The notes under the pieces: model-generated | What the model was told of the DNA's origin: nothing | What the model saw: only the letters and a program-made list of their open reading frames with translations | The model's database searches: none | In this document: positions 1-64,000 of the stretch, piece by piece | How the letters are laid out: every line of letters begins with the position of its first letter | How positions within the stretch are numbered: position 1 is the first letter of the stretch | Source of the DNA: Camelus ferus | Taxonomy: Eukaryota | DNA length: 64,000 bases | Direction of reading: 5' to 3' | NCBI RefSeq assembly: GCF_009834535.1 | Contig: NC_045696.1 | Location: 54,128,001-54,192,000, forward strand | Position numbers and translations under genes: made by a program

Positions 1-1439
1 AACATAGGTATAGGCAAGAGCAGAATTATTTTTATACTTGCCCCACGATGGAAATAACCCTCTTATGGTGAAGACTTTGATTAAGGCTGCCAATCCAAAA
101 AGCCTTTCATTTAGTTTCTGTGATACAACTCATTTTTTTCTGTAGCTTAAGCTCCTTGACTTAATTTTCTAAATTCTATGACACCCAGACCAGCACTATA
201 TTCTACAGTTTTAGGGTGTTCAGTAAATGATATGCCGTTATCAACATTCTGAAAGTTTGGCATTATGTTCCAAATGCTGACTTTTCTTCCTGGCAGGGGG
301 AGGAGGGTAATCTAGAGCAGTAATTGAGCGCATCATTATTTGTCACTGATAATAGCTATACAAATCAAACATCAATCTACTAAAATGTTTCTCTGGTTTG
401 GCCCTATACAGAATTCCAATTATGTCAAAATATTTAATCTCTGGAGGGGTAATATGAGTGTATGTGTCTCTGCATATATAAAAGTAGACACAAAGTCCTT
501 GAAACACTCAACATCTGCTCAGCCAACATTTCAAGGGTATTTAAGCTTAATGCCATCAATATTAATTCACATATAAGATGAAAGTTTCAGCCTCAACCTT
601 TGCTTAACAGTATTGAGTTAATCACCAACTATCCACTAAGATAGGGCCAGTCTACTGGCAATTGTGACCAAGTGCAGTAACGTTAGCAAAGAAAGTGCAA
701 GAAGTCATGGCCAGGGAGTAAATGTCCAGGAAGGCACCTGGTAAGGGCATTTAATTGAAAGGAATGTGAGGACAGAGGTGGGGAAGCTGTAACTGGGAGA
801 GAAAATGGAAAGCAGTGTTCACTGAAATCCAGCAAAGACAGATATTTGTATCAGAGATGCAGAATGGAAGTGGAGTGGACAGGAGAGCCTTGTTATTTCA
901 CATTTTGGAGAAGGACTGAAAAAAGAAAAGACTCAAAAAGATTGCTTTTGAAATGTACATTATTTCTCTTACTGAGAAGGAGGAAGCTTCTATAACTCTA
1001 CCTCCTTTGCAACAAAACCGCTGCTTTCACTGCCTTCTAGGTAAGTGTCACCTTCATCTCCAGACCTTGTCTGTCCCTGGCAATGGCTGAAAGGCATTCG
1101 CCCTGGACTCCTGTGAATATGTCATCTAATGAAGACATCTATTAATATGGGCACATTACAGCTCGCCATCTGGCTCTGCCTCTCAGACCGCCCTCCTCCC
1201 TATAGATCTGCACACACAGAGCGCACTGTGCCTAATCAATTATTTATCCATTTCCCTCAGTGCCCAACAGACCCAGCCTCCGCTCTCTGCTGTAAGGCTG
1301 CTGAGGGCTGGTGACACACATTTCAGGCCTGAAAACACTTTTCACCCAAACCCAACATTGAGCACTATAAAGTGCTCATATTATCCTCATTCTGTCCTTT
1401 CCTCTGGATCCCCTTGGGGGTCCCCTTCACAAAACACAC

Positions 1440-1645
1440 TCTGAAATCAGACTCTGGAGGGAACCCAACTTTTCCTCCAACTTGTGTCCTTGGAAAGTTG
1501 GTTAACTTCGTTTGCCTCAGTTTCCTCATCTGCAAAATCGAGATGATCATGGGACCTGTACCATTAGAACAGGCTTGTTTTGATTAGTAAATGAATAAGG
1601 GTATGTAAAGAGCTTAGACTAGTACTTGGCCCATAGTAAGCAAAG
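1440..1645 (+). mobile_element. MIR SINE
   Basis: Core tgcctcagtttcctcatctgcaaaat; tail gtaaagagcttag...tggcccatagtaagc. Confidence 0.85.
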
Positions 1646-4600
1646 TTATTTTGTTATTTTTCCCTCTTTTATCTGACCACATGTCTTAATCTGCTCATTC
1701 TTTTTTCATATTTATCTTCATTTTTCTTAGAGTGTCTGTAACAAAAACAGCCTGTATCTTTTTCACATTATTCTTTTCATACCTTTTCAGCCTTTCCCTT
1801 TTCAACAATAATAACATATTGTCCTTCTAACTTGCTCTTATTCTTTACCCTGGTTTTCTTTGTAATTTTACCTTTTTTGTTCACTCTTAACTCTCTAATA
1901 TTTCTCCTTTGCATCTCTTTTTGTCACTTCAAGAACTTTTTCCAGGCACAAACCAAGAATGAGCTAAATTGCTATAGTAAATTTAATTGTCATAGTATTT
2001 TGTAGTAAGTGTTTTTTGAAAATATAAATACTTATTTAAATTATTAGAAAACATTAAATATCTTATCCTTAAATGAAGCTGAGATTGTTTTTCAGTTGTG
2101 TTACTATGAAGCAGTCCTGTGATGAAAACCAGCCAGTGAGATACAAACTCTTCCTGCCTCACTCCTGCAGGTTTACCCTCCTCGCCTTTTCCTTCCCTGC
2201 TCCAATTTTGTAAGAAATATCATTTTAAGTAAAAGATATAATATAGGTGCTTTAACTTCAAACTTCTTATTCACCCCATTCAAAAATGTTATTGACAATC
2301 ACATCTCAGAAAATAAATTATTTTGACTTGGTATTTCTCTGGAACCTTTGGTTAAACTGAGTCATTCTGGTTGAAAAGGAAAAGCAGAAAGTCTGAGCTC
2401 TGCTTTTGGATACATCCCTGGTTGGCATTTATCCATCTGAGAGTTATTCAAATTCATAAAAGAAAAAGTTCTTCCAACAAAGGACTTTACAATTTCATTA
2501 ATGCATTTATTCAAAAATGCATTCATTCTAGTATATAACAAGATTCTCCCTGAGCACTGAGGAACTCTAGCAAAAATCAGGTGTACCCTTCTCCTTGGCT
2601 CCTTTCCTCAGCTTACATGGATAGGCTTGATTTTAAGAGACACCAAACATCAGGGGCAATATTCTCAACTTGGCAGAATAACTGCTCTACAGGGAAGAGA
2701 GTGGTGATGCCAAAATGCAAATATCCACTGAGCACTGTTCCTGAGGGCATGTTGTTCTATCTGTGTTTAATGAAGACTGGGATATGGGCCTGTGTTAGTG
2801 AATGGCTGGCTCTATGTGTTTTTGCAAAATGATGAGATGGGAAAAAATGAATATTTATGCTGTCTTTGATTCTTCTAAATTTTCCACCAAACTGCCTGTC
2901 TGTGCTTTAATACTGTCATTAATAATAGAAATTAGGATAATGTAATTAAATGCCCTTGGGCATCACCTGAGTGTTTCAGTACAACTGTGATGCCCTGGGG
3001 CTCCCTGATTCTAATGGTCTCATGCTTAGCACACCACATGAACATACCTAGTTTGGCTCTTTTATTTCTTGCCTGAAACTACCTCTCTGCTACAATTCTT
3101 TGGCTTTGGCTGCAATTAGATTTACACTTTACTGTACTGTAAAAACCTCATTTGATGATCCATATCCATCTTCTATAAAACTTGGTTCCAGTGGAGGTGA
3201 GAGAAGCCCTTCATCCATGGCATATAAGGCAGCATCCAGAGCAGAGGATTTTGACTTTTCTGTGCCTTATGAGGCCATCAGTGACATTAATGTCTCCATG
3301 CATTAGAAGTGCTACAGTCATATATTGCAGGATCACTGAAGCTGCTTTGAGTAGAGGATAAAAATGCCATTCACTTTACACATTGAAACCAAATGTTTTA
3401 TAAGCCTACTCCTTCCAGATTTAGAAAGCAAGACCAGATTCTTCACATATTGAAGGAAAGACACAGGGGCAAAACAAATTCAGAAAAGAATTAGAAATCC
3501 AGGCTGAAAGGGGAAATCAGACCTTCACAGAAGGCTTGGGAAACAGTGTAAGTGAGATACACAAGTATCAGTAAGACTGAAAAAGCAGACTGACATGAAA
3601 TATATAATTAGGACCAATCATAAAACGTGTAGTCTTAAAAAGGCTGAAGAACATACAATCCGAAGGGGTTGTGGGGTAGTGTTCTAAAGATATAGAAGTG
3701 CACAGTCTTTGAAACAGATCCTCAAGACAGAGAATCATTTCTAACTTCTATCCTCCTACACCCTTCAGGGATGAGTTTCCAGGCTCAAGGTTACTCCCTT
3801 CTCTCCTTATTCAACTTTCTTCACCCTCCCTGTACAATAATATGGAGACTGAGACTAATGCTCTGTGTGACTCTCCTTGGCCAGGAGTGCAGGGACTGCA
3901 GAAAGATGACTGCTTTTGGCAGAGGCCCAGAGGGGAAAATTTATTTACTGCCTTGTCGATGTCTGGTGAGATGGGCTGCTGCCTCTCCACATTCATTATA
4001 AAGTGCTCATGGGGCTAGAGCAGAAACTTAAAAACTGCTTTTGATTTGGTAACCTAAATAAAAGTACTAAAACTCACAACACAAGAGTCACAATAAACGA
4101 CCAGTCTGGAGGTACGCCAGCAGAAGTCATGGCGCAGAGAAAGGAACCCACTGCTTTCTCGCTGTCCAGGGTGCTGATACCGGAGTCTACTCCAAACAAA
4201 GCAGACTAAAAGACCTATTTGCCTGTGTGATATTTTAAAGTAAAATGAACAACATTTGATTGATAACTTTCCTTTTTGTTTTGGTGGCAGTAACGCTGCA
4301 ATGTAATATTTATTTAGCAGTTTTCAAAATACTTTCACCTTCAGCCCTCATTTTCAAGCTAATAGGAGTTTGTGATTAATAAAGAACTTTTACAATTAAG
4401 GATCATTACTTTTGCTACATTTAAATTCAAATTACCTGGGATACTCAATTAATCAATCTTTTAACAATATTAAAACAGTCAAGGCCTGTCACACTCTTGT
4501 CTCTGATGGAAGAGGACTCAGATTCCAGCCAAACTAATGAACCACTCTGAAGGGAGGTAACAATATATTCTACCCGTGTTGTTCACGCAGCCTTTTTCCC

Positions 4601-6279
4601 TCTTTTTTGTAATGAAGAAAAGACATATGTCTGTACTGAAATGTCTGTTGCCATCTTACTCTCCCGTCTGGCTATCACATGGCTAATTGTCCTAAAACAG
4701 CTGGATGAAGCAATAGCATCTTTAATGGCTCGACTGAAATATGGTCAGGCAGAATGAGTACAGCTATATGCCCTGCTCCCACACAGCAAAATATCTTCCA
4801 AGAAAATGTGCTTTTAATAAATTCTGTAGCCCTGAAATCCTTTTTTTTCCTTTTTCACATCATTGTCTGTGCTTTTTATGATATCCCCACAGAACAATCC
4901 TAGTTTCTTTCAGAGATAGCTACCTAAACTGTCTTTCCAGAAAAAAGAAATCCTGTTTTATTCAGGATGCTGAGTATTCTAAGTTTGTGATGCGAACTAG
5001 GAACATGACACACATTATAATAATGTTTGTTTATCTAGAATTTTGTCATCTGCAAATTCATCAAGTGCTTCCTTCATCTTCCAGTAGAAGGCTAATAGAT
5101 ATTTATGTGATAGCAACTTGAACATTTTCAGAGAGAGTAATTTGTGAATAAATGGTAATTTCCATTCATTGGTTAAGAGGAACATTCTTATTGTCAGAAC
5201 ATTCCATCGCCAGTCATTCTTAATAAAGGCTGCTTAGTTCATAAGGCTTAATGTATAGATGCTTAGTTTCTACAGTGGGTGTCTGCTACATGGATTGTCT
5301 CTTCTCTGAAAGTTAAGCGGTTTATTCTCTAAATCAAGACTTATGAATGTACAGGCTGTTATTCTAGATTCTAAAACTGCCTTTGTTAATTATATTCATA
5401 TAAATTCTCAATCCCCTTTTAGAGTCTTCCTAAATTACCTGCTTAATATTGTCCAGCATCAGTGACTTTCATAGGTTAATTATTCCCCACATAAAAGGCA
5501 TCAGCTTTGTCCAGACAAAATTTGTTACCTTGTCATTTGATTAACTTTTTCCCTTTGGTTCAAAGAAACAGAATAAGGTGAGGAGTCACTGGCCATCTAT
5601 CTAATAACAATGCATCACATTCACAGAACATCTATCTATCCATCTATCATAGCTCTATATATTCATAAACACAAGATGGCTCTTCAGTCACAGAGAAATA
5701 AAGGGGGGGGACAGAAAGATCACCAGTTTCACTCCTACTCTGTCTCTCCACTTTGTATGTAAAGGACAGTCTGACCTCAGTACTATCTTCTCTGTTACTT
5801 GTGAGGTATCCCAGAAAGGCCATGTTTGATTTGACTGAAGGAATAGAGGGAAAGTCAGGGAGGGGTAATGGCAGGTTTTACATTTAGATGGGAAAAGGCA
5901 TCTTCTGGCAGATCCTCATAGTCTAATATCCTTTTGTGCTGTTTCCTTTTCTCTAACCCTACGTTGACACCTGGAAGCTAAGGAAGGCTCTTGCCTTAAA
6001 TATTGTATTTGTAAAAGTAGCCATTAGTTCATAAAAGACATGTATGTCTTTTCATCATCTCCAAAGATTCCCTCTATAATCTATTTCCAGGACCACTGAA
6101 CACTCATTCCATCTAGTTTATCTTTTAATTTTCCTTTAGTCCTCTAATGTCCTTTGTCCCCCTAATGTTTAAGCTCTTTAAAGTTGGAAATTAATTACTG
6201 TTTGCACGAAGCATAGTGCATGCTTAATAAGTATCTGTGGAAATGAACTGCAAGATCAAGCCTAGCTTGGTACTCAAGG

Positions 6280-6700
6280 CCAGCATATCTAACAACATTT
6301 TTGACATCTTCAGTTGGCTGATTCATAGTTGTAGTCAGTTAAAATGTCCAAAATGGAACTCTTGATTCCATTTCTAAACCAGTCCCTCACTCCAAATCCT
6401 ACTCAACTCAGAAGAAGGCACCACTGACCACTGAGTTACTTAAGCTAGAAAACGTGGAAATATCCTTCGTTATTCACTTTCTTTCATCTGCTACATCCAA
6501 TTTATCAATGATCTATTCTGCTTTTAGCTTCAAAATATCATATCTAATCTGTCTTTATCTCTCAATTCCCAAAGCTGCCTATATAGTCTGGATCCCTGGA
6601 GCAGCCCTGGCATGATTTTATCTCTTCTATATTATCCTGAGTCACTTGCTCACCTGCACCTTTACCATCCCCACCATACTCAGGCCAATGGCCCCTGTCC
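6280..6700 (+). mobile_element. L2 LINE fragment
   Basis: catatctaac...ttgacatct...aaatgtccaaaatggaactcttgatt...catccaatttatc...ttcaaaatatc is typical L2 3' ORF sequence. Confidence 0.7.
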
Positions 6701-7383
6701 TCCTGGAGCTTACATTCTTGTTGGGTAAGAGACACAAAAAAGAGGCCAATAATCATAATGCCAACAGCCTGTGGTTAAGTTCTGCAAAGAAAATGAACAA
6801 GCAATTCAGATGACAACAGGAGAGTACCTTGGTTTCTCTCATACTTTGAGTCTCAGTAAAAGGTATCTCCTCAAGGGACACTGTTGTGAATAGCCTTTCC
6901 TAAATGAGGTCCCTTACCACTGACTTAGCACGTAGTGCAAACTCAATATTGGTTATTGCTGGAAGGATGAATCTTACTTTCATCCTTGCTTTCTAATTTT
7001 ATCTCTCTGGTAAGTCAATTTTTATTCTTCACTATAGATACTAAAAATGCCAGTCTTTTAACAAAAATTTTAAATACAGAAACCATGGTGTGTTTGTGTA
7101 TGTATGGGTGTGTATGTGTGTTCTCTGTTAAGCTAAAATCAACTTGAATTTATATCCAGCTTTTTTACACCCTGAGTTACTCATTCCTTTTACTTTCTGC
7201 CCCAGGAATCAGATTCTATATTGGTTAATTTTCAATGACCAAAAATTTAGAGAAAGTTGTCAGGTGGAATAGCTGAAATGTCAGTTACAATAGAGCATAG
7301 TATTAGTTTAAAATTTGCCTTTTGGTGCATATTTCAGGTAGTTTAAAAATAAATATATCATTTAAGGTTTGAGGTTTAGAGAG

Positions 7384-7384
<1 letters not shown>

Positions 7385-7414
<30 letters not shown>
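7385..7414. repeat. (TG)15 microsatellite
   Basis: Perfect dinucleotide run. Confidence 0.97.
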
Positions 7415-7418
<4 letters not shown>

Positions 7419-8649
7419 GGTTTATAAACTGTTTTTGTATTTTAAGATTGGCAGTCACCATTCAAGTGGCTTGACAAGCCCATTTTTAGCTCAAAATGCT
7501 CATCCCTTTTGAATTATGAAATCCTGAATTCTCATGTGTCTCACGTTATCTATCTATACTGTAAAAAAGTGGAAATAATTAAAATAGTCCATCTAATGAT
7601 CCTCTTTTAAATTCATATAGCATTTTTAATTAGATGGCATTGAGAGAGAGATATATTATTTTCCACTGGCCATCAAATCCTGGATGTCTCCTCTCCCAAT
7701 ACCATCTGTATATCTACCTAGCTATCTGTCTGTCTATCTATCTATTTATCTATTCTCAGATGAAATTAATTCTCAAAAATTAAAAACACATGTCTCTCAT
7801 ACTCTTTTAGAATATTAGAAAGTCCTGTTTATTACTAATTCTGTCACAGCTGAGACGGTGAAAGTATCACTCAGTAAGTCAGCATATAGTTATGTTGTAC
7901 CTTAGCAATGTGCCTCCATCCAATAAAGACATATGAGTAAACACTTGTCATATTTTGAATATTATGCTTTATAAACATAGAGAAATTCCAAAACAAATTT
8001 GTAAATCAGTCTTCTCTAGTATCAAAAAGGTATCAACTCATGCCATGGGACTCATAAGAATGCAATATTAGTATAATAATGAAATAGAAGAATATATTAT
8101 TAAGTGTTTATTTCTAAAAATAAAATTTTCCTGCTATCATGAAATAAAACTCAGATGACAAATTACATAAAAGCATATGTATCTTCACCCATAAAAAGCA
8201 CAGAACACATAAAGATTGAACAATATAATATAAATATTAACTAAATATATACATTTAAGTGTGCATATATGCACAGGACCAAAAGACTGAATAAAAATGT
8301 AGGAAAATGTTAATATTATATCAAGGTGATATTTTTGAGAATTTTAAAGTCTAACTACAGAATAATGTCTTCTGTCTTTGCTAAAACATCTGGGTTGAAA
8401 ATCGAATATAAACTTTCTGAAAAGATGAACTACAACCCATAAATTCTGATTAATAACAGCTAGCAGGGTCAGATAATATACACCATCTGGCTGAATCAGG
8501 AATTTGACTAGAAATCTGGACTAAAACAATGACATGCACTTATGCCTTCCTTTTCTCACAGCTAGTACATATGGATGTCATATTTCCTTGCTTGCTTTCT
8601 TTCTTTTTCATTACTAAGGTGATATCAATACATTACATTTAGGAAGCAA

Positions 8650-8815
8650 TTCATCATTTACCAAGAGCTTCCACATGAATTCATCTTTATCATTTCCAAG
8701 ATGGTTCACCACTGAGTTAGCAGAAGAAGCATTTTCATCCCCATTTCACAGATGAGGGCTTGCCTAGGATCACTCAGCCAGAGCTCTAACCTCATCTTAG
8801 AATCCAAGTCAAGCA
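8650..8815 (-). mobile_element. MIR-family SINE (degraded)
   Basis: ccccatttcacagatgagg...ttgcctaggatcactcagc. Confidence 0.65.
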
Positions 8816-11800
8816 TTATTATCTAAAACAGCCTGTGCTAATGGCCATACTTCCAATCACTGACCCCTAATGGTAGCTGAAAGCAATCAATACAAATTAT
8901 TAAATATATATATCAAGTACCTATTGTCTGAGACACGGAGACAGAATAGAAATGCCTATTCATTTCATATATTTAATTTTCTTAATCTGCAATCCCATGT
9001 TCATTCTAGAAGACAGAACACTAAAATCATTTTAAAAATTTTAGACCAAATGATTAATTTAAAGGGGGAAAAAAGTATAGTAGGATCCCACCAAGGGGAA
9101 AGGGGATTGTTTTCTTGTGTTTGGAATGAGTCATGGCCTTACTACAATTGTTGCAGTAACCACAATAATATAGATTTCTGCTTAAATGTGTTAAAGTGAT
9201 TGACATTACGGATTTCATCCAAGGGCTGTATTTGACTAGAAATCATTGGGGGCTATCAGAAAATAGATTAAAACAGTTAGTTAGATAATTTATAAACAAG
9301 ACTTTGGGAATTACTCAATCTTACTCACAGGGAAAGTAGATAAAAGAGGCATGAATCTAGCCCACATTTAACCCACCACTCACTGGATATGCACTGGCCC
9401 TGTCAAATGCCTGGCTTAAAGCTTGGTGGACAATGTACCACATTATTCAGGATTTCTTTAAAACCAATACATTTTTATGTGCCTTGCTGAAATTTCAGCA
9501 TCCACTTCAAAGACAGAAAGAAATACGAACAATTTACACCAGATCATAAAATGATACAATAGCTATTGAAAATAATGCATTCAAAAAAAAGAAACATTTA
9601 AATGATGACATTAACAAAGCACAATTAGAACTCAGTTGGTCTCCACTCTCCCCCAGAGGTTCATAAACCCACAGATGAGGCTCTGAATTAAGAAGCAGAC
9701 ATGGCAAGAGCATCCTAATTATGTCTTGTTTAACCTGACCAGGAAATGTCTTAGATCAGATGTCATTTTATCTTTTTCTTTTCATGTTTTTTCTTTTTGA
9801 TAAATAATGACTTTCAAATATAGAAAGGGAAAACATTACAAAAACGTGGAGTTCTGAATCCCAAAGACCAGGGTTGGGAGAATCTTCCTCCTACTGAGGA
9901 ACAATAACTGGCAGGGTAGGGAGGGAAAGGAGTACCTGTGAGTTTCATGAATTACCTGAGTAATAAGTAGCTTAATTTCATTGTTGTTTAAGAAAGTAAC
10001 TATGAGCAAATTACCACTTGCTCATTATAAAATAAAGAACAAATGTGTGTATATTACCCACACACTCAGTGGCCAATATACACAGACCAACTGTAGAACT
10101 CTACTCAGCTACAAGTAAGGTTTATTATTGTATCTTTAGTTAAAAACTAGAAGTTACATCTCTAATAGTTTGTATGAATATTTATTATACAAAGCACATC
10201 ATTCTTATGGTCTAAGTGGTGGATTTAGAGCATGGATTCAGTAATTTTAACAAATTCTTCTGTTATCTTTATAAAACATTAGACTAATACATCCCTGCAG
10301 GCACACACATACACACAGACTTCCAGCATGAGTAGAGACTGCCCTGTTACTGTCAAGATTCATGTGTCTTGAATAGGCAATAAGAAAGAATTGGCTTCCT
10401 TTACAGAATTCTATTTTAACAAGGCTTATTTCTGTCTGGGTATGCTATACGGTATATTAACTCATTTGTAAAATACTCTCTACCTGGGGTCAGGCTGTAT
10501 TAGAACAGACCAGAATTTCTTGATAAAACGAGAACCAGGCAAACTCTGACATTTTTTGTAGAATACTTTCAAATGCCACAAAACTTTTTGGAAAATATAG
10601 GTTTCTGCCAATTTCAAAGGAAATTTATGTAGTTTGTCATGGGCTTAATATACAAGCCAGGTAAAACTTAGAGTTGTAAGTTGAGTGTTACACTAAGGTT
10701 CCATGGGAGCTCAAACTGGAAATTAAAAGAGAAAGCAAAAAAATTTTTAAATGGAAAATCAAAACAAAATTTATAAAATCTCCATGAACACATACTTTAA
10801 TGATTTCCCCCTCTCTCTAGGCTTAGAGTATATCCTATAAGACATAGGATATATTGAGAATAAAATAGGAAGAATATGAAAAACAATTGTGCTGGAAAGA
10901 AATGTAAGAGCAATGAGTTTTAGGTTTTCGGGAGAGTTCTGTTTTAATGACTGAACCATATTATTTGAGTGGTTTATTATATAATTCAAAATTATGTAAT
11001 TATATAAATTTCCAAATTAACTGTCACCAGTAAAAGATGCAAGTGTCAGGAATCAAAACAAATTACTTGCTAATTAGTTCAAATAATGAGTGGCTCTCAC
11101 TGGGTATACAGTGCATACACTCCTTTTGTAATGGCTAATGCAGTCATATCTGCAGAGAATTTGGAAGTAGGACATACTCTTCTATAAGTAGCTACCAATG
11201 TTATAGCTAAAGCTAGTGACAGTGTACCACAGTATCAAGATTACTCTTCTCAAGGGATTCAAACAGTGAACACTGGCATTCAGATGAGGATATTCTCACA
11301 GACAACAATGTCTACAGTGTAATGGTGGAAAAGTAAGTGATGGGTTTACAATATTTTTCTGTAAAAGAACAACTGACAGAAAGGTAACTTGGCAGTAGTG
11401 GCCAATAATCATTAATAAGACCTTGGAAAATTACAACAGTAACAACAATATGACTCCACTCTTTCCTGGGAAATGATGAATTCTCTTTCTCCAATCTGAC
11501 TTTAGATCAATTACTTCATCAAAAACATTTCTACAGGTCTCCAATCACTTTTATATATACATAAGCCTTGACAATGTATTCACAATTTGATATGAGAGGC
11601 CATTTGGATAGAGAAATAAGCAGTAGGAAGAGCGCACACTGCAGTAAGTGTCAAAAGTATTTTAGTGCAGGTGGGTGCCTAGTAATTAATAGTTTAAAAA
11701 ATAGTCTTTCAAGCTCCATAGACCAAAGCCATGTTATAACTCAAGAAAAATGGTAAAAAATGGTTGCAGATTTTTTTCTAAAGACATCAGCCTTTTTGAC

Positions 11801-13702
11801 TGAAGTAAGAAGAACCAATAAAATCACTGTTTGCACTTGTGGTTGTTAAGTCCATTTTAGTTTTAATACTGATGGGGCTACACACGCTTCCATCACCACA
11901 GCACAAAACAGACAAAAGAATTAAGATGGGAGATGAGATAACACAGACGCTTGAAAACATGAAATGTTAGCAGGACTTGCACAGCCACCACCTGTTACCA
12001 TCTCTCTGCAAAGGTCTTTTACTTCAAAGAACAGATCTAAGGATGCAGTAAGAAGACCCCTGACAAATCATCTCTGGCAATCAAGAGAAGTGATCTACCG
12101 CAGGCATATGGTCTATGAAGGCTCAGCACTTAAGCTCCTATACAGGGTACCGTTTATAAAACTAGGCCTTTTGTATTGAGAGACACATTAAATTTATAAA
12201 AAGTGTAACAACTAGGAAGAAGACATAAATTGTTACTATATCTTATATTTAAGGATTATAAAAATGATTGCTTTATGATGAATTATTTTTAAAGTTCTCG
12301 TTTACCCACTGAGTGATAAATGTAAGATCACAGCCTTTTGGGTCTAATGAAAAATTCACATATTACCTAGTTCAGTGCTCTCATTTACAGGTAACAGCAT
12401 TGATGTGTAGTGACTCAAAACGTGCCGTGACTAGCCAAGTTGTGACTTTGAACGCAAATATACTGGTTCCTAGTGCAGTGATTTTTCTAATATCCCACAC
12501 TGCCTTTCTCTATCCCAAAGATAACATCAAAAGATGAAAATAAAACTAGGTATATAATTATGTCAAATAAGTACATGGACCATGTATGTAAAGATCTAAA
12601 CTATGTGAACTATGTGTTTAAAAGGTTAGGTTGAAGGAGCTGGTTAAAATTCAGTATTTTAGATGAAGGATAGTTTTCATATGCTATGAATCATGCCTGT
12701 GTATCACACTGAAACCAGAATGTTAGGCTTGACACATCATGGATCTCACATAGTTTTTTCAAATTTTCACCATCTTTTTTTTTTACCCCAACTTTTTCAT
12801 CCTCCTTTTCTCAGTAGCCTTGTCTCACTGAAGAGTCATCTCTAGGTATTTAGGGTCTTAAGTGTTTCAGGGAGCTGTCTTTCAGTCAAAGAAATAATTT
12901 ATGATGCTCTTTATGTTTAGTTAGAATTACTTAATTTTACTATTAAATGTCAAGACATTTTCTATCTTTATTTTTTTCTTTACTGATTTTTCAAGAATAC
13001 TTGTAAATGGCTGCTACTGTCCTACATTTTAGAGTAATTCATAGTGATATTTCCAGATCTAAATATTGACAGATCCCCTAAGACCCCACAGTTCAAATAA
13101 GTTATGTAGAAGCCAAAAGAAAGAGGATTTTACATACAAGAAAGTGATTTGGAACAAAATATAATTCAAGGAGACCAGAGATGTATCAGCGTGCAAACGC
13201 AGCATTGAATATACAATTGGACTAAATAAACCCTAAGGTCTCACTTGGCCTATTGTGCTGGAATTAATGGAGCTTTATGAGTTCCTTCGTTTTAGTTTTC
13301 TCCTGATTTCTTGGGCATTTACTTCAGCTCCAGATGAAGACATTTCTCTCTCTCTTTCTCCCCTAGTCTGAAGAGTTTCCCTAGTCTAGACTGCCAGCTT
13401 CCTTTATATCTTTCTCACCATCTGTTATCCCAATATTTATACCCTCATATTCAGGTTTGGCTTCTAGAATGCAGATGACTAAATACTCCTCACAGTCCTG
13501 ACACCTCTTCTTCTCCACCTACCTTTTTCTATCATTTAAGCAGAAACAGCATATGACAAATATTCTTGCCACTATACCCTCTTCCTCACCTCCTGATCAT
13601 GTTATAAGAACCAATAATATTTTACAGATAGGATAAAGTTTCAGGGCACAACCATGAATGTCCTTTTCTGCTCTGAGATTAAATGATTTAAATTTGTGAT
13701 AT

Positions 13703-13768
13703 CAAAACATTATGCTGTACACCAGAAATCAACACACTGTAACTGACTGCACTTCAATTAAACAAACC
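13703..13768 (+). mobile_element. Very short L1 3' tail
   Basis: cattatgctgtacaccagaaatcaacacactgtaactgactgcacttcaattaaa resembles laurasiatherian L1 3' termini. Confidence 0.65.
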
Positions 13769-15642
13769 AACATGCACTCAGGTGCAAAATCCCACAAATA
13801 TAAAAATAATTATCTTTGAAAAAAAAAACAGTTTGAAATTCCACTCAATCTGTTGTCATAGGCTTATTCAACCTACACCTCTCATCTATAACAACTATAA
13901 TAACCACTGTAAATTTGTGTTTTTAAAGCACTTACCACATGCCACTCCACACTGTTACCATATCTCATGTATATTACACTTGTAAGTCTCTTAAGGGTAG
14001 AAATTATAGTTTACACTGCTATACTTGGAGGCATCAGCAAATACATGTTGATCTCTCTCTGTTTCTGTCTGTCTGTCTTTCCTCCTCTCTGCTCCTGCTA
14101 CCTTAAGCATACTTACATCATTTGGCTATTTTTCCTGAGGAATCATAACCTGTCCATTTTTTCTCCTTGAGGCAACCTCTGATCACATGTCAAACCTATA
14201 AGTTTATTATTTTTCATCAATGTGTGTACTCAATACCACCTCCTCCACTGAACCTCCCTTGTTAAGAAATAAAGTGTAGAGCTCATATCACAGAAAACAG
14301 ATGCAGCAACCACAGTCCTCTGTGATAAAACATGCACATAAACACAAACACACAACCCCCTACCACACCCGAATAAACAGATCAAAACAGGTGTAAATCT
14401 TTTCTCTATAGTTCATGCATTCCTGCAATGAGGCAAGAAACATTCTCTGTGTTTCCAAATACGCTGTTCCGACAACATGAGTAACCAATAAATACCATTT
14501 CATGTCTCCGATGATAATAAAATAGCAAGTAATTTTTTAAAACCATAAAATGACATTGCCAAGTAAAATACTTTACATCTATTCCATACCAAACATATTT
14601 ATAAGTCTGAACTACGTGAGTGTTCATCTGAGCAGGATCTTGCACTTTCGGAAAATTCATCTCTCTCCCACTTCATCTCTGCAGAGGAGGCAATTTGTCG
14701 GGAAAGTTTCTGCAGCTGCTCTGACTGCCATACTATTTTTACTTTCCAGATAAAGAATTTCAGCCTCTAGGGCAGTCAAACTAGCACCTTCCACCAATGC
14801 TCATCTCACTTCATTATCCTTTTTTAAGAAAAGGTCACAACTCTTTTTATGTCACACATTGCTGTGGGCACATTTTCATATATTTAATTTGACACAATGT
14901 AACAAATACATGAATGTTGAGTGAACTCTGTTGAAACTATCCTCAAATAGATATTATTCATCATCCTCATCGTTAAAGACTAGGAGGAGCCCCATGCACC
15001 AGCCATGTGATGCTACCTTCTGCTTTGTCCTACCCTAGTTTCCAGGAGGTCTTGTTACACAGGATGCAGAGCAGGAGGTGAAGGTCCTAAGCTCTAACCA
15101 TATGACAGAGATTTCCAAAGAAGGAGGCACAATCAAGTGTCTTTCAAATCTATGAAACAGGATCTGTTAAGTTCTCAAAAATCTCCTGGCCAACTACGAG
15201 CTATAAGGAATACGAAGAAGTAACCATGCTTCTTCGAAAAAAAAAAAAAAACTTAATTATAGTCGGTTTATAATGTTCTGTTAATTTCTGGTGTATAGCA
15301 TAATGATTCACTTATACATATATATTCCCTTTCATATTCTTTTTCATTATAGGTCATTACAAGTTATTGGACATAGTTTCCTGTACTATACATTAGGACC
15401 TTGTTGTTTATCTACTTTATGTATAGTAGTTAGTATCTGGAAATCCCAAACTCCTGCTTTATCCTTCCATTCCCATGTACCCAGCTCTTGCAACCGTAAG
15501 TTTGTTCTTTATGTCTGTGAGTCTCTTTCTGTTTTTTAAATGAGTTCATTTGTGTCATTTTTTTTTAGATTCCACATATAAGTGGTATCATAGTATTTTT
15601 CCTTCTCTTTCTGGCTTACTTCACTTAGAATGACAATCTCCA

Positions 15643-15892
15643 CTGAGGGTGCAGTGGGTGGGAAGGGACAGACTGGGATTTCAAAAATGTAGAATAGATA
15701 AACAAGATTATACTGTATAGCACAGGGAAATATATACAAGATCTTATGGTAGCTCATGGAGAAAAAATGTGACAATGAATATATATGAATATATGTTCAT
15801 GTATAACTGCAAAATTGTGCTCTTTGCTGGAATTTGACAACATTGTAAAATGATTATAACTCAATAAAAAATGTTAAAAAAAAAAAAAAAAG
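15643..15892 (+). mobile_element. Younger L1 3'UTR fragment nested in the L1 above
   Basis: Similar to the 3'UTR of the full-length L1, with AATAAA and poly(A). Imperfect TSD gaatgacaatctcca (15628-15642) / gaatgacaggtctcca (15893-15908) at a TT|AGAA site. Confidence 0.9.
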
Positions 15893-15970
15893 GAATGACA
15901 GGTCTCCAGGTCCATCCATGTTGCTGCAAATGGCATTATTTTATTTTTTACGGCTGAGTAGTATTCCATT

Positions 15971-16027
15971 GTATGTATATGTGTGTGTGTGTATATATAT
16001 ATATGTATGTATGTATGTATATATATA
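15971..16027. repeat. Compound (TG)n(TA)n(TATG)n microsatellite in L1
   Basis: Seen directly. Confidence 0.9.
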
Positions 16028-16509
16028 CCAAAACTTCTTTATCCAGTCATCTGCTGATGGACATTTTGTTTGCTTCTATGTCTTGGCTATTATAAATAGC
16101 ACTGCTATGAACATTGGGGTGCATATGTCTTTTTGAATTACCGTTCCCCCTGGATATATGCCCAGGAGTGGGATTGCTGAGTCATGGGGTAAGTCTATTT
16201 TTAGTTTTTTAAGGAAACTCCAAACTGTCCTCCATAGTGGCTGCACCAATTTACATTCCCACCAACAGTGTAGGAGGGTTTCATTTTCTCCATACCCTCT
16301 CCAGCCTTTATTATTTATAGACTTTTTAATGATGGCCATTCTGACTGGTATGAGGTGATACCTCATCATAGTTTTGATTTGCATTTCTGTGATAATTAGC
16401 AATATTAAGCATTTTTTTATGTGCCCACTGATCATTTGTAAACCATGCTTTTCTGTGTCATGGGGAATATGTGATCTGATTCATACCATGAGTGCAAACA
16501 ATAAATAGA

Positions 16510-16720
16510 TGACTCTCTTCAATACAGACTGTTCTAAATATTTTACTTGATCTCACAAAATTCTAGTGAGATGTGTACTGCTATCATCTCAGTTTTACCC
16601 ATGAGGAAACTGAGGCAAGCAGAGGAAAGTAATTTGCCTAACGGTCACATACACAGGAAGTACTGGAGACAGGATTCAGACCCAGGCAGGCAAGTCCAGA
16701 GCACATATGATCAACCATTT
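16510..16720 (-). mobile_element. MIR SINE
   Basis: ttttacccatgaggaaactgaggca...aatttgcctaacggtcaca...ggattcagacccaggcag. Confidence 0.85.
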
Positions 16721-18568
16721 AAAGTTCAGGGTTCCTAGGAATGTTGTACTATGGGTCTCATAGCTCCGGCTAATTCAGTTAGATCACTGAGTTCGAACAG
16801 GGTACTAATGCAGACAAGTAGAAATTGATACATTACATACATTCAACAGTACTTGGCTCGTTACCCATTGGTGGGGGCTCTGCTGAAGTAGAGGAGGCAC
16901 CTGCCTTTTGGGAGGAGTTGAGGCATTCCAGAAACCTCCTTTGCTCCTGCTACCACGGAAAGATCTCCTTCTGCACCGATGTTTGAAAGAGATTCATTGA
17001 GAACTCATTTGTTTTCCATTAATATTAGCAATCCTGTCCCGAGGTGTCCTCTTCTGAAATAGGTGTGTGATACACTGCACTAGTTGTTTCACTTGCTCGT
17101 AAGTGCAACCTCCCAGAAAAGGCAATTGATACTTATTTGTTAAAAGAATAAAAAGAGGACTGGGGCAAGAAAGTATGGATGGTTTGATTAAACATATCAC
17201 CTCTACTAGGTTAACAAATTAATGTATGAAGAAGATATATCTAGTTTACATTTTCACACTAAAGACATCATATTTCTTCCTCTTACAAAGGTGGGAATGC
17301 CAAAGAAATATGCTATCACTATATAATGAGACTTTTATTAAGGGAAGCAAATGAAAATGATATCATGGAGGGGGAAGAGAATACCAGAGGAAATTTGTAG
17401 ACGCCCCCCTCCAGAAGAGGCTGAGAGGACAGCAACAGCACAGGATAAAAGGCAGAGCAGGACAAAGTATTACTAATGTAACACAACTGGTATTGGCCTG
17501 CTGACCTTGGATTACCTCTCCATTCTCTAGTCCTGGACTATCCCCACTGCACTGCACTGTATTCATTTCCTACTCTTACCTAACCGTAACTTCAGGGCTC
17601 CCCTAATAATCATTTAAAGAAAGCACTTGTTATGAACCTTGTTGCCTTGTATACCACATAGGAGTCTTGGGACATTTGTGTAGATGATAGTGTGTACTGC
17701 CTATTCAACTGATTAGACCAAGATGCAAATGACTCCCACGTTTAATACTACATGTAGTGCCACACCATTCAAGGGATATGATTATACTGCTTTCTGATTG
17801 CTCAGATGACTTGCTGGGGGGTCTTTTTCATTAAAGCAAGCACATTCAGCAGTACAGGTACCTTACTTGGCCCCTCCTCATGTGTCTTACCTTCAAATAA
17901 GCATCCTTGTTTTGCTCTCTGTAGGCTCAAGATGGTCATGCCCTACCTTCATTTCAACCCTATTCAGAGAAATGAAAGAAACTCTCTTCACTGGCTGTAG
18001 AAAGCTGAATTTCTCTTTGTAGGATGATTATTATGATATATATTCATGCTTCCTTTTTCCTTGTAAATTAGCAGTTTCTATGGTACACATGGAAACTCAT
18101 TTTGGGTCGTAATATATAGAATGAAGGCATGGTCATAGAGTAAGTGAAAGACGAAGGTCTGCTGTTTATCTGAAGATGCATACCCTACCATGGTCTCCAC
18201 TGCCTAGCTCGAATTGCCCACATTCATTTGGGAAAGTCAACCAGATAGGGCATTATTAATTATTTTCACTCTAGTCTCTTTGACCTTTTCATTATCTTTC
18301 CTAACTTCTTTCCTGCCACTGTTACAGAGGCAGTCAGTTCCTACTTATTCCTAGCCTTAGGGTCTTTCACTGGCACAATTTATTCCACTGCTTCATAAAT
18401 ATTGGATCTGATATTTTATATTCCTTAACTCAATTAAGCATAAAGATTTCCTTTCTTCTTTTTGAATAATTATAAATATTCTTAATAGATCTGAAGGCAG
18501 AGGTGGGTCTAATAATGTTTACATTTGTTAGCCAAAAATTCTACATACTCCATTGTTCAAATACTAAA

Positions 18569-18598
18569 AACAACAACAGCAACAACAACAACAACAAA
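18569..18598. repeat. (CAA)n trinucleotide repeat
   Basis: Seen directly, with one CAG interruption. Confidence 0.9.
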
Positions 18599-18721
18599 AC
18601 TTCAGATAAATTAATAACTATAGAAAATAGGAAACATTTTATAAAATTAAATCAGAGAGTATTAAAGTTTGCAATGGAATTTAGTCATGATATGTAAAAG
18701 TGCAAAATGATAGGCATTTAG

Positions 18722-18901
18722 GGGAGGGGTTCTAAAATTTATTCATACCTCAGAATCACCTGAGGAGCTCTATAAAATAGAGATGGTTGGACCTCACATT
18801 TAGATACAATGAATCTACAATTCAGTGGGAAGTCATAAGGAATCTTCCTTTTGAAAGGCATATAATGTAATTCTAATGCACAGTCATGTTTAGCAACTAC
18901 T
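18722..18901. mobile_element. MER5A-like hAT-Charlie fossil
   Basis: tcagaatcacctgaggagct...aattctaatgcacag...tttagcaactactg matches the MER5 layout. Confidence 0.7.
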
Positions 18902-20904
18902 GGCTTATAGAATTCTTGGGCCACTGTGACTTGTCTGTGGAATATCTGTAGCAGGGAGCATCGTGATGGAGTGGGTAAACTCTAAGAAGTTGGAGTTTAC
19001 CTGTGAGAGACTGATATCTAAGGAAAGGAGGGGAATTGGCCATGGAGAGAGAAAAGTTTTGCTCAGATTGTCTCCGGGAAAAAGGGAGTTTTTTTCTTAC
19101 ATTTAAAATATGCAACTTACATTAAGAGTATGCTATGAAAGTTAAGCGAAACTTATAGACAGTTAAATTTCAGCTGGAGAGATTAGCAACAAATTGTGGC
19201 TGACTGTGATACAACTGGAAGGACTGGGCAAGCAGGGATGATGGAAGGAGGGCCAACATGGTGGGCTTTGCTGTTGCCAACACACAAACCACTCAGCAGC
19301 CCAAGGTTGAAGAGATGCTTTTCAAAGGCTTAAAGAGTCCACTTTAAAACATAACTCTAGGCCAGGTCCCTGGGGTTAGTCAACTCTTTTTGAAACAGGT
19401 GTCATCAAAGGAAGATTTGTCTTCTGCTGGAATTTTCTCATTGCTCAATGTTCAATTTTGAATCAAAGTCTCCATTTACATTATAAGATGATAATGTGTC
19501 AGAAAAGAAGAAATAATCCCAGAACCTTGAAGACGGAAAAAAAGAGAGAAAGAACAGAAGTGTGAGAGCTAGCCCTACCTAGAATGGCTAATGTGAGCAA
19601 GTTTCATAGTCATTAGGAGAGACTAGAAAATCAGTAATGACACGATTACTGGACAGTCAGACACAGGGACTAGGGCAGCATGAAAGCAAGTGTGTTTAAA
19701 AAGACATTTCAAATAACACAAAGTTGCTCTGTCACTGAGAGAAGCCACCAATACCCAGGCATCACACAAATCTGAAACTACAGTTTGATGAAATTACTTG
19801 AAAAATGGAACCTGAGATGGGAAGAAATTATACAAAATCAGGATTTTACTACGTTGTCATGCATTCACATCCTTCAGATAATAAAACTCTATTCAACTAA
19901 TTACTCAGTGGGGAACAGTCAAATAAAAGCACAAAATGGTGCTTGAAAGACTGATCCAGAATACCAACGACTGGGAAATTCGGGGGAAACTTCCTCACTG
20001 CTTTGAGCATGTCAGGGGGAGAAAGAAAAAAATCACTTGTTTTAGTACTTGTCACTAAGTACTATACACAGTAGTTAAGTATTAATAAATAAGTAGTTAA
20101 CATTTATGCAAGGATTCATTTCTGCTAAAATATGCATCAACTGCTCATTTATTATTTATTATCACCTCCACAACAGAAAATGAGACCAAGTGGCCAGAAT
20201 TGCCATTGTTTTTTTTAAAGTATTACTTTGATTTTGACTCCCCAGATCATAAATAAACGATTATCTTCTGCATTGGAAAAATCATGATGATAAATTAATA
20301 TTGGCCTGGCCTACTTGCACACCCCACATGGAAACATCAAACATCAGCTTCCATATTTAGAAAAACACAGAGTACAGTGTGCTGCTTAGGACTGAGAGGA
20401 TCATAATAATGAAAACAAATGCCTTGATCACTCAAATTCTTCTCCCCCTTCTCATTCAGGCATTTGTACCACGCCCAATTTATATCTTCTCTATCTTTCT
20501 GTGTCAGAGTCAATAATTTGACCATGCTCACAGTCACTCAAAAACATTTCTGAAAATTAAAGAGGATTACTGAATATCCTTGTGAAAGTAAGGATTTTTT
20601 TTTGAATTGTCAAGAGAATTAAGGTGCTTACCTTCCCTATAATATTTGCTTAATCTGGAAGAGTTCATAGGCCTTGATTTGAGTAAAATAGCTTAACTAC
20701 CACTGCTAATTGTGACTATTCATGTGGCACTTTGAAGTTTTCTGTTTTACCAGATTTAATAAGGTAGCACAATACTTCAAACTGCGCTGTGATATCACTG
20801 GGAATTCAAGTGAAGAGCTTTGGGTGTGTCCAAACAGATGTAAAGGTGTCCGGTGTGGCCTGAATCCTAACACTGTGAGCCACATGCACAGGAGATACAG
20901 CCCA

Positions 20905-21095
20905 GGACTAGAATCCAAATGGACTGTGTTGAAAATCTGGCTTGTACCTTACAGAGGATTTGGACAAGTCATTTAACCTCTTTAGAGCTAAGTTCTCTCA
21001 GACAAATAAAGGAAATGATGATGCCACCATCAGAGACATGTTATAAGGATTAAGTATAAGTTTTGTGAACCATAAATGGCCATATAAATGCAAGG
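20905..21095 (+). mobile_element. MIR-family SINE (degraded)
   Basis: ttggacaagtcatttaacctctttagagct...ttataaggattaag. Confidence 0.65.
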
Positions 21096-24000
21096 AATGA
21101 TGATTTAATAAGACATTAGGGTACATATCCTTTTAGCCAATTATGAAACTCATGGTCTCTGAGATGCAGGTCTAGCCTTTATAATCACAAAAATGTCTTT
21201 TCTCTGAGAATCATATCTTGGGAGCAAGCCTGTTGACAGAGTCCCTTGATAGTGCAAGCACTCATGGCGATGGGCCTTGTCCAGGTCCCCAGGACAACTA
21301 ACAAGACTTAGGCCCAGCTTTTCCCTCCCACACAACACTGCCTCTCCAGCCCTCAGACAAATTTCTCAGAAAGTGTGTCAGAATCCTAGAGCCCAACTGC
21401 TAAAGACAGGAAGCAATTAAATATGTAAATCAAGGAAATTACACTGCACTGATGACATTCAGCGCTGCGTCTGCCCCAACCTCCGCCTCCTCCTCTCTGC
21501 TTCTATTCCCTTCGGGACGGAGGCAACTGTGAGAACTCCTTCCTCCACACTGCTCCCTGCTAAATGTTTTTTATTCTCAACCACCTGCCCCAGGCCTTCT
21601 CAACAATTATTAATCAAGTACCATGAATATGCATAAAAGCTTGTCTCTGGGTTTTATTAAATTAATATACATACACACATACATATATATACACACACAC
21701 ACATATATAATAAACATGTTCAGCACTATGGTTGAAAAAAGAACAAATGGTGGAAGAGAGAAGAGGAAGATGAAAGGAAAAGTCTTTTTTTTTCCCCACC
21801 CCATTCAAGGCCTCCACAACTGATTATGTGGGTTTCTTTGTGTTGTTTTTTATTTCAAATGTGTTTCTAAGTTAACACTTTAAGAAGTTTAAACTCTGGA
21901 CAATGTATCATTCTAGAATCTGCTTTCTTTTGATAGATAGAATTCTTCGTGTCTTGGAGGAGATAGTATTGGCCAGAAAGTGGCTGGACAGGTTACTGAG
22001 ATATCACTCTACTCTCATTCCAAGATCTGTCACCACAGGCATGGTGCCTTGAGGCAGGGCTGGTGATGGGAGGAAATCCCTGAACACTAAAGCCCCATCT
22101 TCAGTACTCAGTGATGTCACTTGGTCAAGTCACTAATGGTTTTCTCTATTTTCTACTTCATTTGAGAATCCTTTTCCAAAGAGAAAGAATGTCTCCTCAT
22201 CATGAATGATGCAGAACAACATGTCTGATGATAAAAGACATGACTTTTATCTCACCATGTAGGACTTCCCTCATCACTTTCCCCCAAACAGCACACCCCT
22301 ACCCTGTTGTTGTACTCACCCTTCCTGGCATAGAAAATAATTTATTACTTCTTGTTTCCTGCCCCTTCTCCATCATGAATATAAGCTTAACAAGGGAAGG
22401 GATTTTGTCTACTTTGTCCAATGTCACTCAACAAATTTTGTTTTGGACAACAATAACAACAACAACAAAAAGGTATGAGAACACCATGTTAAAAAATCAT
22501 CCTCCTTACTACTTACATGAACTTCAGGGACAAACAACTTCTGTATCCAAGCAAACTAACTAAACGTGAGAGCCCCAGTAGAATTTTCATCACTTCCACC
22601 AATGTTCCCTCACTCTCCTGTCTTCTACAGGTGGGTTTGTTGCACATGGTCAGCTGATCCTGATGCAAATAAAACCTCAATATATTTTTGTATTAAAAAT
22701 GTGTGCATTAATAAAAGACTATTTCATCATGGTTTTTCTTTTTTTTTTGGCTTATTGCTATTTGTTCTTACCCATATCATAGCTGTACAGAACAAAATAT
22801 AAATTTAATTAGCTACATGCAAGTGAAAAAATGGTTGAGGTTTTTGTCTTCTGATCCTTATTCACCTCACAGAACACCTGCCTCCTACACATCTTTCTGT
22901 TTTCCTGTCTCTCACATCTTGTTATCTTAGGCATTTAGCATCTATAAGCGTTGAATATTTTTTCCATATACAAAAGAAGGTATTTAGATTAGATGAACTC
23001 CAGGAATTAATCAAAAATGAAATTAAATCTATAGAAGCAACTCAAGAAGAAAACAAAGAATTATTTTATTATTTCCTTGCTCACAATGCTCAATTTCTTA
23101 TTTGTCATTAAAACTTAATGTCAAATCAATAGTTAACATTTTGTTTGAAGTTTTCTACTTTGTTCTACTATTTATTCTCCTTTGTAAAAAAATCTCTAAT
23201 TCAACTTATAGAATAGTGTGTTCACTTCATGTTATTGAAAAATCTAATTTTATAGAGTGCCATTTAAACAGAAATGCCAATTTTCAGTAATAAGGGTCAC
23301 TATAATAATGTTTAATGCCTCAGTGACTTTTTACCACCTAAAATGCCCTTTAAACATATACGCCTCTTTTATTTAAAATTCAAGAATGAATCATTACATT
23401 TTGATGAGCATTCCATCACACCAGACATTGTAGTTAAATTTTCCTGTTTAGCAGTCTCATTAATTTATCACCACTTTCCTGAACTTTCCTGATGTATTCA
23501 TTCAGTGCACAGCTATTTTGAAAACAAACAACAATGGCTACAAAATTCCAATGAAGATGCATTTCAGGGTATGAAGTTGCACAAGCTCTCAAGCAGTTGA
23601 TGATTCAGGAAAACCAATGGGATATGTAGACAAATAGCTACAAAGTAGAATGGTTCCAGTACCATGTGAGCAAAGAAAATACTACCAGAGGACCAGGGAA
23701 GAAGAGATCCCTTCTGGCTGGAGTGACCAGGAGGGTATCAGAGAAGAGGAAGGCAGGAGGAAGGTCTCTGAGGATGAGAAAGGAAATCAAAAGGTGTAAG
23801 TGCAAGCAAGACCACCTAAAGCATGTGTTCTATTTACAATGTCTTGATGCTATGAATGGGAGGGATGTGAAAGGCAGATGAAAAATCTTCCTGTACATCT
23901 TGCTGTCTTCCTGATTCCCGTGTCCACCATGAGTGGTGAAAGGAGTTAAGAGAACAAGAATGTTGAGAAGGTGATGGGGACACGGAGGAACTAAGATCAC

Positions 24001-24837
24001 TGGAATCAGAGAGGTCATAAAATCGCCTTTTCCGTGGTTTCAAGAGGGTGTGGACTCCATCTGAGGGACTGAACTTGTCCCACGTCTCCTGGGAAGAGCA
24101 CTATAGTCCTCTGAAGAACAATGCAACAGTCTCCTAAGGCTGAGATTAAGTAACACACAGATCAGAAAGCTTATGCAGTTTCCTTAGAGTAACTGTCAGT
24201 ATGTATTTTTCAAAAGAAAAATCTCCGTTTCCCTATATGACCTTTGCCCCAACCCTCTAAGTTTATATGCGTGTTCATGTGTGTGTGTTTAAAACATAAT
24301 TCTACTTCACAGCTATATAGGTATACAAGCACATATCAGATTTCAGGGTGTAGATAGGTCCAGGTAATAGGGATATATTAAATAAATCAAACTTATGAAT
24401 AAACCATTCCCAATTGCTTGGGGATTATGGAACTAGTCTGACCCCTGAGTGTGAGATTTTTCATCAGCAATGGAAATGGGCTTGAAAACAGGAGGACAGA
24501 ATCACCACACAGAGCACAGTGAGAAATGAGGCAAAAGGGCTGTGAACATGCAGTTGCCCCAAGCAGTCAAGAGAGATGATTTTTCAATCTGACATAATGG
24601 AAGTCCCTAGAGAGAGCCATTTTTCATTCCGACATGACTAAGATAATAAGTCAAAAGTTAAAATACATAATACGAAGCCCAATACAAGGAAAACTATTTT
24701 TATTTCAGAAACCAGAGTACACCCTGGTCCATGTTGGCTTAAAAGGACATTCTTTTCCTTATAGAAGCAGCCCAGTGTCTTTAGCTCAAGAAACGAACAA
24801 ATAAACAAAAACAAAACAATTTTTAAGAGTAGAACTC

Positions 24838-25126
24838 TAAATACAAAACAGAAACAGACTCATAGACATAGAATACAAACTTGTGGTTGCCAAGGGGGCA
24901 GAGGGTGGGAACAGATAGACGGGATTTCCAAATTGTAGAATAGATAAACAAGATTATACCGTATAGCACAGGGAAATACACACAAGATCTTATGGTAGCT
25001 CACAGAGAAAAAAATGTGACAATGAATATATATATGATCATGTATGACTGAAAAATTGTGCTCTACACTGGAATTTGACACAACATTGTAAAATGATTAT
25101 AAATCAATAAAAAAAAGTTTAAAAAA
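24838..25126 (+). mobile_element. 5'-truncated young L1 3'UTR
   Basis: Homologous to the reverse complement of 37350-37610, with poly(A). Perfect 13-bp TSD aagagtagaactc (24825-24837, 25127-25139) at a TTTT|AAGA site. Confidence 0.93.
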
Positions 25127-28100
25127 AAGAGTAGAACTCATTGAAAAAGTCAAGAAAAAAGTGTTGTGTGAAGTTTGATTATCTTTAGATACTCTGAGAT
25201 AACCCCACCATTTAAGAAATTATTTTTTAATGAATAAAAATAATGATGACTAAAGGAATTAAACAAATCTTCTGTGGTGGATGGAAAACTCTCACCCCAA
25301 GTTTAGATTTCACATTTCACATTATTTTTGTAGGGCAGCAGACAAGTATATTGTAATTGATATTAACTAAGTAAAGGTTTAGTAGATCAAATTTGGGATA
25401 TAATTTAAGTTTGATTTTTATGAACCATATATGAAATAAAAGCTAGGAAAGTAAAAAATGGTAAGTCATGATAAATTTCATTTTATATTATTTTACTGAG
25501 ACCAGTCTTGAATTATATACTGTTGGAAATTCAGAGAAATGGGGAGAATAAAAATAGGAAAGGTATTATGGATATAATGATGAATAGGATATTTTAAAAA
25601 ATTTTAGAAAGCTAAAGCATTAAAGCTCTAGGCTATATTCTTATCTAAGATGTCTGGATTGGAGCCAGACTCATGAAAATCATTTTGAATGATGCTACTG
25701 TCTATCATACTGCATACTGCAGTGTGAGGGTTATCGGGTCCCCTCTTAGCTAAATTGATCTTAGTATAGTAATAAAATAAAGGTTTCCAAAATACCCTAC
25801 GAGAAAACCCAAAATTATTATAAATCTCCAAATCTCAACTGCTCTGACAGGCCAGAACCATCATAACTCTTTATAAGCAGACCCCGTATCAGCACTCTCT
25901 GAAGATATTTTTGAGTTTTCACTTCTTCCCTGAGACCCAACTCAAATTACAGTAATCTTATATTCTCTTCCAATACAAACTTCTAGAACAAAGTTCTCCA
26001 ACTGGGTATTTATCAAGTCACTCATGACATAAATAAGAATAGATATATCCTATTGCATCTTAACTCCAGAATTTTCTACTTAAGCTTTCAAAACCTCTTC
26101 AACATCATGCCTACTGTTCTCCAATCACATCTTCCATTACAGCACAATGTGCCTTCTCTAGACCACTCAAAATTATTAATTTTGTCTTTTTTTTTTTTTT
26201 AAAGGATTTGCCCATTCCCACCTCTCTTCTTCTGCACTTCTTTTCTCCTTTCCAATGTGCCTCTCTTCCTATTCAGAACTCAGATTTAAGTTCAGATCGA
26301 CAAGGAAATCTTGCCCTGTTTAACTCCTGACTCTCTAGCTGCTCCCAGTTTTTATCTTCTCAACACAACTTCCTTCCTTTCTTAAATCACAGATTTATAA
26401 GGGATGGTGTGTGCATCAAAGTTTTTATTTACTTTTCTTTGGTTGAACACCCTTGCAGTCCCCTTGCCTTTTGTGCCAGCCACGTTTTCTGCACATGTAT
26501 GGATGTTTAGTCTCTAACAGAGGGAAGACAGAGTAACACAACGTGACACTACCACTCTCTACTGCTGTCTAGGAACTTGCAATCATCTCTATTATAGTTA
26601 TAATTGTCTAAGGATAGAATAAAATATGTTGGTTCATTCAGCACTTTGTTGATGAATCATTCAGCCATCTCTCTATTCTTGCTGAGTTATTTTTTTTCCC
26701 CTCTATGCTTCTAGAAGCTATAGGGGTTTTCTGAGGCTCAGTATTACAGAAGTCACAAAGCTTTCCCTCCAGGTAACCAGGTTTTCCATTACCTTGCTCC
26801 ACCACCATTAGACATTAGCCAAAACAAAAATCTCTCCTGGGATCCAGTCAATAATCCTCTGTATCCTTAGTTTTTAAGTCTTTCTGGGAGAACAATCAGG
26901 GAAAGATAAGGCAGGTGGATCAGCAGGAACTTGGGCTAGACAGGGTCAGAATGGAAGGAAGGAATGTCTCCCTCTGTCTCATTTAGGTATGGAGAGATCT
27001 TGTCAAATCTGTGATATGAAGGTGAAAATCTGACAGTCTGGGTTCTACTCAGTTTGACCAAGGGCAGAAAAACAGAGATTCTCCTCTACTGTAATCAAAA
27101 GGGAATCCCTTCTTTCCTATCCTGTGATTTATTGCCACTTACTGAAAAATGAGGTATTAAGTATTCAATACGTTCCAGAATCTAGATCCTAAAACACAAA
27201 CAGCAAAATTCCCTCTCTTTAGAAACTGCTTAAATGGTGAGCAGCCACTGACTTCAGTGCCACTAGGATGAATGTAACTACCTGGGGTCATTTTATCTCA
27301 AAGGTGGCTTACAAACAGTCTATACCTCCTCCACTCCAAATGACCTCTCCTCTCCCCCTTCCACTTCTCCCTCTGCTCCCCAAACACCTACTCGCTCCTC
27401 AAAGGCAAAGAAAAGTGAATCCCCATTAAATTGCACAACTGTGGGCCTGACTTGACCACACAGCTGCTGCTTGAGAAACTAGAGTAGGACAGACACTTTA
27501 CTTCTTATTTTTTTTAATTACCCCTTCACAATCATTTCTCTTGAAATTGTTTATAGAAGACCAACTCCATAGACTATTATCTCTCCCTGCATACCTAAGA
27601 GCTTTCGGAGTTGCTTTAAATTTCAAGTTGGTCAGGAGTGAAGAGAGGAGGGAAGTCAGGATTGGCATGGAAGAATCCTTGTGACTATGGATTACAGGGT
27701 AGTCTCTGTTGAGCATTAGTGGTCACTCCTGCCACTCTGTACCTTTCCTCACCAGTGAAAGAAGATATTCATTTCTAAAACATGTGTAGAGCTTCAGACC
27801 AATGTTATAGATACTTAAATAATCCCTGTTTTCTATTTGAAGTTGTGTCCACAACAAAAGATTGTTTTCTGATGGCTAGAGAATGCTGCCTCTGTTAATG
27901 GTACAGTGTTATCTTCTGCTGTGCAGAAGTAAATATACAGATCACAGAATCTGAAGTCTAGAAAGGAGACTGTGTATATATCTTTCCTTAGAGATGGACA
28001 AATGGAGGCCCCAAGAGACAGGTTAGAGCATCATTTCCCCAGAATCTCCCACTCACCCCTGTAGGCCTCTCATGGCCTTCCTGGAGGTGCATGGCTCTTC

Positions 28101-28849
28101 CTCTCTGACAATAAAACCCACAAACTGTCTTGTAGGCATCGCTAACCCTTCAGACTGATGGGTCATTATTGGGCTCCAAACCCAACTTGGAGGAATATGA
28201 CCATAGGCTATGGCTCAGCAGGTCCATGTGTCCTATGAACTGCTTTACCAGCAGCTATTTTCAGAGGGTGTTTTATTGTTTTTCAGATGCTCTCATCTGT
28301 CATGGAAGTCACCACCTTCTTATTGTAGGCTTGTTTTCAGACACTTTCATAGTTCCCTGTGACTCATGCTATTAAATCCTTTAAAAGACATAATTGGCCC
28401 ATGGAAAAGAATTGTGCTAACTTGAACTGATCTGTCACTCCTTGTCCCTCCTAACTATCTTAATTCCCTTTATTTTGTTTATAAAACTGTTATTAGCCTC
28501 CAGGGCTCTCATGACATGATAATCCCTTGGTAAGACTTTCATATTGAACAGTCCATCACTCTCATGTCAGAAGAGTGAGAGAGAACTGTAGGAATGGTGA
28601 GGCAGCATGGCCCAGTCTCCATGGGTTCACATTGTGGAGTCAAGACAGGCTCCTGGGGCAGCCACACAAGCCATTAGATCTTGAGCCATTCTGCCCTCAA
28701 AATTTCATTATTTGTGAACAAGAACGACTTTACCTCCTAGGACTCTTGGGACGATAATGTGCACAAAGCACGAACACAGATCTTGCCCCATGTTAATGCT
28801 TAGTTCATTATCAATAGCCTCCCTCCTCTATTCAAATGAATGCTTGAAA

Positions 28850-29970
28850 CAATGTGCAGATATATAGGTCAATGGAATAGGATAGAGAGCCCGGAAGTAA
28901 ACCCTCGTGATGGTCAAATGATCTTCAACAAGGGCACCTTGAGTACACGGTGGGGAAAGGACAGTCTTTTCAACAAATGGTATTGAGAAAACTCGGTATC
29001 ATTATACAAAATAACAAAGTTGAATCCTTACCTTGCACCATATATAAAAAATCAACTCAAGATGGACTAAAGACCTGAAACTGTAAGACTCCTAGAATAA
29101 AACATAGGGGAAAATCTTCATGATGATGAATTTGACAGTGATTTCTTGGATACAACACCCAAAAAGCACAAGCAACAAAAAGCTAAGACAGACAAATGTT
29201 ATTACATCAAACTTAAAAAAACACTGTGCAGCAAAGTAAACAATCAACAGATTGAAAAGGTAACATAAAATGAGAAAAAATATGTGCAAACTATGTTTCT
29301 GATAACGGGTTAATATCCAGAAAATGTAAAAAACTCCTACAACTCAGTAACAACAAAAAATTACTCAATTAAAAATGGACAAAGAATAGCTTGAAAATTT
29401 CTCAAAGAATTAAACATAGAATTATCATATCCTGCAACAATCTTCTTGTTTTATATTGAAAATAATCCAAAACAGAATCTTGAAGAGATGTTTGCATCCC
29501 CATGTTCACTGCAGCATTATTCATAATAACCAAGAGATGAAAGTAAACTTAATGTTTATTTTTTGATGAATGGATAAAGAAAATGTGGTAATATAAATAT
29601 GGAGGAATATCATTCAAACTTACAAAAGGAGGAATTCCTATTATATACTACAAAGTGGATGAACCTTGAGGACATTACTCTAATAAGCTAGTCACAAAAA
29701 GACAAATACTGCACGGTTCTACTTGAATGAAGTATCTAAAGTAGTCAAATGCATAGAAAAAGTAGAAAGTGGTTACCAGGGGCTAAGGAGGAAGAAAAGG
29801 TGTCTTGTTGTTCAATGGGTATAAAGTTTCAGTTTTATAGAATAAAAAAACTTGTTGAAATCTATTGCATCATAATGTACATATACTTAGGACTACTGTA
29901 CTGTATACGCAAAAATAGCCAAGATGATAAATTTTATGTTATATATTTTTTAACCACAATAAAAATATTA
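28850..29970 (+). mobile_element. Old L1 (L1MA/MB-like) 3' fragment with internal deletion
   Basis: Degraded ORF2 3' sequence (caatggaataggatagagagcc, gtctttcaacaaatggt, catgttcactgcagcattattcataata) and a 3'UTR ending ttttaaccacaataaaaa. Confidence 0.85.
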
Positions 29971-29989
29971 TAGGAAGGAAACATTAACA

Positions 29990-30220
29990 TAGTGCATGTG
30001 AGAACAAGCTTTGGATTCTAACTAACTTGGGCTTAAATCTGGATTTAGCCTCATACTAGCTTTGTGAGCCCAGCAAGTCATTTAATCTTTCAGGCCGTAT
30101 TCCTGTTTGGTAAAATGTGGATGATAACTGTTTCTACCTTGTGTAATTATTATTTCAAATTTTTTAGATAAGTGTGAAATCCTGAACTGAGTTCTAGGCA
30201 GTTGGTAAGCACTGAATCAT
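29990..30220 (+). mobile_element. MIR-family SINE (degraded)
   Basis: tgggcttaaatctgg...tactagctttgtga...caagtcatttaatctt...gtaaaatgtggatgata...gtaagcactgaa. Confidence 0.7.
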
Positions 30221-33200
30221 TAGTAATGCAGGTCATGAAGAGGTGGTTTAAATAAAGGATTAGGGATAAGACTGGTAACTTCCTGAAATCTTTGAGGTTC
30301 ATGGAGACTGTGGGTAAGTAAGTATTTCAAGACTATCTATATTCACATTGTTGTTATGCCCATACTTTGGAATGAGCACCTTCACCAACATAACGATAGG
30401 GACCTGAGCTTTACTGCCCCTAACTCATCCACAGGTCTCTATCCAAAGTCCGGAAGTACTTCCAGCATGTAAGCTCCTAAACTTTTCCACAAACACCGCA
30501 GAACCTGATCATTCTACTTCAAAATGTACTTTGCCAAACATCATAACGTATTTTTAGAAACATACCAGAAAACATATGATAACAGAATTCCCATTTGTGT
30601 TTCCATATATTTATTTATTTTTTAATCATTTCTGGGGGAAGAACAACACATTAAATTTAGGAGATTGAATAATAAAAAATCTTTACCATGGCTCAATGAA
30701 TATTGGTTCTAAGTAGGTAAGTGCCTGATTACAGCTACTCAGACCCTCACAATAAATTAGCCTTTTAATTAAGGATGATCTGTCATCCAGAGGAATCAGA
30801 AATCAAATCAGAGTTTTTAGTGGTCTTCCTGGAAGAAAGCATTTCAAGAATAAATCTTCCAAAATGCACAATATTCCTCAGTTCTGCTGATAAAACAAAC
30901 AAAAAAAAATGGGGATATGTAAAGAGGCTTTCTTACTCCCTTATAAAATCTCCTAGATGATACTCCCAAAGGAAATAAAATCTGTCTTATTTCTTTGCCC
31001 ACCTTCAGTGAACTTTAAAGTCTGTCTATATGTACTGAAGAATCTTAAGTCCATTTTCCCTCTGGGATGGATTCAGCATATGGTCTGCTCCTAAGGCAAA
31101 TATTTATTTAAACTTTAAATCTAAAAGGAATTCTCCCATTTTATTTCTAGTTTTGTTTCCTTTGATCCCGAAAGTAATTAACTTCCAGTGGCAGCTAATT
31201 ATAAGTGAAGAAAAATCAGTCTATATGGCTGTTTGTTTGGTCCAGGCTTAGCAAAGTGTTTTTTAATTGGAAAGTCTTTTTGTTCTATGCTTTTTAAGCC
31301 ATTTTGCACTGTATTTATTATCCAGGATTCATATTATAACCATGACCTTTTATCTAATGACAGAATCTCACACAGAGAAAAAAATAATTATTTTAACAAA
31401 GAGACACTGGGGCTATAAAAGAGAAATGAGAGAGGCTGGGAGGGAGTAGAATGTCACACAAGAAAAGCCACAACTAAATCCACTCCCTAGTTGTCATCAT
31501 TACAATCCCAGAAAAACCTTCTTGTATCAAAAGACACCTGAACTGGGACATCCTCTTTCCTAAACTTATTTTACATAGAAATCAGTTCTTAAAAATAATA
31601 CAGGAATGGAAAGACACATATGGGAAATCGATCGAGGCCAGAGGTGCTACTTACTGTTCTGTGTTAATACTAATCATTGGGAGCATGGACGAATCTGAAA
31701 GTTAATGAGCTGACAGTCAAATGACCCTTACCACACACACTCCTCACTTCTCTGAAAATGACCCTTGCAGAAACTCACCAATTCTTTTTGCCACCAACTC
31801 CTTCCTTTTCACAAGGTAGACCAGGACTTATAAAATATGTATTGTCTGTTTAAAAGAACTATGTTGTAATGACTTTCTTTCTTTCTTTTTTTAAGTAACT
31901 GAACACAGTAATGGAAGTCTATTCCTGAGAGAGGACTCTAAGCTTCCTAGTCTTTCTAAACAACTCCTTAATCAACCAAAAATAATCAGGATTCCAGAAA
32001 AGCAACCCTCTACTTGCTAACCAGAAAGAGACCTTCATGTGACTGCTCTTCTGTTAAGGTAAGAACAAGTGCCACAAAGATAGTCTAGGGGCAGATCATC
32101 CAACACCTCTTCTATGTTTGTATAGAGTTAGACCATCAGAAAGCATTAGTTTACACTCGTGCAGAACACCATATGTGAGCTTCTATGGACTTGGCTTACT
32201 CAAGGGTCAAGGAATAAAATGACCATTTATCCCCTTCCTACAAAATTATTGATAAAGACAAGAGTCTAGGTTTTCCAATAACCAACATGAAAAATTTCTT
32301 TCCAAATACCATACAGGAAAAAAAAATGTGATTTCTCAAGAACTTGCATGTTATCTATTATTAATCAAATGAACTTTGTAATCCAATGCATATGATTTTA
32401 TTGCTTTTACTTCTAGGACTCCCAGGGTAAATACATTATCCAATAACAGTAACTAAGTTAGCCTAAGTGAATTGTATATTTACTTACCCCCACTCTTCTA
32501 GATTAATTTGAAATTTCAATTGTGTTTTAATAGATTTTAAAGTGCAGATTTTATCCTCCTATTTTTTGAGGAAACTGATCTTTAATGCTCCTGTCCTGAC
32601 AATTTAATGAATATAAATATTTTTTACTTCTACTTGAAATTTCAGAGATACATCTTTAAAGGTACTGTCATAACGCTACTTCTGCTTTTAAGAAATGCAT
32701 TAAAGTACAGATCATTGACTGTACACATGATAAAGTGGTTCACAGTTTTATACACATGACAAGGCATTAAAATATCTCACTAATGAATCAAAGATCATAT
32801 ATTATAAACCCTTATGTAGGCCACTCCATTATGGAGTTTATACGGTTAGTTACCTTCTAAACGTGGCTAATTGACCCCTAAAAGATTAAGTGGAGTAGTG
32901 TTCACGGGCTAGTAAATATCCATTCATACTGCTGGGAAACTAAACAAAAGTATGTACCATTGTTAGGGCATCACTAATAGTACCTTCACATACAAAGATT
33001 TGTACATACTTTCATTTTTAGAAATTACCAGAAACTGTTGCATACCAAGTCTTTCTATCTCTTTAAACTCTCTCTCCCTCTGAAGACTCAGCAATTCTCA
33101 AAGCTGTCTAATTTCTACCCAGTCCTCTTCTATCTCTAGGCTTCCTTAAGCATCTTGAGAAATCAGTCCTAGACATCATGGAAGGGGCTTTATGAAGACT

Positions 33201-34766
33201 ACACTATTACAGACATTTATAGAGAGCCCTGCTAATGAGCCATCTTATCTGCTGTAGCCCCCAAGTGGAATAAACTGTTAAAATATAAGTCTCACTCTTC
33301 CTTTCCATTACAGCTAAGTGGTGTTTTCCAGAAGAGCACCATTTTTCTCTACAGCAGAACTCTGAAAGTAACTTTATCCTTTAATCTGTTAGAAATCTGT
33401 CATGCATGAATTTTTAGCTTCTACCATAATTTCCAATGATTAATCCCATGTGTTTTGAGACCCTATTATTCTGTTCTCAAAAATGCAGAAAAACATACCT
33501 CTGAAATTTGATAAACAACTCTATGTCTACTTCACTAATACTAATTTTATAAAGTTTAAACAAACTTTTCATCTTTACAGAACAAACAGCACTGAGTTTT
33601 AAAGCATATCCTTGTATGAAAGTTCATCTGAATGAAAGATCATTTATAAATGTAATTCCCCTCAGTTAGATTTCTTGCTCAGGAGGAATTTGCATTAAAG
33701 GTAGCGTAAAACCTACTGGAGTTATTTTTCCTGTTTTCATTGTTGTTTGTTTTGCATAATGATAGGATCCATGATAGGAAAGTTCAGACAGGTGTTTCTT
33801 GTAAATTAATGCTTTGCCATTCTCTTATTCATTCTGAGCTATATCTGCTTACTTGTATGTAGACCATCTGTATCTGCATTGAGTGAAACAATTTCATCCT
33901 GTCTCCAACTCTGATCACTATTACATGGGTCATTATGGTCTCCTCTTCCTTATTCTCTCACCCTCTTTACTGAGGGCCGTTTCATACATTTGTAATACGT
34001 TTGGATTATTTTTACCACATTCAGCATTCCATCCTGGGATTTCCCAACCTCAATGATGTTATTAAACCTTAAAAAAATTAAAGTTCACTTTTTATGCTGT
34101 AATATTCTGTAGGTTCAGACAAATTCTAATGTCTTCTAGTTGCCATTCAAGGATCACATAAAATAATTTTACTCTAAAAAAGATCTGTAGCTCATCTATT
34201 CAATCTTCCTATTCCCCACCACTTTGAGCCCTGGCAACCACTGATCTGTTTGCCATTTCAATAATTTTGCCCTTTCCAGAATGCCATGTACGTGACCGCA
34301 TACAGTACAAAGCCTTTTTAGAATGGCTTGTTTTACTTAGCAGTTTGTTTTTAAGATTTATCCATGCTTTTGGTAACTTGATAGTTCACTTATTTAAATA
34401 TCTAAATAAGATTCCATTGTACGAATGTACCATAGTTTGTTTATCCACTCTTTTGAAGAGCATTCTGATGGCTTCCAGTTTGGGGCAATTGTGACTAAAG
34501 CTGCTGTAAATATTTACCTGCAAGTTTTGTCTGGATATAAGCTTTAAAATCACTTGAGTAAATACCTAGGAGTGTGATCATAAGGTAAAACTTTGTTTAG
34601 TTTTTAAGACCCTGCCACACTGTCTTCCAAAGTGGCTGTGCCATTCTGATTTTCTATTAGCAATGAAAAATTTCTGTTTCTCCACATCTCCCCAGCAGTT
34701 GGTATTAGAGATTTTTGGATTTTAGTGTCATGTTATCTCATTGTCATTTTAATTTGCAATTTTTTT

Positions 34767-34904
34767 AAACATTCTTTTTATTGAGTTATAGTCATTTTAC
34801 AATGTTGTGTCAAATTCCAGTGTAGAGCACAATTTTTCATTTATATATGAACATACATATATTCACTGTCACATTTGTTTTTCGGCTGTGAGCTACCACA
34901 AGAC
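34767..34904 (-). mobile_element. Very short young L1 3' tail inserted in the ancient L1
   Basis: Matches the terminal ~140 bp of the young L1 3'UTR. Imperfect TSD taatttgcaattttt (34750) / taatctgcaattcttt (34905). Confidence 0.85.
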
Positions 34905-35574
34905 TAATCTGCAATTCTTTTACTGATAAATGATGTTGAATATCTTTTCATACTATTTCCATCTATGTATCTTATTTAGTGAGATATCTGTTTTGATCTT
35001 GTTGGCTCATTTTAAAAATTGGGTTGTTTTCTTATTATTGAATGCTAAGAACTTTTTTATATATTTTGAATACAATTCCTTTATCAGATAATGCATTTTA
35101 CAAATATTTTCTCTCAGTCTGTGGCTCATATTTTAATTCTCTTAACAGTGTATTTATTAGAGCATATGTTTTTAATTTTAATGAATTAAGTTTTATCAAA
35201 ATTTTCTTTTATGGATTGTACTAGTGGTGGTGTGTTTAAAAACTCATCACCAAACTAAAGTGATATATGTATTTTCCCCTAAATTTTTGATGACAAGGTT
35301 TATAGTTTTGTACTTTAAATTTAGGTCTATGATTTATTTTGATGGAAAGAGTTCAGTTTCTCATTATCAAGTATCAGGTTAGCTGTAGGTTTTAAATAGA
35401 TGTTCATTATCAAATTGTGAAAGTTCCCCTTTCATTCCTACTGGAGTATTTATACGGTCCTTCTGTACCAATTGATATAACTATACGCATTTTCCTCTTC
35501 AGTCTGCTGATGTGGTGGATTATACTGTTTGATTATATTATGCATTATGTAGGTAGCCAGATAGGTAGATAGAC

Positions 35575-35690
35575 AGTCCTGCCAACACCATGGTTTCAGC
35601 TTCTAGACTTCAGAACCATAATAGAATGAATTTCTGTTGTTTTAACACAACCTGTGTGTGATAATTTATTATGTGCAGAAACTAATTCAG
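35575..35690 (+). mobile_element. MaLR (MLT1-type) LTR 3' fragment within the ancient L1
   Basis: cctgccaacacc...ttctagacttcagaacc...aatttctgttgttttaa...gaaactaattca is the typical MLT LTR end. Confidence 0.75.
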
Positions 35691-37655
35691 TTAGGGTGTA
35701 TAAATTCCTTTAGCATATTGTTGGATTCAATTTGATAGTGTTTCATTAAGAATTTTGTGCCTCTTTTAATGATAGATATCAGTCTGTAGTTTCCTTCCTT
35801 GTAATGTCTTTATATAGTTTTAGTATTGGTGTAATGCTGGTCTCATAGAATGAGTTAGGAAGCATTCCCTATTCTGTTTCTGGAGGAGACTGTGTAGAAT
35901 TGACATAATTTCTTAAATGTTTGGTAAAATTCACCAGTGAAACCATCTGGGATGGTGATTTCATTTTGGAGGATTATTAATTATCAATTCAAATTATTTA
36001 ATAGATAAAGGGATATTCAAGTTACTTCTCCTTGTGTGAGTTCTGGTAGTTTATGTCTTTCAAGGAATTGGTCGATTTCATCTAACTTAATCAAATTTGT
36101 AGACATAAAGTTGTTCACAGAATCAGTAATGATGACTCCTCTTTTATTCTTACTATGGGTACTTTGTATTACCTATATATACCTCTTTTTCTTAATTAGT
36201 TTGCTTAGAAGTTTATCAAACGTATTGATCATTTAAAAGAAATACCTTTTAGTTTTATTGATTTTCTCTATTTTTTTCCTGTTTTCAATTGTATTGATTG
36301 TGCTCTATTTTTTTTTTCCTTCTGCTTGCTTTAGGCTTAAATTGACATTCTTTCTCTACTTCTCTAAGGTGGAAGCTTAAGTTATTGATTTTGTATCTTT
36401 TTTTTCTTTTCTAATATACACATTTAAAATTAAATTTCCCTCTTGCTGCACTCTGTATTCCACAAATTTCTGTAATTTACATTTTAATTTTATTAAAAAA
36501 ATATATTTTAATTTCCTTAAGATTTCTTATTTGGCCCATATGTTATCTACAAGTGTAAAGTTTAATTTCCACATATTTGGGTATTTTTCAATAAATTTTA
36601 GTTTAATTCCATTAAGGTATGAGAATATACTTTGTATGATTTATATTCTTTTGTATTTGTAAAGGTGTGTTTTATGGCCTAGAATTTACTCTATCCTAGT
36701 GAATGTTCCAAGTGAGCTTAAAATGAGGATGTAAATTTGAGGAGTATATGTATTCTGCTATCACTGGATGGAATATTCTGTAAATGTCAATTAAATCAAG
36801 TTGATTCAGGTCAACTACATTCTTACTGATTCTCTGCCTGTTTGATCTATCAATTACTGACAGGGAGATACTGAAGTCTCCAAGTGTAATAGTGGATTTG
36901 TCTATTTCTTCTTTCAGTTCTATCAATTTATGCCTTACATATTTTGATGTACAGTTTTGGGGTGCATACACATTTAAAGTTAATATGTTTTCTGAAGAAT
37001 TTGTCATTACTAACACTTCTCTTTTCCTTTGATATTTTTTCTTATTCTGAAGTCTGTTAGTCTGAAATTAATGTAACTATCCCAACTTTCTATTAATTAG
37101 TGTTAGCATGTTATCTTTTAACCTATCAGAGTCTTTACTTTAATAGTGAGTTTTCTGTAGACAATATATAGTTGGGTCGTGTTTATTTATCTACTATAAA
37201 AGTCTCTGTTTTTTAATTTGTGTATGTAGATCATCTACACTTAAAGTGATTATTGATACATCTGGATTAATATCAACCATGATTGTAAACCTTTTCTATT
37301 CATTGTTGGAGGCTTTTCCCCTCTACCTTTTCTTTTCTTTTTTTTTTTTTTAACATTTTTTATTGATTTATAATCATTTTACAATGTTATGTCAAATTCC
37401 AGTGTTCAGCACAATTTTTCAGTTATTCATGGACATATACACACTCATTGTCACATTTTTTTCTCTGTGAGTTATAACATTTTGTGTATATTTCCCTGTG
37501 CTATACAGTGTAGTCTATTCTACAGTTTTGAAATCCCAGTCTATCCCTTCCCACCCTCCACCCCCCTGGTAACCACAAGTCTGTATTCTCTGTGAGTCTA
37601 TTTCTGTCCTTTATTTATGCTTTGTTTTTGTTTGTTTGTTTGTTTTTGTTTTTGT

Positions 37656-40600
37656 TTAGATTCCACATATGAGCGATCTCATATGGTATTTTTCTTTCTC
37701 TTTCTGGCTTACTTCACTTAGAATGACATTCTCCAGGAGCATCCATGTTGCTGCAAATGGCATTATGTTGTCGGTTTTTATGGCTGAGTAGTATTCCATT
37801 GTATAAATATACCACCTCTTCTTTACCCAGTCACCTGTTGATGGACATTTAGGCTGTTTCCATGTTTTGGCTATTGTAAATAGTGCTGCTATGAACATTG
37901 GGGTGCAGGTGTCATCCTGAAGTAGATTTCCTTCTGGATACAAGCCCAGGAGTGGGATTCCTGGGTCATATGGTAAGTCTAGTCCTAGTCTTTTGAGGAA
38001 TCTCCACACTGTTTTCCATAGTGGCTGCACCAAACTGCATTCCCACCAGCAGTGTAGGAGGGTTCCCCTTTCTCCACAGCCTCTCCAGCATTTGTCATTT
38101 GTGGATTTTTGAATGACGGCCATTCTGACTGGTGTGAGTTGATACCTCATTGTAGTTTTGATTTGCATTTCTCTGATAATTAGTGATATTGAGCATTTTT
38201 TCATGTGCTTTTTGATCATTTGAATGTCTTCCTTGGAGAATTGCTTGTTTAGGTCTTCTGCCCATTTTTGGATTGGGTTGTTTATTTTTTTCTTATTGAG
38301 TCGTATGAGCTGCTTATATATTCTGGAGATCAAGCCTTTGTCGGTTTCACTTGCAAAAATTTTCTCCCATTCCGTAGGTTTTCTTCTTGTTTTATTTCTG
38401 GTTTCCTTTGCTGTGCAGAAGCTTGTAAGTTTCATTAGGTCCCATTTGTTTATTCTTGCTTTTATTTCTTCTAGGAGAAAATTTTTGAAATGTATGTCAG
38501 ATAATGTTTTGCCTATTTTTTCCTCTAGGAGGTTTATTGCATCTTGTCTTATGTTTAAGTCTTTGATCCATTTTGAGTTGATTTTTGTATATGGTGTAAG
38601 GGAGTGTTCTAGCCTCATTGTTTTACATGCTGCTGTCCAGTTTTCCCAACACCATTTGCTGAAGAGACTGTCTTTATTCCAATGTATATTCTTGCCTCCT
38701 TTGTCAAAGATGAGTTGACCAAAAGTGTGTGGGTTCATTTCTGGGCTCTCTATTCTGTTCCATTGGTCTATATGTCTGTTTTGGTACCAATACCATGCTG
38801 TCTTGATGACTGTAGCTCTATAGTATTGTCTGAAGTCTGGGAGAGTTATTCCTCCAGCCTCTTTCTTTCTCTTCAGTAATGCTTTGGCAATTCTAGGTCT
38901 TTGATGGTTCCATATGAATTTTATTATGATTTTTTCTAGTTCTGTGAAATATGTCCTGGGTAATTGGATAGGGATTGCATTAAACCTGTAGATTGCCTTG
39001 GGCAGTGTGACCATTTTAACAATATTGATTCTTCCAATCCAAGAGCATGGAATATCTTTCCATTTTTTAAAGTCTTCTTTAATTTCCTTCATCAATGGTT
39101 TATAGTTTTCTGTGTATAATTCTTTCACCACCTTGGTTAGATTTATTCCCAGATATTTTATTACTTTGGGTGCTATTTTAAAGGGGATTGTTTCTTTACT
39201 TTCTTCTTCTGTTGATTTATCGTTAGTGTAAAGAAATGCAACTGATTTTTGAACGTTAATTTTGTAACCTGCTACCTTGCTGAATTCTTCAATCAGCTCT
39301 AGTAGCTTTTGTGTGGACCTTTTAGGGTTTTCTATATATAGTAACATGTCATCAGCATATAATGACACTTTTACCTCTTCTTTTCCAATTTGGATCCCTT
39401 TTATTTCTTTCTCTTGCCTGACTGCTGTGGCTAGGACTTCCAGGACTATGTTGAATAGGAGTGGTGATAGTGGGCATCCTTGTCTTGTCCCAGATTTTAG
39501 TGGGAAGCTTTTGAGTTTTTCACCGTTGAGTACTATGCTGGCTGTAGGTTTGTCATATATAGCTTTTATGATGTTGAGATATGTTCCCTCCATACCCACT
39601 TTGGCGAGAGTTTTTATCATAAATGGGTGTTGAATTTTATCAAATGCTTTTTCTGCATCGATGGAGATGATCATGTGGTTTTTGTCCTTTCTCTTGTTGA
39701 TGTGATGTATTACATTGATTGATTTGTGTATGTTGAACCAGCCTTGTGTCCCTGGGATGAACCCCACTTGGTCATGATGTATAATCTTTTTTATGTGTTG
39801 TTGGATTCTATTTGCTAAAATTTTGGTGAGGATTTTGGCGTCTATGTTCATCAGTGATATTGGCCTATAATTCTCTTTTTTTGTAGTGTCTTTGCCTGGT
39901 TTTGGTATCAGGGTGATGGTGGCTTCATAGAATGAGTTTGGGAGTATTCCCTCCTTTTCAATCACCTGGAAGAGTTTGAGAAGGACTGGTGTGAGTTCTT
40001 CTTTGTATGTTTGGTAGAATTCCCCGGTGAAGCCGTCCGGTCCTGGACTTTTATTTGTAGGGAGGTTTTTAATTGCTATTTCTATTTCCTTTCTAGTGAT
40101 CGGATTGTTCAAGTGTTCAGATTCTTCTTGATTCAGTTTTGGTGGACAGTATGTTTCCAGAAACTTGTCCATCTCCTCTAGGTTATCCAGTTTGGTTCCA
40201 TATAGTTTTTCATAATAGATCTCGTATGATATTCTGTATTTCTGTTTTGTTTGTTGTAATTTCTCCATTTTCCTTTCTTATTTTGCTAATTTGTGCTCTC
40301 TCTTTTTTCTTCTTTGTGAGTTTGGCCAGAGGTTTGTCGATTTTATTTACTTTTTCAAAAAACCAGCTTTTGGTTTGATTGATTTTTTGTATGGTCTTGT
40401 TAATCTCTATTGTATTTAATTCCTCTCTGATCTTTATTATTTCCTTCCTTCTGCTGCTTTTTGGGGCTTTTTGTTCTTCTTTTCCTAATTCATTCAGGTG
40501 GTGGGTTAAATTGTTTATTTGAGATTGTTCTTCTTTTTTGAGGAAGGCCTGTATCGCTATAAACTTCCCTCTTAGCACTGCCTTTGCTGTGTCCCATAGG

Positions 40601-41455
40601 TTTTGAGTGGTTGTGCTTTCATTATCATTTGTCTCAAGGTATTTTTTAATTTCAGCTTTGATTTCCTCATTGATCCATTGTTTTTTCAATAACATATTGT
40701 TTAATCTCCATGCTTTCCTTTTTTTCTCCTTTGTTTCTCTGTTGTTGATTTCCAGTTTCATGGCATTGTGCTCAGTGAAGATGCTTGAGATAATTTCTAT
40801 CTTCTTAAAATTGTTGAGGTTTCTTTTGTGCCCAAGTACATGATCGATCCTGGAAAATGTTCCATGTGCACTTGAAAATAATGTATATCCTATTTTTTGA
40901 GGGTGTAATGCTCTGAAAATATCCACCAAATCTAGTTTTTCTATTGTAGTATTTAATTTCTCTGTTGCCTTGTTTATTTTCTGTCTGGAAGATCTGTCTA
41001 GTGATGTTAATGCAGTGTTAAAATCTCCAACTATGATTGTATTCCCATCAATATCCCCCTTTATCTCTGTTAGTCATTCTTGTATGTACTTAGGTGCTCC
41101 TATATTGGGTGCATATATATTAACGAGTGTAATATCCTCATCTTGTATCACTCCTTTAATCATTATAAAATGTCCTTCTTTATCTTTCTTTATGGCCTTT
41201 GTTTTAAAGTCTATTTTGTCTGAAATCAGTACTGCAACACCTGCTTTTTTGGCTTTTCCATTTGCATGGAATATCCTTTTCCATCCTTTCACTCTCAATC
41301 TACATGTGTCCTTCTCCCTAAAGTGGGTCTCTTGTATGCAGCATATTGAAGGTTCTTGCTTTATTATCCAGTCTGCCACTCTGTGTCTTTTGACTGGAGC
41401 ATTTCAGTCCATTAACATTTACAGTAATTAATGATAGATGTGTGTTTATTGCCAT
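37656..41455 (-). pseudogene. L1 ORF2 (endonuclease/reverse transcriptase), disrupted
   Basis: Starts MAINTHLSLITVNVNGL at 41455. EN motifs CCIQETH, NIYAPN, IVGDFN; RT motifs [16 protein letters not shown] and YADD; C-terminal HCWWEC. Lesions: +1 frameshift ~41403, in-frame TGA at 41074-41076, +1 frameshift ~40219. Confidence 0.96.
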
Positions 41456-41862
41456 TTTGAACTTATCTTTGCAGTTGAATTGGTATATCCTCTTTGTTCC
41501 GTTCTTCTTCCTTTTGTGGTTTGGTAATTTTCCTTTGTATTATCATGGATTTTATTTACTTTTTGTGACTCCTTTGTAAATTTTTGGCTTGTGGTTACCC
41601 TTTTTTGTAAATCTATCAACCCATTACTATAACTGTTTTTATTAAACTGATAGTAACATGATCTCAAACCCATCCTACTGTTAAAAAAAAATTGAAAAAA
41701 GAAAGAAAAAAATATTCTATATTTCCCTGCCTCCCTCTCCCACTCTCAGTGATTTGTATGTCTTCTTTTATAATTTCATGTTTACTTTTATTTGTAATTC
41801 ATGAGTTATCACCTTTCCAGTTGTGTGTTTCTCGTTTCTGTAGCATCCTGCTGCTTTTCTAT

Positions 41863-42778
41863 TTAGAATAGCCCTTTCAATATTTCTTTTAGCATGGGTT
41901 TAGTGTTGTTAAACTCCTGCAGCTTTTTTTTTTTTTTTTTGTCTGTGAAACTCTTTATTTCTCCTTCTATCCTCAACGATAGCCTTGCTGGATAAAGGAT
42001 CCTAGGCTGCATCTTTTTTTCATTCAGGGCTTTGAATATATCTTGCCACTCCCCACTCCCTTCTGGCCTGTAGTGTTTGTGTAGAGAAATCAGCTGAGAG
42101 CCTTATGGGGGTTCCCTTGTAACTTACTCTTTGCTTTTCTCTTGCTGCCTTTAGAATCATTTCTTTATCCTTGACTCTGGCCATCTTGATTATGCTATGT
42201 CTTGGTGTGAGTCTATTTGGGTTCTTCCTGTTTGGGACCCTCTGAGCTTCCTGTACTTGGATATCTGATTCCTTCTTTAAGTTTGGGAAGTTTTCAGTCA
42301 TGATTTCTTCAAAAACCTTTTCAATCCCCTTTGATCTTTCTTCTCCTTCTGGGACCCCTATTATGTGAAGATTGGGATGCTTTATATTATCCCATAGGTC
42401 CCTTATGCTATTTTCATTATTTTTTATTTGCTTCTCTTGTAGTTCTGAATGGGTGCTTTCTATTGCCCTGTCTTCTAGATCACTAATTCATTCTTCTGCA
42501 TTATCTAGTCGGCTTTGCACAGCTATTAGATCATTCCTCATCTCTGTCAATGAGTTTACCCATTCTACTTGGCTCTTCTTTATAGCTTCAATTTCATTTT
42601 TGACATATTTTATATCTCTAAACACTATCTCTTTTAATTCCTTCAGCAATTCGATCACTCCTTTTTTGAAATCTTGATCTAGTAGGCTATCGATGTCTAT
42701 TTCGTTGATCTTTCTTTCAGGGGATTTCTGTTGTTCTTTTAATTGGGAAAGGTTTTTCTGCTTCTTCATCTTGCTCAT
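41863..42778 (-). pseudogene. L1 ORF1 (RNA-binding/chaperone protein), disrupted
   Basis: MSKMKKQKN... coiled coil, then IIGVPE, ENFPNL, TPRHSIIK, YKGTPIRLSADFS, ending LKEILKGLF* at 41863. Lesions: TGA at 42488-42490 (likely CGA>TGA) and a 7-bp duplication (GGAGTGG) ~42047-42060. An A17 run at 41924-41940 stays in frame. Confidence 0.93.
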
Positions 42779-43179
42779 ACCTCTTTGGCACTGTGGTTTA
42801 TGGAGTATCAGTTGTTTAATTTGGTCCTTAAGGATTTTATCTATCTGATGCCTATTTAGGAATAGAACTTAAGAAAAAAAGAAAAAAAAAATAAGAGAGA
42901 GAGAGAAAGAATTTTAAAAGAAGGGAGAAAGAGGGTTTGAAAACAGTGTATAATGAATAATAGAAGAGTGAGTTGAAGCAGAGTATTAATCGGGTTGAGA
43001 CGTCCTTTTGAAACCTTTACAAAAAAAGGGGGGGGGGAGATGAATAGATGTATTTGAAACCTGTGTCTAATCAATAGCAGGACATCAAAACCCAAGAGAA
43101 ATAGAAATGAATTAAGAAGTAAAGATTAAGAGAGTAATAGAAAATAGAACAGGTAAAAACAGATTAAAAAAAAAAGGGG

Positions 43180-44471
43180 GGGGTTGTCGGTGTTCTCCTG
43201 GAGTCTGTGTGCTTTTAATGTGAAGTCTTTCTGTCTTCGTCCTGTTTTGGAAGCTCAGCTTGCTGTTTTCAGAGGCCCTCCGTTGGCGCCCTCTTCTGTG
43301 CTGCTCCCAGCACCTGTCGGCAAGCAGATCGCGCCTCCTCCTAACACTGGGTCAGGTGCAGCTCTCTGCTGTGGGCGGGCGGGTCGCTGCCCCTCCGGAT
43401 GCCGCAGTCAGATGTTGCAGACTGGCCGGGTAGGAGGGCGGGTCGTGCCCTCTCCCAGCACCTCGGTCAGGGGCTGTGTTCCTGCCCGAAAGGCGGGGGG
43501 CCGCTCTCGCTCTACCTGCACCGCCGCCGGTAGCTCCGCTGCTCTGTGCGGCTGCGCGCTCCGCCACCGGCGCTCCGTCCGTCCTGGTCGGCGCTCCGCG
43601 GGTGGGCTCGGGGAAGACCTAGGGACAGCACTGTCCCTGCTCGGAGCCAAAACCCAGCTCCTTGTTTGTCTTTGTGGAGCAAGTTCTCTGAGGGACCAGG
43701 ATGGAAGGATCCTATCTGCCCGCGGCTGCAGGCCAGTCTCAGTCTGGCCTTTGAGGCTGCTAAGCCCTTCGGTGTGGATGCAGGTTTCGCCCCCGCTCCC
43801 GCCTGAGTGCTCAGCGCGGAGGATATGGCGACTGTGCCTGAGCCCCGCCTCTCTTCCCCCGAAAACTTTCCGCGGGTTTTCAGAGATGGGGGTGTGCACC
43901 CTTCCCCCAAGAGCACATCAACCTTGCTGTTTTATGGAGGGCCCAGGTTGTTCTGCCCTGTGCACCCACAGCCACGGCGTGCAGCCCCTTGCGTTCCCCC
44001 GGGGCTGCCTCCGTGCAGCCACTTTCGTCCTCCGCCCGGCTTGTGCAGCCTGGCCCTGCTCGCGGCTGCCGGCCCGCATCTCAGGCTGGGTGTCGGGGGG
44101 ACGCTCTGTGCCCGTTTAACTTAGTTCTGTTAGTCAAGGGCTGCTCTGTACAGATCCGAGCCTTGGAGGCTCCCCCTCCGTCCCGCTGGCCTCTCAGTTG
44201 GAGAGGGGAGACCCAGCGAGCGAGCGCCAGTCCTCCTTTGCCGCTCCCTCCCCGCGGGACCCGTCCAGCGCTGCTTTGCCTTTTGTTCTTTCTTTTTTCC
44301 TTTTCTCCTACCAGATTTTTGGCGTCTTTATCTTTTGAAGAGGGCGATGTTCTGTCGGAGTTCCACAGGTGCTCTGGTTGGCTGAGTGGGTCTGTAGATG
44401 TGGGTCTTGGTGTATTTGTGGGAGAGGGTGACCTGCGAGCGTCCTTCTACTCTGCCATCTTCTCCGTCTTC
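43180..44471 (-). promoter_or_regulatory. L1 5'UTR internal promoter / CpG island, with YY1 motif AAGATGGC at 44454-44461
   Basis: Only strongly GC- and CpG-rich stretch in the window. The element begins GAAGACGGAGAAGATGGCAGAG, with the YY1 core near the 5' end as in other mammalian L1 promoters. Confidence 0.85.
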
Positions 44472-45272
44472 CCCCTCTACCTTTTCTGGTTTTAAATTAT
44501 ACTTAAAACAATTTTAGAGTCATTTCCCTACAGTTTACAGTGTATATTATTACCTAATTCATTTCTACCTTCAAACAATACTATTCTACTTGTATTCCCA
44601 TTTCCTCTCTCTCACGCCTTGTAACATTGCTGTCATACATTTCATTTCCCCATATGGTATAAACTCTTAATATATTTTTACTACTGTGACTTTAAACAGT
44701 TATGCCTTAAATCAGTTAAAAGTAGGAAAAATAAAATATTTTATTTTATCTTCATTTATTCCTTCTCTAATGTTCTTCCTTTATGTAGAGCTAAGTTTCT
44801 GACCAGCGTAATTTTTCTTCAGCCTGAAAAAAAATATTTTAACAGTTCTTAAAAAGAAGTGTGCTGGTGATAAATTCCTTTGTTGTTGTTTGAAAAAAAA
44901 TGTATTTCTCCTTCACTTTTAAGGGATATTTCCACTGGATATAAAATTCTAGGTTGGAGGATTTTTTAATTTAACACTTAAAATATTTCATTGCATCATC
45001 TTTTTTGCATGGTTTTTGATGAGAAGTTCATTATAATTCTTATTCTTGTCTTTATGACTTGTAAGTTGTTTTATTTTTCTCTGGCTTCTTTCAATATTTG
45101 CTCCTTTCACTGATTTCTTTCAGTATGAATATGATATACCTAGGTGTAGTTTTTTGGTGAGTTATTCTGCTTGTTCTCTGAACTTTCTGGACATGTGGTT
45201 TGGTTTGTCTTTAATTCTTAAAAGTCCTCTGTCATAATTACTTCAAATATTTCTTCTGTTCCACTCACTTCT

Positions 45273-45395
45273 CTTTTTGGGGGGGGGGGAATTAGGTTAT
45301 TTATTTATTTATCTTTAATGAAGGTACTGGGGATTGAACCCAGGATCTTCTGCATGGTAAGCATGCGTTCTACCACTGAGCTCTACCCTCTCCCC
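45273..45395 (-). mobile_element. tRNA-derived SINE, Vic-1-like (camelid)
   Basis: Minus strand GGGGAGAGGGTAGAGCTCAGTGGTAGAACGCATGCTTACCATGCAGAAGATCCTGGGTTCAATCCCCAGTACC, with A and B boxes, then (TAAA)n, CCTAATT, a C-run and an A-tail. 17-bp TSD ctg(t/c)tccactcacttct at 45256-45272 and 45396-45412. Confidence 0.9.
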
Positions 45396-45826
45396 CTGCT
45401 CCACTCACTTCTTATACCTCCGGTATTCCAGTGACATTACCCTTTGATATTGTCCAATAGTATTGAAGTTTATATTGTATTCCTTTTCATTCTTTTTGTT
45501 CTGTTTGTATTTCTATTTGAGGAGTCCTTTGACTTATCTGCAAGCTCAGTGATTCATTCCTCAGCATGCCAAGTCTACTGATGTGTCCATCAAAGGCCTT
45601 CTTCATTACTCTTCTACTATTTTTGATTACTAGTACTTCTTTTCAAGTCTTTCTTAGAATTTAAATCTCTCTGATCACATTATCCATCTGTTCCTGCATG
45701 TTGTCTACTTTTTTCATTAGATTCTTTAACATATTAATCACAGTTATTTAAAGCTCTCTGTGCACTTATTCCAGCACATGCATCTTATATAAGCCTGGTT
45801 ATAATGCTTGCTTTTTCTTTTCAGGC

Positions 45827-45890
45827 TGCGTGTGTGTGCGTGTGTGTGTGTGTGCGCACGCACGTGTGTGCTTGTGCACATGTGTGTGTG
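45827..45890. repeat. Imperfect (TG/CG)n alternating purine-pyrimidine tract
   Basis: Seen directly. Confidence 0.9.
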
Positions 45891-48569
45891 TTGTAATTTC
45901 TTGTTGAAAGCCAGAAATGTTGTTTTGAGTAACAGGAATTGAAGTAAACAGGCCTTTATAATGAAGATTTATGGTAATCTGACTAGGACCTTTGATTAAT
46001 GTGTACTGTAGGTAGGGGTGCCGGAGGCATCAAATCCCTCTAATGATCTTGTTTTTGGTACCCTTTGATTTGGAGTTTACTAAAATAAACACTCCTCAAT
46101 CTGAGAGAATTTATGTCTTATAACTTCTTCAGTGTAACCAGTATCAACCCCTATTAACATACTGGATCGCTGTTAGTATGGTGGCAAAGTATGGGGGCAG
46201 GCACTCCATAATCTTCCAATTAAATCTCAGTATTTGAGTAAGCCTGTGTCTCTGGCCTATACTTATACAAGTATTTCTTCTTCTATAGCATGCCACCCCT
46301 ACCCCCATCCCCACAGCTGTGATAGGCTGTAGGGGCTGGAATAGGAGGAATGGTCTTCCCTTACAGCTCTGAGACAAGGCTCTGGTAAAGTCTTTCCCCA
46401 TGGAGAGTAAGTCATTGTTATGGAGAAGACTTCGGATTTATTTCACAAGGAGTACTGTTTTCCTCTCTCTGCCAGAGCCACAAGGGGATCTTTCGCTGCT
46501 CTTCACCATGATAATCTGAAAGAATTCCTGAGGGTAAATCCCATGAGAGTTAAGAGTCCCACGAAGATCACAGTCCCCAGGAGTTTGTGACTCTGTGGTA
46601 GTCCAAACTCAGCTGCTAACAATTTGTCAAAATTACCATTTAAGCGTTCCTATCAGTTTATGACTCCACTGGTTTCAGTTCCAGATAAACAGATGTTGGC
46701 TGTGAATCTCTGGATTCACCTATGCCCTCAGTTTTCTGACTGGCCAAGAAAAATCAAAGATTTTCAGTTAGTCCAGCTTTTTTTTTTTAATTATAAGGAT
46801 AAAAATAACAAATTTCCAGCTCCTTATAAGTTGAAGTTATAATTGAAAGATAAGCTGTAACTTTTTTAACATCCAATTTTACTGTATGTTCACATGCCAG
46901 TGGCCTTGAAGAGCTACCAGACGAGATCCATGTAGAATTCAAGCCTGTCTCTCAGGAAACTTTGTTACTTCCTAAAGCATATGATAAACACTGTGACACT
47001 CCTACCAATTCTTATAGATGAATCTGGAAGCTAAATGTGAGGTGGGTAATGGGCAAACGATCCCTTCAAACCAGAGAAGGGTGAGTAACTGTGACTAATA
47101 CAAGCTTTAAAAGGAAGACATGCATCTAATAGGGGTTAGACCTCTGAGTTTTCTCAGCTTATTTTCATTTTTTCAGCTATGTAGCTATTCTATATTACTT
47201 TATTTCCCTCATATTTTGTTACCTTTTTCAGAAAGTTGTTGCTGAATTTCGTAATTTGAATATCTTATATTTGATGGTTAGAAAAACATACTTTTCATTA
47301 TTTATATTTTGAAATGTCCTCATATTTTACATTATGCCTTCCAGAAAGTCATTCATTTATTCTTTCTTTCTTTCTTTAGTCATCAATTAAGAATACAGAG
47401 TATCTACTATGTGTAAAATTTGGTTTAGGGTGCTTTGGGGAATGGAAAGATGAATAGTTTTCAAGCAGAATCTTTATTGCTGATATATTTTAATAATCCT
47501 CTATCTAATGAGAAATTGTAAAACATGTATTTCTGTCTTACAAGTTATCTTTCTTTTCAAAAATGTATTTTGTTGCACCTTAAATGCAGAAAATATTAAG
47601 TCAGTAAATCAGTTTTAACCCTATTAACCTAACATTTACATTATTACTCTTGGTATAATTTTCCTACACTGAAAAGAAACATTGGATTTTTATAAAAGAA
47701 AAACAAAGACAAAACAGAAATTGACTATTCAAGATCTAAGGAAATAAATGCTCCCTCAGAAAGTCCTTGACTATTCAGGGCTTTCACTGAACTGTAGTGT
47801 GGCTTCCTCTAGGTTAATGATGTTCAAAGATGATTTAAAATATCTAATTTCATTCAGCAAGACTATGACAGTCTAGAGGGACTGCTCTCTAATAAGGTCT
47901 ATAACATTTCCAGGTATTTGTCCATAGCTTAATTCTCTAGATAATGGTCGTTTATATTTTAAAAGAACTAATTTAAAAGAAACAACAATCTTTTCTTTTT
48001 TTTTTTTCCGCCTAATGGCAACCTGAACACTATAGGATTAAAATCTGGTATCCTGATCACTGACTCCAAGATTCTGGCGCTTTACAACTCCAGGGACCAC
48101 TAAGTGTACTTTGTAGTCTCCATAGAATTCCAACCAAATTTTAAATATTAAATTTATGTTTTATTTTGAAAGAACAATTTCTATCAACCTATAGTTTCTA
48201 GATGCAAAGTGTCAATACAGGTATGGAGAAAAAAGTGACAATTATTTAAGGATGTAAAGTGGACAATTTGTGGGTTAGTGAGCACTATGCGTTCAGAAGA
48301 AAGCTTTTCTTTTAAGTTAGCTTTCATGTGTGAAATAAACTACCTTTAGAGGCTCTATCCCTATGCATAACGTTCTCATCTATAATGACATCAGAAGAGC
48401 CACAGTGTCTCAACACTGTTCTCTGATTACAGTGAACACACAAAACATACAAAGGAGGGCAGAAGAGAGAAGCAGAAATAATTCAAGTAGGATGCTTTTA
48501 TCTAGTATTTATCACCACAGGTTTTTAGCTCAAGTATGTTGGATCAAATAGAAAAATACTAGAAGCTGC

Positions 48570-49240
48570 CACAGCCCAATCGGACCACTTTACGGACCCT
48601 GCTTCCTGGCCATGTTGATGGCCAGTGATGGGACAGAATTAGTCAAGTTCCTTACATCATTCAAAGAGGGGAAATATAACCTTTTTCAAAGGAAAAAAAT
48701 AGATATAATAATAAAGAAGATGAGGTAGGTATTTATTAGTTTATTTCTTGGTTTGTTGGCATTTGTTCACCTTACTGCAAGTTTCAGCAGCTGGGAAATA
48801 CAGTACTTTTTCATTTTGTTCCTGAGTATGGATGGGCTCTGCCAACCAACCCCAAACTCCCTGGCCCCCCACTGCTACCAGGGATAAAGTACAAACTCAG
48901 ACCTAAGACAGCTCACGCATTCTCATTAGATAGAAGTTCATGACAAAGAGCCAATGAGATGCAATGGATCTCTGGATGGGGCTACTATGAGAGTGACCCT
49001 CTTTGTTTTCTTCACAAGCTTTGAAACAGTTTATAGAAACCAAGAGGCCTGTGTAGAAACAACACATTTGAGAGGTTGAGACAAAGGAACCAAGTCCTTT
49101 GAGCACTTGCTTAAAGTTATTCCTGAAGAAAGATTTATCTTCAAATTTTTTACTTCCATGACCCTAGTAATTCCCTTTTTGCTTGAACCAGTTTACACTA
49201 AATATTCTGATACTTGCAAGAGAAAAAGGCCTAAATGATG
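48570..49240 (+). mobile_element. Degraded MaLR (MLT1J/K/L-like) LTR
   Basis: agccaatgaga core, and a terminal ctttttgcttgaaccagtt...tgatacttgcaa...cctaaatgatgc. Confidence 0.55.
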
Positions 49241-50094
49241 CTGAAAGAAAAAAATACATGAAGAAGAGATGATCTTTTGGTGGGTATAAGCAGGAAAATT
49301 GTATACGAATCAAAAAGACCTAAGTAATAGAGCATATATTCCAGGTAATTCTTGAGTTTACTATTCAAAGTTACTGAGAGAGCTGCATGCAGAGTAGTCT
49401 ACACATCTTTTGCTGGTTTTTCTTTAATTTAGTTATTGGAAGTTGTTACTACAAAATATACATGACTTGATAATATAGTAACATGTAAAATAAAGCCATG
49501 TCTTGGCACCTAAATATTAAGGTTTTCTTTTTTCTTTCTTTTTTAAAGAGAATTCTAGCTAAAAGCTTGAGAATCAAAACTCTTATTTTATTTCTCATGG
49601 TCTCTACTAAACCTACTTTCACGTGCTCATTATTTTGTTTTGATGCCATCGAACAAATGCTCAACCTCCTGAGAAAAGGTTTTGAAATAGTTTCCTGGAA
49701 CAGCATAGAATATGATTCCAATGTAAGTATAATTATGTACAACAGAGCAGTGAAACCAAGGACACAAAATAAAATAGCTGACAACACCAAGAAGTCATAA
49801 TTTCAGCTTGTTATACACACTCTCATCTTAAGGAAGATGAATCAAAATTTTTTGCAATTTGCGTCATTTCTGAATATGAAGGACTGCAATATACAAAGCT
49901 AAATTTGTGCTTCTTTTAATGGACCATGAAGCTAATTCCAGCAGATGAAGACGGCAGTGCCAATATCTTTTCTTCTGAAGTGTTCGACAAAATAGCTAAG
50001 TTTTGTGAACTTTTGCTTCTCATTTTGACTGTCACTGTTCACATTTCCATTGGTAGCTTTGTGGTGGAATGTTTTAAGAAAAGGTTTTATTATC

Positions 50095-50102
50095 TGACGT
50101 CA
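50095..50102. promoter_or_regulatory. Full palindromic CRE (TGACGTCA)
   Basis: Exact motif with an intact CpG in repeat-free sequence; function unproven. Confidence 0.35.
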
Positions 50103-50481
50103 CTGGAAAAATATTTTCCTACTGGGTTCTGAAATCTGATGCTCAAAAATGCAAGCTCCTTTAACTCTCCAAACCAATGACGGACCATCTGTAATCTCTG
50201 GCCACCCAATGTTCAATGCCGACAGGAAGCTGGACAGCCTCTTTCTAACATACAGCACACCAGCAAACTCAATTTTCTAGGAACAACATTCTGAATACCC
50301 AAAGTAGCAAGGACCCATCAAAGTATCAAACAGAAAATTACCACCGCACTCATGAGCAAGTATTTTTTAGTGTTAATGGATAACAGCTAAGAAATGGGCT
50401 GATACCAAATGTAGCTTTAAAAAACAAAAGAGATAATTTCTTTGCACCCTGGAATGAAGCCATACAACAAGGAAAGACTTA

Positions 50482-50575
50482 ACTTACCATTTCTCTAAAC
50501 AACATTCTGGTAAGATTAAGAAAGCAGCAGGACTTACCTGGAAAAAAGAAAGAGAAAAAGAAGAGATTAAAACAA
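50482..50575 (-). other. Candidate recursive splice site (AG|GT at 50538|50537) with 50-nt RS-exon (50537-50488) and downstream alternative 5' splice site
   Basis: Minus strand reads ttttaat-ctcttctttttctctttcttttttc-CAG|GTAAGTcctgctgctttcttaatcttaccagaatgttgtttagagaaATG|GTAAGTtaag. That is a branch-point-like TTAAT, a pure pyrimidine tract, an acceptor fused to a consensus donor, and a second consensus donor 50 nt further on. Confidence 0.7.
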
Positions 50576-50907
50576 TAAATAAGAAGGTATAATAGTGAAG
50601 ACATATTTTTTAATATATTCTAAGATGACAAAAAGTGAGCTCATACCATCTACAGAGGAGTAAGTCTGTAAAAGACAGGGTGAGGGGATATATTTCTTTT
50701 ACTTGTCATTGCTGTTATCTAATGCAAGAGGAAAATGTACAAGGATGAGGGGTTTATGTTTTATAATATGTAACAGAGTCCTTTTTATTAGCACAATCCT
50801 CAATAAAATTGAAAATGAAGCCATTTTACTGTTTCTAAGAGGAAATGTAATTCACAATGATGAACGCAGAAACTAAGTATCTTTGACGGACTCAAGAAGG
50901 GAATCCT

Positions 50908-51562
50908 ATGATAGCTCTATTTTTTAGTCCCCCCCCGCCCCCACTCCTGGGCATATATCCAGAAAAGATGAAAACCCTAATTTGAAAAAATACATGGTTT
51001 TAGCAGCACTATTTACAACAGCCAAGACATGGAAACAATCCAAGTGCTTATCAACAGATGATTGGTTAAGAAGTTGTATTATATATATGTAACACATAAA
51101 TATATACAATGGAATATTACTCAGCCATAAAAAGAATGAAATATTGCTATTTAGAGCAACATGAATGGATCTAGAGATTACCATACCAAGTGCTGTAAGT
51201 CAGACAGAGAAAGACAAATAATCATATGATACTACATATATGAGAAATCTAAGAAATAATACAAATCAATCTGTATACAAAACAGAAATAGACTCACAGA
51301 CAAAGGAAACAAACTTATGGTTACCAAAGGGGAAAGGGAGGTGGGGAACGGATAAACTAGGAGTACGGGATTAACCGATTCAAACTTTCATGTGTATAAT
51401 AGGTAAGCAACAAGGATTTGTTGTATAGCAAAAGAAACTATATACAATAACTTGTAATAACCTATAATGAAAAATAATTAAAAAAATATATAACTGAATC
51501 ACTTGGCTGTACACCTGAAACTAATACAATATTGTAAATCAACTATACTACAATAGAAAAAG
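50908..51562 (+). mobile_element. 5'-truncated L1 (ORF2 end and 3'UTR) with a tiny 5' inversion
   Basis: ccactcctgggcatatatcc...gcagcactatttacaacagccaagacatgg...tgtaaatcaactatac. Flanked by agggaatccta at ~50898-50908 and ~51567-51577. Confidence 0.9.
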
Positions 51563-52794
51563 AGGGAGGGAATCCTAGACAGACTCTAGGTCCTTTCAGG
51601 ATTTTCTAGGTTCAAATGAACTAGGCTGTCTGTGTCTCTCAGAAAGCTCTATCAGGTTTCAAAACTGTCACATTTCCCATTTTGTTGATATTGAAAATAG
51701 TTTTTGCCCTCATAAATTTTCATAGAGGGCACTAAACAGGTTTAGCAAGACATGGAGTTTTGTAATGTTAATTGCTTTATTTTAAGGTTAACTTTCAGTC
51801 CCTGAGAAATCTAAAAAGCAAACAACTTCACATGTTCATAAATCTTAAAAATACTGGTGTACTGAGCATTAGCCGTAAGTATTACCAAATGCTTTTAAAA
51901 CTCAGCCAATATGGAGATGATAGTGAAAGAAATCAGCTTCCTGCAAGCTTGGATTAGTCATTTCAGGAGTTCTTATGTCATACGTAAATCAAGTCCCTGT
52001 GATCTCGTACCATTGAAATAGGCAGAATAAGTATATGCCTACCAATCTGCTGATAGAATAACCCCCCAGAATGGAGGGAAGGAGCTAAAAGAACAAAAAC
52101 TGAGTTTTATCTCTAAAGATATTATATGATGCAAGGCCAGTTTACAGAAGTGTTACTACTAAAAGCTTTTGTGGAATTTCCTAGCCAATTAGACAGTTGC
52201 TGACTCAGTTTAATTTTTTGCAGTGAGACTGAGGCAGACTAGCAAAAATTTACATGGATATTAAATTTCTATGTTCTCTTTCATTCTCTTTTCTAGAGGC
52301 TTATCTAGCCTTTAATTTCCTCTTCTCCTTGGCAAAGAAGTAACATATGAAGCAGAAGTCAGGCAGAACAGTTACAGCCTTCTTTTTCCTTGTTTCTTTA
52401 AAATGGTCTAAGTTTCTGGTAGCTGAGGACACGGAAAGATGCTCACCTCTCACATTTCATGTTTAATATGGTAACTGGACCAAATAGCTAACACATCTCT
52501 TTCATACCCCTAACCCAACTCTTTGCCCCAACAAAGGCCTCTTTACCTGAACTAGAGTTGATTAAGTTTTACAATAGGACCTAAATCCCTAAACATTATT
52601 TTTTCAGTCCTAGGAAAGATATACATGACTAAAGTTATAATCAAAGCCCAGAACCTAGCAAAATGCATTATGTAAATGCATGGGTGGGGGGCTGGGTAGC
52701 ATCTAGGACTAGATTAGACGTCTAATTTTCTAATAATTGAATGCACACGTGCACAGTACTTTTTAGTCCTGTGTATTTTTTATGATGTTAATTT

Positions 52795-53007
52795 CATTTT
52801 TTTAAATTGAAATATAGCTGGTTTATAATGTTGTTAGTTTCTGGCATACAGCACAGTGATTCAGTAATACATATATACATATTTCCCCTTTCATACTTTT
52901 TTTCATTGTAGGCTATTATAATGTTTTGAATACAGTTCCCTGTGCTATACAGTGGGACCTCACTGTTTACTATTTTATTTATAGTAGTTAATATCTGCAA
53001 ATCCCAA
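52795..53007 (-). mobile_element. L1 3'UTR fragment
   Basis: tttttaaattgaaatatagctggtttataatgttgttagtttctggcatacagcacagtgattcag...gttccctgtgctatacagt, an antisense L1 3' end. Confidence 0.85.
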
Positions 53008-56000
53008 TTTTTAAGAATATTTTCTAAAGGTTTTCAGCATGATTTTTTTTTGATCCACTACATCAATTTAATACATATTCTTTTTTTAGGTCACAGTATG
53101 CCATTTGACTTTTTCTACAGTAAATCTCTAGGGCGCACCTTCAAGCATCCTTGCCACCTTCTAAGGACTGACCACAGAAATCTCTGTCATTTAATTAAAT
53201 AGTTCTTATACAATGATAGGTACCATTACTCCAGTTTACTAACTGGGAAGCACACTGTACCAGACTTATTCCCATCATTATCTCTTCACGAGACTGTTAA
53301 CCAACTACGCATTTTTTCAGTCTAAAATACTGAAAGCCCATTGTATTAGTGACAACATCATGCAGTATTTCTGTTGGTTAGCAAGGACTTTACCTGCTGA
53401 GAAGTGGTCAAATCATAAGCAGAAGTCTAACTCAGAACCATGGGTAGCTATTTCCTTTTTAGTTCACACAAATCAATAACTTTATGTAGTTGTGTGTCTG
53501 TGTAAGCCTGGTTATTTGAATGTTATCTCAACCTTGGGGAAAAATTACATACATTTATATTTATGTTTATTTTTATATTTATAATTCATACTTATGTATT
53601 TATTTATATTTAACTGGCCCACATATTTATAGGGGATGAGGATCATTCTGCCCTTTTCTATTATTTAAAAATCATGTAATATCAGAAGTTTATTTCCATG
53701 CAGTCAGGGTAAATAATCATTCATCTCAGGCAGTAGGGCAAGGTGTATTTTCAAGCCCGAGATAAAAGATTTGCTAATAATGATTAGAGAGATGGATAAA
53801 TCTTTTTTTCCCTCCAGATGATAACTTTATGGTGGAAAGTTTCTCTTCTTGGCTACTGCTGTCTTGAATATTTTAGTGCTGAAAATTCACTATTTTGGTA
53901 CATCATTGTGACCAACACAGTAATCATCATAAGGGACCAATTGTTTAAGAGTAGACACCTTAATTGCTCATTAATTCCCTGACTAATTGGCATAAGCCAA
54001 TGTTAATGTAATTTAAAGAATAGCATCGTCCCCTCGGGTTGGTTTGGGCTTGCCCTAGGGAGTTCATTAGGCATACAGCTTGAATTATATCTGATCTTTC
54101 AACTTCCTGAGGCAGCAGTTAGGCTCCCTTCTGACACTGCCTGCTCTCAGGAAGCACTCATGGGACATACGGGAGAATCTGAGTGGTTCATACAGTGCAC
54201 CACTTCTCGGCCATCATCCCCTTCTTCTGACACTTATGGTTCCCTGTCACCCACTTCATGAAGTAAAATCTCTACTTTGTGGATTTCAAGGCCTTCTTCT
54301 GTAGTGGTCTTAATGCATCTATCTCCCCTATGCATCTGACTAGGCCCTCCATTCCATACAGGTTAGTCTACCCATTTACTTAACCATCCCTTTCCTGTGG
54401 CCCCTCTTTTTTTGTGCACTTCTTTTTCCCCTCAGCCTTTATCTCTCTTGGACTCATTTTGAGTTCAATTCTTATTTACCCTTCTCTAAAGATCCCTTGC
54501 TTTGTCCAGTTCCCAGTACATGTCGGATCCTGCCACCTCCTCCCCACACCCCTGCCATGTTCCCACCACTCCAGTGCCTCAGCCCATCTCCTGTCACTTC
54601 CTATCACCTCCTCTCCTTTGTCCCAGGTTCACAGAACTACTTCAAGTTCCCAAAATACATCTCGCTGTTTGACATCTCTGTATTTTTACAACTCTAAAAG
54701 CCAAGTCTTCTGATTTCCCAAAGTTAATTTGGATATTTGCTCTCGATTCTCCCTTAGACTTTGACACCTCAATTTTAACCTTCTTAGTATCTGATAATAA
54801 ATCATTTCAATAAAAATTTTAATTAGCACAAAAAAACACAAAAAACAAAATACAAAAAAAACCACACACACAAAAACCCCTAGCATTTCAGATTCGCAGA
54901 ACACCGCCTGATGTATCATAGAGAGCGTTCAATAAATACAGACAGAATTAAATAAGACTTAAATCCCCAATGGTTCTTTAAAAGCAGCAAATACATTTTA
55001 TTCATTATTTGATCTTCAATGTCCAATCTAGTGTTTGGCCCAGGGTTGGTGTAAGATGACTGGATTGTTGGAAGGAGGAAAGAAATGGTAATTGTGGCTA
55101 ATGGACCTTCACTGTTGGTATACTTCAATAAACAACTGTCATTTCTAGGTTTTTAAGCTTTTGGAGATTACACTCATGCTTGGTTATTTGCTTTCCTATC
55201 GAATGTATTGATGGCAAATTTGGTCAATAGGCACCAACTACAAAAAAAAATTGCAAAGCTGGAATATGTCAGATATTTCTAAAGGCTTCTAGAGTGGATG
55301 AATTTTTTTTTTTATGATTAAGACATAAATAAAGCTGTCCAGTTTGTCTCTGGCTTTCACAATCTTTCTACATTTACAGTCGATTAATCATAAAAATAAG
55401 GTAATTCCTTTCAGTTTCATCTTTTCCCTTCTTTGCTAAAATAATCTCAGGTAATTAAGAGTATTTTACTTTGAATATCTATACTCTAAACTCTCCACAT
55501 AACTACCAACATCTTCATTTTGCATCATACAGTGCCATAGAAATAACATAATAATTAATTTTAATTTTTGACACCAAGTATTTTCAAATAATTTAAATTT
55601 GAAAATTGTCCCTAAAATTAAAAACAAAGCAACCGCTTAAAGAAAAGCTTCAAGAGGATAATGTTTCATTATATATCTTAATTATAATAATTAATAACAT
55701 TCAAATGCTGTTTTTGTTTTCAGTTAGGTTTCTGAAAGACAGCCTTTCTCCCTCACCTCCTTCCCTTCCTCTCTCTCTGTTTTCTCTATTTTTTTTTTTA
55801 GCTATAAAACAATAGGTTTACATAATACATCAGTATCCATAGGATGAAGCATCTGGAACTCTGATCTCCTATCTCCTGGGCCTTTCCAAATCCAGTGACT
55901 TTTACCTCCTTTAAAATGCAGAGACACATGATACTTCCTACGGGGTGGGTCTTGTCATTCTGAAGAATCGGTCTATCTTGGAGGTTTCGATATTGTAGTC

Positions 56001-56204
56001 CTATCTCCTTTCCCACCTTCTCCCACTCTTTGCCATCTCTTGAATCTGCTACCTGCCCTGATGGTGAACCTGACTTCTCCAAACCCTGACAAGCCCCAGC
56101 AGCTCATCAGCCCTTCTTTGATTTTGCTTTCCTACAAACCCAACCTGTGCCAGGTGTGGATCAGTCTTTTCTAAAGTGTTCTCCCTAATATTCAAAGTGA
56201 AGCA

Positions 56205-56489
56205 CAATATTTTTGGCAAGTCTGTTCCATAGAAAAATAATAGTTCTCAAAATGTTAACGTGGAAAAACAAGTTCTCAATAAATTTTAGCTGAGTAAAAT
56301 TTTTTTGTTATATTCCCATGGCAGAAGTATGTATTGACCTATTAGAGGTTCTAAGCCATTTACAGCAAAGAAGCTAGCTAAACTCAATCTAATACCTATT
56401 GCCCAAGTTTTGTAGCTGTGGTGCCCTCTGTTACCTGGTAACACCTTATGTAATTTATGGTGTGTAAGGCACGGCTTGGGACATTATTG
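56205..56489. mobile_element. Degraded hAT-Charlie-like (MER112/113/119-type) fossil
   Basis: Ends resemble CAGTGTTTCCCAA / TTGGGAAACACTG terminal repeats, but are highly diverged. Confidence 0.4.
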
Positions 56490-56559
56490 TAAGGTGAAAA
56501 CAATATTGAATTTTAACTTGGAAAATCAAAATGATGATGGTGATAATGATGACGATGGT

Positions 56560-56790
56560 ATTAGTAGCTAAAATAAGTCAAGTACTGCTGTAAGAGATTT
56601 ATATGTATTAACACATTTAATCGTGTAAAAAAAACAACTAAAATAAATGAAACTATTAGCTTAATTTTACAGATACAGAAACTAAGAATCTGAGAGATTA
56701 AGGAATTTGCCCAAATTTCCAGAGCAGAAATGGGATTTGAACTCAGGCAATCAGACTCCATATTCTAAGATTTTATGCTATTCTGCTTCT
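56560..56790 (-). mobile_element. MIR SINE
   Basis: attttacagatacagaaactaag...atttgcccaa...tgggatttgaactcaggcaatcagactcca. Confidence 0.8.
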
Positions 56791-59700
56791 GTTATCTACC
56801 AGTCGTGGAACCTGAGGCAATTGACTTTACCTTCTGGGTCACTGGGTCAAGTATTTTATTGCTCAAACAGGATTAATGTTATCGGATGTGGCTTCATAAG
56901 AAAATCAGTATTTAGCAGAGCCTAGTGCAGCATCTGCATATAGGTACTCAGAAGACCTGTTTATTAAATAGGACCCAAGAACCCTACATTTGCTTATCCT
57001 CCTGCCTGTGTACACACACTGTTGGTTACCTCTCATCATGAGAGGATCAGGCACAGTGCTGTGCTGAGCTGTTGCCTAAAAATCCTCACTCCAACAGGAT
57101 CCCTAGAGCCATTTGTCCTCCTTGGATTTATTGTGTTGATTGGCTATTGCAATTCAGAAATTTACAACACTGGATGCCCTCCTCCAGCCCAGGGCACTCA
57201 GGGAACAGCTCTCCACTGAGAGTTCCAGGACAGCCACGCCCTTTCACCAAATGTCACTGCCCTTTCATGATCTTTCCTTTCTCAGAGGGGAAAAAAAAAA
57301 AAAAAAAGATCTCATTCCAAAGCTAATACACAAAATGTATGTCAATATCTCCTACTTCAGTCTGTATCCTCCAGGACTTCCAGGGTCTGTCTCCATCAAC
57401 CACTCCATCATCCTTTGGATTCTCTCCCTCTGTCTCTCCCTTCTTCCCTCCTTTTTACCCTCATAATCACAGTATACTTCTGTTCCCAAACATATTTACA
57501 CTATAAACATACTACCGACATACATCACTCTACACAGCGAAAGCAAGGACACACGTGGCTCTACCACATGATCCTACTTCTCGGTTTTTCCCCTTAACAC
57601 CAAACTTGACCAAAAATCTACTGGCCATTTCTATGTCCTTACCAAACAGTCTGTAACTCTGCAAAACTCAGCTGCATTCTCAGGATCTATATACCACATT
57701 TCTCAAAGATATTAGCAACTGCCAAATGCAATAGATTTTCTTTAGTCCAAGGGAAACCCAGGCTTTCTTTGGTCTATCCCAAACTCCGTTATTCCCACCT
57801 CTTTCTTGCAACTCTCTTCTTCGACCTCTCTGGCACTACACCACTGTGATCTGCTTTCTGTCACTTCAGTCAATTTTTCTCTCTCTCACCGGCTTCTCCC
57901 ACCTCATTGTGCATTTTAAACATGGCTCCAACCTCTGCCTTCCATTCTCGTCATATTACTCTCTCACTAGGACATTATCCACTCCATGGCACTAACAATC
58001 ACTTTCATGCAGATGGTCCAAGAAACCACTAAATTACAATTTTGAAGAAAGGGAACATCAAATTCCTCTTTCTAATTTCCATGGTTTCTAGCACATAATG
58101 GCTGTATGTGTGTGCATTCAAAGTGTATGTATAAAATAATGAACAAATTATTTCTTTGATCTAGGTTTTCCAAATAACCAGCATACTATGTTTAGGGACA
58201 GAGCTTTTATGAACTTCAAATGCTAAAACAACTGCCTGAAAATTGCTGTTATAACTCCTGAAGGGCTTGTGACCTCCAAGTGTTGGTGCCCTGTGAGTTG
58301 GACAACCAGGGAGTGTCTAGAGGGACTGAATGGTGGGGAGAAAAGAGGAAGTAGACGCAGTAAAGAAGCTGTAGAGGAGAGAATGTGGCATTTGGCTGTA
58401 GGTGATACCGCAGAGGAGGGGATAGAGAATAGGAGGGAGGAAAAAAAAGCATGTGCTTGTAGATCCCAGCCTGTGAAATTCCTTTGGCAAATGCTGACAT
58501 GTGTCCCCATGTGTCACATTCAGATATTGCTGTCTCACTTCAAAAGGACACTGATGCATTCGGATAAATTCGTACAATTTCCAAAACTCTCTCTTATCAT
58601 TCTTTGTCAAGACGCTTGGTCAAGCTTTGACTTTAGAACAGCAAGAAATGGTTAAAAAAAAAAAAAAAAAGAACAGTAGTACAACCAGCACTGCAAGGGA
58701 GATTATTCAAAAGGTTAATTATTATATGAGCAGCAGAGGGTGGAAAAAAAGACTTAAAAAGACATCTAGCCTGATAAATTTGCCTTTCTTAATTCTTAAA
58801 CTTTATTACACTTAAATATATATAAGGGAAAAAAGGGGAATACTTGAGAGGAGAGGTGATCAGGCTATTTATTTGAACATTTGATAAAACTTCATTATAT
58901 TCCCTTCCTAATCCTGAGTCATTAGAAGCAAAATGGTCCATTTGGAGATCATTTAGATATAAATGCCTGCAACCTTCCTACCAGACCTGCTGACTTTCAT
59001 TTTCTTGCTTTCTCACTCTCTCTTTTTGTCACTGAAGCCAATTACATTGAGATACGATTTTCAGCCAGGCAATCTAGCTCTGGCATCAGGGGACCCACAA
59101 TAGCCTGGCTGGAGACCCTCTTGGCCTCTAATATTATTATTTTTGGCAGCGTCATTATGATGATAATAACTGGGAACAAATAACACTATTCAAGGGAAAG
59201 AGAAAAACACAACAAAGCAAAACAAAAACCCCTACCATCTAACATTTAGATAATCCTACAATTATGACACAAATCTAAAAGAGGAAGCTGACATAATTTA
59301 AAGTTAAGGTTAATTCTTGAAATTGGTGAGGAAAATTAAAGAATGAAAGAGGCCAATTGTGTTTCAAGTTACGGAGTCAGATCCAATCTTCCACTGGGCT
59401 CCATATACGTGTTGCCTTACATATAGTTTAATCTGCTAGTGAGTGATACAGTTGATGATTCGTACTGTGGTTGAGCTTACAAAGTGTCATTTGGATCTGG
59501 GGTACTTTTCATCTGTATTTTAAAACTCAACCTGTGACTCTCAAAGAGACACATGTCCTACACTTCTTTTTGTAGGTTCCAGTATCTTTTGGGCCTTTGC
59601 TTCTTCATTCAGCCTCAGGGGTAGTACTCAGGGTAATGAGAAATGCTGTCTATATTCCAAGTCTGAGAGTTGGACTGGAAATAGACTTGGAAAGTGACTT

Positions 59701-61634
59701 ACCTTGGTAATTCACAGAGAGCTTATTTTCAATACACATGCACCCAATACCACAAGCAATAATTACACAATTCTGCTTTATCCACACTACATACACGCAC
59801 ACGCACACACAATTTGCAGCATAGAGGTTGTTTAGCTGTTTGATGGAGGAAGTGTGTTTTTGTCTGTCTAAGTAGCGGTAAAGTATTTTTTTCAGCTCAT
59901 TTTCCAACTAGCTCAAACCTAACTTAAGGGGGAAAAAAAAAAGAAGCAAAACCTAGTGCTGCTGGCCTGAACCCAAAATCCTCAGATTAGAAAAAGGGTG
60001 AGCTGGGGCAGAGCACAGTCATTTCTGGACTAATCAGAAAGGCTGGCAGCCAGCATTATGCAAAGCTCATTGGAGGGAAGCAAAGCCTCCTTGGCAAAAC
60101 AGCGATAAAGAATTATAATTTTCTGGAAATAGTAATAAGAGCTCAATAAAAAGACCTGACCAATCTCAGCACACATGGCAGGGGACAAGAAGAAAGTGGA
60201 TCATACCGAAGAAGATATGCAGAACCTAAATAATAGAAAGAAGACCAAAAGGTAATTAATCTCTTGCCCACTTCTGTGAGTGTTAAGCAGTGTCTATAAT
60301 TAGGAGTCTGTTTAAACTATCTGTGTGATAAACTGTACCATTACATGTGTATGTTTACATTACATGGGTATGTTTACTCTTTCTCAAATACTCTGTAGGT
60401 TTTATAAAACTTTAAAAGTATGCTTTCAGGTGTTGCTATGACACTTGTGCTGGTTGGAGCTTGGTCTAGCTCCAGCAGAGATTCTGGTGCCCAGAGCAGA
60501 AAAACTGTGATTATGATCTTCTGCAGAATGCAACCTCAATAGTAATTACATTTCATGTGTACTTGTGTGTACACAAGTATGTTGAGTGGCTAGAAGGAAG
60601 GACGCGGGTAGACCAGGAAGGAACATCACACGATGACACTTTCTGTGAACTTCACTAAGAAAAACAGCTTTATTGCCAAGAGAACTTACATCTTCGTATC
60701 GATCAACTAGCAAATACCTCTTTAAAATCTAAAGCTGATAGATCCTTCAGATCTATCTACAGTTCAATACATTTTTTTTGTAATTATAGTCAAGTGTGAA
60801 AATAGATACTCAGAAAAAAAGGAAATATAAAACTGTAAAAGCAAGGTCTAATTTTCAGAGTTATAACTAATGTAGAAACATTTATTGATTTCCTTCTCTA
60901 TGCAAGTTGCAGGGGAATAATTGTGTAAGACAGGCATCACACTCTAAGGAAGCTGGCAATGTTATTCAGGAGATATGAGACACATCCAAAATTAAATGAA
61001 TTAAAGAGGGAAAGAGATTGGAAGGAGAAGTACAGAAAGATGGATTTCATGTGGTGCTGGTGAGAGCTGTTGGAGGCTTTTAAGTAGGGTAAGAACATAA
61101 TGAAAAGGTTTTAGGAAGATGAATATGGAAGGCCAGTTAAGAAATAATCCTTGAAATAGGCACAACGTGGTTGTGTGCAGGGCCTTTTTTTCCTCTATCA
61201 TCAGACAGGCAAGTCTGAAGTATGTGGACTTGAAGTAGAGGCACAGCCCAGTGTGATCTCAGACTTCTAAAACAAAAGCCAATTTCCTCCTCTTCTTCTA
61301 CTTCCTTCTTTCTGTGTTATCTATTGTTAGGTAATGCTTCTCCCTTCCTTGTTGATACCTCAAAATACAACAGTGTATTTTAGCTCATTGGGTTAAACTG
61401 GCAGTTGGTGGTGTGTGTGTGGTGGGGTGGGGGTAGATCCCATCAATTACATAGAAGTCCATAAAAATGCAGACATTCCAACAAAAAACAAGATCTGAGG
61501 AATAAAATAAAAATTTTATTTCTCTTGTATCAGAAAATCTTAGATATTTTGAGCTCAGAAAAACCTCAGAAACCATTCATGGTAAGTGCTTCATCTGATC
61601 ATCAGGAACTACCTATAGATCCGGAGGAAGCAAT

Positions 61635-61770
61635 AATATCTCTATTTTCCACGTGGAGAAACTGAGACTCTAGGTTTAGTAACTGCTTCAAAGCAAGTTA
61701 ATAAGTGATGGAGCTCGGCTGGAACTCAGCTAATCCTGTTTGCCTGATAGTTTTTCTTACTACACCTCAT
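61635..61770 (-). mobile_element. MIR-family SINE (degraded)
   Basis: attttccacgtggagaaactgagactct...taagtgatggagctcggctggaactcag. Confidence 0.65.
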
Positions 61771-61892
61771 GATCATTTTACATGGTGTTTGGGACAATAC
61801 ATAATTAAGGCTGTTTGAGACTTAGTACAGTCTAGGGGAGCCTGAAACAATGTGAAAGATAGAGAACTATCTTCCTTATAATGTATTTCTTT

Positions 61893-62064
61893 CTTTTAAC
61901 TGAAGTATAGTTGATGTACAATAGTATTTAAGTTATGGTGTACCCAATATAGTGACTCACAATTTTTAAAGGTTATACTCCATCTATAGTTATTACAAAA
62001 TATTGGCTATATTCCCTGTTTTGAATAGTATATCCTTGTAGCTTATTGAATACATAATAGTTTG
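61893..62064 (-). mobile_element. L1 3'UTR fragment
   Basis: aactgaagtatagttgatgtacaat...aaaatattggctatattccctgt. 17-bp TSD ttataatgtat(t/g)tcttt at 61876-61892 and 62065-62081. Confidence 0.85.
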
Positions 62065-62826
62065 TTATAATGTATGTCTTTTGAAAATAATAAAATAGGA
62101 TCTGGTTTTAGGGTTACAGTTCATATCTGCAAACACACAGTTAAAACTTTCAAGAGATTTCTGCCCCTACCTCTTGATAACGCCTTCTAGGAAACTTTAA
62201 GATCATCTGTGGAAGTATCCTATATCTCCTACCAGCTCTTTCTTTTTTTAGTATGCTTTGCCCATTCTCTATTCACCATCCCTCATGATTGCATCTCCTT
62301 TGAAAAATTACTCCTATTAAACTAAATTTCTCTGTCACTGCAAGAGACATAAAATTAAAAACTATCTGTCTTTAATCATGCCAGGCTTATTTCTTGTCTC
62401 CCAGGCTCCATTTATCAATAATTAATACATAAAGAAGACTGAAATCCATTTCAATTTCAAAGGCCCAAATGTTTCGCTGATTAATAAAAAATTGTGCTCA
62501 CAAAGATGGACGGACATGCCACGGTGAAATGATGGAGGGCGCTGCATTAGCAGGGAAAGAGATCTCAGGACCACATACGCCACGTGGCCTACCAGACGAG
62601 AAATTAGCCTCATGGAGGAACGATTCTGCAGGGGTACCACCCACCCAGCCTGACATTGCTGCATGTGGGAATCCTTGTCTGCAATTAACATTTTGGTCTA
62701 TTCTGTTTACCTCTCCATCCAGGGTCTTATAAAAACAATAAAAGGGTGAACTCACATCTAAGAACCCACTCTTTGGAATTACAAATGCATCTGATTTACT
62801 AAACAATTAGTGTACATATCATTATA

Positions 62827-63017
62827 CAGTTGGCCCTTGAACAACAAGGGTTTAAACTGCATGGGTCGACTTATACACGGATATTTTTCAATAGTAAATA
62901 CTGTGGCACCACATGGTCTGTGCTTGATTGAATCCTTGATACAGAGGAACCATGGAAACAGAGGCCCAACTATAAGTTATATATGGATTAATCCCCACAT
63001 GGTTCGAGGATCAACTG
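62827..63017. mobile_element. Tigger2-like non-autonomous TcMar DNA transposon (MITE)
   Basis: Terminal inverted repeats CAGTTGGCCCTTGAACAAC and (reverse complement) CAGTTGATCCTCGAACCAT; TA on the left, CA on the right. Confidence 0.85.
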
Positions 63018-64000
63018 CATACACAACACTGTGATAGTATACAACGTGGGTTGGTGAAACCCATAAATATGTGGCTTGAGAGAAAATGCCTGGGTCTTAC
63101 TAACTTCCTGATGTACCCACTGTTATGTCGTTGGCAGATCCCTTGACATTCAGTTCTCGTGCTGTTTGCTGTCAGCATGGGCTTCTGTATCTAGGGAGTT
63201 TTAACACTAGTTGCAGCAAACTCAGAGTCATTCAAGTGTCCCAGTTCTACACAAGTGTGAAGTTTCCATCAAATTCTTAAGGTCTAGCAATGCACAGACC
63301 GTTAACATAGACAGTTCCCTCTACTATTCTCACTTTGCACAAAACTAACTACAGCAGTTTATTCTTGGAGTTCTGGTCTCCCTGTTGAGAGGTTCACTTT
63401 CTAAGTTCCTCTGTGCTAAGTAGCAATGGGAGAAATTCTTTCAGCCCTAGGATCTTTGATGGTATAAAGCAATTCCAAGTTGGAAAAATTTGCAGGGAAA
63501 CTAAATAGTACGTGGGTGAAAATGGATAGATGAGTGTTGTTGGACTTAAAATCCTTTCTTCAGAGAAGTCCTAAAAGTGAGAGAAAACTCCACACTCCTC
63601 ACCCAGACTCTTAGAGACAGAGTATTTTCATACCTCACTGATTTTACCTTCTAAGAGCTTTATCTCATTTGGCTGCCACTTCTGAGCAAATTTCCACAAA
63701 CAGTGCTGTAAATACCAGTGTGAATGGCAGATGGATTTTTCTTACATTCTACTGGATCCGTCTGAGGGTCTTTCCTCTCTTATTTCTACCACAGCCCAAA
63801 TTCAGATTTCAGATTTACTGGCTCTCTAGTGTGTAAGGTGGAGAAATGAGGAAATAAGATATTTCAGATTAGGAAGTAGCCCTCATTTTACATGTGTGTG
63901 TATGTCTATTTTCTGCTTTATTTTGACACAGCCACAAAATGTCAACACAAACACAAAATGTCACTGAGTCACTGAATCAAACATTTGGGGAGATAGATGG

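What the first reader, a model, noticed from the sequence alone, without database searches (positions are those of the whole stretch)
50482..50575. Recursive splice site with a 50-nt RS-exon on the minus strand
Seen: on the minus strand, TTTTAAT (branch-point-like, about -30), a 26-nt pure C/T tract, then CAG immediately followed by the perfect donor GTAAGT (junction 50538|50537). Exactly 50 nt later comes a second perfect donor, ATG|GTAAGT (50488|50487). The 50-nt exon is not a multiple of 3 and has TAA, TAA, TAG in one frame. Established: this is the vertebrate recursive-splicing layout described in very long introns of brain-expressed genes such as CADM1, CADM2, PDE4D, ROBO2, ANK3, OPCML and HS6ST3. 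There, exon definition marks the site, the regenerated donor skips the RS-exon, and inclusion after cryptic upstream exons tends to trigger NMD. Inference: the window lies in a giant intron of a minus-strand gene that is removed stepwise. I cannot identify the gene, so this may be the ortholog of a known site or a new one.
Basis: partly seen in the sequence, partly recalled or inferred. Interest (0 to 1): 0.82.

Follow-up and report, generated by a model that had tools for sequence, protein, structure and literature searches.

The report
Camel LSAMP recursive splice site
This is a real-looking stepping-stone splice site deep inside the 1.36-million-base first intron of the camel brain adhesion gene LSAMP, and it matches a site already shown to work this way in mouse, so it is a sound but not a new discovery.

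Summary
On the minus strand a 27-nt pyrimidine run is followed by CAG|GTAAGT (junction 50538|50537), a 50-nt segment and a second donor ATG|GTAAGT.

The window is G000:C1:54128001-54192000 of a camel genome. It lies wholly inside the 1,355,482-nt intron between LSAMP exon 1a and exon 1b''. LSAMP is on the minus strand.

The site is 575 kb downstream of exon 1a. It is the second of four co-oriented Y-tract+AGGTAAGT sites. Their spacing is 0.82-0.91 times that of the four recursive splice (RS) sites reported in mouse Lsamp by Moon & Zhao 2022 (PMC8797253), which that paper reports with junction reads and a saw-tooth profile for all four, and RT-PCR for three of them.

The flagged site corresponds to mouse RS2:
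- RS-exon of 50 nt, against 48 nt in mouse.
- Downstream donor ATG|GTAAGT, against GTG|GTAAGT.
- An all-pyrimidine 20-mer ending in TTCC|AG in both species.
- The mouse RS2 RS-exon primer matches inside the camel RS-exon.

Use of the site in camel is therefore inferred from orthology.

Novelty is low: this is the ortholog of a published site. This scan has flagged recursive sites before on other DNA, but none in LSAMP.

The parts
50566..50572 (-). Branch-point-like TTTTAAT; its last A (50567) lies 30 nt upstream of the 3' splice site
   Evidence: Read directly and position computed. Its use as a branch point is inferred, not shown.
50540..50566 (-). 27-nt uninterrupted pyrimidine tract of the recursive 3' splice site
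   Evidence: The 20 nt before AG are 20 of 20 pyrimidines, as in mouse Lsamp RS2 (100% T+C, 3'SS MaxEnt 14.81 in S3E of PMC8797253). Ungapped identity to the mouse 20-mer is 14 of 20.
50532..50539 (-). Recursive junction AG|GTAAGT (AG at 50539-50538; regenerated donor GTAAGT at 50537-50532)
   Evidence: It is one of 375 genome-wide matches to YYYYYYYYNYAGGTAAGT. Joined to exon 1a, which ends in AAG, it would re-form AAG|GTAAGT. That is the r5'SS listed for mouse RS1/RS2 (MaxEnt about 11).
50488..50537 (-). 50-nt cryptic RS-exon
   Evidence: Mouse RS2 has a 48-nt RS-exon. The reverse complement of the mouse RS2 RS-exon primer matches camel RS-exon positions 28-44 at 14 of 17 bases. In 3000 random 300-nt camel windows, 2% scored as high. 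In-silico inclusion after exon 1a shifts the frame and gives a premature stop at codon 57, 25 nt before the end of exon 1b''.
50482..50487 (-). Downstream donor GTAAGT of the RS-exon (ATG|GTAAGT), expected to serve exon definition
   Evidence: Mouse RS2 has GTG|GTAAGT (MaxEnt 10.36). The 9-mer ATGGTAAGT is scored 11.01 in another row of the same supplement.

Best explanation
The flagged element is the camel ortholog of mouse Lsamp recursive splice site 2 (RS2).

Where it lies. It sits 575 kb into the 1.355-Mb intron that separates the promoter-1a first exon of LSAMP from exon 1b''.

Proposed mechanism (inferred by orthology and from the published vertebrate model):
1. The strong 3' splice site and the ATG|GTAAGT donor 50 nt downstream define a cryptic 50-nt RS-exon.
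2. The upstream exon is spliced to it. This is exon 1a, carried forward from RS1.
3. That join re-creates a consensus donor, AAG|GTAAGT, at the junction.
4. The regenerated donor is then used for the next step, towards RS3, RS4 and finally exon 1b''. The 50 nt are therefore removed and leave no trace in the mRNA.
5. If the downstream donor wins instead, the 50 nt are included. The frame shifts and a premature stop arises in exon 1b'', which should make the transcript an NMD target.

What is shown here: the sequence anatomy, the host gene and its strand, the intron size, and the collinearity and sequence match with the four mouse sites.

What is shown only in mouse, by others: junction reads, a saw-tooth profile and RT-PCR intermediates.

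What is inferred: that the site is used in camel, and that inclusion leads to NMD.
For: (1) Host gene and strand.
- GAP43 (PF06614) lies at C1:52,729,816-52,772,574, about 1.4 Mb from the site.
- There is a single CpG island in the 140 kb examined, at C1:54,753,300-54,754,500.
- Within it, an ATG at 54,754,026 opens a 22-codon signal-peptide ORF ending CAAG|GTAAGG on the minus strand.
- That ORF is 22 of 22 identical to the N-terminus of mouse LSAMP isoform 4.
- The mouse downstream-exon primer has one genome-wide hit with a single mismatch, at C1:53,398,387.
- The exon there translates to a 51-aa ORF that is 100% identical to 'limbic system-associated membrane protein isoform X1 [Camelus dromedarius]'.
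- The exon 1a donor to the internal acceptor CCCACAG|GA spans 1,355,482 nt, and the whole window lies inside that span.

(2) Four collinear sites.
- Minus-strand Y-tract+AGGTAAGT sites lie at C1:54,514,798, 54,178,538 (the finding), 53,882,815 and 53,697,187.
- Camel intervals from exon 1a are 239.2, 336.3, 295.7 and 185.6 kb.
- Mouse intervals are 277.5, 393.5, 323.7 and 227.5 kb (coordinates).
- The ratios are 0.86, 0.85, 0.91 and 0.82.

(3) Sequence match with the mouse sites.
- Camel RS4 matches the 20 nt upstream of mouse RS4 at 19 of 20. RS1, RS2 and RS3 each match their mouse counterpart at 14 of 20. That is the best score in the row for RS1 and RS2. Camel RS3 ties with mouse RS1 at 14 of 20.
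- RS-exon lengths agree: RS2 50 against 48 nt, RS4 61 against 57 nt.
- The mouse RS2 primer matches 14 of 17 inside the camel RS-exon. The null fraction is 0.02.

(4) Function in mouse (PMC8797253).
- RS2 has 79 up-junction and 4 down-junction reads (S4).
- The Lsamp sites show a saw-tooth profile, and RT-PCR intermediates were obtained for RS1-RS3 (passages).

(5) Mechanism in print.
- Efficient recursive splicing of cryptic RS-exons needs an RS-5'ss that outcompetes the downstream 5'ss (Blazquez 2018, PMC6224609, passage).
- Included RS-exons carry premature stops (review PMC5126111, passage).
Against: - No RNA from camel was examined.
- The cross-species comparison rests on only about 50 nt of mouse sequence printed in a supplement (a 20-mer, a 22-nt primer and 9-mers), not on a genome alignment.
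- Pyrimidine tracts are low-complexity. A score of 14 of 20 barely separates RS2 from the off-diagonal comparisons (9-13 of 20).
- The best window-wide match of the mouse RS2 primer is a 14 of 14 exact match at 5760-5773. No splice motif lies nearby, so I read it as chance.
- The regenerated donor and the downstream donor are about equally strong (about 11.0 against 11.01 by the paper's table). Sequence alone does not predict that skipping wins.
- The downstream donors of camel RS1 and RS3 are not at the mouse positions, which shows turnover in this system.
- A pattern scan of metagenome contigs for further orthologs found 0.
Confidence: 0.85

Rival explanations
1. It is mainly a conserved 50-nt poison (cassette) exon. 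In this reading it is spliced in through its downstream donor to down-regulate LSAMP-1a output by NMD, and the GTAAGT at its 5' end is incidental or secondary.
For: The downstream donor ATG|GTAAGT is as strong as the regenerated donor (table values). Inclusion gives a frameshift and a premature stop. Mouse RS2 does show 4 down-junction reads. The same paper describes 'RS-like cryptic exons' that use their downstream donor (S4C).
Against: In mouse, up-junction reads outnumber down-junction reads 79 to 4 at RS2. The intron shows a saw-tooth profile and RT-PCR recursive intermediates. The exact AGGTAAGT is kept in camel and mouse at all four sites. RS-exon length differs between species (50 against 48 nt), so neither frame nor coding content is conserved.
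Confidence: 0.08
2. It is a chance or decaying splice-like motif with no role in camel. Under this reading the mouse resemblance reflects low-complexity pyrimidine tracts and shared synteny only.
For: The strict motif is not enriched genome-wide (375 hits against 477 for the reversed control). Identity of 14 of 20 in a pyrimidine tract is weak. There is no camel RNA evidence.
Against: Three strict hits lie on the sense strand of one intron where 0.12 are expected (P = 2.7e-4). A fourth site, RS1, was the only minus-strand AGGTAAG site with at least 14 of 20 upstream pyrimidines in the 120 kb searched. All four lie at 0.82-0.91 of the mouse spacing. RS4 is 19 of 20 identical to mouse. A second perfect donor lies at nearly the mouse distance (50 against 48 nt).
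Confidence: 0.04
3. It is a genuine coding alternative exon of LSAMP, an extra signal-peptide segment like the rodent exon 1a'.
For: Frame 3, the frame entered from exon 1a, is open through the 50 nt. Rodent Lsamp has an extra 60-nt coding exon 1a' in the same intron.
Against: Fifty nt is not a multiple of 3, and inclusion ends in a stop 18 codons into exon 1b''. tblastn of four LSAMP N-termini (P0068, P0073, P0069, P0074) against the window gave no hit with E < 1. Exon 1a' is described as rodent-specific and lies between RS2 and RS3 in mouse, not at RS2.
Confidence: 0.02

Closest known systems
Mouse Lsamp recursive splice site RS2 (mm10 chr16:40,655,810; RS-exon 40,655,812-40,655,859), Moon & Zhao 2022, PLoS One, PMC8797253
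   Same: Same gene and same intron (downstream of exon 1a). Both are the second of four collinear sites. Both have AGGTAAGT preceded by a 20 of 20 pyrimidine tract ending TTCC. Both have a short RS-exon (48 nt in mouse, 50 nt in camel) closed by NTG|GTAAGT. The mouse RS-exon primer matches inside the camel RS-exon.
   Different: The species differs, and the RS-exon is 2 nt longer, so it shifts the frame in camel while the mouse length is a multiple of 3. The camel site has no RNA evidence. In camel no exon 1a' was found, so RS3 and RS4 would have to be reached from exon 1a. In mouse they are reached from exon 1a'.
Vertebrate recursive splice sites with cryptic RS-exons in CADM1, CADM2, ANK3, OPCML, NTM, PDE4D, ROBO2 and HS6ST3 (Sibley et al. 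2015, recalled and as cited in PMC6224609 and PMC5126111; mouse rows seen in PMC8797253 supplements)
   Same: The layout is the same: YAG|GTAAGT deep in the first intron of a long neuronal adhesion gene, with exon definition by a downstream donor and a premature stop on inclusion. OPCML and NTM are IgLON paralogs of LSAMP with the same twin-promoter structure (PMC5288359).
   Different: These are different genes. LSAMP carries four sites in one intron, the largest number for a single gene in the mouse list.
Drosophila ratchet points (Ubx, kuz and others; Hatton 1998, Burnette 2005 and Duff 2015, recalled and as cited)
   Same: A juxtaposed acceptor and donor that regenerates a 5' splice site for stepwise removal of a long intron. 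Most are followed by a downstream 5'ss within 100 nt.
   Different: These are invertebrate sites and far more numerous (197 against 10 efficient sites). There is no orthology.
Annotated RS-exons repressed by the exon junction complex (Blazquez et al. 2018, PMC6224609)
   Same: An exon that begins with GTAAGT and so re-forms a 5'ss after being joined to the preceding exon.
   Different: Those exons are normally kept in the mRNA because the EJC blocks the RS-5'ss. This one is cryptic and expected to be skipped. 'LSAMP' does not occur in the 5 supplement files held for that paper.

Membership tests
Vertebrate intronic recursive splice site with cryptic RS-exon | Juxtaposed strong 3' splice site and 5' splice site (Y-tract + YAG|GTAAGT) | tested here: met
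   A 27-nt pyrimidine run followed by CAG|GTAAGT. It matches the strict pattern, which occurs only 375 times in 2.087 Gb.
Vertebrate intronic recursive splice site with cryptic RS-exon | Lies on the sense strand, deep in a very long (>50 kb) first or second intron of a long gene | tested here: met
   Minus strand, the same as LSAMP. The site is 575,422 nt from the exon 1a donor, inside a 1,355,482-nt first intron.
Vertebrate intronic recursive splice site with cryptic RS-exon | A downstream 5' splice site that defines an RS-exon | tested here: met
   ATG|GTAAGT lies 50 nt downstream. This 9-mer is scored 11.01 in S4C of PMC8797253.
Vertebrate intronic recursive splice site with cryptic RS-exon | The preceding exon ends so that a strong 5' splice site is regenerated | tested here: met
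   Camel exon 1a ends ...CAAG, giving AAG|GTAAGT. This is identical to the mouse r5'SS.
Vertebrate intronic recursive splice site with cryptic RS-exon | Conservation of the site across species | tested here: met
   Tested for camel against mouse only. Four sites are collinear at 0.82-0.91 of the mouse spacing. The upstream 20-mers match at 14-19 of 20. RS-exon lengths are 50 against 48 nt and 61 against 57 nt. No multi-species alignment was available.
Vertebrate intronic recursive splice site with cryptic RS-exon | RNA evidence: junction reads from the upstream exon into the site, a saw-tooth intron coverage profile, and the recursive intermediate by RT-PCR | not testable with these tools
The evidence exists for the mouse ortholog: 79 up-junction reads, a saw-tooth profile and RT-PCR.
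Vertebrate intronic recursive splice site with cryptic RS-exon | Inclusion of the RS-exon disrupts the reading frame (premature stop) | tested here: met
   In-silico splice of exon 1a + 50 nt + exon 1b'' gives a frameshift and a stop at codon 57, 25 nt before the end of that exon. That this triggers NMD is inferred.
LSAMP exon 1a' (rodent extra coding exon) | A 60-nt in-frame exon encoding the 20-residue segment seen in mouse isoform 4 | tested here: not met
   tblastn of P0068 and P0073 found no match with E < 1 to that segment in the window or in 54.05-54.08 Mb. The flagged exon is 50 nt and unrelated. Exon 1a' is described as rodent-only.

The most novel reading that the evidence does not exclude
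Non-rodent mammals such as camel lack exon 1a'. In them, all four conserved sites may act in series from exon 1a, so that a single 1.36-Mb intron is removed in five steps. That would be among the longest recursively spliced introns known.

RS2 keeps two equally strong donors in both camel and mouse. It may therefore work as a tunable NMD switch that sets the output of the 1a promoter relative to the 1b promoter, rather than as a mere processing aid.

The sites may also date back to the common ancestor of the IgLON genes, since OPCML and NTM carry recursive sites in the equivalent 1a introns.
Probability: 0.2. Interest if true: 0.45.

Novelty: already known. Interest (0 to 1): 0.25.

Why it matters
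The result shows that a reader working from raw sequence alone can pick out a true recursive splice site, and it names the gene.

Biologically it adds a modest point. The four recursive sites of Lsamp, described so far only in mouse in the papers I could search, are kept in position and core sequence in a camel. The RS-exon length, however, is free to change by non-multiples of 3. This fits a role in RNA processing or quality control and argues against a coding role.

LSAMP is a giant neuronal adhesion gene. Correct removal of its 1.36-Mb intron is a precondition for all promoter-1a transcripts.

Tried and rejected
- **Camel RNA evidence.** The look-up of sequencing runs listed 24 runs. No reads or contigs were laid, so nothing can be said about expression or junctions in camel. 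The unlaid 'RNA?' holders may be DNA and are not used as evidence.
- **Mouse primers as orthology probes over the whole window.** Best scores were 10-14 and scattered. The RS2 primer's best hit, 14 of 14 at 5760-5773, has no AGGT junction nearby. I rejected it as chance.
- **Mouse exon-1a forward primer genome-wide with up to 3 mismatches.** It gave 372 hits, including one at C1:55,442,780 (minus strand). I rejected that as chance. The true exon 1a was found through the CpG island at 54.754 Mb, where the primer matches 15 of 17.
- **PDB sequence search with the 51-aa exon 1b ORF.** It gave 0 hits and was uninformative.
- **Metagenome-contig scan for orthologs.** I used a pattern built from the camel/mouse-shared bases and found 0 hits.
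- **Search for rodent exon 1a' in camel.** It was not found, which fits its rodent-only status.
- **Published human LSAMP recursive sites.**
  - 'LSAMP' is absent from the supplements held for Hoppe 2023 (4 files) and Blazquez 2018 (5 files).
  - Sibley 2015 is not held.
  - I therefore cannot say whether the human site is in print.
- **The exon 1a' reading of the 50-nt segment.** I considered and rejected this; see the rival explanations.

Full report
**Observation.** The minus strand of the window reads as follows.
- TTTTAAT lies at 50572-50566, with its last A at -30.
- An uninterrupted pyrimidine run of 27 nt covers 50566-50540.
- AG lies at 50539-50538, followed at once by GTAAGT at 50537-50532.
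- Fifty nt after the junction comes ATG|GTAAGT, with GTAAGT at 50487-50482.
- Frame 2 of the 50 nt carries TAA, TAA and TAG. Frames 1 and 3 are open.

**Is it more than chance?**
- Of the 4 AGGTAAGT in the window on both strands, only this one has a pyrimidine-rich upstream 30 nt (28 of 30, against 15-19 of 30).
- Across the whole 2.087-Gb genome, the pattern YYYYYYYYNYAGGTAAGT occurs 375 times. The reversed control pattern occurs 477 times, so the motif as such is not enriched. A single occurrence proves little: about 0.01 is expected per 64-kb window.

**Where the window lies.**
- The window is G000:C1:54128001-54192000.
- Earlier notes of this scan said the genome is a camel's and that the start of this contig carries human chromosome 21 genes. 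I used that only as a lead.
- Ephrin-receptor ligand-binding exons on C1 at 35.47, 38.33, 70.83 and 108.76 Mb fit the order of EPHA3, EPHA6, EPHB1 and EPHB3 on human chromosome 3. That order is recalled, not tested.
- GAP43 (PF06614) lies at C1:52,729,816-52,772,574 on the plus strand.
- From memory, LSAMP is the next gene and runs on the opposite strand. I then tested this directly.

**The host gene is LSAMP, on the minus strand.**
- In 140 kb fetched around the expected place there is one CpG island, at C1:54,753,300-54,754,500. The mouse exon-1a forward primer has its best match there, 15 of 17 on the minus strand.
- On the minus strand, an ATG at 54,754,026 opens a 22-codon signal-peptide ORF that ends CAAG|GTAAGG. 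The last exon base is 54,753,960, in phase 1.
- This peptide is 22 of 22 identical to the N-terminus of 'limbic system-associated membrane protein isoform 4 precursor [Mus musculus]' (P0068).
- The mouse downstream-exon primer has a single genome-wide hit with 1 mismatch, at C1:53,398,387-53,398,406.
- The sequence there holds the promoter-1b first exon. It contains an internal acceptor CCCACAG|GACTGCCC, so the exon starts at 53,398,477 and ends at 53,398,399.
- Its 51-aa ORF is 100% identical to 'limbic system-associated membrane protein isoform X1 [Camelus dromedarius]', and the named matches in the list are almost all LSAMP, from many vertebrates.
- This is the published twin-promoter structure: 1a transcripts are 1a + 1b'' + exon 2, and an extra exon 1a' occurs only in rodent Lsamp (PMC5288359, figure-legend passages).
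- The intron from the exon 1a donor to the 1b'' acceptor is 1,355,482 nt. The whole window lies inside it, and the flagged junction is 575,422 nt downstream of exon 1a.

**Match to published recursive sites.**
- From that paper I read passages, four sections and supplements S1-S5.
- It reports four recursive sites in mouse Lsamp that were new in mice. All show a saw-tooth profile, and RT-PCR intermediates were obtained for three of them.
- The supplements give the following:

| Mouse element | mm10 position (chr16) | RS-exon length | Downstream 5'ss |
|---|---|---|---|
| End of exon 1a | 39,984,727 | - | - |
| RS1 | 40,262,266 | 202 nt | - |
| RS2 | 40,655,810 | 48 nt | GTG\|GTAAGT |
| RS3 | 40,979,498 | 132 nt | - |
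| RS4 | 41,206,970 | 57 nt | - |

- RS2 has 79 up-junction and 4 down-junction reads.
- The supplements also print the 20 nt upstream of each AGGT.

**The camel sites.**
- Of the 17 strict-pattern hits on the 122-Mb contig C1, three lie on the minus strand inside the LSAMP intron: 53,697,181-198, 53,882,809-826 and the flagged site at 54,178,532-549.
- Only 0.12 hits are expected on one strand of 1.355 Mb (Poisson P for 3 or more = 2.7e-4).
- A fourth site, TTCTTCTTTTTATTTTTTCTAG|GTAAGT at 54,514,798, was the only minus-strand AGGTAAG site with at least 14 of 20 upstream pyrimidines in the 120 kb fetched around the place predicted for RS1.

**Spacing compared with mouse.**

| Interval | Camel (kb) | Mouse (kb) | Ratio |
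|---|---|---|---|
| Exon 1a to RS1 | 239.2 | 277.5 | 0.86 |
| RS1 to RS2 | 336.3 | 393.5 | 0.85 |
| RS2 to RS3 | 295.7 | 323.7 | 0.91 |
| RS3 to RS4 | 185.6 | 227.5 | 0.82 |

**Sequence compared with mouse.**
- Camel RS4 shares 19 of 20 upstream bases with mouse RS4.
- RS1, RS2 and RS3 each share 14 of 20 with their counterparts. This is the best score in its row for RS1 and RS2. Camel RS3 ties with mouse RS1. Off-diagonal values range from 8 to 14.
- For the flagged site, both species have a 20 of 20 pyrimidine tract ending TTCC|AGGTAAGT.
- The RS-exon is 50 nt against 48 nt, and the closing donor is ATG|GTAAGT against GTG|GTAAGT.
- The reverse complement of the mouse 'RS2 reverse RS-exon' primer aligns to camel RS-exon positions 28-44 at 14 of 17. 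Only 2% of 3000 random 300-nt camel windows score as high.
- The RS3 primer gives weaker support (fraction 0.085), and the RS1 primer gives none (0.65).
- Independent support for RS3: a chimpanzee record, 'LSAMP isoform 7, partial' (P0069), has an N-terminal stretch of which 18 of 20 residues match the translated camel RS3 RS-exon region.

I conclude that the flagged site is the ortholog of mouse Lsamp RS2.

**Mechanism.**
- The published vertebrate model runs as follows (Blazquez 2018, PMC6224609, summary and passages; review PMC5126111, passage).
  - The RS-exon is first defined by its 3' splice site and its downstream donor.
  - It is then joined to the preceding exon, which re-creates a donor (the RS-5'ss) at the junction.
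  - A strong RS-5'ss outcompetes the downstream donor, so the RS-exon is removed with the next intron segment.
- In camel, exon 1a ends in AAG, so the regenerated donor would be AAG|GTAAGT, as in mouse.
- If the 50 nt were kept, translation from exon 1a would read through them in frame 3 without a stop. The 50 nt shift the phase, and a stop follows at codon 57, 25 nt before the end of exon 1b''.
- Several exon junctions lie downstream of that stop, so NMD is expected. This is an inference.
- The mouse RS-exon is 48 nt and the camel one 50 nt. The length is not held to a multiple of three, which fits a non-coding role.
- Exon 1a' was not found in camel and is described as rodent-only. Camel RS3 and RS4 would therefore be reached from exon 1a, whereas in mouse their junction reads start from exon 1a' (upstream exon end 40,786,060).

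**What is missing.**
- I could not look at camel RNA. The run search listed 24 runs.
A pattern scan of metagenome contigs for further orthologs found nothing.
- Sibley 2015 is not held.
- 'LSAMP' does not occur in the supplements held for Hoppe 2023 or Blazquez 2018.
- I therefore cannot say whether the human LSAMP sites are in print.

**Verdict.**
- The element is a recursive splice site with a cryptic RS-exon, a known kind. It is the ortholog of a site already demonstrated in mouse.
- This scan has flagged recursive sites before on other DNA, but none in LSAMP.
- Interest is low to moderate.
- The added value is the identification of the gene and the evidence that all four Lsamp sites are conserved in a camelid. 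RS2 and RS4 also keep their RS-exon size to within a few nt. The downstream donors of RS1 and RS3 have moved or been lost.

Noticed in passing
G000:C1:54,514,798 (locus L012), 53,882,815 (L002) and 53,697,187 (L003), minus strand, outside the window: Three further recursive-type sites of camel LSAMP, orthologs of mouse RS1, RS3 and RS4. RS4 keeps 19 of 20 upstream bases and a 61-nt RS-exon (57 nt in mouse) closed by CAG|GTAACT. Camel RS1 has AAGATAAGT (AT, not GT) 229 nt downstream of its junction. Mouse RS1 closes its 202-nt RS-exon with AAG|GTAAGT, but whether the two places correspond is not shown. The nearest usable donor in camel RS1 is TTC|GTGAGT at 124 nt. Camel RS3 has only ATG|GTAATA at 94 nt.
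   Followed up: partly
L002 (C1:53,881,500-53,884,000), about 1170-1307 in locus coordinates, minus strand: A chimpanzee database protein, 'LSAMP isoform 7, partial' (P0069), has an N-terminus that matches the translated camel RS3 RS-exon region at 18 of 20 residues, and it begins at the GTAAGTGAA of the recursive junction. A gene model in another species therefore includes the RS3 RS-exon as a cassette exon.
   Followed up: partly
window 37656-44470, minus strand: A young L1 retrotransposon lies in the sense orientation of LSAMP, about 6-13 kb downstream of the recursive site. It has an 870-aa ORF with a reverse-transcriptase domain (PF00078, E 3.8e-49). Window 44000-44470, which I take to be its 5' end, matches dozens of 95-99% identical copies across the genome.
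   Followed up: partly
window 1039-1046, plus strand: A second AG|GTAAGT with a moderately pyrimidine-rich upstream tract (16 of 20) lies on the strand antisense to LSAMP. No downstream analysis was done. It is probably chance.
   Followed up: no
window 5760-5773, plus strand: A 14 of 14 exact match to the mouse Lsamp RS2 reverse primer, in the orientation expected for a minus-strand gene, but with no AGGT junction nearby. I judged it a chance match.
   Followed up: yes
L033 (C1:53,398,300-53,398,400 and nearby): Long (GT)n microsatellites lie immediately downstream of the donor of LSAMP exon 1b''.
   Followed up: no
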